Origin: a virus
Taxonomy: Duplodnaviria; Caudoviricetes
DNA length: 52,222 nucleotides
Strand: one strand, 5' to 3'
Virus record (IMG/VR): IMGVR_UViG_3300043409_000384
Span: 1 to 52,222 of that record
The notes beneath the pieces are model-generated. The model made no database searches, had not been told where the DNA came from, and saw nothing but the letters and a program-made list of their open reading frames with translations. A program made the position numbers and the translations under genes. This document shows, in pieces, positions 1 through 52,222 of this stretch. Numbering within the stretch: position 1 is the stretch's first letter; every line of letters begins with the position of its first letter.

Positions 1-57
1 TAGTATCTCAATACTAGATCAAGACCTATATGAAAATTAAATTTTTAAAGAACTGTG

Positions 58-107
58 TTAATTTCTTAACTTAACTCTAGTATAGCACCTTTACCATTTC
101 TGGACAA
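58..107 (-). promoter_or_regulatory. Putative sigma70-type early promoter (copy 1) with conserved downstream box
   Basis: Minus strand TTGTCC-N17-TATACT with extended -10 (TGC-TATACT), followed by AGAGTTAAGTTAAGAAATTAA. Confidence 0.65.
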
Positions 108-149
108 CTGTTATTTTCAACTGTTGCGTTTGTGCTACACCAGGTTCAG

Positions 150-199
150 TTAATTTCTTAACTTGCCTCTAGTATAGCAACGATTCCTTTAATGAGCAA
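150..199 (-). promoter_or_regulatory. Putative sigma70-type early promoter (copy 2) with the same downstream box
   Basis: Minus strand TTGCTC-N17-TATACT followed by AGAGGCAAGTTAAGAAATTAA; near-identical to copy 1 from the -10 onward. Confidence 0.65.
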
Positions 200-220
200 G
201 TAATACTTTTGTTTGCAACA

Positions 221-301
221 TGGTACCCCGGGTGAGATTTGAACTCACATTAAAATTTCTCCTTTTGAGAGAAACGACTTTGCCAATTTGTCTACCGGGG
301 C
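221..301 (-). tRNA. tRNA-Leu(CAA)
   Basis: Acceptor GCCCCGG/CCGGGGT, discriminator A plus encoded CCA, anticodon loop CT-CAA-AA, T arm GTGAG-TTCAAAT-CTCAC; variable region only 9 nt. Confidence 0.85.
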
Positions 302-304
302 AAT

Positions 305-380
305 TGGTAGCAACGGCTGGACTCGAACCAACCACACACGGATTTTCAATCCGTTGCTCTACCTGATGAGCTACGTTGCC
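305..380 (-). tRNA. tRNA-Phe(GAA)
   Basis: GGCAACG/CGTTGCT acceptor, ACGGA-TT-GAA-AA-TCCGT anticodon arm, GTTCGAGTCC T loop, encoded CCA. Confidence 0.95.
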
Positions 381-423
381 GTTTAATTTAAATTCAACAA
401 AAATGTTAACAATAAATAAATTT

Positions 424-1185
424 ATGTCAAACTATGATTATAAAATTTTCGATGATGCCATACCAGTTGAATTACAACAACAAGTATGGGACTATATGCA
501 ACATCAAGTTTGGTATGCATACCCGCGCGGTCATCAACTACTAAGATTTATACCAAATCGACACGGTTTGGATTTTCCAGAAAAAATGGAAAATGTTGAA
601 AATGGATCTTTTATGAGTAGGACTGCTTTTGCATTAGATGCACCAAGTCTTGAAAAAAATCATCCGTTAATACACACATTATGGAAAAATATAAACAAGT
701 TACACAATGATATATACGACTTAACCGGGCCAGGCGAGGGCATAAGAACCAGACCTGTAACCAATGACCAAAGTAGTATACCTGGATTAGACCCTGGGTG
801 GAGAGTATACACAAACGGTCAAGGATCAGAAAAAATAAAACGTAGTCATGGCATACACCGTGATAATATCAACATGAATGATGATAGCACTAGAACTATT
901 GTGTATGTTGCAAATATGCAGTGGCTTCCAAGTTGGATGGCTGAGTTAATATTCTATGGTGAAGATCCAGACGGCACAACACACGATCATCAGCAACACC
1001 AAGAAGCAGTTGGCGGACACACGCAACGTCGTAATTTTAAAATAGGGTGGCCCACTGATATTATTGCGGCAAAACCCGGAAGGATTATATCCTATGATGG
1101 TAGAATGTTACATACCACAAAACCCACGAGCATATTTGCACCACACATGCGTATTACTATTGCGTTTAGAGCACGTTTAAAATAA
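424..1185 (+). CDS. 2OG-Fe(II) oxygenase superfamily protein
   Basis: HxD (IHRD), distal His (MLHTT) and RxxxxF (RITIAFR) in DSBH-like spacing; start moved to ATG 424, which follows TAAATA and avoids overlap with tRNA-Phe. Confidence 0.8.
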   Translation: MSNYDYKIFDDAIPVELQQQVWDYMQHQVWYAYPRGHQLLRFIPNRHGLDFPEKMENVENGSFMSRTAFALDAPSLEKNHPLIHTLWKNINKLHNDIYDLTGPGEGIRTRPVTNDQSSIPGLDPGWRVYTNGQGSEKIKRSHGIHRDNINMNDDSTRTIVYVANMQWLPSWMAELIFYGEDPDGTTHDHQQHQEAVGGHTQRRNFKIGWPTDIIAAKPGRIISYDGRMLHTTKPTSIFAPHMRITIAFRARLK

Positions 1186-1187
1186 CC

Positions 1188-1277
1188 TGGCGGAAGTGGT
1201 AGGATTCGAACCTACGGACCTTGTCAAGTCTTTAGTTTTCAAGACTAATGCAATAAGCCAGACTCTGCCACACTTCC
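1188..1277 (-). tRNA. tRNA-Ser(TGA)
   Basis: GGAAGTG/CACTTCC acceptor, G discriminator plus CCA, TTAGT-CT-TGA-AA-ACTAA, long variable arm, GGTTCGAATCC. Confidence 0.95.
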
Positions 1278-1375
1278 GTATTCATAAACACACTGGTCCT
1301 TATCGATCCGGTCAGTGGATCCGCGTCAGTGCCTATGCACCCGCCGCTTTCGTCATCCGATGTGTTTATGAATAC
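1278..1375 (-). ncRNA. Putative structured ncRNA B of unknown family, abutting the 5' end of tRNA-Ser
   Basis: Perfect terminal stem GTATTCATAAACACA/TGTGTTTATGAATAC enclosing GC-rich hairpins GTGC-ATAG-GCAC and GATCC-ACTGACC-GGATC. Confidence 0.55.
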
Positions 1376-1515
1376 CCAGTATTGCTACTGGATATGTCGG
1401 GGTTGATACCCCGACCAGGAGTCTATTGTTCCACAAATGGAACTCCATGTATCCTGTCCGCCCGTTTAGGCATGTTTAGAGTGCGCCCGGGACCTCGTTC
1501 CCCCACACTACATAT
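1376..1515 (-). ncRNA. Putative structured ncRNA A of unknown family
   Basis: Dense run of hairpins: GTGTG..GGGAAC-GAG-GTCCC..CGCAC, GGAGT..ACTCC with GTTCCA-TTTG-TGGAAC as an inner or alternative helix, GTCGGGGT-ATCA-ACCCCGAC, CCAGTA-GCAA-TACTGG (GNRA loop); GC-richer than the flanks. Confidence 0.5.
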
Positions 1516-1519
1516 ACTG

Positions 1520-1684
1520 TTAAGTATAGATTTGTTTGCGTTCCTGAATCCTAGGTTGCATACGCATACGCTCGGCACGCTCTAACTTTGCTCGAATCAA
1601 CTCGTGTAGTTGTTCTTTGGTTAAAGTATGCTCACGCACATACGCCTGCTCTCTGGGACTAAGTTTTCTTTTATTATCTGTCAT
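1520..1684 (-). CDS. 54-aa basic small protein (MTDNKRKLSPREQAYVREHTLTKEQLHELIRAKLERAERMRMQPRIQERKQIYT)
   Basis: Translated by hand (below the ORF-track cutoff); SD-like AGGA 5 nt before the ATG; first gene after the attenuator terminator. Confidence 0.7.
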   Translation of the reverse strand: MTDNKRKLSPREQAYVREHTLTKEQLHELIRAKLERAERMRMQPRIQERKQIYT

Positions 1685-1693
1685 TGTATTCCT

Positions 1694-1729
1694 AAAAACA
1701 AAAAACCCTAGGGTTTTTAAGCCTAGGGT
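1694..1729 (-). terminator. Intrinsic terminator of a putative attenuator
   Basis: ACCCTAGG stem pairing with CCTAGGGT, followed by a U tract TTTTTGTTTTT. Confidence 0.85.
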
Positions 1730-1779
1730 CCTGGAGTTGGTGTGTACTATGTTAGTTACACGATGTCCTCCTGGACCCT
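1725..1779 (-). promoter_or_regulatory. Antiterminator hairpin overlapping the terminator 5' arm and the end of the leader ORF
   Basis: AGGGTCCAGGAG (1779-1768) pairs with CTCCAGGACCCT (1736-1725), 11 of 12 pairs, plus inner GTGTA/TACAC stem; mutually exclusive with the terminator. Confidence 0.8.
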
Positions 1780-1890
1780 GGTAATCTCTGGTGTGCGATC
1801 ATTACTTAGATTCGCAAACAGGCACCAATAGGCTGTTAGGCCTAACTGGGGCATCTGTTTTGGTGAATGTAAGGATAATGTTTGCATCAT
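1756..1890 (-). CDS. Putative 44-aa attenuator leader peptide (MMQTLSLHSPKQMPQLGLTAYWCLFANLSNDRTPEITRVQEDIV)
   Basis: ATG 7 nt after a consensus -10; contains all 20 amino acids; stop codon lies inside the antiterminator hairpin. Confidence 0.75.
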   Translation of the reverse strand: MMQTLSLHSPKQMPQLGLTAYWCLFANLSNDRTPEITRVQEDIV

Positions 1891-1897
1891 AGTGTCT

Positions 1898-1926
1898 ATT
1901 ATACTTTATTTATCTTTTGTTGTCAA
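1898..1926 (-). promoter_or_regulatory. Consensus sigma70 promoter with an embedded late-type ATAAATA
   Basis: TTGACA-ACAAAAGATAAATAAAG(17)-TATAAT. Confidence 0.9.
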
Positions 1927-1931
1927 TGACT

Positions 1932-2843
1932 TTATTTGATTTTGGATAAAATCTTTTGAACTCGTTGTCGCTCGGTAGTCAGGAATTGATGTGTATTATA
2001 CAACTGTTGTCTATCTGTGTCAACTCCTATCCGAACAAACATTTCTGGATCTTCTCCGAGTGATCGACTAAGTGCGGCACGTATGATAGCCAATGTGCGC
2101 GGATCTGCTGTACTGTTGGCCATTAACACCAACCAATTGGGACTGACTTCAAAACCACGTATGCCTTGTTCTTGTAATGTAGGAATACCCGGAAACTCAC
2201 GACTACGCCGTGTGCCTGTTACTGCCAATACTGTCACAGGTTGATCTTTTGCCACGCCCACGCCTGTGAACAATACCGTAATGTTGTTGCTGAGTATGTC
2301 TGTCAATGCGGCGGCCTCACCTCGGTAAGGGACATGAACCATTTGCACACCAGTTTTAATACCAAATAATTCCCCAGCAATGTGTGTGGCCGCACCGTTA
2401 CCACTGCTACCAAAGAACACAGGATCCCGTGTTGCCAACAACTTTGGCATGGTATTAACTGCACTCTTTGGATTTGTAATCAGGGCCAACTGTACTGTGC
2501 CCAGGGTGGCAACAGGCTCAAACTCTGCTAAATTGTACACACTATCGGCCTGTAGACTGTTTACCACCACAGCCAGGCTATGAATCAACAAAATAGTTTC
2601 AGATCCACGACTTTTTGCCACATAATTGGCACCTATGGCGCCACCTGCGCCTGCACGGTACTCTATTACATACGTATTCTGTGTATGCGTAGTTAGTGCT
2701 CGTTCTACAACGCGAGCGGCTTGATCTGCCGCACCACCAGGGGCAAATGGTACTACAATCCGAATTGTGTCTGCTTGAACAACACTACTGACCAAGATCG
2801 TAAGGCTGACTATAAAACCTTTTAAAACCTGAGTAAATGTCAT
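1932..2843 (-). CDS. Bug/TctC-family tripartite tricarboxylate transporter substrate-binding protein
   Basis: Signal peptide, then IVVPFAPGGAAD, GAGGAIG, GSSGNG, HVPYRG, PTLQEQG motifs typical of Bug proteins. Confidence 0.9.
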   Translation of the reverse strand: MTFTQVLKGFIVSLTILVSSVVQADTIRIVVPFAPGGAADQAARVVERALTTHTQNTYVIEYRAGAGGAIGANYVAKSRGSETILLIHSLAVVVNSLQADSVYNLAEFEPVATLGTVQLALITNPKSAVNTMPKLLATRDPVFFGSSGNGAATHIAGELFGIKTGVQMVHVPYRGEAAALTDILSNNITVLFTGVGVAKDQPVTVLAVTGTRRSREFPGIPTLQEQGIRGFEVSPNWLVLMANSTADPRTLAIIRAALSRSLGEDPEMFVRIGVDTDRQQLYNTHQFLTTERQRVQKILSKIK

Positions 2844-3918
2844 TGGGGTTAACTTTCCATTTGTTTGGCATAATACGCCATATATGTTCTAGGCCTGTAC
2901 GCCATGAGTACTTAGCCGGATCTGTGTCTGGCAATTTAAAAAACCATTCGTCCCTAGGTGTAAAAAATAAACTAGGTGCTTTGGCTTGGTATGGCACTGG
3001 ATACCATCCGGGATAGATCAATTGACTAATACCATCTACATTTAAGTAGTAGTATTGTTTGCCAATTTTCCGCCCCACAATATTCTTTTCATCTGTTGTG
3101 ATGTAAGGACTTGTGGGGGTTGCTAACTTCATGTAACGCTTAATAACATGGCTTTGTTTGACTGGAATCAGCAGAGCATCGGGACTCCAATAAAACATTT
3201 CATCAAACTCCCAGGGACGATTAAGCATCTGAGTGTTTCCACTGACTGCGGTGTCTACCATGTCAGTGAATGTAAAGTAGTAACGCCCTTTAACCTCTTG
3301 CACACGTGGTTTGTCAATTCCGTGTATAAAACACACACGCCTGCCAGCATTAATCATGTCACGCCAATGCGGTTCACGCAACTTAATATCCTGCTTGGCC
3401 GCATTATTGGGGTTAAGATATCCATTCATATGGTATATCCAATCAAACTTAGTTTCTTTAGCAGTAAAGTGATCTAGTGTTTGTTTTGCTAAATCAATAA
3501 TAGTGTGCTTGATCCAGGGTTGCTTTAATCTAGCAGTTTCTACTTTGGGTTTGGCCACATGATAGATTTCTCCATTTAAGAAGTTGGTCTTATCGTGTGT
3601 TGCCTCGTAGTTGACTTGACTAGCAACTTCATCTAGTTTGATGTTATTGTTGATGAATGTATTAAGAATGTTACTACTATCTGCACCGCCGCTAAACCAA
3701 AGTACAATGTAATCGTATTTGTCACGGATCTGTTGGGCACGTTGACGGTAGAGCTCTTCTAGCGTCTCGAGTGGCTCTACCCGCCAATCGACTGTGTTAA
3801 ATACAGCATCGTTAAAATCCCATTTTAAAGGTAATCCCACACGCTCGTGCTCGTGTGCGGCTTCTAACTTGCTGAAAAACTTCGCATCGCCAACTCGATA
3901 AAACCCAAACTGTTCCAT
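2785..3918 (-). CDS. PP-loop (adenine nucleotide alpha-hydrolase / asparagine synthase-like) protein, paralog 2
   Basis: FSGGADS PP-loop, GIDKP and FYW motifs shared with the adjacent gene. Confidence 0.7.
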   Translation of the reverse strand: MEQFGFYRVGDAKFFSKLEAAHEHERVGLPLKWDFNDAVFNTVDWRVEPLETLEELYRQRAQQIRDKYDYIVLWFSGGADSSNILNTFINNNIKLDEVASQVNYEATHDKTNFLNGEIYHVAKPKVETARLKQPWIKHTIIDLAKQTLDHFTAKETKFDWIYHMNGYLNPNNAAKQDIKLREPHWRDMINAGRRVCFIHGIDKPRVQEVKGRYYFTFTDMVDTAVSGNTQMLNRPWEFDEMFYWSPDALLIPVKQSHVIKRYMKLATPTSPYITTDEKNIVGRKIGKQYYYLNVDGISQLIYPGWYPVPYQAKAPSLFFTPRDEWFFKLPDTDPAKYSWRTGLEHIWRIMPNKWKVNPNDIYSGFKRFYSQPYDLGQ

Positions 3919-5102
3919 TAGCGCATTAAGTCCAACATGGCGTCCGTATTGACAAAGTCAGCAGGACCTAGGTCATAGAAGGTATCCATAAAGCCAGTAA
4001 AACCCACAGGTCGACCCATTTCGTAGGTAAAGAATTTGGGATCAATCTTATCTACCATGTGTGCCACACCGGCTTTCCATACTTCGTAGAAGCGAGTTTC
4101 TGAAAAGTTCTTAAAGAACCACCAGCCCATTTCACTGTAGAAGTTGTTGGTACTTTTCATTGTTTGCCAGGTGGTGGGATCGTAATCTTCATAGATCAAC
4201 GGACGGGCAATCTGTTCGTAGGCGTTGCGCTGTGCAGGACTGTGATTGGGCCAACGCATTAAAAACTGCAAATGCTTAGTATGTGGTAACTGGAACCAAT
4301 TACGAATAGTATGTGCCTGTTTGATAATCAATTCAGGGATGTCTGGTTGCCAGTAAAAATATTCTGTAGTCAAGTTGGTGTAAGGACCGATTGTGGGCTG
4401 ACTGTGATTGGCCTGTATGTCCAAGAAGTACAAGTACCAACGGCCATCTCGAATACAAATTTTAGGTTTGTCAATACCGTACAGTATACAAATACTCTTA
4501 CCCGACTCGGCCAATTGTTTGTGTCCATCTAGGCCCAAGGGATCGTGTTTGAATGTGTGTTCAGGATGCAGATAGTCTCTAGCACGTTCTACCCAGGACT
4601 CATCGCCCTTGTAGTCCAGTATGTTTTGACTAAAGTCATGCATGGTGATTTTGATTGTGGGATGACTGATGGCTAATTTTTGCAAGATGGGCTTGGCCGC
4701 AAAGTGCCATTCACTCAAGGTGTTTTCCGCTTTCATATTCTTGGCATCTGGTCCAAGATTCTTGTCACCCTGTGCAGGATAACGAAACACCACTTCGTCT
4801 AGGTGTATACCATTGTTAATAAAACTATACAACACCGTTGCACTATCACTGCCGCCTGAGAACTCTAGACGAATGTAATCGTATCGGTCTCGTAATTGTC
4901 GGGCCCGCATACGATACAGTTCACGCAGACTTGTTTCGGGTTCTATGGTTGTATCTATTCGACTGTATACTTCTCTGTTGAAGTTAAAGTGCGGAAAGTG
5001 TCCAGTAGCTGTGGCTTCCAATAAGGCCTGTGGCTTGCTGTAGAATCGTTTATCACCTACGGTGTAAAAGCCTAGTCTGGGATTTTGTTCTAGTGTTTGC
5101 AT
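3918..5102 (-). CDS. PP-loop (adenine nucleotide alpha-hydrolase / asparagine synthase-like) protein, paralog 1
   Basis: FSGGSDS PP-loop, LxELYRxRAxQxRDxYDY, GIDKP; stop/start overlap with paralog 2. Confidence 0.7.
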   Translation of the reverse strand: MQTLEQNPRLGFYTVGDKRFYSKPQALLEATATGHFPHFNFNREVYSRIDTTIEPETSLRELYRMRARQLRDRYDYIRLEFSGGSDSATVLYSFINNGIHLDEVVFRYPAQGDKNLGPDAKNMKAENTLSEWHFAAKPILQKLAISHPTIKITMHDFSQNILDYKGDESWVERARDYLHPEHTFKHDPLGLDGHKQLAESGKSICILYGIDKPKICIRDGRWYLYFLDIQANHSQPTIGPYTNLTTEYFYWQPDIPELIIKQAHTIRNWFQLPHTKHLQFLMRWPNHSPAQRNAYEQIARPLIYEDYDPTTWQTMKSTNNFYSEMGWWFFKNFSETRFYEVWKAGVAHMVDKIDPKFFTYEMGRPVGFTGFMDTFYDLGPADFVNTDAMLDLMR

Positions 5103-5107
5103 ATAGT

Positions 5108-5182
5108 TGGTCCGGCGTAGAGGAATCGAACCTCTATAATGACTTTAGAAGAATCATGTCCTATCCATTGAACGAACGCCAG
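5108..5182 (-). tRNA. tRNA-Arg(TCT)
   Basis: CTGGCGT/ACGCCGG acceptor, TGATT-CT-TCT-AA-AGTCA, GGTTCGATTCC, encoded CCA. Confidence 0.9.
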
Positions 5183-5186
5183 GATT

Positions 5187-5435
5187 TCATTCTACCTGTT
5201 GTCTTTGCCTTAAGGCCATGCCTGCGTAAGTGCCAACAGCCGCTCCCATCAGTGCTGGAATTATAGCCCAATGATCTTCGGTATAACTGATGACGGTTAT
5301 GGTTGCTGTAAGGGTAACCAGTACAGACCAAAAACTGGCCTGCATTGGCCGATTGTTTTGAACAGCCTTTATAAAATATACATAAAGTATATCGGTTGCA
5401 AACACAGCAAAGAATGTGATAATGTATGTTAACAT
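5187..5435 (-). CDS. Small membrane protein, about 3 hydrophobic helices
   Basis: 82 aa with three hydrophobic segments, lying between two tRNAs. Confidence 0.75.
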   Translation of the reverse strand: MLTYIITFFAVFATDILYVYFIKAVQNNRPMQASFWSVLVTLTATITVISYTEDHWAIIPALMGAAVGTYAGMALRQRQQVE

Positions 5436-5453
5436 ATAAACTTGATTGAATTT

Positions 5454-5530
5454 TGGTACGCCGAGTAGGGCTCGAACCTACGACCAAAGGATTATGAGTC
5501 CTCTGCTCTGACCAACTGAGCTATCAGCGC
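5454..5530 (-). tRNA. tRNA with CAT anticodon, probably Ile2 (lysidine-type); Met not excluded
   Basis: GCGCTGA/TCGGCGT acceptor, GAGGA-CT-CAT-AA-TCCTT, TGGTC variable loop like bacterial Ile2; lacks initiator features. Confidence 0.85.
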
Positions 5531-5539
5531 GATATGTAT

Positions 5540-5568
5540 ATTATATACTAAGAGTCTTTAGTTGTCAA
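5540..5568 (-). promoter_or_regulatory. Consensus sigma70 promoter for the CAT/Arg tRNA unit
   Basis: TTGACA-N17-TATAAT ending 9 nt upstream of the tRNA. Confidence 0.9.
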
Positions 5569-6947
5569 GCAGGTCTAAAGTCGAAAACGTATTTCTGATT
5601 GATACCACTTGCATAGTAGCTCTTGCCTGCTACCAATGCTATTGAGCCTTCAAAGTTTGGAGGATACACTGGCTTGAATTCGGTAATCTGCACATCATCA
5701 CCTACTGCTTTGGCCTGTGTGTATAGTTGCATCATACTGGCATAGTTCAAAAATTGCACACATCCTGCGCTAAAGTCGGGTGTGCTGTTGACATGCTGTG
5801 CAACTCGACCTGCAATGGCACTCAGTACCCAGTAACCATAATTCCAACCTGCGGCTGATTTCATTTTAAATGCTTCAGTCCAGGGTTGAGTCCAGGCAGG
5901 AGGATTTTCTGTGGTGTGTTCTTTGATCATGCGCTTGACATCTGCGGCTTGATCTACTGTGATAAATTTGTAGTCCTGTGCCAACAACAACGGTCCGTCT
6001 TGCATGTTGGCTTCAGCAATTTTCTTAACCAGGCTTGCCGCGATGGGAAACTCAGCTTCTAGGTCTTGTCCAGCTTTCTTTGCATTGGCAATACCTTCTA
6101 ACAAGTTACGCACACTGGCCGGAGCTCCTTTGGCTCCTTTACTGCTGACGCCAAGACTGAAATTGCCTGCACGAAGATAGAAGTCCACTAGGCCAAATGT
6201 TTTACCCTGTGGGAAATGCACAGCAAGTTTCTGCCATGGTGTATTGTTAAGAATCTTTTTACGAGCCTGATCAGCTTCGCCGCCCACCATGCCATATGTT
6301 AAGGCAATGCTTTGTAGCACTTCACCCAGGTTGTCACGCACCGCTTCCAAGTTTGCGGCTTCACCGGCAAATACGGGCAACTTTTTCCGAGCCATCATGT
6401 TGATGCCGTCTTTGATGGTTTGCTGAAGTGTGGTCACACCATTGATGTGTTTCAACAACTCCGCACCGTTGGTGGCTGTGTCAACTGCACCAAGAATGTC
6501 TTGTGGCTTGAAGCCGGCACGAGCTTTTTTGCTGGCTTTTAGTTCTGGACGCAGTCCGGGCACTTCATTATTGTCCCACTTGTGCATCATGCTGGGAAGA
6601 ATTTCGTCAAAATACTTGCCAAAGTACACAGGTTTACCATCACCGCCAACAAATTGTGCTAGACCAAAACCACGATGGCGTGGGCCCATGCGATTTGCCC
6701 AAGTGATAGGACGACCACTTTGTTGTTGTACTTGTTTGTCCACATGTACAACATTGGCTTGTAATTCTGCGGTATCTGCAAACTGTCCTCGTTGTGGATA
6801 GTTTTGTGTGCCAGCAAATTGATAAGGTGCGCCTACTTCTGCGCCAAATGTATTGTTGGGCACCGCAGTAAACGCAGGATCCATTGGGCTACGAGCATAG
6901 ATTCCGCGGCCTTCTGATACTGTGGCAATAACTTCAAAAATCTTCAT
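5565..6947 (-). CDS. Hypothetical protein, possibly virion-packaged (MKIFEV N-terminus)
   Basis: 460-aa ORF preceded by late-type TAAATA; N-terminus resembles those at 19720 and 33238. Confidence 0.75.
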   Translation of the reverse strand: MKIFEVIATVSEGRGIYARSPMDPAFTAVPNNTFGAEVGAPYQFAGTQNYPQRGQFADTAELQANVVHVDKQVQQQSGRPITWANRMGPRHRGFGLAQFVGGDGKPVYFGKYFDEILPSMMHKWDNNEVPGLRPELKASKKARAGFKPQDILGAVDTATNGAELLKHINGVTTLQQTIKDGINMMARKKLPVFAGEAANLEAVRDNLGEVLQSIALTYGMVGGEADQARKKILNNTPWQKLAVHFPQGKTFGLVDFYLRAGNFSLGVSSKGAKGAPASVRNLLEGIANAKKAGQDLEAEFPIAASLVKKIAEANMQDGPLLLAQDYKFITVDQAADVKRMIKEHTTENPPAWTQPWTEAFKMKSAAGWNYGYWVLSAIAGRVAQHVNSTPDFSAGCVQFLNYASMMQLYTQAKAVGDDVQITEFKPVYPPNFEGSIALVAGKSYYASGINQKYVFDFRPA

Positions 6948-6955
6948 ATAGTTAT

Positions 6956-7711
6956 TTATCGCCGCTCAATATCTTCTTCTTTGCAGGCAGCTCCGTACTG
7001 TATTTCTACGATTTTACATGGGACTTCGTAGGGATTTGTTAGTTTATGCCATTGTCCTGTGGACACATGATAGTTCATGTGCTCGCTTAACAGCACCACC
7101 GGAAGTGCATAACCATTGGGCATCATACTATACACATCACATGCGCCGTAACTGACATGCCAGTGTTCAGCACGATTTGCATGTCGTTGCATACTTAGAC
7201 TTTGCCTGGGGTTAATTGTTAATTCTTTTACTTTAGTACCAGGTACTTCGTGTAGCACTCTGTAGTAACCCCAAGGGCGTTCTGTCTTGGGCGCTTTCCA
7301 TTCACTTAGTATCCAACTACTTGAATTAGATTTAGTAAAACCACCAATTCCAAACACAAAGTCAATGCTCGGTACATCCATCTCGGGAATATTATGTTCG
7401 GTACGATCGCCACCATTGGCAAAGATTATTTCTGCATAAGGAAACTGACGCTTAATATTAATTAATAGATTTTTAGCACTACCAATGTCATCATCAGTAA
7501 AACTTTCTACTCGTGTAACCACTCGCATTGCTCGCAATACTGCGGCACGCTCTGCCCATGGCATGAAGGCACGGCCTTTCTTCTTTTTGAGCCAGGCATC
7601 ACTATTAAGTCCCACAATCAACATGTCACCAAAATTTGCGGCTTCTGTCAAATATTGTATGTGCCCTTGGTGTATTGGATCAAAGCCTCCTGTACAAACT
7701 ACTATCTTCAT
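6956..7711 (-). CDS. Cytidylyltransferase-like domain fused to a mannose-6-phosphate isomerase-type cupin
   Basis: GGFDPIHQGH (HIGH-like), ANGGDR, then ERPWG..SLSMQRH..RAEHW..EIQYG..EEDIER. Confidence 0.85.
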   Translation of the reverse strand: MKIVVCTGGFDPIHQGHIQYLTEAANFGDMLIVGLNSDAWLKKKKGRAFMPWAERAAVLRAMRVVTRVESFTDDDIGSAKNLLINIKRQFPYAEIIFANGGDRTEHNIPEMDVPSIDFVFGIGGFTKSNSSSWILSEWKAPKTERPWGYYRVLHEVPGTKVKELTINPRQSLSMQRHANRAEHWHVSYGACDVYSMMPNGYALPVVLLSEHMNYHVSTGQWHKLTNPYEVPCKIVEIQYGAACKEEDIERR

Positions 7712-8463
7712 GTCTTTGCCCTATAGAAATCTTTGTCTAGCCAAGGATATATTATGTCTTCTTGTCTAACATGTCCGTATCTGTTTAAACTATCTACTAC
7801 GCTAGGATGTAATAATTTTTTATCGGCTAGATCAAACCAACTAGTGGTACTGGGATTCATTGGTGCTTCTGCTTTGTATACTGCGAGATATATCCAATCA
7901 GTTTCTGCATTTTTATAAAAATATGCGTCCCTGCAATCAAATCCATTCACAGCCAACATATAAACTAAATTTGAAATGTTATAATTAAAATAAGAATAGT
8001 TGTGTGTTCTAAAAGTTAATCTATTATAAGTATAATTAATTGTTTGAGGCAATGCCATTACCAACATACCATTGGTATTCATCTGTTTATTCCACACCGA
8101 CAGTGTATGCAGTGGACTTGTGACAAATTGAAACGAGTCGTGTGCCCATACTAAATCTAGTAATTCTGGTAGTATACCATACTCTTCAAAATTACCTTCT
8201 ATCCATCTAATATTTTCTGTTGCACGAATTTCTTCATCTACCTTATTAAGAGTACGATCAACTGCGTACACACGATAATTTCTAGGTTCAGGTAGATCGT
8301 CACGAGTTTCTAAAGTGGCCCACCATTGTGCATCTAAGCCGGTGCCGCAACCCATGTCTCCTATTACAGTAAGACTATCTAAAAAACTATCATAGCCGTA
8401 CAACAAATTTAATATTTCTAAACTATGGTCGTGGCTTAAATGTGGGTTGGCAAATTGTGTCAT
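7708..8463 (-). CDS. Class I SAM-dependent methyltransferase
   Basis: DMGCGTG motif I, downstream YAVD acidic strand end. Confidence 0.8.
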   Translation of the reverse strand: MTQFANPHLSHDHSLEILNLLYGYDSFLDSLTVIGDMGCGTGLDAQWWATLETRDDLPEPRNYRVYAVDRTLNKVDEEIRATENIRWIEGNFEEYGILPELLDLVWAHDSFQFVTSPLHTLSVWNKQMNTNGMLVMALPQTINYTYNRLTFRTHNYSYFNYNISNLVYMLAVNGFDCRDAYFYKNAETDWIYLAVYKAEAPMNPSTTSWFDLADKKLLHPSVVDSLNRYGHVRQEDIIYPWLDKDFYRAKT

Positions 8464-8705
8464 TTAGTCAATACTTCTAATACTATTTTTTCTTTAAGTT
8501 GTTTTAGTCTAGGTTCAAGTTGATGACATGCTTCTGCAATCTCAAGGTCTGAGCCCCAACTACGCTGTGTACTTAAATGGTGTGCCCACTTGGCAGTAGT
8601 ATCTTTGGCTATTTGTACTTCTACAGTATTGTGCATTGGTTGTGCCCTCATACACATGTCAAACTCTGACAGCAATTCATCGGCGCGAATTTTCCATTCA
8701 TTCAC
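8460..8705 (-). CDS. Hypothetical protein
   Basis: 81 aa, overlapping stop/start with both neighbours. Confidence 0.75.
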   Translation of the reverse strand: MNEWKIRADELLSEFDMCMRAQPMHNTVEVQIAKDTTAKWAHHLSTQRSWGSDLEIAEACHQLEPRLKQLKEKIVLEVLTK

Positions 8706-9154
8706 AGCACAACATCCTCCATACCTGCTGTACGCAATCTAGTCACGTGGCCAATCATGAAGTTCTTCGACTCAATCCCTTTAAGTAAGCCCAACCACTT
8801 GTTGCGTACAAGTGCAACCTCGTTGATAATTGTTTCAAAATCAATTACTTCATCTTCGCCATCCACATACTTTTCAGCATCACGACTTGTTAATGCCCTA
8901 GCGTATGCTTCTAAATACTTTTGAAAGTGCTTACGGCGAATTTTCCTTAACTGTATATTAAGGAAGTTAAGCACCGCTTCAATTTCTTGTAATTGATTAA
9001 AGCGATGCTCGGTGATACCGGGCAAGGTTGCAATGTTTTTTTCAAGGTGTCCCTTGACATTACAATCATACTTTGCCTCTACTAATTCATTTTCGTAGTA
9101 GTTGATAAAGTCTGGTATCTCTCCAAGATTTTGTACAATCCGGTTATACCACAT
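8702..9154 (-). CDS. uvsY: Recombination mediator UvsY-like protein
   Basis: Helical 150-aa protein with LTSRDAEKYVDG and C-terminal RLRTAG; close to uvsX. Confidence 0.7.
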   Translation of the reverse strand: MWYNRIVQNLGEIPDFINYYENELVEAKYDCNVKGHLEKNIATLPGITEHRFNQLQEIEAVLNFLNIQLRKIRRKHFQKYLEAYARALTSRDAEKYVDGEDEVIDFETIINEVALVRNKWLGLLKGIESKNFMIGHVTRLRTAGMEDVVL

Positions 9155-9156
9155 CG

Positions 9157-9384
9157 TTAATCTTCGTAGTCGTATGGTTCTTCTTCGTCTTCGTCGCCAG
9201 CGTATTCTTTAAGAGCTTTTTTAAGATTAGCATCTGTGCCACTGAACTCAATAAGTTCAATATCACCTAATAGATCTACTAGAATACTCATTAAATTGTC
9301 GGCTGCCTCTTGACGATCCTTAACCGGAATATACTGTTTAAGCACAGTATATGTTTCACTCAATACATCAACTTCGATACTCAT
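9157..9384 (-). CDS. Small acidic hypothetical protein
   Basis: 75 aa, tightly packed between uvsX and uvsY, acidic tail. Confidence 0.75.
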   Translation of the reverse strand: MSIEVDVLSETYTVLKQYIPVKDRQEAADNLMSILVDLLGDIELIEFSGTDANLKKALKEYAGDEDEEEPYDYED

Positions 9385-9385
9385 A

Positions 9386-10456
9386 TTAGGCTTCCTCTTC
9401 TATTTTTGCCTCTGCAGGGATTGCAATTACATGGTGTGGATTAGCAGTGAAGTCGGCCATTATTTGATCCAATGAACCATTTTCATTTCTCTCCCACGCC
9501 TTACGAAACTGTTTAATAACCTTGCCATCTGTTAGTGTGTATTTAAGACTGTTGCCTTCTTTTTCTAAAAATCCCTTGTTCTCAAACAGGTCAACTAGTC
9601 CTGAATAGGGATTCATTCCTGTTTCGTAAGGGATCTTTACTTGTACACTTTCAAACGGTTTGCTATAGCGTGTCTTCATAATCTTACAAGCCGCTCTAAT
9701 ACCCTTAACTTCGCTGATCTTGTTGCCATCCTCGTCCTCTTTGAGTTTGAGTTTCTTCATGGCAACAACAATACTACTGGCGTAAATAAAGCCCTGACCA
9801 CCGGAGATCTTGTCATCCGGGTCAAACATGTCCTGGCTGGCGTATGTGTGATTGGTACATACCAACCCGATATTCAATGAGCCAAACATATTTACACAGT
9901 TACGTACAAGACTTGTGAGTGCTTTGGGTTTACGGCCCATGTCACCTTTCATTTCGCCTGCTTCAAATTGGTTAACATCTGTGGGAGTCAACAACATGCC
10001 CAAGCTGTCAATAACAAACAGGACCTTGGGACGCTCTAGCTCGGGGATTGTTTTGTATTCCTTAACAAAGTCGCTGATGACTTTGGCAACATCGTCAATC
10101 ATGGCCATATTAAGTTTGAGCAGTTTGCTTTCGTCTGTGTCCACACCCAAGGCATGTAACCACGCTTCATCCAATGCGTTTTCTGTATCAATTAAAATTG
10201 GGTAGATGCCTTGCTTCTGTGCATTGGCAATCAAGTTGCCTGAACAGATAAAGCTCTTGCCTGCGCCACTCTCGCCTGCAAACACAGTGACCTTGCCCAT
10301 TGGAATACCTTTTGTAAAGTCTCCGCTGATAAGATAGTTCAATGCAAAGTTGTTGGTTGATATCCAATCAGTTGGATCATTGAAGCCAACACTAATTCCG
10401 TCAATTGCTTTGGTAATATTTTTTCTAAATTTGCTCACATCGAATGGTTTAGCCAT
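9386..10456 (-). CDS. uvsX: RecA/UvsX-like recombinase
   Basis: Walker A GESGAGKS, IDTENALD, Walker B FVIDSLG, SGGQG loop. Confidence 0.95.
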   Translation of the reverse strand: MAKPFDVSKFRKNITKAIDGISVGFNDPTDWISTNNFALNYLISGDFTKGIPMGKVTVFAGESGAGKSFICSGNLIANAQKQGIYPILIDTENALDEAWLHALGVDTDESKLLKLNMAMIDDVAKVISDFVKEYKTIPELERPKVLFVIDSLGMLLTPTDVNQFEAGEMKGDMGRKPKALTSLVRNCVNMFGSLNIGLVCTNHTYASQDMFDPDDKISGGQGFIYASSIVVAMKKLKLKEDEDGNKISEVKGIRAACKIMKTRYSKPFESVQVKIPYETGMNPYSGLVDLFENKGFLEKEGNSLKYTLTDGKVIKQFRKAWERNENGSLDQIMADFTANPHHVIAIPAEAKIEEEA

Positions 10457-11594
10457 GATTGGTTTCCTTATATAAATGTTTAAAAGTTTTGCGACTGTTT
10501 ACGTTTCTTCGTCGGTCCAACTCAGCGAGCTGTCGCATGGACTCGTTAAAGTTTTTACTTATGGGTTGTTGTATATATTGTAACATGTTTTTGTAACTGT
10601 CTTCAAGTAAAAATCCTGGTTTTGCCGCAATACGTTGCTCTAATGTTGCCTTCACTGAGTTTAACACATTGTCTGGCAGATGTCTAATATTTAGGTAATC
10701 GGGATTTAACAATGGACCAATAATAAAACTATTATTATGAAATCCCAAACCTGTTAAGAAGTCAACACAATCAAAAACACTCCGGTAGTTCAATATAAAG
10801 TGCAACATATTAAAAGATATCTTGTGTCCCAAGTTGCGTATGATATTTAGATTGTCTAAAAAGTCTACCCATCGACCACCATGTCGAATATATTCAAATT
10901 CTTTTTCAACAGTTTCTACACTCACAATCCAATGAACATTTTTGAATTGGCAAATCTTATCAAACACCTGCGTATCTACTTTGCTTAAATTTGTATTGAT
11001 ACGTAATTGAGTATTGGGGCGAACACGATCTAGTAACTCCAAATTTTCCTTCATTAGCAGGGGTTCCCCTCCGGCCAAGTACACATGATCCAATTGGTAT
11101 GCACGATCAAAGATGTATTCCTTAAATGCATCTTTTTGTTCATCTGTTGGTGTTTCAGTTACTACATTCAATTCACTAGCCCACTTGCTACTAAATTCTG
11201 GGCCGCAGTACACACAAGCAAAATTACATAAATTAGTCCATCGGACGTCGACGGTTCTTAAATTAAAAGTATTAGTTTGATATGTATCCAATGGCACATG
11301 TTTCAATTCTCGTATATAAAATACTCTATCACTAATAATGTCAAAACTTTTCTTACCCACTTCTAAATCATGGCATGGTTTACAATTAGTGGGTTTTTCA
11401 CCATCAACTATTGATGCTTGTCTAGCAAGGTTTCCCACCGACAGTACTACCTGCTCTATTGGCGCATCTTTGATATTTCCTAGTAGGTTGGCACTACGTA
11501 TACAATTTTTAACATTACCGTCAAAATTGTACATCAACCCAGTCCACGGCACTGGACAAAATGCAGAATTGGTTAGTACGTCTTTGGGTATCAT
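10449..11594 (-). CDS. Radical SAM protein with an N-terminal SPASM/twitch-like Cys cluster
   Basis: CNFACVYC, GGEP, N-terminal FCPVPW..NC..CKPC. Confidence 0.9.
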   Translation of the reverse strand: MIPKDVLTNSAFCPVPWTGLMYNFDGNVKNCIRSANLLGNIKDAPIEQVVLSVGNLARQASIVDGEKPTNCKPCHDLEVGKKSFDIISDRVFYIRELKHVPLDTYQTNTFNLRTVDVRWTNLCNFACVYCGPEFSSKWASELNVVTETPTDEQKDAFKEYIFDRAYQLDHVYLAGGEPLLMKENLELLDRVRPNTQLRINTNLSKVDTQVFDKICQFKNVHWIVSVETVEKEFEYIRHGGRWVDFLDNLNIIRNLGHKISFNMLHFILNYRSVFDCVDFLTGLGFHNNSFIIGPLLNPDYLNIRHLPDNVLNSVKATLEQRIAAKPGFLLEDSYKNMLQYIQQPISKNFNESMRQLAELDRRRNVNSRKTFKHLYKETNHG

Positions 11595-12124
11595 GCTGGT
11601 CCTAACGATATATCAGTTATGTACAAGCCATTGGCTTGTGCCATATCTAGTGTGTGTACTAACACGCTGGCCCAGTTGTTAACTTCGGCCGCAGGCGGAA
11701 CTGTTTTATCTATGCTTGTGGCAATATTACCAGGACGTACCATAACCAAGTTGGGGCTACCTTCCTTACCTCGTAATTGCATCACCGCTTGTTCTAATGC
11801 TACTTTCTGTATGCGATATTGATCCATGCCAGGTAGTACACTAACCGGGTCCTGAGTCATCATAGTACTGATGTTTATAATAGTTTTGTTTGTCCCAGTC
11901 CATCGTCGGTGCATTTCAAACAATAGTTCAGTCTGAGCAAATCCCACTTGTGCATTATTAATAAAAACATCACAGGGTTCAACGGCATCAACTACTCGCG
12001 GTAACACCTTGATGTTAAATCCATTACGCCGACTTAACCCAATTATCTCGTGGCCACGATCAGCATAGCATCGTGCCAGTGCTTGTCCTATGCCTGCCGA
12101 ATGTCCGGTGATTGCTATTTTCAC
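11591..12124 (-). CDS. Short-chain dehydrogenase/reductase (short form)
   Basis: ITGHSAGIG, INNA, YRIQK (YxxxK), RPG. Confidence 0.88.
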   Translation of the reverse strand: MKIAITGHSAGIGQALARCYADRGHEIIGLSRRNGFNIKVLPRVVDAVEPCDVFINNAQVGFAQTELLFEMHRRWTGTNKTIINISTMMTQDPVSVLPGMDQYRIQKVALEQAVMQLRGKEGSPNLVMVRPGNIATSIDKTVPPAAEVNNWASVLVHTLDMAQANGLYITDISLGPA

Positions 12125-13002
12125 ATCATGCCCCTGAGTTCTTTTTGTTTTTGTATATATACATCAACTGCGGTTTGATCTTTATTATTAACATCCAGTA
12201 CTGCCGGCTCCTTGAGATACGCATATGAATGATCAATATCGTGTTCTTGAGCAAATGCCTGTATGTTGGGCAAATCATCTACATTTAGAATACTTACTGT
12301 GGTCCATAAGTTTAATTTAACAGGCATGGACTTATACGTCATTAAATTTTTATAGAATGTATCCCATTTAATGGGCCAACGCATAAACTCGTGTACGTCT
12401 CCGATGCCGTCACAACTAACAGTCACAGTAACTTCAACACGGTCAGTGATCTTTTCAAGTTCATGCAATACCACATTGCAATTTGTGTTAAGCCTAAGTG
12501 TTTTAAGATTGGGCGGCAAGTTAGCCAATATCTTTTTGTAATTTTTACTATAACTAGGTTCGCCACCGTTAATATCCAAGTGACAGATACGATCTTGAGG
12601 CAATGACCAATAGCCACTGCTGTTATTGATTATGGGAAATGTGCGTCCCATCAATGAGCCAATTTTAGTACTACAGTCGGGGCCGCATGTTTGGCAGGCC
12701 GCATTACATACGTTGTCTAATACCCCACCAACTTGCAAGTAATCTTCTTGCATTTCTGTTTGATCTAATTTAATAGCATACGCACGTATGCTATCTTTAC
12801 CTTCTTTTTCAACCTGTTCGCACCTAACACACTCACTTGGAAATATGCCATTCATAAATGCGTGTTCTATATTTTGTTGCCACCAGCTGTTGTTCATTTC
12901 AGTAAGTGAACTAAAATGTGGTGCATCAACCATGTGACCACACCGACTAACTGTGCTGTCGGGATTGAATCTAACAAAATGTCTTAGTCTAGGGCACCAC
13001 AT
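12121..13002 (-). CDS. Radical SAM protein (second, related architecture)
   Basis: CNAACQTC, NGGEP, N-terminal WCP..RC..CVRC. Confidence 0.88.
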   Translation of the reverse strand: MWCPRLRHFVRFNPDSTVSRCGHMVDAPHFSSLTEMNNSWWQQNIEHAFMNGIFPSECVRCEQVEKEGKDSIRAYAIKLDQTEMQEDYLQVGGVLDNVCNAACQTCGPDCSTKIGSLMGRTFPIINNSSGYWSLPQDRICHLDINGGEPSYSKNYKKILANLPPNLKTLRLNTNCNVVLHELEKITDRVEVTVTVSCDGIGDVHEFMRWPIKWDTFYKNLMTYKSMPVKLNLWTTVSILNVDDLPNIQAFAQEHDIDHSYAYLKEPAVLDVNNKDQTAVDVYIQKQKELRGMM

Positions 13003-13604
13003 AATTTTATTGAATACTCAATTATTTCTTTGTATACTGTGGGATAGATTTGTTTTATAGTTTGAACAATAGTGTCAAACGTAACTACTTGTCCTACTAA
13101 TGTTTCAGTTAACACTTTGTCTATTGACAAGTAGAAGTGTAATCGATTGTTGCTCTTAAAAAATGCATCTAATGTTGGATCCACAGGTCTACTGTGCCAA
13201 TGCTGATCCGTTATTTTATTAATTTGACTTATTGGTAGTAGTTGTATTTTACCACGATTAAATCGTTGTAAATTTAAAAGCCAATGAAATTGTGGAACAT
13301 AGTGCCTGTTCAAAAATAGGTATTCATTGATAAATTTCAATGCGGTATATCTATCAACTTTAGGATCTTCATTTAGTGTATATTCTAAATACGAATGCAC
13401 ACCGGATAAAAATCGTTCGTACGGATCACGGACAAACACATCAACTTGTGATATATTACTTATGTCAGTTACTGATTGAAATCCAGACTCGTATAAACTA
13501 CTGCTTCCATTTTTGTAGATCGGAAAGACATACCGCTGTGAAGGTACTATTTCTAGTATATCACAGCGGTCGGGAAATATTATCGGATCAAGATACGATA
13601 ACAT
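12984..13604 (-). CDS. Sulfotransferase family 2-like protein
   Basis: PIYKNGSSSL (5'-PSB-like), FVRDPYERFLSG (3'-PB-like), HYVPQ. Confidence 0.7.
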   Translation of the reverse strand: MLSYLDPIIFPDRCDILEIVPSQRYVFPIYKNGSSSLYESGFQSVTDISNISQVDVFVRDPYERFLSGVHSYLEYTLNEDPKVDRYTALKFINEYLFLNRHYVPQFHWLLNLQRFNRGKIQLLPISQINKITDQHWHSRPVDPTLDAFFKSNNRLHFYLSIDKVLTETLVGQVVTFDTIVQTIKQIYPTVYKEIIEYSIKLCGALD

Positions 13605-13614
13605 CGACTAGGCA

Positions 13615-14613
13615 TTACTGCTTGTTACGATTGCGAATCATAGCCAAGATGTCCTCGGCTTTTTGACTAGACGGTTTTGCTGTTACCACCGGGGCAGTTG
13701 GTGCCGGGGTGTCGTCAGTATCAAATGGTGCATCGTCATCATGTGCCACAGGTGCGGCCACTACCGGACGGGCCTGTGCTACAGGAGCCGGTGCATCTTC
13801 TGCTTTTGAGGCACCTTCCGGAACATTGAGTCCATAAGGCTTGTAGTAGTTGGCCCAACGATCTGGATCGTAAGGTTGTCCATCAACACTTGCCTCAAAC
13901 ATTTCCTTAATGACTTTAAGGTCAGTTTCTGAAGGACGCTTTGGCAAAAAGTCACCTAGGTTATGCAGTCCAAACTGCTCAATCGCGGCGGCCTCCACTG
14001 CTGTAAGTGCAGACTCTTTGCGGCTCCAAGTGCTAGTACTGTAGTCAGCATATCCACCTTTGCTGGTTTTCTTGATGCTAAAATCAAGTCCTGCCGCATA
14101 GTCAGTTGGCATAGATTCCATTTCTGGATCCATTAGTGCGTTCTTGATCAAGTTGAAGATCTGTGGGCTAATAACAAATCTACGGATTGGATTCTCTGGT
14201 GTCTTGTCATCACCAATTGGATTGTCACGTACAAAGCCTTGGAACAAGTAAGATTTCTTTTTCCAATATTTACGACCCATTTCTTCCAAGTTGGGATCCT
14301 TGAACCATGTACGCACTTCGGCCAATACTGGGCAAGCGTCTCCATACATTTCAACGCAAGGTACTTGAACAACAATAGGTTTGCTATCTGATTGACCTTT
14401 AACGCCAGCGAATGGCAATTTGATCATCAGGCGTTCAACCCAGAAAAAACTGTTCTTTGGATCTGCGTCGGGGAGGAATCTTACGCGACTTGTTGTGTTT
14501 TCTGGAATGTTCCAGTGTGCGTAAATGGCGTTGTCGCCTTGTTGTTTGTTACCGCTTGAACGGTTGTCTTGGGATTGTAGCTTTGCGCGAATTTCTGCTA
14601 ATGTCATGGCCAT
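13615..14613 (-). CDS. 32: T4 gp32-like single-stranded DNA-binding protein
   Basis: VRFLPD, C..CP Zn site, KYWKKKSY, GGYADYSTSTW, acidic Pro/Ala tail; strong SD AAGGAG. Confidence 0.9.
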   Translation of the reverse strand: MAMTLAEIRAKLQSQDNRSSGNKQQGDNAIYAHWNIPENTTSRVRFLPDADPKNSFFWVERLMIKLPFAGVKGQSDSKPIVVQVPCVEMYGDACPVLAEVRTWFKDPNLEEMGRKYWKKKSYLFQGFVRDNPIGDDKTPENPIRRFVISPQIFNLIKNALMDPEMESMPTDYAAGLDFSIKKTSKGGYADYSTSTWSRKESALTAVEAAAIEQFGLHNLGDFLPKRPSETDLKVIKEMFEASVDGQPYDPDRWANYYKPYGLNVPEGASKAEDAPAPVAQARPVVAAPVAHDDDAPFDTDDTPAPTAPVVTAKPSSQKAEDILAMIRNRNKQ

Positions 14614-14675
14614 AATAGTTCTCCTTAAAAATGTGCCTTAATTTTGTGCCTTAATATGTATAATGCACTCGTTGC

Positions 14676-14704
14676 AGTATACAGTAGTATTTATGATAAG
14701 TCAA
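14676..14704 (-). promoter_or_regulatory. Sigma70 promoter with embedded late TAAATA for the SSB gene
   Basis: TTGACT-TATCATAAATACTACTG(17)-TATACT. Confidence 0.75.
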
Positions 14705-14729
14705 AAGAAAAGGCAAATTAATTTGCCCG
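14703..14729 (-). terminator. Intrinsic terminator ending the upstream late unit
   Basis: GGCAAAT-TA-ATTTGCC followed by TTTTCTTTT. Confidence 0.7.
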
Positions 14730-14751
14730 TTTCCGTTACCAAAATTTGGTG

Positions 14752-16224
14752 TTATCTTCTCAGGCCGGCCAATGATCTAATAAAGTCCAATGGATCAGCA
14801 CTTTGCATTACTGGCTGTGCCGGTGAGGCCGGCGGCGTTGCTTCTGGTGCAGGTTGTTCTGCAGGTTGGGTTGTGCCCAACACTGGTTCCGCTCCGGGTT
14901 GTGGTTCTGCTTTGTCATTCTGCATGACTGCTTCGATTTGCGGAACTATTGCGGGCATGTTTTGCTTGACCCATTTTAGCACTTCTGGACGGCAATCGTA
15001 TTCTTCGCCTTTGATGTCGGCCATATCATGTATGTCATCAAATAACTGATCATCACCAATTACACTATATAATGCACTGGTAGCATCTTCGCCGTTGACT
15101 CCAACTTGCAGTGGTTTGCTCATTAATTCAACTAGTCGACGAACTTCTTCTTCCGACTCGGGCATGGCCCAAGTGCCTTCCACTATACCGTTGGCCCAAG
15201 ATTCAAATTCTTCTGCCATTGGTGTATTCAGACTTTCTTGTTGTCGTTTATGAGCGCGGTACACAAATGGCAGTGCGGCATCAAAACGCTCATCATACAT
15301 CTTCTTAACAAAACGCTCACGCAATGCGTCGACGTCGTATTCATCTTCTACTGCGGATTCAGGCATGTAGTTTTCCATAAAATCCAAATAGTGGCGTGGG
15401 CTTCTTAGGCGCTTTAGTTGGTCCTTGAGTTCTTTATACCTGTTGATGGCAGCATTTGCCATTTGATCTGTTTCTGAATCTTCAAATTGACGACGCTTGA
15501 TCGAACGTACAAAATGGCTCATATTGCCCATTTCGGTAACCATGCCGTTCATACACTCGGCTATGTCATCATTGTGTTCGCCGCCATGTGCAATATGTGT
15601 TGCCAGTGCGGCCGCACAACCTAGATGCTTGTGTGGCACAAGGAAACGCTCACCATGTGGTGTTTCGATAAAGATCTGATCAATTTTACGACCGCGGGCG
15701 CCGTGTTGTTCTTCATCAATGCTGTCGCTGTGTATGATTCTTAATTTACAAGGACCAACTTCCATGAAGCTATGACGGCTGGTTCCATATAGTCGGCTTT
15801 CGGTTACGTTAATTTCTTCTTTGCTCACGGTATCATCTGCCTTGGTTTGTTGTTTGATGTCTTTGAGTTGTAGGTTGCTTTTGGCAACATCTCTAGTATC
15901 AAAGTTTAACATGTTACGCTTGGCAAACTTACGCAAGTTTCTTAAAAAATCGTACCATGTTTGTTGTTTAGTATCATCTTCTTCATCTTGTTTAATATTG
16001 TCAATGATATCACTGCCGAAATAAACTTTCATTGCTTTTTCGTCAATCAAACTTATTGTTACATTGCCTAGTATGTCACCGTCAACATCAAAATCAAAGT
16101 TAAAAAACCTGGCTCGTTCTGGGTCTTGGGTGCGTTTGGCAGTTTCGTCGCCCAGATTCACATTACTGAATCGGCTACGGATCTTGTCAAACAAGTTTTC
16201 TGCAATTTTGTCTATTTCTCTCAT
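14752..16224 (-). CDS. Hypothetical protein, probable virion/head protein
   Basis: Start at ATG 16224, 5 nt after TAAATA; VTES/IVEG possible cleavage sites; C-terminal IRSLAGL motif. Confidence 0.75.
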   Translation of the reverse strand: MREIDKIAENLFDKIRSRFSNVNLGDETAKRTQDPERARFFNFDFDVDGDILGNVTISLIDEKAMKVYFGSDIIDNIKQDEEDDTKQQTWYDFLRNLRKFAKRNMLNFDTRDVAKSNLQLKDIKQQTKADDTVSKEEINVTESRLYGTSRHSFMEVGPCKLRIIHSDSIDEEQHGARGRKIDQIFIETPHGERFLVPHKHLGCAAALATHIAHGGEHNDDIAECMNGMVTEMGNMSHFVRSIKRRQFEDSETDQMANAAINRYKELKDQLKRLRSPRHYLDFMENYMPESAVEDEYDVDALRERFVKKMYDERFDAALPFVYRAHKRQQESLNTPMAEEFESWANGIVEGTWAMPESEEEVRRLVELMSKPLQVGVNGEDATSALYSVIGDDQLFDDIHDMADIKGEEYDCRPEVLKWVKQNMPAIVPQIEAVMQNDKAEPQPGAEPVLGTTQPAEQPAPEATPPASPAQPVMQSADPLDFIRSLAGLRR

Positions 16225-16228
16225 AATG

Positions 16229-16798
16229 TTATTTATCTGTATATGGGCCAAAGGTTGTATAGCTAGACACACGGAACGTACCTGATGGGACTGGGGTTAG
16301 CATACCATGCCAAAGTAAGGGTTGTGACCCATCGGAATTGGGTCCGTTTAGCATGATGTATCCAGTATTAGCTTCCGGAACAAACCTTTTATATGGATCG
16401 TGTGGGTCTCTGGCATTTGTAAATATTGTACCCAACTTATCACTTGGGGATACCCAATATATTTGCATAGTAGATGGCAACTCCCCATCTGTATGCATAC
16501 CCACTGTAAAATCTGGTTCATCAAGCCACCAGACAGTATTACCTCGATTGGTTGGGCGGTCGAATTCTATGTTGCATAGTTCTGCAATTTGTGTATATAA
16601 AGATGCTATATAGTCGTTTACCTCAATTAGCAGAGGATCTGCATCAGTGGTTAACGCTCTGCGTAGCCAGTCTAATTGCATGTCTTGTTTTTGCCAAGGT
16701 GCGGCTAACCAATCCTTGGCTAGGATTTGATCAACAAGGTGTTGTGGTAATAAGTCTGCGACTTGAAACAACCTATCAGTTACTGGTGTTATTTGCAT
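16229..16798 (-). CDS. 2OG-Fe(II) oxygenase-like protein
   Basis: MHTD, LWHG, FRVSSY. Confidence 0.75.
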   Translation of the reverse strand: MQITPVTDRLFQVADLLPQHLVDQILAKDWLAAPWQKQDMQLDWLRRALTTDADPLLIEVNDYIASLYTQIAELCNIEFDRPTNRGNTVWWLDEPDFTVGMHTDGELPSTMQIYWVSPSDKLGTIFTNARDPHDPYKRFVPEANTGYIMLNGPNSDGSQPLLWHGMLTPVPSGTFRVSSYTTFGPYTDK

Positions 16799-16799
16799 A

Positions 16800-18368
16800 T
16801 TACATTGTCATAATGAATGGCATAGGTTCAATAAAGTCGTCTAAACTGTCCCTTAGGTGCTGGTCTAGGTCCGGGTCATAACTTTGTAGTAACTGTACCA
16901 TGCGTAACACTAAGATTGTAGACATAACCAGGTCATCGGTCTCTCCAACTTTGGCCGCATAACTTACTCCGGCCGCAACAAAAGTTTTTAGTTCGCTGAT
17001 CATGTTTTTGCTGGCAATGTGCATACGCCGAGTTTCGATCAAGCTCTTTAACTTGGCACAGGCCGCAAGTTTGCTCTTGTTTGTTGTGGTAAATCCGCGT
17101 CGATATAATCTAGTGCTTCCCACTTTCTTGGGCTCAGTTAAGAATGTTCCGTGTATGTTTTCTTCACCAATTTCGCTGATACTAACCAGGCCTGCTTCGC
17201 CAATGGTGTTGTTTTCTATGCTGTAGTAAATATCTGTGTCGGTGTTGGTGATCTCAAACAGGTAATCACATATTTCCTTTACAATGGCAATTTGTCTTTG
17301 TATGGGAGTTTTGTTATGTTGCCATTCACCCACCTGCATCATGCCCGGGATTTCATAAATTTGTATAGCCGCATAGTCGCCGCCTGTGCCCAGACTGGGA
17401 TCTAACCCCACTACATACTGATGTCCTTTGCTAGGCTTCTTGTACCAACGTACTTGTCCCTGGCGCTCAATTGGGTCTATTCCGGCCATTTCAATTAAGG
17501 TGGTACTGTTGATTAGTGTTTCGTCATAGATCAAGAACTCGCATCCATGTTCACGACGGAAACGTTCTTCACCAATGCGACCAATTTCTTCTGTTTTCCA
17601 TTGTTCGTCACGATCTGGGTGTTCTTGCCAGGCTGCCTGGAAGCCTCTAAATCCGTTTACACCCAATTCAGTTCGATTGCCAAATTCATCAACACATTTG
17701 TTGGCCCCTTTCCAAATTAATGCAAACTGGTCTTCATCACTATTGGGTGTGCTTGTGATAATGGCCTTACCACCTGTGCTCAGTGTGGGTGATATAGATG
17801 TCCAAAATTCTTTAGCAATGGTGGGACGGACGAACGCAAACTCATCACAGTACAGTAGTGTAATACTCATACCACGACCTGTTGTTTCAGTTGTTGTTTG
17901 ACTCACAATACGACTACCGTTTTCAAACTCTAAACTGCCTTTGTTGTAACTGGTACAACCTGCACGAATATGGTCCGGACACAGTTCATAGGCATACCGA
18001 ACTCGTTGCATAATTTCTTGTGCTCCTGTATACTTGTGAGCCGCAATAAGAATTGTTGAGTCTGGAACAAACATGGCATACCACAGCAAGTAGCCTGCGG
18101 CACTGGTTGATTTGCCTGTTTGTCTGGGCATTAATGCTATACTGAATCTGTGACAGTGATAAGTATCAATGAGACGCTTTTGATATTCAAAAGGGTGATA
18201 CAACATCTTACCTTTGACGGGGTGTTGTATGTAGAAGTAGTTGTCCATAAAATACTGTGGTCCTGCCACAGGATCTGCACAGCGAGCAAATTCCATAATT
18301 TGCCGTTCTGTGTAAGACGACTTTTTATGGGGCGTCTTTACTAGTTGTTGTTCGTCAATTTTTGCCAT
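16800..18368 (-). CDS. 17: Terminase large subunit (T4 gp17-like)
   Basis: PRQTGKST Walker A, LLYCDEFAF Walker B, TSTPN, RNase H-like GLDPS..DY, DDLVM. Confidence 0.96.
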   Translation of the reverse strand: MAKIDEQQLVKTPHKKSSYTERQIMEFARCADPVAGPQYFMDNYFYIQHPVKGKMLYHPFEYQKRLIDTYHCHRFSIALMPRQTGKSTSAAGYLLWYAMFVPDSTILIAAHKYTGAQEIMQRVRYAYELCPDHIRAGCTSYNKGSLEFENGSRIVSQTTTETTGRGMSITLLYCDEFAFVRPTIAKEFWTSISPTLSTGGKAIITSTPNSDEDQFALIWKGANKCVDEFGNRTELGVNGFRGFQAAWQEHPDRDEQWKTEEIGRIGEERFRREHGCEFLIYDETLINSTTLIEMAGIDPIERQGQVRWYKKPSKGHQYVVGLDPSLGTGGDYAAIQIYEIPGMMQVGEWQHNKTPIQRQIAIVKEICDYLFEITNTDTDIYYSIENNTIGEAGLVSISEIGEENIHGTFLTEPKKVGSTRLYRRGFTTTNKSKLAACAKLKSLIETRRMHIASKNMISELKTFVAAGVSYAAKVGETDDLVMSTILVLRMVQLLQSYDPDLDQHLRDSLDDFIEPMPFIMTM

Positions 18369-18380
18369 TATCTATTACTT

Positions 18381-18908
18381 ATGAGTGACTGCCTACTACT
18401 TAATCAAGATTATCGTCCAATTTCCGTACTGCCCTTGAGCGTTATTAATTGGCAACATGCTATCAAACTAATGTTTCTTAAAAAAGTTCATGTACTTGAA
18501 ACTTATCCAACATGGATAGTGCATTCAGAACGCTTGTCCATCAATGTGCCCAGCGTTTGTGTGACCACGGACTATTTCAAATACAAGAAACATGTCAAGT
18601 TTAGTCGCTACAACATGTATTTACGCGACCTGTTTGAGTGTCAGTATTGCGAAGACATATTTGACTACGAAGATTTGACCATTGATCATGTCATACCTAG
18701 AGCGGCTGGAGGTAAGACTGCATGGGATAACTGTGTCACCAGTTGCAAGAGCTGTAACCATCACAAAGGTTCTAAGTTGATGCGTCCAAAGAACTTGCCG
18801 CATCGTCCAGAATACTACAACCTGGTCAACAAGTGGAAAGACTTACCTTTCACTGTCAAACAGGAATCGTGGAACAAATACTTGGGTGTTGAAAAACTAG
18901 TTGCTTGA
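18381..18908 (+). CDS. HNH endonuclease (McrA-like)
   Basis: LLLNQDYRP N-terminus, RD..CQYC, TIDHVIPRAAGG, CKSCNHHKG. Confidence 0.9.
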   Translation: MSDCLLLNQDYRPISVLPLSVINWQHAIKLMFLKKVHVLETYPTWIVHSERLSINVPSVCVTTDYFKYKKHVKFSRYNMYLRDLFECQYCEDIFDYEDLTIDHVIPRAAGGKTAWDNCVTSCKSCNHHKGSKLMRPKNLPHRPEYYNLVNKWKDLPFTVKQESWNKYLGVEKLVA

Positions 18909-19334
18909 GTCGTTGCGAAACTTGCGTTCTAGACGGGACGCAAGTTGTTCTACTTTGTCTGCATCGGCATTGCCGTTTTTATCAATTAGATGTGCAGGGT
19001 TACGCTCGGCTTCTGGGGGAGCATCACCCACTGGTTTTTCACCAGTCAAATACGGACGACTAAACCATAGTTGAAACCATTCGGGGGTTCCTGCTTTGAT
19101 GTTTAGTTGTTTTTCCAGGCGTTGTTTTTCCATGCCAGTGATAGAAATATTTGATCCCACTGGACTCATGGATGGCATTTCCCTGGCATCAGCACAAATT
19201 GGGGTAAAGTCTTCCAACAAGCCGTTGCCCAGGCCAGCTAACCGTTTGAGTTCGACCAGGTCGTCTGCGGCCATTGCGGCATCAGGAATATGATCCTGTG
19301 CATAACTTGGTGCGGTTATGCGATACTGTTTCAT
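18897..19334 (-). CDS. Hypothetical protein with ELKRLAGL motif
   Basis: 145 aa, GTPEWFQLWFS motif, coupled to the upstream gene. Confidence 0.75.
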   Translation of the reverse strand: MKQYRITAPSYAQDHIPDAAMAADDLVELKRLAGLGNGLLEDFTPICADAREMPSMSPVGSNISITGMEKQRLEKQLNIKAGTPEWFQLWFSRPYLTGEKPVGDAPPEAERNPAHLIDKNGNADADKVEQLASRLERKFRNDSSN

Positions 19335-19720
19335 TTGCGTCGAAGAACAACAGGACCTGTTGCTTTGATTGGACTTGTTTTGTTCACTGAGTCTAGCTCA
19401 CTCTTATTGCTGGCCCAGTTTTTATCAAACTTGATGCCAATTTGTTTTGCGGCATGATACAAGGTTTCTAGTTCTTCATCTGCATAAGGGGAATAGAAAG
19501 GATCCCCAGCAATATAATTATCCTTGTCCATGGTCTGGTCTGGACTTCCTGCGAGTGCAACACTAAAACGATAATTTAAATATAAACTTCCAGAATTCAT
19601 ATTCAAGTCGGGACTGGTCAGTGCATTTGACAAACCCACTGCTTGAGTCTTGCTAATTGGCCTAGTAGAGCCGCCCCCATCGGGAGCGGACCCTTCGAGA
19701 ATAATCTCGTTTATTTTCAT
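19331..19720 (-). CDS. Hypothetical protein with MKINEIILEG N-terminus (probably head-packaged)
   Basis: ATGA overlaps with neighbours; N-terminal motif shared with other late genes. Confidence 0.75.
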   Translation of the reverse strand: MKINEIILEGSAPDGGGSTRPISKTQAVGLSNALTSPDLNMNSGSLYLNYRFSVALAGSPDQTMDKDNYIAGDPFYSPYADEELETLYHAAKQIGIKFDKNWASNKSELDSVNKTSPIKATGPVVLRRK

Positions 19721-22158
19721 TTTGTTAATTTAATACTTTGGTATTCGGCCATTAACTTTGCACCAAGTGCTTCAAGTGGGTGAGACTCTTCAACCTTGTT
19801 GGCCTTGGGTGTTTTTGGATTAGCGGCCCGGTTGGCTGTTTCAGGGTCTTGATCTTTTTGCTTGTTCAAGTCATCTGTGGTATCAGCATAGCCAACAGTT
19901 TCTGCACGGTGCATGCCGCGAACATCAGGGCGAGGAGTATTTAATACTTCTTCGGGTTTGTCGATGTCGGTGTTGCCGTATTCTTTGGCTTCCATTGGCT
20001 CGGCTGTAACGACTACTTCAGCATGTTGCTGTTGTCCACCTGCCATACCGGCCATCTTTAACATCTGCATCAGTTGATCAGCGGCTTCACCGTCAGCACT
20101 GATATTGATATTCTTGGTACCATCACTGCTTTGTGTTGTGTTGATACTCATCTTGCCTTGTTGCTGTTGCATGTCTTGTGCCATGCTACCAATTGGGCTG
20201 ACGATTCCGCAGTTCTCTTTGAGTTTGGCCAACTCACGGTCTGCGGCCTCTGTGTCTTCGCAGGCACATGGCTCACTCTTGCAAGTTGGGCATGTTTCAC
20301 CTTCTTGAACTGGAAATTCTTCGTTGCCTAGTTTGAAGCTGTCCTCGCCATCGGCTTTGGCCTGTAGTGCTTTGAAGTGCATGACTCCGGCACCTTCTTC
20401 CATGTCATTTTCATTGAAGCCTACTTGTGATATATTATAATATGGTTCATCACTGGGGTTTGGTACATTATCATTGATCCATGCTTGTGCTTCTTGTTGA
20501 CTTGCAAAAGGTCCAGAAACTCGTTCTGGATCACCAGTTCTTATTTCATAGTTAACATAAAAACCACTAGCTTCGGCGCCTTCAGGCAGGTTGGGTTCAC
20601 TATGAGTTCCATGTGCGGCCTTGATACTGCCTTTTAAACTGGTAATATGATTGCGCGAAGGCATGCCTTTTCTTGGACCACGATCTAGGACATCATGCCC
20701 ATGACGGCCAAAGCCTTTTTGTAACGGGTCATTGTGGTCAAACTCGCCACCACCTATTAGGTCTTTTGAGCCTGCATAGTCATCTGGTCTAGGGCCATTG
20801 TAGTACTCGTCATCGCTGTAATCATCGTTTTCATAATCGGGTAATTCTTGAGTGTACAGACGATCTTTGTATTTGGGATCACGATACTTGGCCGCTTCAT
20901 CGACTTCTGCTTCGCCACCCTGTTCGTCTTTTCCTTGAGCACCTTGAATAACATCGCGTCTAGTTACTGTTTTATATGGCTTGGCATTGTTGGCCAAGTT
21001 GCCGTCATTGGCTTCTTTTACTGTCAAGCCTGCTAGACGGGCCAGTTCGTTTAGTTCTGCGGCTTCTTGCATACCCATCTTGTGGCGCAAGTCTGCTTTC
21101 ATGTCTTCATCGCTACCATGGCCCAATGTATTTAGAACTTGTCCGCCCAGGCGCTTGGCACGATCCATCATGCTGGGCCGTGCAGGTGCAAGTGGCATGG
21201 GGAAATTATCATTGTCCATTGGATTTTCTGTTGCATCATTCAACTGTGATTTACCGTAACTGTGTACTTCCATGCAGTCACGCAGGAGTTCACTGCAATG
21301 TCCTGTTTCTTTAAATGCTTGAATGTCGTTTTGCAATTCAGCCAACATCTCTTGTAGTGTCATGTCTTTCTTCTTGACCATCTCAGTGAAGTTAACGCCT
21401 TCGATCAACAACTTGGCCATACGACGACTGCTTTCCATTGTTTTGGTTTTGGTTTTAGAACGAAGTAGGCCTGCACCTTTGGCTTGCTTTTTAAAACTGG
21501 CAAATGGATTTTCTGCTTCGGTCATGTCTTTTTGTTTTTTACGCAAGGCACTATTGAACTTGTCATCTTGTGCATTGTGTTTTGCAGATGCTTTTTTATC
21601 TTTGCGGTCATCAGCATCAGCATATTTCATACCTGCCGCATCTCTTGCTCTCTTTAGCAGTTCAGGACTCAGTTCATTGATTTGGTCTTCGTTAGTGTCC
21701 TGTGTTGCTTTGCCTTTGACCACGGTGCCTTTGGCACCCTTGGGTGCTTTGTCTGGCACACGACCAAATGGATCATTGCCAATTTTGGCAGGAGCACTGG
21801 CCGCAGGATCTTTCTTAGGACGACCTTTGGGACCTTTTACACGAACAACTTTTTCTTTTTTAGCTGTGCCTTTGGCAGGACGGCCACGCTTGGGAGCGTC
21901 TTCGTCATCGGGATCACCTTGATATTCGGTGCCGTATGTACCTTTATGCTTGGTGACACCGTTTTTATATTCAGTGTCACCTTCATTGAATTTAGCAAAT
22001 TGCTCTTTGAGTTTTTCTTCGACTTTAGCCACACCCTCAAGAATTGACCCTTTGGCTTCTACGCTTTCGTAGATGGCCTGTGGTTTCTTATTCTCTAGCG
22101 GCTCTTGTTTTGGTGTTACTTTTTTGAGACTATCTAAAATTGTGTACATGTTGCTCAT
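19717..22158 (-). CDS. Large low-complexity probable head-internal/scaffold-like protein
   Basis: 813 aa, highly charged, many hydrophobic-x-E sites, LARLAGL and LKMAGM motifs. Confidence 0.65.
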   Translation of the reverse strand: MSNMYTILDSLKKVTPKQEPLENKKPQAIYESVEAKGSILEGVAKVEEKLKEQFAKFNEGDTEYKNGVTKHKGTYGTEYQGDPDDEDAPKRGRPAKGTAKKEKVVRVKGPKGRPKKDPAASAPAKIGNDPFGRVPDKAPKGAKGTVVKGKATQDTNEDQINELSPELLKRARDAAGMKYADADDRKDKKASAKHNAQDDKFNSALRKKQKDMTEAENPFASFKKQAKGAGLLRSKTKTKTMESSRRMAKLLIEGVNFTEMVKKKDMTLQEMLAELQNDIQAFKETGHCSELLRDCMEVHSYGKSQLNDATENPMDNDNFPMPLAPARPSMMDRAKRLGGQVLNTLGHGSDEDMKADLRHKMGMQEAAELNELARLAGLTVKEANDGNLANNAKPYKTVTRRDVIQGAQGKDEQGGEAEVDEAAKYRDPKYKDRLYTQELPDYENDDYSDDEYYNGPRPDDYAGSKDLIGGGEFDHNDPLQKGFGRHGHDVLDRGPRKGMPSRNHITSLKGSIKAAHGTHSEPNLPEGAEASGFYVNYEIRTGDPERVSGPFASQQEAQAWINDNVPNPSDEPYYNISQVGFNENDMEEGAGVMHFKALQAKADGEDSFKLGNEEFPVQEGETCPTCKSEPCACEDTEAADRELAKLKENCGIVSPIGSMAQDMQQQQGKMSINTTQSSDGTKNINISADGEAADQLMQMLKMAGMAGGQQQHAEVVVTAEPMEAKEYGNTDIDKPEEVLNTPRPDVRGMHRAETVGYADTTDDLNKQKDQDPETANRAANPKTPKANKVEESHPLEALGAKLMAEYQSIKLTK

Positions 22159-22160
22159 GA

Positions 22161-22760
22161 TTATTTTCCTCGGGGACGTTGTAGGGTGTTTTTAGTACTG
22201 CCAATGGGACTGTTATTTTGTTGTGGAGTATCGTTGGTGGTTTTACCTGTAGCATACTCCGTATCAGTACCTTGTATTTCTTGCTTGCGTGTGTTGGCAC
22301 TTAGTTCTTTGATCAAATTAGACAGGCGTTTCTGGCCAACAGCTTCTTGTGCGCTGGGTCCACCAAGATCTTCTTTGGTCAACAACGGACTTTCGTCTTC
22401 GTTGCTTTCAACAGGCCCCCATACCAATTGTTCATTCAATGCATCAGCCATGGTTTTAACATCAACCCAACTGGCATTAACACCAGCACGTTCACCGATC
22501 AACTGGCGGATTTGTCCAGGAATAGTTGGATACTTCAATCCAACATCCAACATGTAGCAATCACATGCCCCTTCTTTGGCAAATTCCCAATGTTCAGTTA
22601 CTGGCAGTCTTTTTACAGCACTGATAGTTTCAACTTGGAAACAATCCAATGCATTTTTAATGCGGTCAAGTACTTCGCCCTTGGGCTCTACGTGTGCCAT
22701 TTTGATACGAAACTCGTAGACTTTGTGTGTTTCGTGAAAGTATGCTGATAAATTTTTCAT
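22161..22760 (-). CDS. Hypothetical protein of the head/packaging block
   Basis: 199 aa; late TAAATA and AGGA upstream. Confidence 0.75.
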   Translation of the reverse strand: MKNLSAYFHETHKVYEFRIKMAHVEPKGEVLDRIKNALDCFQVETISAVKRLPVTEHWEFAKEGACDCYMLDVGLKYPTIPGQIRQLIGERAGVNASWVDVKTMADALNEQLVWGPVESNEDESPLLTKEDLGGPSAQEAVGQKRLSNLIKELSANTRKQEIQGTDTEYATGKTTNDTPQQNNSPIGSTKNTLQRPRGK

Positions 22761-22795
22761 GTGGCATTAATCCTATATTCTATATTTATGTCCGT

Positions 22796-23311
22796 TTACT
22801 TCTTTTCTTCTGCGCGATTTTTGCCCAGAATTTGATCTAGTAGCGCATTGCGGTCTAGCACCATGCCTTTTCCGTCAACGGGTTCGTCTTCTTCTCGGTT
22901 GTTGTCCTTGGCTATTTGATGATCTAGTTTGGCCTTGTTCAACTGCAACTGTATCATCTTGAGTTTTTTATCCATTTTAGCAGTCTTGGCAGTGATGCTG
23001 TGCCCCAGTAACATGCCCGCTGTTTGTAATATAACTCCAGCAAAACGTGGATCAACATTCATGCCCAAATCTATTAGATCTTCTGCTTTGCTTTTGGCCA
23101 ACAGGGCCAATTCATCTAGCTCGCTGTCCGCAGTATCTAAATCTCTAACATAGGGCAAGGCCGCATCAATTTTATCTATGGCCGCATCAACATCAGTTAT
23201 CATGTTTCTGTTTTGTGCTATTACCGTTCTAATATCTTCTGTGGTGGTACCGCCTGCATCATCTATTATAGATGATGGTAAATTGAAGGTTTCTTCGAGT
23301 TTTTTAGTCAT
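22796..23311 (-). CDS. Probable terminase small subunit
   Basis: MTKKLEETFNL start, helical coiled coil, C-terminal DRNALL; late promoter upstream; call from recalled similarity only. Confidence 0.55.
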   Translation of the reverse strand: MTKKLEETFNLPSSIIDDAGGTTTEDIRTVIAQNRNMITDVDAAIDKIDAALPYVRDLDTADSELDELALLAKSKAEDLIDLGMNVDPRFAGVILQTAGMLLGHSITAKTAKMDKKLKMIQLQLNKAKLDHQIAKDNNREEDEPVDGKGMVLDRNALLDQILGKNRAEEKK

Positions 23312-23318
23312 ACGGTAT

Positions 23319-24128
23319 TTATGGGATAATTTTTGGTATAGGTTTATCCCTGAACCAGTCACAGATTGCTGTTATTACTTCTTTTTGTCTTTTTCGGAAA
23401 TAGTGTCCGTCCTCTGCACTTACGTTATTCGTAACCAATATAGAATCAGTCTTGCTCATTTGTTCTTGTGCTTTTTCCCAAACTTCTTTTTCATGCATAA
23501 CAATTAAAATTGGAGTTTTACTGTCCGCAACATCATAGGTGTCTAGTCGTGCTCCTTGGTGATGTTTATCAATTCCATCCAGCACATGCCATGTACCCGA
23601 CGCACTGACTATCTTGTGTAGTTTTGTTTCAACCAAACTAATATTTGCCACATCAAGTGCTCCGTAACTAATACCAAACCAATTTAATTTTGCATTTGGA
23701 AATTTATTGCTTAATATATCTATTACTTGAAGTGCTTCCCGCCGACGGTCAAGTGATTCTCTATAAAAGCTACCAACCCATCCTTTGCCGTATGCAACAA
23801 AATAATCAGGAACATCAAAGATTGCTACTGCTACGTTTTGATCTAGCCAATAGTGCATCCATTCCCACGTAAACTGATATATTCCGTCGCCGGTTTTGTC
23901 AGCAATGGTACCATCAGCGTTATAATAAAAGAAATGTGGAGTTAACCCACCGTAGGTGTATATCACAACAGTGTCTGGATCTGCTACTCGACTTAAAATA
24001 CAAACAGATGTTTGATGTTTTGGATATTTTAAAAACTCTATTTCAGAAATTTGCAATCCTGAAAGAGATCTGGCTTTTTGTTTGTTGTAAACTCTTTGTA
24101 ATAACTCATGACGATCTGGATAGGGCAT
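23319..24128 (-). CDS. Alpha/beta hydrolase fold protein
   Basis: GISYG nucleophile elbow, TPILIV strand, DGHYF catalytic His. Confidence 0.7.
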   Translation of the reverse strand: MPYPDRHELLQRVYNKQKARSLSGLQISEIEFLKYPKHQTSVCILSRVADPDTVVIYTYGGLTPHFFYYNADGTIADKTGDGIYQFTWEWMHYWLDQNVAVAIFDVPDYFVAYGKGWVGSFYRESLDRRREALQVIDILSNKFPNAKLNWFGISYGALDVANISLVETKLHKIVSASGTWHVLDGIDKHHQGARLDTYDVADSKTPILIVMHEKEVWEKAQEQMSKTDSILVTNNVSAEDGHYFRKRQKEVITAICDWFRDKPIPKIIP

Positions 24129-24143
24129 TGAGTATTTAACATC

Positions 24144-24170
24144 AAAAAAGGACCTTACGGTCCTTTTATT
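24144..24170. terminator. Intrinsic terminator, possibly bidirectional
   Basis: AAAAAGGACC-TTAC-GGTCCTTTT. Confidence 0.8.
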
Positions 24171-25077
24171 ATTTGAGTTTAACGCCTGTGGTTAGTCGTT
24201 TCCACTTTTGCCGTTCCTCGTTGTACCAAGGGTCTAGTTCGTTGTCTTTGAGTGCCACCGGCTCGCACATGTCTGCTTTGAGACTATCCTGTACTGTTTT
24301 GGCATTTACTGCTTGTGTTAGTATGGCTCTCCACTCTTTAAACTTGGCCTCTGGTGTTGTGGTTGGAACAAGAAGTTGATGCGGAACAATTAACGATTTA
24401 AGCACAGGGTTAAATCCCAGATCAGCCAGTGGTTTATATCCGTGTGCTGTTTTTGTTCCAGTGATGCCCAACACATGTGTTTGGACTTTTCTGCTTGAGT
24501 CATTGGCCCAGGTATCTGCCTCGGACATGAATCCAACACTGAAATCCAAGTTGCCGCCAAGCATGGTAAGGAATGAGTCAGCAGTGCTTTTGAAAGGTAC
24601 TGCCTGTGCATTTGGGTATTTGTCAATAATTTGCAAACTGAACAAGTGACTTGTGGCACCAAGTCCGCTGACTCCAATGTTTAGGGGTTTATCTTTGGGT
24701 ACTTCGTTCCAGGATTTGTACTTGACTGAACTGATGGCCATGGGACTGGTACAAAATAACATGACCGGACGGAAATCTCGTACATCATAACTTTCGGTTG
24801 GGTAAAACTCTGGACGAACAAAGAACGCACTACTTGTGTGTAAAATAGTGTTTGGATTTGCTTTCACAAAGTTTGCCGCGATGGCATTGCCTGCACCAGG
24901 CTTGGTGTCAGATATAAAATTATATTTGGTTTGAATACGATTTGCTTCCTGTGCCAGAGCACGGCTGTAATTGGCCATGCTGTCAGCAGGACTAAATGCA
25001 TAATAAATGGTTACATTTTCTTGAGCCGTTGCCGCAAAAGACAAGGCTATGGTTAGTATAGCGAATAGCTTTTTCAT
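24169..25077 (-). CDS. Second Bug/TctC-family substrate-binding protein
   Basis: MKKLFAIL signal peptide after SD AAGGA; KPGAGNAIA, GVSGLG, VPFKS. Confidence 0.85.
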   Translation of the reverse strand: MKKLFAILTIALSFAATAQENVTIYYAFSPADSMANYSRALAQEANRIQTKYNFISDTKPGAGNAIAANFVKANPNTILHTSSAFFVRPEFYPTESYDVRDFRPVMLFCTSPMAISSVKYKSWNEVPKDKPLNIGVSGLGATSHLFSLQIIDKYPNAQAVPFKSTADSFLTMLGGNLDFSVGFMSEADTWANDSSRKVQTHVLGITGTKTAHGYKPLADLGFNPVLKSLIVPHQLLVPTTTPEAKFKEWRAILTQAVNAKTVQDSLKADMCEPVALKDNELDPWYNEERQKWKRLTTGVKLK

Positions 25078-25140
25078 AATTTTCCTTAAGTGTGATTTGT
25101 GTCCGCTCACGGGACTAGTAGTTGATACTAATACTATTTA

Positions 25141-25575
25141 TTATCTCTTCTTGCCTTGATGAAAAATTTGATCTTCTGTTATCACACGAAAAGTCAGGCC
25201 TTGATTCTTGCACCAGGCCCTGGCTGCTTCCCATTTGGCCATGTTAAGTATGGCGGCGGCCTGTGATCTGGCATTGGTGTTGCCTTCTAGTGTGGTTTCT
25301 TTTTTTGGTTTAACTTCAATTACTTCGGCATGTTGTCGTCCTTGGGCATCATTATAAACAATTAAAAAATCTGGTACATAAATTGTATTTTTGCCTGTCA
25401 ACGGATTACGATAGTTAACATGTATGGCTTCGCTGGCCCATTGCAAGATACTGGGGTTGTTGTCGCAGAACTGCATGAATGTCCATTCCCACCCCGATCG
25501 GTAAGTTGGCGTTTTATTTCCCACATACTTGGCAGGATTTTGTAATTGATATTTGCCTTGTGCGTACTTGCTCAT
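25141..25575 (-). CDS. 4: Head completion nuclease (T4 gp4 / TnsA-like)
   Basis: NPAKYVG, YRSGWE, WASE, YVPDF, IEVKP, N.AKWEAA, FRVITE. Confidence 0.92.
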   Translation of the reverse strand: MSKYAQGKYQLQNPAKYVGNKTPTYRSGWEWTFMQFCDNNPSILQWASEAIHVNYRNPLTGKNTIYVPDFLIVYNDAQGRQHAEVIEVKPKKETTLEGNTNARSQAAAILNMAKWEAARAWCKNQGLTFRVITEDQIFHQGKKR

Positions 25576-25976
25576 GCTATGATTGTTCTAGCAACATATT
25601 TGTTTTTAACTAGATTATTCTGAACACCAATTAGGCTTGTACCAATTCTACTGAGATTTAGAAAATAGCTTATATACGGAGTTAGTTGTTTTTGATTTAA
25701 TTTTTTAAATTCATCCAATACCGCCATTACATCCATATTTTGCACACGGGCTGTATATATCACCGCACTGCTCAATGCCAGGGCGCTGTCTTTGTTGGCA
25801 GTGACTTTTTCAAAATAACTAACCACAGCATCATCTTTGGCAGTGCTGATACTAATAGTATTGTCAAAATAATTATTAAAAAACTTAGATCCATCACCGT
25901 TTATGTTGTTTAAATTGACTGCACCGAGGTTACTGGGATTGTTTTTTAACTGTTCAAATGTGTTGATAACTGACAT
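25572..25976 (-). CDS. Hypothetical protein, probable virion structural protein
   Basis: 134 aa in the tail/baseplate block. Confidence 0.7.
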   Translation of the reverse strand: MSVINTFEQLKNNPSNLGAVNLNNINGDGSKFFNNYFDNTISISTAKDDAVVSYFEKVTANKDSALALSSAVIYTARVQNMDVMAVLDEFKKLNQKQLTPYISYFLNLSRIGTSLIGVQNNLVKNKYVARTIIA

Positions 25977-25985
25977 AATTTGTCC

Positions 25986-27578
25986 TTAGGGATCTGGATA
26001 CGGATTAGATTGGTTACTTGACGCATTGAGATTGTCAACAGCATTTTGCTGTGGCGTTGTATACACCGTGCCATCAGCACCCACAACAGTTGTACTGCCA
26101 TCGGGATTGTATGTTGTGGTTTCACCGGTTTCGTCATTGAATATAGTTTCAGAGTCTGGACTACCAGCACCACCTTCTTCGGGACTGTTGCCACTCGGAT
26201 CCTGTGCTCGTTGCAACTCAGCAAGTTTATATTGGTTGTCAAGCACTGCTGATGTCAATCCATCAATGTTATCGTTGATGTCTTGTTCGTCGGACTGTAG
26301 TTGACTTAACTCAGCTTTGTTGTCCAGTATAATTTGTTCCAAGGCTGCAATATCTTCTTCAGTCAAGTTGGGATCATATTCAAGATTATATGTGTCAGCT
26401 TCAATTTGGGCTTCAAGTCTTGCTTGTGATGATTGATTATCCGCTAAGTCTTGATTTGCTTGTGCTATCGAATCTTCGTCTGCTGATATCTGTGCCGATA
26501 CTTGATCTATCTCGGCTTGTTGGTTTGTGCTTGCGGCAGCAGGATCGCTTGGTAATCCATCGCCATAACCTATTGTGGCACCATCAATCTTTTGACCGTT
26601 ACTAAACACTTTGCCTAGTTTGTCTTTGCCTTTGTTAAATAGATCTTTGGCGCTACCAGCAATAGCAGATATGCCGCCAGCACCAGCCAACACACCAACA
26701 CCCTTATCTATGCCACCTGCCAGTAATCCACTACCAATTGTGCTCAATGCTCCACCCAGTATGGCGGTACCATTGATGTTCTTGAGATTATTAAGTATAC
26801 CTGGCAAGCCGGTTAGTCCTTCGCTTAGATCGTGTACAGTTCTATCGGTTATGTTGGTTGTGCCCAATTCACTGGGACGAGTATCGTATTGCAACATAGC
26901 AAAGCCGGACACAGTATCTTCGCTAACTTGTCCGTAGGCATATTTAACAGCTTGAAATTGCACAGTCATTGTGTTTTCTAGTGTGCCAGACTCGCCACCT
27001 TGTGCATGTTCACCGTGTTGAAATTGTGTAATAGTGGGATTAATTAATGTATACTCAGCAAACTTTTTGTTGTGCAAACTGTAAATTCTAATGGCATTTA
27101 AAAATTGTTGTGTGCCGGGACTACTAGCAGGATACTGTCTAGGTGTGTAACCCCAAATTTGATTTTGTCTTGCACTGTACTTGGTTGGAGCCGCATAAAT
27201 GCTTTCATTCCAATCGCTGTCTCTATAATAGTAACTGTAGTAGTCATACCAAAAATTTCTAACTACATCTAAGTTGTCATCGTGAAATTTAATACTTACT
27301 GCATCATATTTGACTTTTGTTTGTACAATATCAACACGGTTGTATGCATTCAGTGTTTTTGTTTCAACTGTGAACTTTGGCAAGCTGGCACTTTTAACAA
27401 CCAGCCCCATTCGTAATTTATCATCATTGGAAACTCTTGCAATTTCAGGATTCAAATCAAATGCCACATGGAATAACCAACCGTACTTGGGACTAAGTCC
27501 AAAGTTATTGTCAACAAAGATTCTGGCCGCGTGTGTGCGATCAAACATGAAATTTTTATTAGTAGATGGTACCGGCAT
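25986..27578 (-). CDS. Tail tube-like / baseplate-tube junction protein with a long acidic C-terminal extension
   Basis: N-terminal tube-fold signature (PKYGWLFHV, LPKF, YNR, IKFHDD); directly downstream of the tube gene. Confidence 0.65.
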   Translation of the reverse strand: MPVPSTNKNFMFDRTHAARIFVDNNFGLSPKYGWLFHVAFDLNPEIARVSNDDKLRMGLVVKSASLPKFTVETKTLNAYNRVDIVQTKVKYDAVSIKFHDDNLDVVRNFWYDYYSYYYRDSDWNESIYAAPTKYSARQNQIWGYTPRQYPASSPGTQQFLNAIRIYSLHNKKFAEYTLINPTITQFQHGEHAQGGESGTLENTMTVQFQAVKYAYGQVSEDTVSGFAMLQYDTRPSELGTTNITDRTVHDLSEGLTGLPGILNNLKNINGTAILGGALSTIGSGLLAGGIDKGVGVLAGAGGISAIAGSAKDLFNKGKDKLGKVFSNGQKIDGATIGYGDGLPSDPAAASTNQQAEIDQVSAQISADEDSIAQANQDLADNQSSQARLEAQIEADTYNLEYDPNLTEEDIAALEQIILDNKAELSQLQSDEQDINDNIDGLTSAVLDNQYKLAELQRAQDPSGNSPEEGGAGSPDSETIFNDETGETTTYNPDGSTTVVGADGTVYTTPQQNAVDNLNASSNQSNPYPDP

Positions 27579-27593
27579 ACAGTTATTTATGGT

Positions 27594-27622
27594 CAAAAAA
27601 AAGCCCGGGATAAACCGGGCTT
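27594..27622 (-). terminator. Intrinsic terminator after the tail tube gene
   Basis: AAGCCCGG-TTTATC-CCGGGCTT followed by a poly-T run. Confidence 0.9.
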
Positions 27623-27637
27623 GCTATACTTACGTTA

Positions 27638-28282
27638 TTAAGCTGTTTGATATGTTAGTGTATTAACGCCAGCAGTGGCTCTAACTTGCTTGCCAGATTC
27701 TGGATCAGCATCACCACCTGTTGGGTGTAGGATAGCATTGTCGAAACGGATTGTCAATGCAATCATTGCGGCTTCGCTTGTACCATAGTTCATCTCACCC
27801 CAGTCAGCTTGACTAATTTGGCAACCTGTCATCTCCCACTTTTCCAATGTCACTGGTGCCGACTTGCCGTTGCCGCCATCTAGTACTTCGTATACCAGAT
27901 CAAATTTGTAGTTACCACCGGAAGCCGCACTAGACTGCTCCAAGAAGTCAAACTGCTTTTGAATTTGTTGGCTTACCAATGTACCAACTTGCCCACCCAT
28001 GTCGTCACGCAGGTTAACTGTAGTTTCTGCCCACTCGGGTTTGCCTTGCATGTAGATTTTACTGTTGTAAATGTCTAGTGCAAATGGATTAAAATTAACG
28101 CTGGGACGCTTGATATCAACAACTTGTTTTGTTAATTCTTGAGCGTTTGATGCGCCTGTACCTGTGCCGCCAAAGTTTAAGAAAGTAGCACGAAAGCGAT
28201 ACTTTAGTTTTGGCATTAACAGACCTTGAGTGTTACCATCAAAAGGTACTGTAAATTTGTTTAATGACGCTACGGTTGACAT
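27638..28282 (-). CDS. 19: Tail tube protein (gp19-like)
   Basis: LMPKLKYRFR, LRDD, LEKW..GC, LTIRFDNA; follows the sheath gene. Confidence 0.85.
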   Translation of the reverse strand: MSTVASLNKFTVPFDGNTQGLLMPKLKYRFRATFLNFGGTGTGASNAQELTKQVVDIKRPSVNFNPFALDIYNSKIYMQGKPEWAETTVNLRDDMGGQVGTLVSQQIQKQFDFLEQSSAASGGNYKFDLVYEVLDGGNGKSAPVTLEKWEMTGCQISQADWGEMNYGTSEAAMIALTIRFDNAILHPTGGDADPESGKQVRATAGVNTLTYQTA

Positions 28283-28326
28283 CTTATATATTCTCCTATT
28301 ACACTTATTTACCTATATTCTTACTC

Positions 28327-28355
28327 AATGATGCTAGGGGTGTCCCTAGCATTAT
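28327..28355 (-). other. Stem-loop between sheath and tube genes
   Basis: ATGCTAGGG-GTGT-CCCTAGCAT inverted repeat without a strong U tract. Confidence 0.6.
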
Positions 28356-28364
28356 CTACGTAGT

Positions 28365-31300
28365 TTATTTTCCTAACGATCCAGCCGCAATAGAACCTGG
28401 ATTCAACAAGCGAATTGGAATGTAAATAAACTCAACGTCTTTGACAGGCTCGATGGCAATGTCAATATAAAGTTCATTTGCCGCAACACGAGCTGGTGTG
28501 TTGTTTGTAGTATCACATACAACCAAGAAGTCATAGATACCGCGTTTGGCAACCAGGTCGTTCATTGCACCTTCAATCACACGCTTGATTTGATCACGTG
28601 TAATCTTGTCATTTGGTTCAAACAAGAAACCGTTACCAACCTTAGCAAAAATTGTACGAATATAGTTTACCAACCGTGCAACGTTGACCCGATCCAATGA
28701 ACTGGCAAATGCATTACGAGTCTTTTGTCCCCACACACACAAACCAATACCTGGTAGGATTGTGATTGGATTGACGTTGTTCTGATACATAGAATCACGT
28801 AGACCTTGGCTAACACCATTGCGAGTAAACTCACCGGTTGCTTCGTTAATATAACCAATGTCTGTGGCATTGTCAACTAAACCACGGCGTACACCTGCTG
28901 GTGCAAACCAAGGAAAGCTCACGCTGTCATTACGTATAAATGTACGCAACATAATATGGCTTGGCGGTACTACAACGGTGTTGCCCTTGACGTCACTAGA
29001 TTGTGCGCTTGGATAGTAAACACCCAAGTACGGATCTGCTGTGCTTAGGCCGTCGCCGTTTGTGTTGTTACTCCAGTTTGCAATAGCCACTGCGTTTGGA
29101 GCCAATGAGAATGGTGTATCGCCAATAATAAATGCTGTATTAGCACGGTCGTTGTTTAGACCAACCATGTCATCAATCAACTCTTGATATCCAGGGGCCG
29201 CAATGATGTTGAACGCAAACTGGTCTTCGCGTATTTCTGTACTGGCCGCAATGGCTGACTGCATGGCTTTAACAACCATGTTGCGCTGTGCGGCTGGACC
29301 TGCATACATGCTGCCATCATTCTTGTTACCACTTACTGTCTGCCATGTAGCGGCTACATCAGGTAAACTGCTGCCTGCATTTGGAACAGCAGGAGTGTCA
29401 GGAAAGCTGGTAGCATTAAAATAGTCACTGACATACTGCTTAACGTTAAAGCCACTGCGACGTGTGTTGAACAACAACATGCCACGTGGATATAAACGAT
29501 GATCAGGAGCATCTTGATCAATATAATTGCTAGTTGTCAATGTAGCAATACTTGGGAACGAACCAGTCACAATGTCTGTTGTACCATCTGTGTCCCAACG
29601 TGCATCAGCAAACAAAATACCGTTCTGGCTTGTTTGGTCTGTTTTGTCAACAGCCACAAATTTTGTACCGTTGTAACGATATAGTGATGGATAGTTGACC
29701 AAGTCACCCGAATCTAACCATAAGTCACCTGCTGTTAATGCGGTATTGTCGGTTTGTGTAGTTGGCTCACTGGCACTAACAATAACACCACTGGGATCGG
29801 TGTTGGTCAAGTTATATCCACGAGCATCGCTAGTTGGATTACGATAACCTTTCCATCCTGAATTGTTGATCATAATATCAACATCAGCCGCATCACCGTA
29901 GTACCATAATGTACCATCTTCCGGCGCCTGATATGGTGTAGAGAAACTGTATGTATATGCTTGGAAGCCAGTTCCAGTACCGCCAGGTGTCCAGTTGCTT
30001 AATACCAAGCCAGGAGTTGCTGGATCAGCACTTACGCCAGTTGTACTGGTAGTAAAACCAGCTGTTGTTAACGGTGTGCCTGTAACATTATTAAGAATAA
30101 TCTCGCCACCTAGTTCGTGTTTAATAGTAACAGCACCAGATGAGCCAACACTAGCAGTAACATAAGGAATGTTTTGTGCCAAAATTGCGGCCACAAAGTC
30201 AGCTGTTGCTGTGCCACCCAGTGTACAAGTGTAGCTACCAAGTGTAGTTGTACCCAAGTCTGTGGCTTGTAGTGTAAAACTATTACCAACAGTAAATGCC
30301 GCAGATGGTATGCTACCGGTTACACTAGTCATTGGGCCTGCGTTACGGAACATTAATCTAACGCCCAACAAATTGGTGTTACTAGAACTTACTGTATAAC
30401 GAGCATACATAGAACCTTCAGCAATACCATTGCCGCCACCTGACAAATCTAAATTGTATATAGCCGATGCACTACTAACATACACTGGCACTGACAACGA
30501 TGTGAATGATCCTGCTGTGGCATTGTATTGCTTGACTGCAAGGTTCATGCCGTTGCCTTGTACGCTGGTTTTTATGTAGACCGAACCACTTGGAGCCGCG
30601 ACTGTGTCACTAGACAACCAACTTGGGATATCTACATAACTACCACGTGATATTTGTGGACTGAAATATGTACCAGCAGTGATACCTGCTTTGGACAATG
30701 GAGTACCCGGACCGTCAATTAAAATAACTTTACCGTCTGCTGTACTACCTGTGCTCTTAGCATAACTAGTGGCATAAATCTTTAATACTCCACTGGCACC
30801 GGAAGCTGTTACACCAGAAATTGCGGCATCATTGATCTTAGATGCGATTGCCGACACAGTTGTTGCTGTGGTTAATGATATATTAGATGTATTAATTGTT
30901 ACAAAAGCATTGGCTGTAAATGCCTCTGGCGCTGTACCAGTGACCGTGGGCCATGCTTGTTGCCACGTATTTCCACCAACTTGAGTCCATGCATTGTCGG
31001 GAGTTTTATAAAATGTTGTATTGTCTGTGCTGGCAACAACAACTGCATAACTGCCAATTGTACCAATTGATGCTTTTGGTGTTCCCGACGTTAAATCTGT
31101 AGTGTCTGTGATAACAATAGGTGTTTCACGAGTAAATGTGCCCAAACTGGCATCCCACTCATTAATACCCCATGTGGTGCTGTTTAAATCCAACCAGTAT
31201 GTGCCATCTTCCACAGGACTGTCAGGACGGTTACTTGTAGCATCTAATTGATCCAAATCAATATCAGCACGAACAGCATATAAACTGTTGGCCGCGCCCA

Positions 31301-31601
31301 GGGCGCTGTGAGCGGCTAACAAGCCGTATTCGTTTTGTTCGTTGCCATGCAATGGTGTACCTGAACTGCTTTGTTTGAAAGTAGCGTAACCAAATGCGGC
31401 CGCTAATTCTCTTTGACTAGTAAACGATTGTAGTTTACCTGCATTGCTTGATGTTGTGCCGTATGCGGCAGTACCATCTGGAGCTGTTTTGTCTTGTGCT
31501 GTTGCCAGAATGACTAAAGGCACTGTACCCGCCGCTGTTGACACATAGGCGCTCATGTCGGTTACTGTAATACTTTGTCCTGGTGAAACTAATGAAGCCA
31601 T
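28365..31601 (-). CDS. 18: Contractile tail sheath protein (gp18-like)
   Basis: LVSPG N-terminus, WFAPAG..RG, WGQKT, RVNVARL, FEPND..TR, VVCD.TNNT, EFIYIP. Confidence 0.96.
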   Translation of the reverse strand: MASLVSPGQSITVTDMSAYVSTAAGTVPLVILATAQDKTAPDGTAAYGTTSSNAGKLQSFTSQRELAAAFGYATFKQSSSGTPLHGNEQNEYGLLAAHSALGAANSLYAVRADIDLDQLDATSNRPDSPVEDGTYWLDLNSTTWGINEWDASLGTFTRETPIVITDTTDLTSGTPKASIGTIGSYAVVVASTDNTTFYKTPDNAWTQVGGNTWQQAWPTVTGTAPEAFTANAFVTINTSNISLTTATTVSAIASKINDAAISGVTASGASGVLKIYATSYAKSTGSTADGKVILIDGPGTPLSKAGITAGTYFSPQISRGSYVDIPSWLSSDTVAAPSGSVYIKTSVQGNGMNLAVKQYNATAGSFTSLSVPVYVSSASAIYNLDLSGGGNGIAEGSMYARYTVSSSNTNLLGVRLMFRNAGPMTSVTGSIPSAAFTVGNSFTLQATDLGTTTLGSYTCTLGGTATADFVAAILAQNIPYVTASVGSSGAVTIKHELGGEIILNNVTGTPLTTAGFTTSTTGVSADPATPGLVLSNWTPGGTGTGFQAYTYSFSTPYQAPEDGTLWYYGDAADVDIMINNSGWKGYRNPTSDARGYNLTNTDPSGVIVSASEPTTQTDNTALTAGDLWLDSGDLVNYPSLYRYNGTKFVAVDKTDQTSQNGILFADARWDTDGTTDIVTGSFPSIATLTTSNYIDQDAPDHRLYPRGMLLFNTRRSGFNVKQYVSDYFNATSFPDTPAVPNAGSSLPDVAATWQTVSGNKNDGSMYAGPAAQRNMVVKAMQSAIAASTEIREDQFAFNIIAAPGYQELIDDMVGLNNDRANTAFIIGDTPFSLAPNAVAIANWSNNTNGDGLSTADPYLGVYYPSAQSSDVKGNTVVVPPSHIMLRTFIRNDSVSFPWFAPAGVRRGLVDNATDIGYINEATGEFTRNGVSQGLRDSMYQNNVNPITILPGIGLCVWGQKTRNAFASSLDRVNVARLVNYIRTIFAKVGNGFLFEPNDKITRDQIKRVIEGAMNDLVAKRGIYDFLVVCDTTNNTPARVAANELYIDIAIEPVKDVEFIYIPIRLLNPGSIAAGSLGK

Positions 31602-31708
31602 ATTATTTTTCCTTTACATAATAGGTTATGTTAATGATATTTATTCATATACGCTAATTTTAGTCGGTTAGGTTGCCCTTTGCAAAGGTTTATATATATA
31701 AATACAGT

Positions 31709-32059
31709 ATGCCCGACCGCCCATTATGCCCTGCTTGCTTTGAAAAGCCAGTGGCTATCAATTATTTGTCAGAAGACACCGTACATTATCGTAGTGTATG
31801 CGATACGTGTGCCCGAAAAAAGAAAAAACTAAAGCCGCCGCCACCGCAATGGTTCAAACGAGGCTATAGAAAAAAGCCACAATGTGAACAATGCGGCTTT
31901 CAATTTAAATTTCCGGATCAAAGTCTAGTATATCACGTGGACAGCAATTTAACCAACTGTGATCAAAACAATTTAAAAACAGTTTGTTTAAATTGCAGGG
32001 TAGCCATTAGTAAAGGCCGGCTGGGATGGAAACCTGCAAAGGCTGTACAAGACTTTTGA
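31709..32059 (+). CDS. Zn-finger / HNH-like small protein
   Basis: CPAC, CDTC, CEQCGF, VYHVD.N..N...NLKTVCLNC; TATAAATA upstream. Confidence 0.7.
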   Translation: MPDRPLCPACFEKPVAINYLSEDTVHYRSVCDTCARKKKKLKPPPPQWFKRGYRKKPQCEQCGFQFKFPDQSLVYHVDSNLTNCDQNNLKTVCLNCRVAISKGRLGWKPAKAVQDF

Positions 32060-32651
32060 GCTGATTGTACAAATTTTCAATGCTTTTGTTGTTGTCAATT
32101 GTTACATCAAAGTCTGTGCCAGCCCAGCTATATTCACTGGCATGTATCTTTTGCTCCGTTAACCAATTTTGTGCATTTGTACTGCCCCGGTTGGCCTGTG
32201 CCGCAATGTCGTACCAGTGTGGTGTTATACCACGCTGTATCCATACTATCCGTGCACCTTGGGCTTTTAATCCTCGAATCTCATTGGGAAAACGACAATC
32301 GCTAATAACAATATTATCGCGGGCTGTACGCAGTTTGTTTTCTAAGCTGGCAATCCAAATGTCATCATGAAAGTGTTGGCGTAGTACATCGGTGCCCCAG
32401 TACTGTAGAATCCAACGCGGTGTAATGGGTATACCTAATCGAGTGGTCCACCAGGCATCTTCAGTTTCACGCCATTCGCGGCTTTCTTTGGTGCGACCTT
32501 CCAGCATGTCGCGGTCCCAACCAAACACATGGGCTACAGCATCTTTAAGAGTAGCCGCAAAACTCTCTCGTCGAAACCCATGAAAGTTAACTAGATAGTC
32601 TGCCGCAGTATCTTTGCCACTACCAATAAAACCGCAAATACCAATAATCAT
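32007..32651 (-). CDS. 1: Deoxynucleoside monophosphate kinase (T4 gp1-like)
   Basis: IIGICGFIGSGKDT, SFA..LKD, TPR.ILQ..GT, ISDCRFPNE, HASE. Confidence 0.93.
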   Translation of the reverse strand: MIIGICGFIGSGKDTAADYLVNFHGFRRESFAATLKDAVAHVFGWDRDMLEGRTKESREWRETEDAWWTTRLGIPITPRWILQYWGTDVLRQHFHDDIWIASLENKLRTARDNIVISDCRFPNEIRGLKAQGARIVWIQRGITPHWYDIAAQANRGSTNAQNWLTEQKIHASEYSWAGTDFDVTIDNNKSIENLYNQLKSLVQPLQVSIPAGLY

Positions 32652-32702
32652 AAAAATGCTCCTATTACAGAGCATTTTAACTTATTTGTACAATAAGGTC
32701 AA
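32652..32702 (-). promoter_or_regulatory. Sigma70 promoter overlapping an SD-sequestering hairpin of the dNMP kinase gene
   Basis: TTGACC-N17-TAAAAT; stem AAAATGCTC/GAGCATTTT includes part of AGGAG. Confidence 0.65.
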
Positions 32703-32704
32703 CT

Positions 32705-33238
32705 TTAACAATTCCATTTACGCAGGGCCAGGGCTTTGCGAGTGGGCTTGCCATTGGGCTTTTTCATTGGGCCTTTTACACCCGACATTCTGGCACAGAA
32801 TGATTTACGGCGCTTGGCGGCTTTTGATCCTGTTTTTAGTTTACTGGGTTTGGTAGTGACTGCTGTTTGCAGTTTTGATCCGGGATTCTCTCTGCGATAG
32901 CTGGCAACGCCTTTGGCATTTAACCCGCCACTCTTGCTTTTGCCTTCTTTTCTGCGCCAGGCCGCTGTTTCATATAGCTCAGCATCATCAACACTTTCAA
33001 AGTCTTCCCAGATTTGTTCAGCGTCAACTCCGTGATGCTCGGCCAGGCTCTCAACCATTTCTTCAATAGCATCAAACTGTTCGTCTGGTGACAGCTCTTC
33101 GCCAATCTTTTTGCAACTACCTGCTTCACCGCGCTTTTTGCCGGGCACTTTTTTGTAGCCGGTCCAGCACTTGTCGTAAATCTTGCTGTTAGGGTGTGCT
33201 TCGTTGATGCTTTCTGTGATAATTTCTGTAATTTTCAT
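32705..33238 (-). CDS. Basic hypothetical protein with MKITEII N-terminus
   Basis: KCWTGYKK segment and C-terminal GGLNAKG..RRKSFCARM..ALRKWNC, a basic phage domain. Confidence 0.75.
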   Translation of the reverse strand: MKITEIITESINEAHPNSKIYDKCWTGYKKVPGKKRGEAGSCKKIGEELSPDEQFDAIEEMVESLAEHHGVDAEQIWEDFESVDDAELYETAAWRRKEGKSKSGGLNAKGVASYRRENPGSKLQTAVTTKPSKLKTGSKAAKRRKSFCARMSGVKGPMKKPNGKPTRKALALRKWNC

Positions 33239-33241
33239 ACG

Positions 33242-34375
33242 TTATCCTGTTACCCAAGTCATGGGCATATTGCCTTCGATATTGTTTATAAGTTGCTTTT
33301 CCAAATCTTCCATTTCTGCGGCGGCTTCGGTCTTGAGTGCATCGCCATTCAGACTTGCACCACCTTGAGGTCCAGCAATTTGGTTAAACTTGCTACGAGC
33401 TTCACCTAGTATGCGTTTGGCAAACGAGTAGGCATACTCTTGTAACCAGGGAAATGCATAAGGATCGTTAAACAACATTTGGTCTGGCTTCTTGTTGTAG
33501 ATCCAAAGCAACACACCTTCAGCAAATTGATCCACTGTGTTGCTGTAGACTGTGGTTTTACTCAAGTCGAAGCCTGTAATGTCTGTGTATGTCAAAGTAT
33601 GGTCGGCTGTTACTGTAAACACAGTATGATCGTTATTGCGTGTCAGCACAGGATACATGCCGTTGTAGCCAGAATCTGGACAATTACTGATAATTATAGT
33701 GTCGCCCACATCTGCCATGTACGAAGTACTGGTAGTAATTGTAATTGTGCTACCCACTGCTAGACCACTGGATGTCAATGCGGCCAATCTAGCTGTGGTG
33801 TGCCCTGCATTGGGTATCTTACGTGTTAATGTTATTTTCTTTGTTACTGGATTGAATGTGTAAGTGATGTAGCCACCAAACATGACCATTGCCAACTTCT
33901 GGTAATCAGCAAACAGTTCAAAGTTTAATAATCCGCCAACACGACCTGCTACTAACATGTATGTGTTTAGGAAACCTGATGAGAATGGTTCAAATTGTGT
34001 GGCTGTATTGCCAACACCCGATCCAATGCCTCTTCGGAACACTTGACGCACACTCATGATTTCATCGGGCAAGATATATTCTTGTGTTTCTGGCAGTAGG
34101 TCCAAGAAAGCATAACTTTCTTCCACAGCATTGGCACTACGTTGACGGTATTTAATCAAGGCCTGTTTGATGGCCATGTCGTAGTGTTCTTTTTCTAGTT
34201 CAACATCTACAATACCATCACCTAAACGCATACGAATGTAGTCGGTTATTTCTGCTCGTTTAGCATTTGAACTATCGTACAATGAAGCGTCATATGCTAT
34301 AGGACCCGGGCCCACAAGGCTATCGACAGTTATGCTACCGGTACCTGAAAGCCCGGGTTTAATTGTTACACTCAT
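33242..34375 (-). CDS. 13: Neck protein (gp13-like)
   Basis: YIRMRLGDGIVDVEL, WLQEYA..AK.ILGEARSKF..I.GP.GG..LNG. Confidence 0.85.
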   Translation of the reverse strand: MSVTIKPGLSGTGSITVDSLVGPGPIAYDASLYDSSNAKRAEITDYIRMRLGDGIVDVELEKEHYDMAIKQALIKYRQRSANAVEESYAFLDLLPETQEYILPDEIMSVRQVFRRGIGSGVGNTATQFEPFSSGFLNTYMLVAGRVGGLLNFELFADYQKLAMVMFGGYITYTFNPVTKKITLTRKIPNAGHTTARLAALTSSGLAVGSTITITTSTSYMADVGDTIIISNCPDSGYNGMYPVLTRNNDHTVFTVTADHTLTYTDITGFDLSKTTVYSNTVDQFAEGVLLWIYNKKPDQMLFNDPYAFPWLQEYAYSFAKRILGEARSKFNQIAGPQGGASLNGDALKTEAAAEMEDLEKQLINNIEGNMPMTWVTG

Positions 34376-34420
34376 AGGAAATCCTGTTTACAGTATTTAT
34401 TACCGCAACAGGATTCCTAT
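34374..34420 (-). promoter_or_regulatory. Hairpin sequestering the neck-gene RBS/ATG with a late promoter in its loop
   Basis: ATAGGAATCCTGTT pairs with AACAGGATTTCCTAT; loop contains ATAAATA. Confidence 0.75.
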
Positions 34421-35590
34421 TTATTGCACTCGGAGCAGTACTATATCTGCGTTGATACGTCCTGTTAGTAGTGTTTCTGTGGCACGGATATCTTCTAAGA
34501 ACTTGCGTAACTGCACTTTACCTGCTTTGGCAAACTCAATCAGTTTCTCCTCAGGCTTACGCAATGTTTTACTGGTGCTCTTCTGTTCATCAAAGTTGAT
34601 GATTGTGGTACCTTTGACACTGAGTGTCTGATAACTTGCGGCCACGTACTTGCCCAACTTGCGTGTCTTTGTGTTGTACACCCATAGTTCGCTGGCGCCT
34701 AGGATGTCTGCAGGATTGATGCTGACAATTTTTAGTGCTGTGTCAGTTTTTGCATATTTGAGCTTGGCAATTAGTTTTTCCTTGCTTGGTGCTTTCTTGA
34801 CACGGGCTTTCTTGGTGGCTTTCTTGACTCCACGATACTGTTCCACTGCCGCTAGTAAGTTGTCAATCCAGGTGATCATGCGTTTAAAGTCAGCAGTCTT
34901 GTAATTGCTGTAACCTTCTCGCACTTGTTCGTCTTTTTTACTCTGGGCAAGTTCCAATTCTGTTCGTCGGCTGCCGAAAAGTGTTTCGTACTTGCCAAGT
35001 TGGCTTTGCACAACATTGTTAGCCACCAAAAAGTCATAGGGTTTAAAATCAACCTTGTTGTTCAAGTGTACTTCATCGTATACACCCTCAAGTTCTCCAA
35101 GTATTTCACTGGTGCGCTCACTTAATCGGTCTTGGATAGTGGGACGATATACTTCTACTTTTGTAACAACGACTTCAATTGCCTCTGGCTCTGCTAGTTT
35201 AACAGCCTCTCCAATTGCTTCTTTTAAGAAAGCAGTATGACGTGCCTTTAAAGGCATACCTTGACGATGTGCCATTACCAGGCTACAAGCAGTCATTGAC
35301 AACGAACGGTCAGATGCGCGGATAAACGCACCAACGTCTCGTTTAGTGAATACTTTCTCTTGCTTTTGCATCCATTCAACTACATACTTTTTGCAATCCT
35401 TTTGATTGTAGTGGTAATTGTAGTAGTAAAAACTACGACGCAAGTGATGGTCAAAGTCTGAATCTGAGAATCCCAATGCTCGTTCGGTATCCCAGACTGG
35501 CTCACTGCCGGTGTACTTTTCATCAGCAAACTTGACACGATGAACCTTGGGTGCTTTTGATTTAATCTTGATGCCTGCTACTGTAGCCAT
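34421..35590 (-). CDS. Hypothetical Lys-rich protein
   Basis: 389 aa; LWVYNTKTRKL, KTLRKPE, GRIN C-terminus; SD GGAG. Confidence 0.8.
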   Translation of the reverse strand: MATVAGIKIKSKAPKVHRVKFADEKYTGSEPVWDTERALGFSDSDFDHHLRRSFYYYNYHYNQKDCKKYVVEWMQKQEKVFTKRDVGAFIRASDRSLSMTACSLVMAHRQGMPLKARHTAFLKEAIGEAVKLAEPEAIEVVVTKVEVYRPTIQDRLSERTSEILGELEGVYDEVHLNNKVDFKPYDFLVANNVVQSQLGKYETLFGSRRTELELAQSKKDEQVREGYSNYKTADFKRMITWIDNLLAAVEQYRGVKKATKKARVKKAPSKEKLIAKLKYAKTDTALKIVSINPADILGASELWVYNTKTRKLGKYVAASYQTLSVKGTTIINFDEQKSTSKTLRKPEEKLIEFAKAGKVQLRKFLEDIRATETLLTGRINADIVLLRVQ

Positions 35591-35817
35591 TACTTTCGCT
35601 CCTTTTTAACTCGGCCAATACGGCCTGCTTTGTTCCAATCATATGCGACTCCATCGGGACACTTGCCGTCCCTAACAGAGTCCACGCCAAACCGTCCCAC
35701 AATCTCAAATCCGTTGCCCACAATCGTAACAAACTCGTTAAGTACTTTAGCCCGATCCATTGCCCGATCCAAATCATCAAATTCTTGTTCTTGGGTTTTT
35801 GTTATTAATTTATACAT
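35590..35817 (-). CDS. Small hypothetical early protein
   Basis: ATG 6 nt after TTGACA-N17-TATACT (35852-35824). Confidence 0.75.
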   Translation of the reverse strand: MYKLITKTQEQEFDDLDRAMDRAKVLNEFVTIVGNGFEIVGRFGVDSVRDGKCPDGVAYDWNKAGRIGRVKKERK

Positions 35818-35852
35818 ACACCTAGTATAGCAAATCAACCATTTTGTGTCAA

Positions 35853-36116
35853 TTAGTACATCAGTGCGGCCATCACAGCCCACTGTTCAAATGTGTTTAC
35901 GGCCTCGGTAAATTCAGCTTCTAATTCTGTATACTTTTGTGTTAATTTATTCCTACGCCTACAATGAACCATTTCTTTGTCCATTTTGGTGTAAATTTCT
36001 CTACAGTTTTTGTAGAACTTGTGCAAAGTGCTACGGGCACGAATGTCTTTGGTATGCGACACCGATGACAATAGTTGCTCTAATCGGGCAATATGTGCTT
36101 CGTGGTGTTGTTGCAT
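35853..36116 (-). CDS. Small hypothetical early protein
   Basis: ATG 8 nt after TTGACA-N17-TATAAT (36153-36125). Confidence 0.75.
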   Translation of the reverse strand: MQQHHEAHIARLEQLLSSVSHTKDIRARSTLHKFYKNCREIYTKMDKEMVHCRRRNKLTQKYTELEAEFTEAVNTFEQWAVMAALMY

Positions 36117-36183
36117 AAGTGCGTATTATACGATAAAAGCCAATACATGTCAAACCCATAAATACTACAATATAGGATGAAAC

Positions 36184-37323
36184 ATGGCTCGCTTATCGCT
36201 TTGGAAAGACGGACGACACTCAAACGATTATAAGTTCTTTGATCGCAGGATCAGTGAGATGTTTACCATGGGCGGAACCGGAATTTTAGTACACAAATAT
36301 TTAGGTACTAAAACACAAACCAACACTGGTGATCTAACACAACCCACATACTCAAATCAAAGTGAGAAGAACATACAGGACTTGTTGTTTGTAGAAAACC
36401 GCGATCGTAAGTATGAACCTGATGTTTACAAAATGCGGGGCATTTACACTCGTGCAGATCAAGACTTTGACCTAAGCCAATTTGGACTATTCCTACAGAC
36501 TGGTACCTTGTTCATGACCTTCCACATAAATGACATGATGGACACCATAGGTCGCAGACTCATGGCTGGTGATGTGTTAGAACTTGAACACTTAAAAGAT
36601 TATACTGCGTTAGATCAAGACGTGCCTGCCGCACTAAAACGATATTACGTCGTTGCTGATGCCAGTCTGGCTGCAGACGGCTTTACCCCAACTTGGTGGC
36701 CTCACCTGTGGCGTGTTAAAATCAATCCATTGGTAGACGGACAAGAATACAAAGACATCCTGGATCAAATTGTTGCTGGTACTGCCAATACCAAGACTAG
36801 CGATTTGATGAGTAGTTATAACACTTATATCAACATCAACAATACTGTGGTAGCACAGGCCGAAGTTGATGTTCCCGAGTCCGGCTACGATACCAGTAAG
36901 TTTTATCTAGAACCAGCATACGTTGGACAAACAGCCGACGGAGACACAACAGCCGACGATACTGCCACCGCTGACGATGCCACAATTGGTCCAATAGATA
37001 AAACAAAAGGTTATTTGGTTGGTGATGGTCTGGCTCCCAACGGCATGCCTTGCGGAGTTGGTATTGAATTTCCAACAGTTCACACTGAAGGCGACTACTT
37101 CTTGCGTACAGATTACTTACCCAACAGGCTATTTAGATTCAGCGGAAAACGTTGGTTGAATATCGAGTCGGTAAATAGAGCCAACTTGACACTGGGCTCC
37201 GACAGCGGTACCTTACGTAGTAGTTTTGTGAACAATACCAACACTTATACCAATATTGAAGGCGACACAGTTGACGAAAGACAATCGTTGAGCCAGGCCT
37301 TTAAGATACAGGCGGATAATTAA
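36184..37323 (+). CDS. Neck/head-tail protein (gp14-like)
   Basis: LSQFGLF, GDVLEL motifs; late TAAATA and AGGA upstream; next to a gp15-like gene. Confidence 0.6.
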   Translation: MARLSLWKDGRHSNDYKFFDRRISEMFTMGGTGILVHKYLGTKTQTNTGDLTQPTYSNQSEKNIQDLLFVENRDRKYEPDVYKMRGIYTRADQDFDLSQFGLFLQTGTLFMTFHINDMMDTIGRRLMAGDVLELEHLKDYTALDQDVPAALKRYYVVADASLAADGFTPTWWPHLWRVKINPLVDGQEYKDILDQIVAGTANTKTSDLMSSYNTYININNTVVAQAEVDVPESGYDTSKFYLEPAYVGQTADGDTTADDTATADDATIGPIDKTKGYLVGDGLAPNGMPCGVGIEFPTVHTEGDYFLRTDYLPNRLFRFSGKRWLNIESVNRANLTLGSDSGTLRSSFVNNTNTYTNIEGDTVDERQSLSQAFKIQADN

Positions 37324-38699
37324 TGAGTCAACAATATTTTTACGACAATCAAATACGCAGATTTCTAACACAATTTATCAGATTGGTGTCGGGATTTCAA
37401 GTTGAGTTTGGTCAGGCTGCAGATGGGTCGCGTCCGTTGCAACAAGTGCCGGTGTTATACGGTGATCCTAGTAGGCAAGCCGCGCAAATCTTGAAACAAA
37501 ACAGCGAAAATACATTGAACTCTGTGCCTGCCATGAGTGTGTACATCAGCAGTTTAGACTACGACCGAGAGCGTGTGCAAGACCCCACGTTTGTCGGTAC
37601 TATGAATGTTAGGCAACGTGCATATGATCCTGCCACTGGAAATTACCTGAGTACTCCCGGAGATGCATATACTGTTGAACGACTAATGCCCGTGCCGTAC
37701 AAACTAGGACTCAAACTAGATATATGGACCAGCAACACTGAACAAAAATTACAACTGATAGAACAGTTGGCACAACTTTTTAATCCTGGACTGGACGTTC
37801 AAAGCACTGATAATTATGTTGACTGGGGCAGTTTAACCCACGTTGAACTTAAATCAACTGTGTGGGATTCACGTTCAGTGCCGGCCGCAACAGATGAAAG
37901 TATTAGCATTGCTACCTTACAATTCGAAATGCCAATTTGGTTAAGTAGCCCGGCTAAGGTAAAACGTCTGGGAGTTATTACCAACATCGTCAACAACGTG
38001 TATGATGCCAATGGTGAGATCACCGATGACATTTTTACCGAATCTGACATCCTGTTTAGACAGGTAATTGTGTTACGCAACTACAGTTTATTATATATCG
38101 GAAACACCCTACGATTGATCAAACAACAACAGCGTACTACCTACGACATAGATCAAGGGCAGATATATGATGCCTGGGGCATAGTCAAATCCAAATATGG
38201 TGTAATCAGGAATGGTATTAGTGAAATACGATTACGTCACCCCAATGGCGTAAGTGAAGTTGTGGGCACCATTGCCGAGCACCCCACAGACGATACTATA
38301 ATGTTGTTTAACCCACATATTGATACCTTGCCCGCAAACAACCTGTCTGCAATTACTGCTATTATTGACCCCGAATCAATCAACGTTGATGACACCCAGT
38401 TACTGGCACCTAGTTCGGGCACAAGATATTTGCTCACCAACGCCATTGGCAGTTATAATAACAGTGAAAGCGCCGTTGCTTGGGGTACTAATCCTTGGTT
38501 TGTTGCCGACGCAAATGATATCATTGAATATACTGAAAGTGGATGGGTCGTCAGCTTTCATAGTCAGCAGGCAGTAGACTATGCTTTTGTAACTAACTTA
38601 ACAACTGGGGTTCAATATAAATTTAATCATAACGATGACACCTGGTCTAAGAGTGTTGAAGATTTATACGACCCCGGTAATTGGAGCCTTGTAGTTTGA
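37323..38699 (+). CDS. 15: Tail sheath stabiliser / tail terminator (gp15-like)
   Basis: YFYDNQIRR, VPVLYG, P.MS, YDRER, MPVPY, QLIEQL..LFNP. Confidence 0.8.
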   Translation: MSQQYFYDNQIRRFLTQFIRLVSGFQVEFGQAADGSRPLQQVPVLYGDPSRQAAQILKQNSENTLNSVPAMSVYISSLDYDRERVQDPTFVGTMNVRQRAYDPATGNYLSTPGDAYTVERLMPVPYKLGLKLDIWTSNTEQKLQLIEQLAQLFNPGLDVQSTDNYVDWGSLTHVELKSTVWDSRSVPAATDESISIATLQFEMPIWLSSPAKVKRLGVITNIVNNVYDANGEITDDIFTESDILFRQVIVLRNYSLLYIGNTLRLIKQQQRTTYDIDQGQIYDAWGIVKSKYGVIRNGISEIRLRHPNGVSEVVGTIAEHPTDDTIMLFNPHIDTLPANNLSAITAIIDPESINVDDTQLLAPSSGTRYLLTNAIGSYNNSESAVAWGTNPWFVADANDIIEYTESGWVVSFHSQQAVDYAFVTNLTTGVQYKFNHNDDTWSKSVEDLYDPGNWSLVV

Positions 38700-39160
38700 A
38701 TTTATCAAGTACGGGTGCATTAATATATTGCATCCAAACACATCGATATTTGTTTTTACTTAGGAACAGCAACCGACACTCAGGTAGTTGGGGAATTGTA
38801 GGCGGCAAAGTAGAAGAAGGCGAATCAGTTATACAAGCACTGCATCGCGAAATACAAGAAGAATTGGGTGGCGAAATTAAAGACGCTAAAATTATTCCCA
38901 TCGAACAATACACCAGCGACAATGATAAGTTTGTGTTTCACACTTATCTAATCAGTGTGGGTGAAGAGTTTATACCTGTGCTAAATCACGAGCACAGAGG
39001 ATATTGTTGGGTTCCGCTAGATGATCACCCTAAGCCACTGCATCCGGGTGTGTGGCGTAGTTTTAAGTTTACTGCTATTGTGGATAAATTACGAACTATG
39101 GAAACTGTATTATCCGATGTCGGCTTCGAGGACAAACTCTCTAAAAGTAATTTGTCTTAG
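38681..39160 (+). CDS. NUDIX hydrolase
   Basis: Nudix box GGKVEEGESVIQALHREIQEELG; start codon uncertain. Confidence 0.92.
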   Translation: MEPCSLNLSSTGALIYCIQTHRYLFLLRNSNRHSGSWGIVGGKVEEGESVIQALHREIQEELGGEIKDAKIIPIEQYTSDNDKFVFHTYLISVGEEFIPVLNHEHRGYCWVPLDDHPKPLHPGVWRSFKFTAIVDKLRTMETVLSDVGFEDKLSKSNLS

Positions 39161-39802
39161 GTTGACCTGAAATTTCCATGACTCGGGCATGTAGTATTCA
39201 GGAGTTGGTGTTACTCGAACAAAATCCACACTGGGATATAGTTCAAAAACCAGTTTCAAAGTTTTTTCGTAGAATGTATCATCACCTTGACGGCCGTCAA
39301 ATCCCATTAGATACACTTTTGAATGTCCATCAAAGCAGGCCAGATATACAGCAATAGTACCTGCGTTCCAACTGGGATCTTGCGGGATTAGATAAAACTT
39401 ACCAGGATGATCTAAAATTGGGTTGGCGTGTGCATAAACAATGTTGTTGTTGCAGTAACCAGATTGTACGATTTCATCGACTTCTTTGTTGTCAATAATT
39501 AAAAAATCCGGAGTGAATTCCTTGTATAGACCATTGGTTCCATAAGTCTGTAATTTGTCTGCGCCAAACAGGCCACCTTTGTGTGTGGCCAACAAATTGA
39601 TGTCAAATCCCTGGTATTCATGACGCCATTCTGCTCGTGAGCTGGCGCCAATTACTATGGCTTGACTGGTTGTGTGTATGTTGGTAATGGCATTAGGAAT
39701 CCATTCATACTTTGGTGTCCATTGGGAGTTTTTATAAGTCAATGTAGTAACTACATCTTCACCCGTGTATGATTCGCGGTATAATTTTTTAATAGTTTGC
39801 AT
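39110..39802 (-). CDS. Hypothetical protein, Maf/DUF115-like glycosyltransferase-related fold possible
   Basis: AIVIG.SSR, YGTN, TPDFL, NAGTIA, VYLMGFDG pattern. Confidence 0.5.
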   Translation of the reverse strand: MQTIKKLYRESYTGEDVVTTLTYKNSQWTPKYEWIPNAITNIHTTSQAIVIGASSRAEWRHEYQGFDINLLATHKGGLFGADKLQTYGTNGLYKEFTPDFLIIDNKEVDEIVQSGYCNNNIVYAHANPILDHPGKFYLIPQDPSWNAGTIAVYLACFDGHSKVYLMGFDGRQGDDTFYEKTLKLVFELYPSVDFVRVTPTPEYYMPESWKFQVNLRQITFREFVLEADIG

Positions 39803-39829
39803 CTTAGACGGCCCTTTGCTTAATACTAT

Positions 39830-41449
39830 TTATCGGTAAATGTTATCTTTAAGAAACTGATAGTGTGTAGGCAGTGTTTTAATGTGCTCTAGTACTTCAT
39901 CGCGGTGTTTTAACCAATTATCGTAAACAGGTTGGCGTATCGCTGGACTTTCGTTGACTTTACGGTCCTGGTAGCGTATAAAATTAGCTTCAATCGGGTT
40001 ATACCCCATACCTGCCGCAATGTAAATAATACCGCCCATGTTGTTGTCAAATTGCCGTGACCTATGCAATCTAAATCCCAAATCAGTTGAGCTTTTTACA
40101 TCGTGATCTAGTCCCGCAAGATTTATAGTGCTGTTCATTGCTCTCGAATACTTGGTCGAGCCTGATACTTCTTTCCAATAAGCAGTATCATTGCGTAGGC
40201 TTAGTGCATAGTGCTGACTAATAAAGTCTTTGAATCCCATGATCTGTTCTTGGAATCCGTAGTTAAACAAATCAACATCGTAGTCGCTAACAACACCGTC
40301 GCGCATCAACAATGTACTACACAGTTTAACAATGCCTTCGTGTGTCAACATCAGTCCTGTACTCTCCAATGGTTCTATAAAGCCATTGGCTAGACCAATG
40401 CCTACTACGTTCTTAACCCAGGCATGTTCGTGTACTCCGTGGCGTATTTTGATATGGCGGAACTCGCAAGCATCTGCACGATCAGCATCAGGAAACATCA
40501 TACGATTGCTTTTCAAATGCCGACGTAACTGTGCTTCTGCTTCATCCTCTGTGGCATGTTTGCTACTGTATACATATCCTGTGCCAATACGATTCCATAA
40601 TGGAATATTCCAAACCCAACCTGCTTCAATGGCGGTACAACTTGTGTAGTTTTCCATTTCTGCTTCTTGATCAATGTAGGGAATAACTGTGGCAACTGCA
40701 CGATCGTTTAGTAGCGTATCGTTGAAACTAATAAACGGTTCGTTTAGAGTTTGATCTAGCAGTATGCTTTTAAATCCCGAACAGTCAATAAACAAGTCTG
40801 CATGAACATGTTTGCCATCTTTGGTGATAATCTTTTCAACGCTGTTATCTTCACGCTGTACTACATGCTCTACTGTGTCTGTTAGATGTGTCATGCCCGC
40901 AGGTGAACAAACATTATCACGTAGCCAATTGCCAAACAGGGCCGCATCCATGTGATAAGCCGTGTCTTCGGCAAAGTTAAATCCACGCACACGATGATCT
41001 TCATTGCGTGTCATCTTGTTTTGATCTGTCATCAATATTGCATCATGATAAAACTCTGCAAAATTTTGTGGATCAATGGCAGGATTGTCTGCACGGGCCA
41101 AGAACCATTCCATTGGCCCACGTGGCTTGTCAGTAAAATCAAATATGCCAAACGGATAATGAAACTTGTGTGGTTCTTGTTTGGGATTCTCTCTAAAGTC
41201 AACAAACTTGATACTGGTCTTGTATGTGGCATTACATGCCGCCATCCAATCTTCATCTTGTAGCCCCAGCATGACTAAAAATTGATTGATGTGTCCGATT
41301 GTGCTTTCACCTACACCTATTGTGGGAATGACATCACTTTCTACCAGGGTAAGTTTAATGTTGGGGCAAAGACGTGTAATACCCGCGGCTGTCATCCATC
41401 CCGAGCTTCCCCCGCCAACAATACAAATTGATTTTACATTATGGTGCAT
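39830..41449 (-). CDS. Flavin-dependent tryptophan halogenase-family protein
   Basis: GGGSSGW, IGVGEST, ATYKTSIKF (catalytic Lys region), FIDCSGF, GWVWNIP, FIEPLESTG. Confidence 0.92.
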   Translation of the reverse strand: MHHNVKSICIVGGGSSGWMTAAGITRLCPNIKLTLVESDVIPTIGVGESTIGHINQFLVMLGLQDEDWMAACNATYKTSIKFVDFRENPKQEPHKFHYPFGIFDFTDKPRGPMEWFLARADNPAIDPQNFAEFYHDAILMTDQNKMTRNEDHRVRGFNFAEDTAYHMDAALFGNWLRDNVCSPAGMTHLTDTVEHVVQREDNSVEKIITKDGKHVHADLFIDCSGFKSILLDQTLNEPFISFNDTLLNDRAVATVIPYIDQEAEMENYTSCTAIEAGWVWNIPLWNRIGTGYVYSSKHATEDEAEAQLRRHLKSNRMMFPDADRADACEFRHIKIRHGVHEHAWVKNVVGIGLANGFIEPLESTGLMLTHEGIVKLCSTLLMRDGVVSDYDVDLFNYGFQEQIMGFKDFISQHYALSLRNDTAYWKEVSGSTKYSRAMNSTINLAGLDHDVKSSTDLGFRLHRSRQFDNNMGGIIYIAAGMGYNPIEANFIRYQDRKVNESPAIRQPVYDNWLKHRDEVLEHIKTLPTHYQFLKDNIYR

Positions 41450-42035
41450 AGTGTTCTGGTATATAATTAATTGTGATTACGATACGTCTATCATGTTGTT
41501 TGGGCATTGAGCTGGCATGAAACTGTTTGCCTTCAAATGCAAACAAACGACCCTTCTTGGGCGTGCAACGTTGTGCTACGGTAAAGTTGGTGCGCTTTAC
41601 ATAATCCAATACTGTTGTTTCTGACAATTCGGTTGTGTTCATGTCTTGTAGCGTTTGATCAAACAGTATGGTATCACCGTCGCTGTCATTCACATAGTAA
41701 CAGGCAGTTACGTGTGGCATTAAAAAATCCACATGCGGTGTGTTATAATCGTAAGTGGCTTCTGTATTCTTTGTTAACAAGCCAACCCGTATACGCAGTA
41801 ACTGATGTACACGATGACCCATTGCTTCTTCTATGCTGTATATAATTGGTTTAACAAAGGGATACCATTCGGTGGGTTCTTTACCAAAGTCTATTGCCAC
41901 ATGAACAAAGCCGGAGTTTGATCCATACGATTTATTTGTGACATCATGTATGTAGTACCACGGAAACTGTGTGCGGTTTATGTCAACTTCAATTTGGTCT
42001 GCATAACCTTGCGGAATTATTTTATCAAATATCAT
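41439..42035 (-). CDS. 2OG-Fe(II) oxygenase-like protein
   Basis: PHVD, YYVNDSDGDT, PKKGR..F.G..FHASS.P, RIVITIN. Confidence 0.85.
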   Translation of the reverse strand: MIFDKIIPQGYADQIEVDINRTQFPWYYIHDVTNKSYGSNSGFVHVAIDFGKEPTEWYPFVKPIIYSIEEAMGHRVHQLLRIRVGLLTKNTEATYDYNTPHVDFLMPHVTACYYVNDSDGDTILFDQTLQDMNTTELSETTVLDYVKRTNFTVAQRCTPKKGRLFAFEGKQFHASSMPKQHDRRIVITINYIPEHYAP

Positions 42036-43261
42036 TATACTTTTCTTAACTGTAGCGCACTGTCTATGTCTTGCATACCAAATGTACGTTCACATTCGTG
42101 ACAGTCCCAACATTGGTTACGACAAGTACGCAATATCTTTTCTAAACGCTGACCTTTATCTGTGCTCCAAATACCCTTGTAACCTTGCCAGGTTTTGCGC
42201 CAATTATCTTTGGTATATCGAGTGTCAATCCAACCAGGAACCCAATTATGTATAGGGCCTAGGTTGTTGTCCACAATTTCTTGAAAGTCATCGGCGTATA
42301 TAGTTTGTCCCACAAAAGAAAACGGCTGTTTAAATTTAGTATCATTGGTGTAATACCAGACCGCTTTCATATGCTCAACATCTTCTGCTTTAAACGGTAT
42401 AGATGTTAGACGACCCGAGTATTTGAATACATCCACCAGGTCACCAAATTCTTCAAATGTTTTACTTTGTCCTGCAACAATGTTGATGCCCGAGCGTGGT
42501 AGCTCTGCAAATTGTTCGTGATGTCTCCAACCGTTACAACTTAGGTCAGCAGGAGCACGAAAGTAGTCTGTGCCAATTACTTCACCAACGCTGTCATGTT
42601 CTTTCTTAAAGGGACAACTGTATATACAGGCTTCAGCTACCAATAAGATTGTTACAACCGGCTTCTTGGGATTCTTTGCATTAAGATGATCCTGAGCACG
42701 TCGAATCTTTTTCAATTCACGCAGGTTACGATTCAAGTTACGATCTAAATTGATTGAATTGTAACCCAAGTAAGCCATGTCGATAAACTGTTGTGCATCT
42801 CCAACAATTTGATTTACTGTACTTTTCCAACGCATATCAGGGCAACGCTGTTGTAACCACCCCATGCGTAATATGTGTTGACTGCTCATGGTACAACTAC
42901 GCAGGCCACGGTCATAGAAACTGCCAATCCATTCCACAAATTTTTCAGTAACAGCTGGATCAAATACCACTTCATGCGGCACTTCTAGTGTGTTAAATGT
43001 TAGTGATATTTCAACACCTAATTCTTCTTGAATCCGAAACAAGTAATCAATTTGTTCATCACTGGCTTCGACTCCCATGGGGTTGCCACAACGCTTTTGC
43101 TGGCCGTTGTACTCATAGTAAAAGTATTTGCCAAAGTAGATATCATGTATGTTGGCTAAAAATGCCGGCTCAGCATTTTTCATAATATGATAGTATGTTG
43201 ATGCATGGTCGTTGTGAAAACGATCGTAATGACCAATCGAAAAACGATTATTGAAATTCAT
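42035..43261 (-). CDS. Peptidase U32-like Fe-S protein
   Basis: STVN, NLDRNLNRN, EACIYSCP, FKYSGR, C-terminal CRNQCWDCHEC. Confidence 0.65.
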   Translation of the reverse strand: MNFNNRFSIGHYDRFHNDHASTYYHIMKNAEPAFLANIHDIYFGKYFYYEYNGQQKRCGNPMGVEASDEQIDYLFRIQEELGVEISLTFNTLEVPHEVVFDPAVTEKFVEWIGSFYDRGLRSCTMSSQHILRMGWLQQRCPDMRWKSTVNQIVGDAQQFIDMAYLGYNSINLDRNLNRNLRELKKIRRAQDHLNAKNPKKPVVTILLVAEACIYSCPFKKEHDSVGEVIGTDYFRAPADLSCNGWRHHEQFAELPRSGINIVAGQSKTFEEFGDLVDVFKYSGRLTSIPFKAEDVEHMKAVWYYTNDTKFKQPFSFVGQTIYADDFQEIVDNNLGPIHNWVPGWIDTRYTKDNWRKTWQGYKGIWSTDKGQRLEKILRTCRNQCWDCHECERTFGMQDIDSALQLRKV

Positions 43262-43273
43262 GTTAAACCTAAG

Positions 43274-43711
43274 TTAAATGTTGCCGTTTATCCTCTCGGC
43301 GTATGCAACGTTCCACGCATGAACTGTTGCTATATCATCTTTTGGAATTGCGGTTTTAATACTGGAAATGTGAGTCGCCCACGGCCCTGTATTACTTATC
43401 GTTCCTGTTGTCTGTATTTCTTTAAAAAGCATGTCTAGTTGATCACCGATTGGTTTGTAACCAATCGTTCTTGCTACTCTATATGCATTTTCTGCATAGC
43501 CCGGTACATCTAGTATGTTAAATTTTACCACGCTTGAGTTTGATCTAAAGTACTTGTCTTGACTTACAGTACCGTCTGGCAAATCTACCCATTCAAAGTC
43601 ACTGTGAACTTCAAATTCATTACCAGCCTGTACTATGTCACAGATTCTACCGTAGCCGGGTCCTGTGTTATCACCGTTGTCTGTGATGTGAATTAATCCT
43701 CTTAACGCCAT
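43274..43711 (-). CDS. Tail fibre assembly/chaperone-like protein
   Basis: R..GY.PIGDQLDMLF..W..HI..IK..IPK C-terminal pattern; follows the fibre-like genes. Confidence 0.6.
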   Translation of the reverse strand: MALRGLIHITDNGDNTGPGYGRICDIVQAGNEFEVHSDFEWVDLPDGTVSQDKYFRSNSSVVKFNILDVPGYAENAYRVARTIGYKPIGDQLDMLFKEIQTTGTISNTGPWATHISSIKTAIPKDDIATVHAWNVAYAERINGNI

Positions 43712-43723
43712 TTTGTTTTTCCT

Positions 43724-44452
43724 TTATGCATAACTATATACGATTACTATACCCGGGCGGCCATAATTACCCGCTGAGTGTCCACGACTTGTGTAACTTG
43801 CACCCCAGTCAGTGATATTACCTGATCCGCCTGAGCCTGGTGCTCCACCAACTCCGCCGTGTGCCGCGGCATCCACCCAACCTAAGTTGTTATGATTTCT
43901 AGTGTGGTTTGCCGGGCCGCCAAAATATCCCGACCCACCAAGTACCCCTGCAGGACATGATCCTACACTATTGATGTGTCCACAACCTGATCCACCTACT
44001 GCATGAACTGCTTGTCCGCTGGCACTGTTGCCGCCATGACCGCCACTGTGGCTATACTGTTGGTTAGCACCATATCCACCAATAGCACTTATATAACTGC
44101 CAAAACTGGTTGTGCCACCTTGGGCGGCTGATGTATAATAAACACAGTACGAGCCGCCGCCGCCCACTGTTACAGCCACCGTACCCACACCTGTAACATC
44201 GTATAATCCCTCGGCATAACAACCGGCGCCACCACTTTCGCAGTAGCCGGCACCGCCACCGCCACCACCAATTAATTTAACATGTACTTTTTTGGCGCCG
44301 GGATTAGTCCAGGTTCCGCTGGATCCAAATGACTCAACTTTAATAAGCTCGCCGCGGTCGGGACCTTTAGTATTCATACCGCCAGTGGGGTTTGTGGTTT
44401 GGCTAGTGCTGTCACTAAAAGTAATTCCACTTGATCCTAAAGTTACTGCCAT
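43724..44452 (-). CDS. Glycine-rich tail-fibre-associated protein, paralog 3
   Basis: MAVTLGSSGIT N-terminus; GGGGGG..ESGGAG; VTVGGGG; GGTTSFG. Confidence 0.8.
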   Translation of the reverse strand: MAVTLGSSGITFSDSTSQTTNPTGGMNTKGPDRGELIKVESFGSSGTWTNPGAKKVHVKLIGGGGGGAGYCESGGAGCYAEGLYDVTGVGTVAVTVGGGGSYCVYYTSAAQGGTTSFGSYISAIGGYGANQQYSHSGGHGGNSASGQAVHAVGGSGCGHINSVGSCPAGVLGGSGYFGGPANHTRNHNNLGWVDAAAHGGVGGAPGSGGSGNITDWGASYTSRGHSAGNYGRPGIVIVYSYA

Positions 44453-44461
44453 TTGATATCC

Positions 44462-45112
44462 TTATGTAAATGCATGTACTACGCAGGTGCCGCCGCACCC
44501 ACCAGTACCAGATCCGCCATCATTTGTTCTGCCACCGGTGGCCCCTGACCCAAATGCAGGACCAAAATTGCTTGGAGTGGTAGTACGATTCTGGCTACCC
44601 GGTCCACCAAAAAAGCTAGGTCCGCCACCTGATGGTTGACCGTGGCTGGCACTATTGCCGTGACCAGTGCCCGTACCACCATCTAAATTAATTTGTCCCC
44701 CGGATCCTGCACCACCATGTCCGCCACCGTGACTTTGATTATTATTTGCACCGTATCCGCCAGTGGCACTGATTAATGCGCCAAAGCTAGTGGTTCCGCC
44801 ACGGCCTGCTCCGGCGTAATAGCCAACTCCACCACCACCTCCGCCAATGGTTACTGCATAGGTTGCATTGGGGCTAACAGAAAAATATCCTTCAGCAAAT
44901 CCTCCAGCGCCACCTGATTCGTTATACCCTGCACTTCCGCCGCCCCCACCAACAAGTTGAACCAATATCGTAGTACAGTTACTGGGCACAGTATATGTGC
45001 CACCACTGGTAAATTGTGTAATACTAATAGGCATGCCCTTATCTGTATACGCAGATGTCTGTGCAGAACTATCTGCATAAGTAATACCACTTGATCCTAA
45101 AGTTACTGCCAT
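44462..45112 (-). CDS. Glycine-rich tail-fibre-associated protein, paralog 2
   Basis: Same N-terminus and Gly-rich motifs. Confidence 0.8.
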   Translation of the reverse strand: MAVTLGSSGITYADSSAQTSAYTDKGMPISITQFTSGGTYTVPSNCTTILVQLVGGGGGSAGYNESGGAGGFAEGYFSVSPNATYAVTIGGGGGGVGYYAGAGRGGTTSFGALISATGGYGANNNQSHGGGHGGAGSGGQINLDGGTGTGHGNSASHGQPSGGGPSFFGGPGSQNRTTTPSNFGPAFGSGATGGRTNDGGSGTGGCGGTCVVHAFT

Positions 45113-45121
45113 TTGATTTCC

Positions 45122-45781
45122 TTACGCATAAGCATATACCACCACCATACCACCAGAGGCTGTTTTACCTGAACCGGCGTTACTGGTTGTGCCTGAACTT
45201 GCGCCTGCTCCAGGCGCCCCTGATCCAATTTGTTCGCCACCTGAATGTCGTGTGCCAAAACCGCCTCCCCAATAACTGGGAACACCGCGTGGGCCAAAAG
45301 CACCCCATCCGTTGCCATGCCCGTGTCCGCCACCGCCACTGATCCATACGCTGCCTCCCGATCCTGAGCCACCAAATCCGCCTGTGTGACTGTAGTTGGT
45401 GTTGGCCCCGTGACCACCTGTGGCTGTACAATAAGATCCAAAACTACTGGTACCACCCGTGCCTGCTCCGGCGTAATAGCCAACTCCACCTCCGCCGCCA
45501 CCAATGGTTATAACGGCTGTTGTTCCTGCTGTAAACGGATCTATTAGAGCTTCGGAGTATCCACCTGCTCCGCCAGATTCAAAATGGCCGGCACTGCCAC
45601 CACCACCACCTTGTACTTTTACTAATACTTTTCTACAGTAGGTGGGTGCTGTGTATGTTGTGCCACTGGTATACGTGCTGATACTTAATAGTCGACCGTA
45701 ATCTGTATTTGAAGTGGGCGCTTTTACTTGTGTAGTTCCGTCACTATAAGTAATGCCGCTTGCACCTAATGTTACTGCCAT
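45122..45781 (-). CDS. Glycine-rich tail-fibre-associated protein, paralog 1
   Basis: Same N-terminus and Gly-rich motifs. Confidence 0.8.
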   Translation of the reverse strand: MAVTLGASGITYSDGTTQVKAPTSNTDYGRLLSISTYTSGTTYTAPTYCRKVLVKVQGGGGGSAGHFESGGAGGYSEALIDPFTAGTTAVITIGGGGGGVGYYAGAGTGGTSSFGSYCTATGGHGANTNYSHTGGFGGSGSGGSVWISGGGGHGHGNGWGAFGPRGVPSYWGGGFGTRHSGGEQIGSGAPGAGASSGTTSNAGSGKTASGGMVVVYAYA

Positions 45782-45782
45782 A

Positions 45783-46676
45783 TCACTTGCCCTTTAGTTG
45801 GTTAATCTCTCTACGCAATTCTTTAATACCTTCAACCAACAGAGGTATTAATTTTTCATAATCAACAGTTAAATAGTCTTGACCAGACCGGCTGTATTCA
45901 GTGCCATCATCACGCTGTGCAATATCAAATGGTGCTGGCTTGACCACTTCTGGTTGTACACGCTTTACGTCTTGTGCGCTTAGTGCTGTTTGTACGCTGG
46001 AGTTATCGAAACCAAAGCTTCTAGCTAGATCATTCTCAACATACATGAAACCAGTCAACTGATCAATTTTGTCAAGAGCATTTTCAATTGTATTTATTTT
46101 TGTCTTTAGGCGTTCATCGGAATAATATGCTGTAATAGAGCCGGTAAAACGGCCTTCACCTGATGTTCCTGATGCCGCTGTACCAACACCCAATGATGTT
46201 GTTTGCAGTGCCGCTAATGTACTAGTACCAGTTACAGCCAAGGTAGAACTTAATGTGGTTGCACCGGTTACTCCTAGTGTAGTACTAAAACTGCCTGAAG
46301 TTCCCAACACACTACCGCCACTGAGGTTTGTGGCTGTGGTAGCTGTGGTAGCTGTGGTAGCTGTGGTAGCTGTTGCGGCTGACCCATCAACACTAGTTCC
46401 AGTCAGTGTCAAATTTCCTGTGCCGCGATTAAGCAATACTGCTGTTGTTCCAATATACAATGTACTATTTGCTAATACTGTTGGTGGTATTGTTCCACTT
46501 GCAATGTCTGCACCTGCCAGTACTACAGTGCCAGTGCGACCTGCTACACTTGTAACACCTGAAGCCGCTGTGCTTGCGCCTTGAATATCCCATACCCCCA
46601 GTCCAGTACTATACACATAAGTTGTACCGTTGTTTGAGTATGTTTGTCCATCTGTTGGACTTGCCGGAAAAGCCAT
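45783..46676 (-). CDS. Tail fibre with C-terminal S74-type intramolecular chaperone
   Basis: MAFPASP N-terminus, VTSVAGRTG, YYSDERLK cleavage motif, VDYEKLIPLLVEGIKEL coiled coil. Confidence 0.88.
   Translation of the reverse strand: MAFPASPTDGQTYSNNGTTYVYSTGLGVWDIQGASTAASGVTSVAGRTGTVVLAGADIASGTIPPTVLANSTLYIGTTAVLLNRGTGNLTLTGTSVDGSAATATTATTATTATTATNLSGGSVLGTSGSFSTTLGVTGATTLSSTLAVTGTSTLAALQTTSLGVGTAASGTSGEGRFTGSITAYYSDERLKTKINTIENALDKIDQLTGFMYVENDLARSFGFDNSSVQTALSAQDVKRVQPEVVKPAPFDIAQRDDGTEYSRSGQDYLTVDYEKLIPLLVEGIKELRREINQLKGK
46333..46373. repeat. 9-bp tandem repeat (GCTGTGGTA x4 plus partial) encoding ATT repeats
   Basis: Direct reading of the sequence. Confidence 0.9.
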
Positions 46677-49177
46677 TAATATCTCCCTACCGCTACTTCA
46701 ATAGTAGCTACTTCATCATTTTGAATCGTGCCAAGGCTCTTGCCAACAACACAGCCTGGTTTAAATAAACTGTTGTCTAGTCGCTGTGCCACGCCCGGTG
46801 TTGTGCTGGTCACTAATAAATCCCCTTTGTCAACAGGTCCTTGTACCAGACAAGGCACACGGCCTGTAAATGCCACAGGCAAGCCATTGGGTAATTCTGA
46901 ATTCATCAAGTAAGCAGGGTTAGTAGATATAACTCCTGCCACACGCGAATCGTGCGATTCTGTGGTTACTGTAATTTCTGCGGCACCACCAAATACAACC
47001 ACTGTGGCTGGACCATAGTCATCATCGGCGGTATACATCTCGGCCAAGTCAGCGTATTTGGCACTAGATGCAATACCCAAAAAGTTTGTTGCTGTTAAGT
47101 TGCCGCCTGAGTCACGAAGTGCAATAGTATTTGCAACTGCGGCTGTGTTGGCATTGTACAATGCACTACTGATGTCGATCCAGTTGTTGGTACTGGTAAC
47201 GTTGTCAAACACGTACTTGTATAACACACCGGTGTTGCCACGGAACCATTCATCACCCGCCAATGGTGTTACGGGTGCTGTGTTACCAGAATAGTTAGTG
47301 ACTATGTTTCTGCCGTTACGCTTACCACCAGTGTTGATAATAATGTTGGCAACTGTTACATTGGCAAAAGTTGGAAGCGCCGTTGTTTGTAAATCTTGTG
47401 GTGTACTGATAGTAATGGTACTGCCACTGGCTGTGGCTGTCATGCCATTTGAGCCAGCAAAAGTTAATGTGCCGCCGCCAGCGACACTACCTGTACCACT
47501 GGTACCTGCCAGACTGATTGTGGTACTGACCGTGCTGGTGCTGATAGAACTAATGCGACCATATGCATCAGTAGTGATAACCGGAATGGCTGTACTATTA
47601 CCGGTTGTAACTGCTCCTGGTCCAGTGGTAGTTAATGCCAGAGTACTTCCAGACACTGTGATATTACCGGCGCCGGTTGAAGTGTAAGTTACGCCACCGC
47701 TTACTGCGGCATTGTTGGCACTCCAGAACAATCCACTAATTGCAGATCCCGACCCAATGTATACCCCTGTAGCAAATACGTTGGCAGTTGTAATATTACC
47801 CGCAATACCTGCACCACCCGCTACTACCAATGCACCAGTTGTGGTACTGGTACTGGTTGCTGTACCAGTCACGTTGGCCCAGGACGTGAACGTACCAGTT
47901 GATCCTGTGTGTACCGCATTGGTGTTACCGATAGTGGCCGCGTTAACTGTTGTGGCAATAAGAGTACTTACACCACTGATGTTACCACTTGCCCCCGAAG
48001 TAACTAAACTACCAGCAACATAAACGTTACCAGCAACGCCTACACCACCTGCAACCACCAGAGCACCTGTTGTGGTTGAGGTTGATGTAGTGGTGGCAAC
48101 TACAACCAAGTTACTGTTAGTATTTGTTCCAATCTTGGTATTGGCATAGGTATAGAAACTACCAACATTGGCCTGTAACGTGGCAACAACCGTATTGGCA
48201 CCGGTGATTTGATTTGCTTGAGCACCTGCATTACTAGTCCACGCAGTGGTTATTGCGCTGTCTTGTGTGTCAACATAACTTTTTAATGCAGTATTGGCTG
48301 TGACAATTGCGGCATTGGCTCCGGTGACCCAGGATTGTGTTGTGGTGATCTGTGCGTCTGTGTAGGCTTTGAGTGCCGTGTTGGCTGTGACTATGGCCGC
48401 ATTGGCCCCTGCTATTTGATTGGCTTGTGCGCCTGCATTGCTGGTCCATGCTGTGGTTATTGAGGTGTCTTGTGTGTCAACATAACTTTTGAGAGCAGTA
48501 TTGGCAGTTGTGATCTGACCTTGCGTGGTTGTGATCTGTGTGTCAACATAACTTTTGAGAGCAGTATTGGCTGTGACAATTGCGGCATTGCTACCAGCGA
48601 TGCTGTTCAATAGTGTGGTACTGAGACTAGCGTTATTGCCCAGACTTGTAGCAATCTCACCCAGGGTATCTAATATAGCTGGAGCACCGTTGGTCAAGTT
48701 GGTGAACTGAGCATCAACATAACCTTTGAGTGCTGTGTTGGCTGTGACTATGGCTGCATTGGCGCCTGTAACCCAACTCTGTGTTGTAGTATCTTGTGCA
48801 TCAACATATGACTTCAATGCAGTATTGGCTGTGATAATAGCCGCATTGGCGCCTGCAATTTGATTTGCTTGAGCACCTGCATTGGCTGTGAGTGTGACAA
48901 TATCTGAGGAGGCCGCCAATGAACCTGTGTATGTGGGCAAGTAACTAGCCACTGTGGCATTGCCGTAACTGCTGGACACAAACGGTGTTCCGTTGGCGTA
49001 GAAGAAGCCCGAGGCCAACACATTACCAACAAACACATTACCAGCAATACCCGCGCCGCCTGCCACAGTCAAAGCACCGGTTGTGGTACTAGAGCTGATG
49101 TTTGATCCCAATATTGCCACATTGGTGTCAATCAGCAAATTACCGTATATTCGTGTGCCTGATAAGAGTTTAGCCAT
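46676..49177 (-). CDS. Long tail fibre with internal repeats and a C-terminal autoproteolytic chaperone-like domain
   Basis: STTTGALVVAGGxG repeats, ANAAIVTANTALK coiled-coil repeats, YADLAEMY..GVISTNP..GRVP..KGDLLVTS C-terminus. Confidence 0.85.
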   Translation of the reverse strand: MAKLLSGTRIYGNLLIDTNVAILGSNISSSTTTGALTVAGGAGIAGNVFVGNVLASGFFYANGTPFVSSSYGNATVASYLPTYTGSLAASSDIVTLTANAGAQANQIAGANAAIITANTALKSYVDAQDTTTQSWVTGANAAIVTANTALKGYVDAQFTNLTNGAPAILDTLGEIATSLGNNASLSTTLLNSIAGSNAAIVTANTALKSYVDTQITTTQGQITTANTALKSYVDTQDTSITTAWTSNAGAQANQIAGANAAIVTANTALKAYTDAQITTTQSWVTGANAAIVTANTALKSYVDTQDSAITTAWTSNAGAQANQITGANTVVATLQANVGSFYTYANTKIGTNTNSNLVVVATTTSTSTTTGALVVAGGVGVAGNVYVAGSLVTSGASGNISGVSTLIATTVNAATIGNTNAVHTGSTGTFTSWANVTGTATSTSTTTGALVVAGGAGIAGNITTANVFATGVYIGSGSAISGLFWSANNAAVSGGVTYTSTGAGNITVSGSTLALTTTGPGAVTTGNSTAIPVITTDAYGRISSISTSTVSTTISLAGTSGTGSVAGGGTLTFAGSNGMTATASGSTITISTPQDLQTTALPTFANVTVANIIINTGGKRNGRNIVTNYSGNTAPVTPLAGDEWFRGNTGVLYKYVFDNVTSTNNWIDISSALYNANTAAVANTIALRDSGGNLTATNFLGIASSAKYADLAEMYTADDDYGPATVVVFGGAAEITVTTESHDSRVAGVISTNPAYLMNSELPNGLPVAFTGRVPCLVQGPVDKGDLLVTSTTPGVAQRLDNSLFKPGCVVGKSLGTIQNDEVATIEVAVGRY
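48150..48970. repeat. Block of ANAAIVTANTALKxY repeats shared with the gene at 50338-51846
   Basis: Repeated peptide units with synonymous variation; boundaries approximate. Confidence 0.85.
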
Positions 49178-49185
49178 AGTAGTAT

Positions 49186-50334
49186 TTATTCACTTAAAGT
49201 GCCCACATTTGTGCTTGGAAATGCTCGCGAAACACCACGCCAACTCCATATGATTCTGCATCCACCTGAGCCTCCGGTGGCAGGTGCAAATACTGTACCA
49301 ATTGACGAGTCGTCAGCACCGCCAGCACCACCGCCACCAAACTTGCCACCACTAAGAAAACGCTCTGTGGTATTGGTGTTGTTGTTTCCATTGGCGCCGG
49401 CTTGTCCACCCGAACCACCACCACCGCCGGTAGGCACTGTACCACTAGTGCCTGCGGCGCCTGCGGTACCTGCACCAAACAAACCCACGCCGCCACCGGC
49501 CGCTCCTAAAGCACTGCCGGTGGTTCCGGATCCGCCACCACCACCACCATCGGTACTGCCAGACACATTGCCTTGAAATGGAGCACTTGCTCCTGTGTCG
49601 CCGCCACGGCCTCCCGCAACCGTATATCCACCTGCGCCACCGCCACCAGACCCACCAACACCATCTCCGTAAATATCGCCGGCTTTGCCACCAGCAAATC
49701 CAGCTGTGAGTGCTGTGCCACTGGTAATGGTGCCACCTGCGCCACCTGTGCTATTTTTGGTGTTGGCAGTGGTGCCGACGCCGTATAAGGCTCCTGACCC
49801 ACCTTGTGCCAATAGTAAAATTGTGGCGCCACGGGCCACAGTGGTGTTGCCACCGCTGGGTGATGTTGCTGAACTAGTAGAGGAGGATGCAGGAGCGCCT
49901 TGTCCCACTGTGACCGTGAGTGTTTCACCGGGTGTAACTGCAAAGTTGTTGCCGTAGGCCAAGGCACCACCTCCGCCACCCGGCATACCAGAACTGCCAC
50001 CTCCGCCGTAAAATCCAGCACCGCCGGCGCCCACACACACAGCTGACATGGATGTTATACCAGCCGGAACTGTCATGGAATATACCCCAGGCGATTCAAA
50101 TAATATTTCGTTGGGCCGTTCGTTGAAAAATCCGCCGACACTCAGGTTGCCGTTGCGCCATTCGCGCTTGGCCACACCAGCAACTACTCCGCCCAGGGTG
50201 ACTTCATCAAATTCTGCCGCCATTACATTGGACAGAGTTTGACTGATTGTGGTTTGTGTGACTTCGTCGAAAAAATCATCGTTGTACAACGCGAATTCAC
50301 CAGTGCTAAACAATCTGCTTACGATAGTGGGCAT
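49186..50334 (-). CDS. Glycine-rich virion protein
   Basis: FDEVT N-terminal repeat, VPAG..SAVCVGAGG, VTPGETLTVTVG, GGSGGCRIIW. Confidence 0.8.
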   Translation of the reverse strand: MPTIVSRLFSTGEFALYNDDFFDEVTQTTISQTLSNVMAAEFDEVTLGGVVAGVAKREWRNGNLSVGGFFNERPNEILFESPGVYSMTVPAGITSMSAVCVGAGGAGFYGGGGSSGMPGGGGGALAYGNNFAVTPGETLTVTVGQGAPASSSTSSATSPSGGNTTVARGATILLLAQGGSGALYGVGTTANTKNSTGGAGGTITSGTALTAGFAGGKAGDIYGDGVGGSGGGGAGGYTVAGGRGGDTGASAPFQGNVSGSTDGGGGGGSGTTGSALGAAGGGVGLFGAGTAGAAGTSGTVPTGGGGGSGGQAGANGNNNTNTTERFLSGGKFGGGGAGGADDSSIGTVFAPATGGSGGCRIIWSWRGVSRAFPSTNVGTLSE

Positions 50335-50337
50335 ATA

Positions 50338-51846
50338 TTATCCAAACACAGTATCTAAACTATTTGTTACAGAATTATATTGTTGATATACAGCACTGGT
50401 GGCATTGGCCGAATAGGTGTAGCCCACTCGGCTTCTCACATACACATTACCACCAGCAAATACATTGCCTTGTACACCTATGCCGCCATTGGTGCCACTC
50501 AGTACTAGAGCACCTGTTGTAATGCTGGATGCCACAGTTGCCGAACTAAGAGTTGCAACACCACTTACAGTCAACCCGGTTAAAGTACCAAGTGAAGTAA
50601 CGCTACCTTGGGCGGCAGTGCTCAAAGTGCCACTTAAAGTAGTAGCTGTAATTTGTCCACTAACGCCTATGCCACCTGATACTGTAATAGCGCCGGTGGT
50701 GGTGGTGGTGCTGGCAGTTCCTGTGACCACAATGTTACCAGTGGCTGTGATGCTACGCCCAGCCGAGCCGCCAATGTACAAGTTACCTGTAGCAATACTC
50801 ATGCCACCTGTTACTTCAAATGCACCTGTTGTGGTATTGACTGCTTGTGTATTGCTGGTTACAAAAATATTGCCTGCAGAGATGTTGCCACCAATGGTTA
50901 CATTGCCTGGGGCGGCAAGATTGGCCAGCATCTGTACATTGCCGTAACTGGCACCAAATGTGGCATTGGCATAGGTATAGAAACTACCAACATTGGCCTG
51001 TAATGTGGCAACAACTGCATTAGCACCTGTGATCTGGTTGGCCTGTGCGCCTGCATTACTGGTCCATGCTGAAGTTATTGAGGTATCTTGTGCATCAACA
51101 TACGATTTGAGTGCAGTGTTGGCAGTTGTGATTTGATTGTCAGTATAACCTTTGAGTGCTGTATTGGCAGTCACTATGGCCGCATTGGCACCTGTTACCC
51201 ATGACTGTGTTGTGGTATCTTGTGCATCAACATAACTTTTTAATGCAGTGTTGGCAGTCACTATGGCCGCATTGGCTCCAGTGACCCATGACTGTGTTGT
51301 GGTGATCTGACTATCTGTATAATTCTTTAGGGCAGTATTTGCCGTAACTATTGCCGCATTACTTCCAGCAATACTGTTCAACAAGGTGGTACTGAGACTG
51401 GCGTTGTTGCCCAAGCTGGTGGCAATCTCACCCAAGGTGTCCAGGATAGCAGGAGCGCCATTGGTCAAGTTAGTGAACTGAGCATCCACATAACCTTTTA
51501 GTGCAGTATTGGCTGTAACTATTGCGGTATTGGCTCCTGTGACCCACGATTGCGTTGTGGTGATCTGTGCATCAGTATACGCCTTTAAGGCAGTATTGGC
51601 TGTAACTATTGCGGCATTGGCACCGGCGATCTGATTGCTCTGTGCGCCTGCGTTGGCTGTGAGTGTAACGATCTCTTGTGCCGCACCAATGCTACCTGAA
51701 TAAGTGGGCAAGTATGAAGCCACTGTGGCATTGCCATAACTGCTGGACAATGTACGAGTCCAGGAGGTAGTGGCACTGGCGTAGGTATACGAAATACCAT
51801 TTACTGTTGCTACTTGACCATTTGTGGGACTTGCTGGAAATGCCAT
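50338..51846 (-). CDS. Tail fibre-like protein with repeats
   Basis: MAFPASP N-terminus shared with 45783-46676; repeat block shared with 46676-49177. Confidence 0.82.
   Translation of the reverse strand: MAFPASPTNGQVATVNGISYTYASATTSWTRTLSSSYGNATVASYLPTYSGSIGAAQEIVTLTANAGAQSNQIAGANAAIVTANTALKAYTDAQITTTQSWVTGANTAIVTANTALKGYVDAQFTNLTNGAPAILDTLGEIATSLGNNASLSTTLLNSIAGSNAAIVTANTALKNYTDSQITTTQSWVTGANAAIVTANTALKSYVDAQDTTTQSWVTGANAAIVTANTALKGYTDNQITTANTALKSYVDAQDTSITSAWTSNAGAQANQITGANAVVATLQANVGSFYTYANATFGASYGNVQMLANLAAPGNVTIGGNISAGNIFVTSNTQAVNTTTGAFEVTGGMSIATGNLYIGGSAGRSITATGNIVVTGTASTTTTTGAITVSGGIGVSGQITATTLSGTLSTAAQGSVTSLGTLTGLTVSGVATLSSATVASSITTGALVLSGTNGGIGVQGNVFAGGNVYVRSRVGYTYSANATSAVYQQYNSVTNSLDTVFG
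50960..51740. repeat. Second copy of the fibre repeat block
   Basis: AQFTNLTNGAPAILDTLGEIATSLGNNASLSTTLLNSIAGSNAAIVTANTALK is identical in both fibres; boundaries approximate. Confidence 0.85.
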
Positions 51847-51861
51847 TTTTTTATATTCCTA

Positions 51862-52222
51862 TTAGCTACTTATCAAAAACCAGCTGTTGGTGTATCCATC
51901 CCACCCATATCTCTTACCGTCATCGGGACATGGAACAGGTGCTTCCCATTTGCATGTTGTACTATTTAGAACCCAATTCGTGTAGGGTTTTGGTTGTAAG
52001 AACGCATCTCTGTGTTCGTCATATTTAAACCCGACCCCAGCAAAATTATTGCGAAAGGTTCCGTTGTATGAAGTTTGTTTCCACACTGTATCTATGCCAA
52101 ATATGGATTGACAAAATGTTATTCCTTTGGCTTCAGATTCCGTTCCGTTGTCTAGCAGTTCATTGTTGTGTACCACAACGACTTGTATCACCGTGTTGTT
52201 TTCATCAAGTTGTGCAAAATGT
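51862..52222 (-). CDS. Tail-associated hypothetical protein, 5' end just outside the window
   Basis: Frame is open to the window edge (..HFAQLDENNTVIQV); WKQTSYN..FR.NFAG.G..YD...DAF..PKPY..W motif. Confidence 0.8.
   Translation of the reverse strand, partial: HFAQLDENNTVIQVVVVHNNELLDNGTESEAKGITFCQSIFGIDTVWKQTSYNGTFRNNFAGVGFKYDEHRDAFLQPKPYTNWVLNSTTCKWEAPVPCPDDGKRYGWDGYTNSWFLISS

What the first reader, a model, noticed from the sequence alone, without database searches (positions are those of the whole stretch)
1690..1926. Candidate all-amino-acid ribosome-sensing attenuator controlling a phage tRNA/ncRNA operon
Seen in sequence (minus strand): a perfect TTGACA-N17-TATAAT promoter, then an ATG 7 nt later (leaderless). 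The 44-codon ORF uses all 20 amino acids and 32 different codons by hand count, including TTA x3, CTA x2, ACA x3 and AGG. Its last codons (AGG GTC CAG GAG) form the 5' arm of a hairpin that pairs with CTCCAGGACCCT, which overlaps the 5' arm of a strong intrinsic terminator. Downstream lie a small ORF, two structured RNAs and the Ser, Phe and Leu tRNAs. Established: this is the geometry of trp/his-type attenuators. A ribosome reaching the stop covers the antiterminator arm and termination follows, whereas a stalled or absent ribosome allows read-through. Inference: instead of a run of one codon, this leader samples nearly every tRNA family (17 amino acids occur by codon 32, far enough upstream to leave the arm free). 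It could therefore act as a general sensor that induces phage tRNAs when host tRNAs are depleted or cleaved by anticodon-nuclease defences. I know of no described phage system like this but cannot check the literature.
Basis: partly seen in the sequence, partly recalled or inferred. Interest (0 to 1): 0.93.

Follow-up and report, generated by a model that had tools for sequence, protein, structure and literature searches.

The report
All-amino-acid leader gating phage tRNAs
A short gene that uses every one of the 20 amino acids sits in front of a transcription stop signal at the head of the tRNA gene array of many giant freshwater phages, and probably lets the phage make more of its own tRNAs whenever translation falters.

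Summary
On the minus strand there is a perfect TTGACA-N17-TATAAT promoter and an ATG 7 nt later. A 44-codon ORF follows with all 20 amino acids. Its stop lies inside a hairpin (about -27 kcal/mol) that sequesters the 5' arm of an intrinsic terminator (about -10).

The element is a large family. I collected 141 unique copies from viral and metagenome contigs, mostly of jumbo phages. In 105 of 141 the 30-62 codon ORF holds all 20 amino acids. Comparable figures are 1 of 96 for the ORF just downstream, 3% for other small ORFs and 0.8-2.7% for proteome windows. Single-copy Cys, Tyr and His move between positions but are kept.

Antiterminator and terminator both covary, including a three-way covariation at the shared base.

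In 102 of 109 cases a same-strand tRNA gene follows within 1.5 kb, with a median of 19 tRNAs in 6 kb. The pattern matched once in 4 of 5 complete genomes searched.

Best reading: a ribosome-dependent attenuator. Full translation ends in termination; a stalled or absent ribosome gives read-through.

No expression data could test this, and the link to anticodon-nuclease defence is untested. Five literature searches found no description. I class it as a new variant of a known kind, of high interest.

The parts
1898..1926 (-). Sigma-70 consensus promoter: TTGACA (1926-1921), 17-nt spacer with conserved GATAAATAAA, TATAAT (1903-1898)
   Evidence: The spacer motif is unique in the window and present in every one of the 24 loci held at that time.
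1756..1890 (-). Leader ORF of 44 codons plus TAA (1758-1756), with all 20 amino acids. The ATG lies 7 nt after the -10 hexamer, so the mRNA is probably leaderless.
   Evidence: The ORF is conserved in 141 unique relatives.
1768..1781 (-). 5' arm of the antiterminator hairpin (CC-AGGGTCC-A-GGAG), inside codons 37-41 of the leader ORF
1742..1761 (-). Inner hairpin of the antiterminator loop (GUGUA...UACAC), which embeds the last sense codon and the stop codon
   Evidence: MFE structures. Similar xTGTAA...TTACAx pairs are seen by eye in relatives but were not counted.
1722..1736 (-). 3' arm of the antiterminator (CTCC-A-GGACCCT-A-GG). Bases 1722-1728 (CCCTAGG) are also the 5' arm of the terminator.
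1694..1728 (-). Intrinsic terminator: CCCTAGG, 9-nt loop, CCTAGGG (1712-1706), TTTTTTGTTTTT (1705-1694)
   Evidence: (-9.7 kcal/mol), (96.8% of cells paired, 4 of 7 pairs with two-sided changes; unique in the window)
1520..1684 (-). 54-aa ORF with its own AGGA Shine-Dalgarno (1693-1690); first gene after the terminator; function unknown
   Evidence: Relatives at 52-93% identity. No Pfam or PHROG match.
1278..1519 (-). Conserved structured non-coding RNA between the 54-aa ORF and tRNA-Ser; part of the controlled transcription unit
   Evidence: No Rfam match.
1188..1277 (-). tRNA-Ser(UGA), first tRNA of the array
221..380 (-). tRNA-Phe(GAA) 305-380 and tRNA-Leu(CAA) 221-301. The contig ends soon after; in relative L005 the array continues to 17 tRNAs.
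1995..2023 (-). Second perfect consensus promoter, 97 nt upstream, inside the 3' end of the TctC-like gene. Its transcripts would carry the leader ORF with a 5' UTR and no Shine-Dalgarno.
   Evidence: Conserved in relatives.

Best explanation
This is a ribosome-dependent (leader-peptide) transcription attenuator that gates the phage's tRNA gene array.

Transcription starts at the consensus promoter. The 44-codon leader ORF is translated as it emerges. Its last codons form the 5' arm of a strong hairpin, the antiterminator. The 3' arm of that hairpin contains the 5' arm of a weaker intrinsic terminator.

If the ribosome runs through to the stop codon inside the hairpin loop, it holds the 5' arm. 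The terminator then forms and transcription ends before the 54-aa gene, the structured RNA and the tRNAs.

If the ribosome is absent, or stalls at any codon upstream of the arm, the antiterminator forms and RNA polymerase reads into the array.

The leader carries about one codon for each of the 20 amino acids, so shortage of almost any charged tRNA would raise read-through. The products (tRNAs) would then relieve the stall, giving a feedback loop.

Shown here:
- the anatomy;
- its conservation, the covariation of both hairpins and the mutual exclusivity of the two structures;
- selection for all-20 composition;
- the position at the head of tRNA arrays.

Inferred:
- that the ORF is translated;
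- that ribosome position decides termination;
- the direction of regulation;
- the physiological trigger.
For: Family. Relatives were found through the neighbouring 54-aa protein, an 18-mer (69 stretches) and a structure-only pattern (at least 120 stretches). Together they give 141 unique elements with an ORF of 30-62 codons whose stop lies between the hairpin arms.

All-20 composition.
- 105 of 141 elements and 101 of 133 distinct peptides hold all 20 amino acids.
- Draws from the family's own composition give 3.9%; 44-52 aa windows of the window's proteins give 0.8-2.7%; the other two frames give 0 of 133.
- Other six-frame ORFs of 40-60 aa: 74 of 2511, of which 3 are unrecognised leaders.
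- The ORF right after the terminator: 1 of 96.
- Column shuffling gives a mean of 20.9 (max 35) of 133 against 101 observed.
- Cys is present once in 115 rows, spread over 26 alignment columns, with at least 45 column changes on a tree. Tyr has 21 such changes and His 33.

Structures.
- In the 14 close relatives the antiterminator is -22 to -31 kcal/mol and the terminator -10 to -12.5.
- The base 5' of GGGTCC pairs with the base 3' of GGACCC: A-U 85, G-C 36, G.U 16, broken 4 of 141. That shared base also pairs in the terminator in 141 of 141.
- The count of structure pairs: antiterminator 96.9% paired, with the free pair at AU 48, GC 31, GU 15, other 6. Terminator 96.8% paired, with 4 of 7 pairs changed on both sides.

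Folding states.
- Free RNA: antiterminator in 122 of 141.
- Footprint at the stop codon: terminator in 109 of 141.
- Footprint at codon 21: antiterminator in 123 of 141.

All 20 amino acids lie before the arm in 89 of 141.

Context.
- A same-strand tRNA lies within 1.5 kb in 102 of 109; the median is 19 tRNAs within 6 kb.
- The pattern matches once in 4 of 5 complete jumbo genomes. The fifth carries the GGGTTCC variant.
- 26 of 27 tRNA matches in one complete genome and 28 of 32 in another lie just downstream on the same strand.
- No promoter-like site lies between the terminator and tRNA-Ser.
- GC-rich analogues with a different terminator stem also precede tRNA arrays.
Against: - No expression evidence. 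Metatranscriptome contigs overlap 1693-1971, but contigs cannot show ends or strand, and DNA carry-over is possible.
- The usual coding signature is weak in the 12 close relatives: pN/pS is 0.65 against 0.96 and 0.73 in the other frames, and variable sites by codon position are 20, 22 and 24 of 42.
- 36 of 141 leaders lack 1-3 amino acids.
- Only 15 of 141 have all 20 at least 12 nt before the arm; 77 have 19, and Glu is the residue most often found only in the last part. In the window Val lies only in or after the arm. Those residues may not be sensed.
- Leader codons are no better matched to the array's anticodons than ordinary genes are (0.72 against 0.735).
- Amino acids missing from a leader coincide with tRNA types not seen in the locus in only 2 of 8 cases.
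- No conserved pause or 1:2-type hairpin was found in the broad family, so how ribosome and polymerase are synchronised is open.
- In MFE folds 19 of 141 free RNAs form the terminator, and 31 of 141 keep the antiterminator with a ribosome at the stop.
- A second consensus promoter 97 nt upstream would give transcripts without a leaderless start.
Confidence: 0.7

Rival explanations
1. The ORF encodes a small protein that acts in trans, followed by an ordinary leaky terminator. The hairpin only stabilises the 3' end of the mRNA, and the all-20 composition has no regulatory meaning.
For: A conserved peptide core (one Trp column in 118 of 119 single-copy rows; DRTPE) exists. Three clusters of the peptide were called as genes in public data, without names.
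Against: This reading explains none of the following:
- single-copy Cys, Tyr and His relocate yet are retained;
- the stop always falls between the arms;
- the shared base covaries with both partners;
- the antiterminator is 2-3 times more stable than the terminator;
- the pattern matched once per complete genome in 4 of 5, at the head of the tRNA array.
Coding selection on residue identity is also weak.
Confidence: 0.08
2. This is a nascent-peptide arrest sensor. The conserved W...DRTPE(I/L) segment stalls the ribosome in the exit tunnel in response to one specific signal (a metabolite, a factor or a drug). That programmed stall next to the 5' arm sets termination; the all-20 composition is secondary.
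For: DRTPE sits 6-12 nt before the arm in most members. The 18-mer encoding it is identical in 69 viral stretches. Trp is fixed in one column.
Against: In the pattern-based sample the motif varies (DRLPE, DRGSE, NRELG, or absent in short members such as ...NGRVNSIPGDPGSV) while the architecture and near-complete amino-acid sets persist. CGC/CGT synonymous changes occur. The relocating single-copy residues are not explained.
Confidence: 0.1
3. This is an RNA-only switch. The 5' half of the leader is an aptamer or a protein- or tRNA-binding site that chooses between antiterminator and terminator; the ORF is incidental.
For: In the window's clade RNAalifold predicts upstream hairpins made of invariant bases, and synonymous sites in the core are nearly invariant.
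Against: - There is no covariation in those upstream hairpins and no consensus structure in the broad family.
- No Rfam match was found.
- The frame stays open in 141 unique copies while the other frames carry stops.
- Indels inside the ORF of the close set are multiples of three or compensated (my reading).
- All-20 composition is unexplained.
Confidence: 0.05
4. The attenuator is real but reports overall translation capacity (ribosome or initiation availability, for example host shut-off or time after infection) rather than individual charged tRNAs.
For: Without any ribosome the antiterminator is the default fold (122 of 141). A third of members have a leaderless-type start, which depends on 70S initiation (the 70S dependence is established knowledge, recalled).
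Against: A capacity sensor needs no particular composition. The selection for all 20 residues would be unexplained.
Confidence: 0.07

Closest known systems
Leader-peptide transcription attenuators of amino-acid operons (trp, his, pheA, thr, leu, ilv of enterobacteria)
   Same: Each has a short leader ORF, an intrinsic terminator before the regulated genes and an antiterminator sharing a strand with the terminator. Ribosome position decides which forms: full translation gives termination and a stall upstream gives read-through. The mechanism is recalled. The pheL and trpL papers PMC3082878 and PMC6614838 were seen only as search listings with the start of the abstract.
   Different: Those leaders carry runs of one or a few cognate codons and control biosynthetic enzymes. 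This one carries about one codon for each of the 20 amino acids and controls tRNA genes in a phage. No conserved 1:2 pause or anti-antiterminator hairpin was found, so no superattenuation is expected without translation.
Leader ORFs that sense general ribosome stalling by antibiotics (ermCL, mef/mel, vmlR, bmrCD, toiL-topAI)
   Same: A short upstream ORF turns ribosome stalling into read-through or translation of downstream genes, without being specific for one amino acid. Recalled; PMC4335068 and PMC9226507 were seen only as listings with the start of the abstract.
   Different: Those respond to drug-bound ribosomes at particular peptide motifs. They control resistance genes in bacteria and have no all-20 composition.
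T-box riboswitches
   Same: They sense tRNA charging and switch between antiterminator and terminator in front of translation-related genes (recalled).
   Different: T-boxes bind one uncharged tRNA directly and have no ORF. They have a specifier loop and the conserved T-box sequence. No Rfam T-box match was found here.
pheST (pheM leader) and similar attenuators before aminoacyl-tRNA synthetase genes
   Same: Leader-peptide attenuation is applied to a component of the translation machinery (recalled).
   Different: They have single-amino-acid specificity, and the target is a host enzyme gene, not a tRNA array.

Membership tests
Ribosome-mediated (leader-peptide) transcription attenuator | Short translated ORF in the 5' leader of the regulated transcription unit | tested here: inconclusive
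   An ORF of 30-62 codons is conserved in 141 unique copies and the other frames are closed. Translation itself is not shown: the pN/pS signal is weak and there are no ribosome data.
Ribosome-mediated (leader-peptide) transcription attenuator | Intrinsic terminator between the leader ORF and the regulated genes | tested here: met
   A 7-bp G+C-rich stem with a 9-nt loop and a T-run. 96.8% of cells are paired and 4 of 7 pairs have two-sided changes.
Ribosome-mediated (leader-peptide) transcription attenuator | Alternative antiterminator that shares a strand with the terminator | tested here: met
   Three-way covariation at the shared base. The antiterminator is the MFE state in 122 of 141 free RNAs.
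Ribosome-mediated (leader-peptide) transcription attenuator | ORF placed so that a terminating ribosome masks the antiterminator strand, while an upstream stall leaves it free | tested here: met
   Under the strict longest-ORF rule the stop lies in the loop in 144 of 153 contexts, mostly 14-18 nt after the arm. Constrained folds switch to the terminator in 109 of 141. This shows geometry only.
Ribosome-mediated (leader-peptide) transcription attenuator | Regulatory codons: a run or enrichment of codons for the amino acid(s) sensed | tested here: not met
   There is no run of any codon. Instead all 20 amino acids are present about once each (Cys mean 1.02 copies, Trp 1.09). This is the feature that makes it a variant.
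Ribosome-mediated (leader-peptide) transcription attenuator | Upstream pause or 1:2 hairpin that synchronises ribosome and polymerase | tested here: inconclusive
   Hairpins are predicted in the window's clade without covariation. No consensus emerged in the broad family on a rough alignment.
Ribosome-mediated (leader-peptide) transcription attenuator | Read-through responds to translation of the leader | not testable with these tools
   This needs reporters, Term-seq, or in-vitro coupled transcription-translation.
T-box riboswitch | Match to the T-box covariance model (specifier loop, T-box sequence) | tested here: not met
   No Rfam match at E up to 1 over 1-6000 or at E up to 10 over 1270-1930.
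Leaderless mRNA | Transcription start at or within a few nt of the start codon | not testable with these tools
   Spacing evidence only: the -10 hexamer ends 7 nt before the ATG in the window. In 45 of 138 relatives a promoter ends at most 12 nt before the ATG, mostly 6, 7 or 10 nt.

The most novel reading that the evidence does not exclude
Giant phages carry a pan-amino-acid translation sensor: one leader ORF that samples every charged tRNA and sets transcription of the phage's own near-complete tRNA set. This gives demand-driven, self-correcting control of tRNA supply. It would also switch the array on when the host depletes or cleaves any tRNA as a defence. The co-transcribed conserved structured RNA and 54-aa protein would belong to the same stress-responsive unit.
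Probability: 0.45. Interest if true: 0.95.

Novelty: new variant of a known kind. Interest (0 to 1): 0.9.

Why it matters
Phage-encoded tRNAs are common, especially in jumbo phages, but how their expression is controlled is largely unknown. Known leader-peptide attenuators each sense one or a few amino acids.

A leader selected to contain all 20 amino acids, placed before arrays of up to about 30 tRNA genes, would be the first general sensor of translational supply of this type. It would show that phages regulate tRNA production by feedback from translation itself.

It is directly testable, for example with 20 single-amino-acid drop-outs in a coupled in-vitro system. It bears on phage counter-measures to tRNA-targeting defences. 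It also offers a compact part for synthetic biology that reports shortage of any charged tRNA.

Tried and rejected
- DNA similarity to cultured phages. Nothing relevant was found.
- Closest cultured relative. By large terminase this is Pseudomonas phage PA5oct (54% identity). It has 12 tRNAs but only plain promoters upstream, and no such leader. Its published omics therefore cannot be used.
- Expression. Six RNA-library runs were listed as holding the stretch or part of it, and I laid four of them. Two exact 151-nt contigs of X15 cover 1693-1843 and 1821-1971. Short contigs over the terminator and the conserved core have high depth. Contigs show neither ends, strand nor level, so I draw nothing from them, including from the uncovered parts.
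- Codon-anticodon matching between leader and array gave no enrichment.
- Amino acids missing from a leader against tRNAs missing from the locus gave 2 of 8 coincidences. The arrays are cut by locus ends, so this is inconclusive.
- Upstream pause hairpin. It is predicted in the close clade only, without covariation.
- Rfam returned only chance-level hits for the leader and the structured RNA.
- Protein families and homologues of the leader peptide. There is no family, and the three unnamed clusters add nothing.
- Genome-contig scan: 52 stretches, about the number I estimate by chance. Two are family members on short MAG contigs (L235, binned as Polynucleobacter; L216), and two are GC-rich analogues (L194, L209). 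Binning is too weak to name a host.
- Papers were seen only as search listings with the start of the abstract. None was opened, and supplements were not consulted.

Rows dropped:
- L001 and L002 are copies of the window.
- L097, L101, L142 and L180 are one unrelated GC-rich gene end.
- L179 is unrelated.
- L178 is a probable member whose stop overlaps the arm. It has 39 aa and all 20 amino acids, so dropping it worked against my reading.
- L070 is cut by the locus end.
- L098 and L070 were left out of alignment A2.
- A2 holds 100 of 102 representatives, which were drawn from the 141 elements.

Full report
**What is in the window.** All features lie on the minus strand.
- There is a perfect TTGACA (1926-1921), a 17-nt spacer and TATAAT (1903-1898), then 7 nt and an ATG at 1890.
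- Perfect promoters of this form occur 4 times in the 52-kb window against 0.02 expected.
- The ORF 1756..1890 has 44 codons, all 20 amino acids and 32 different codons.
- Codons 38-41 (AGGGTCCAGGAG, 1779-1768) pair with CTCCAGGACCCT (1736-1725), with one A.A mismatch.
- The 3' arm of that hairpin contains CCCTAGG (1728-1722). This pairs with CCTAGGG (1712-1706) across a 9-nt loop and is followed by T6-G-T5, which is an intrinsic terminator.
- The large hairpin is about -27 kcal/mol and the terminator about -10.
- The whole leader folds with z = -4.4.
- The window is an IMG/VR virus record estimated to be 15% complete. It carries a myovirus-type tail sheath and terminase.

**A large family.**
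- The 54-aa protein encoded just downstream led to five related contigs. All carry the promoter, the ORF, the hairpin and the terminator.
- An 18-mer from the ORF core matched 69 viral stretches.
Of the 153 unique contexts then held that match this pattern, 93 lack the exact 18-mer, so the 18-mer's invariance was an artefact of the first search.
- After removing unrelated matches I held 141 unique elements. Each has an ORF of 30-62 codons (median 47) that crosses the 5' arm and stops inside the loop.
- Many contigs are 300-400 kb. The pattern matches once in each of 4 of 5 complete genomes; the fifth has a GGGTTCC/GGAACCC variant, itself a compensated change.

**All 20 amino acids are selected for.** 105 of 141 elements, or 101 of 133 distinct peptides, hold all 20. 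Most of the rest hold 19. The controls are:

| Control | Result |
|---|---|
| Random draws from the family's own composition | 3.9% |
| 44-52 aa windows of this phage's proteins | 0.8-2.7% |
| The other two frames of the same DNA | 0 of 133 |
| Other six-frame ORFs of 40-60 aa in all held loci | 74 of 2511 (3 are unrecognised leaders) |
| Similar-sized ORF just after the terminator | 1 of 96 |

- Shuffling residues within alignment columns gives 20.9 +/- 3.9 all-20 rows (max 35) against 101 observed. Loss of a residue at one position is therefore matched by its presence at another.
- Cys averages 1.02 copies. In the 115 rows with a single Cys it occupies 26 alignment columns and changes column at least 45 times on a FastTree tree. 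Tyr changes column 21 times and His 33 times. These counts are inflated somewhat by alignment noise and by using the element itself for the tree.
- This pattern, presence kept and position free, is what a codon-sampling leader predicts and what a folded protein does not.

**Both alternative structures are selected for.**
- The base before GGGTCC and the base after GGACCC form A-U (85), G-C (36) or G.U (16), and fail to pair in 4 of 141. The second of these bases also pairs in the terminator in all 141.
- On a 100-sequence alignment the antiterminator is 96.9% paired and the terminator 96.8% paired, with 4 of 7 terminator pairs changed on both sides. Both exceed all 500 shuffles on percentage paired and on covariation score, and exceed all slid controls.
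- Six antiterminator pairs and three terminator pairs were fixed by my pattern and say nothing.
- In minimum-energy folds the free RNA forms the antiterminator in 122 of 141. With a ribosome footprint at the stop codon the terminator forms in 109 of 141. With a footprint at codon 21 the antiterminator forms in 123 of 141.

**What it controls.**
- Of 109 elements with at least 1.5 kb of downstream sequence, 102 have a same-strand tRNA gene within 1.5 kb.
- Of 63 elements with at least 4 kb downstream, 59 have three or more tRNAs; the median is 19 within 6 kb.
- In two complete genomes, 26 of 27 and 28 of 32 tRNA matches lie directly downstream on the same strand.
- Between terminator and first tRNA there is usually a small ORF (54 aa here), and in 122 of 125 cases a conserved structured RNA.
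- No promoter-like site lies between the terminator and tRNA-Ser in the window. Expression of this unit therefore needs read-through.

**Mechanism.** The anatomy is that of a trp/his-type attenuator without the first hairpin. Efficient translation to the stop favours the terminator. A ribosome that is absent, or stalled upstream of the arm, favours the much stronger antiterminator and read-through. With one codon for nearly every amino acid, shortage of almost any charged tRNA would induce the tRNA array, and the new tRNAs would restore termination. All of this is inference from sequence.

**Against, and open.**
- Coding selection on residue identity is weak.
- 36 of 141 leaders are incomplete.
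- Only 89 of 141 have all 20 before the arm, and only 15 have all 20 at least 12 nt before it. Glu of the conserved DRTPE is usually the last residue. In the window Val lies only in or after the arm.
- Leader codons are not specially matched to array anticodons.
- No conserved pause hairpin was found.
- A second consensus promoter lies 97 nt upstream.
- Only 45 of 138 relatives have the leaderless-type start; 60 have a purine-rich Shine-Dalgarno-like run instead.
- RNA-library contigs overlap the leader but cannot show transcript ends.
- The conserved W...DRTPE core may add a peptide-specific pause. I keep that as a rival.

**Comparison and novelty.** It works like the classical leader-peptide attenuators and meets their structural criteria, but not the defining run of cognate codons. 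It is not a T-box or any Rfam family. Five full-text searches gave no paper describing an all-amino-acid leader or an attenuator before phage tRNA arrays. I saw listings and abstract starts only, and the library lacks most subscription journals. The closest cultured relative, PA5oct, lacks the element. I class it as a new variant of a known kind, with high interest.

**Verdict.** The physiological trigger and all dynamic steps remain to be shown.

Noticed in passing
window 1278-1519 (-): A conserved structured RNA of about 200-250 nt lies between the attenuator (or the small ORF) and the first tRNA. Its 5' motif is present in 122 of 125 elements. RNAalifold on 47 diverse copies gives 27 pairs, 24 of them with two-sided changes. 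The conserved loops are AACGAGG and CACUnUAAAC, and the junction is AAACGGGCGG. There is no Rfam match.
   Followed up: partly
window 1520-1684 (-): A conserved 54-aa ORF with its own Shine-Dalgarno is the first gene after the terminator. Relatives have 52-93% identity. There is no Pfam or PHROG family. In some relatives it is absent and the structured RNA follows the terminator directly.
   Followed up: partly
window 1995-2023, 5540-5568, 36125-36153 (-): Three further perfect TTGACA-N17-TATAAT promoters. One lies inside the 3' end of the TctC-like gene, 97 nt upstream of the leader promoter. One lies just before tRNA-Met.
   Followed up: no
L008 5401-5490; L021 6585-6670: A second copy of the GATAAATAAA-spacer promoter is followed after 6 nt by a 15-16 codon mini-ORF containing UUA and AUA codons. 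The mini-ORF ends a few nt before tRNA-Leu(UAA) and tRNA-Ile(UAU), the tRNAs that read those codons. No terminator lies between them.
   Followed up: no
window 376-1185 (+): A 269-aa ORF on the opposite strand (weak PHROG match to endonuclease V, phrog_274) sits between tRNA-Ser and tRNA-Phe. In relative L005 these tRNAs are adjacent, so this may be a mobile insertion in the array.
   Followed up: no
window 1932-2843 (-); 39830-41449 (-): Phage-borne host-like genes: a TctC/Bug-family solute-binding protein (Pfam E 3.5e-30) directly upstream of the leader, and a tryptophan halogenase (E 3.5e-113).
   Followed up: no
window 2785-3918 and 3918-5102 (-): Two adjacent ORFs of 377 and 394 aa that look alike and share an SGGxDS motif. 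Neither has a Pfam or PHROG match. They lie between the tRNA-Arg/Met pair and the TctC-like gene.
   Followed up: no
L057 13167-13331 (-): An Rfam match to permuted tmRNA (55.4 bits, cut-off 47), cut by the locus end, about 4.5 kb upstream of that phage's attenuator.
   Followed up: no
L194 1942-2011 (+); L209 7177-7246 (-): GC-rich (0.57-0.60) analogues on contigs binned as Verrucomicrobia. Each has a 58-codon ORF (all 20 amino acids in L194 read from its inner ATG, by my own count; 19 in L209). The hairpin GGGTCCACG/CGTGGACCC overlaps a different, 10-11 bp terminator, followed by 10-12 tRNA genes.
   Followed up: partly
L178 about 6250-6490 (+): A family member whose stop codon overlaps the first bases of the 5' arm (39 codons, all 20 amino acids by my count). 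My ORF rule excluded it.
   Followed up: partly
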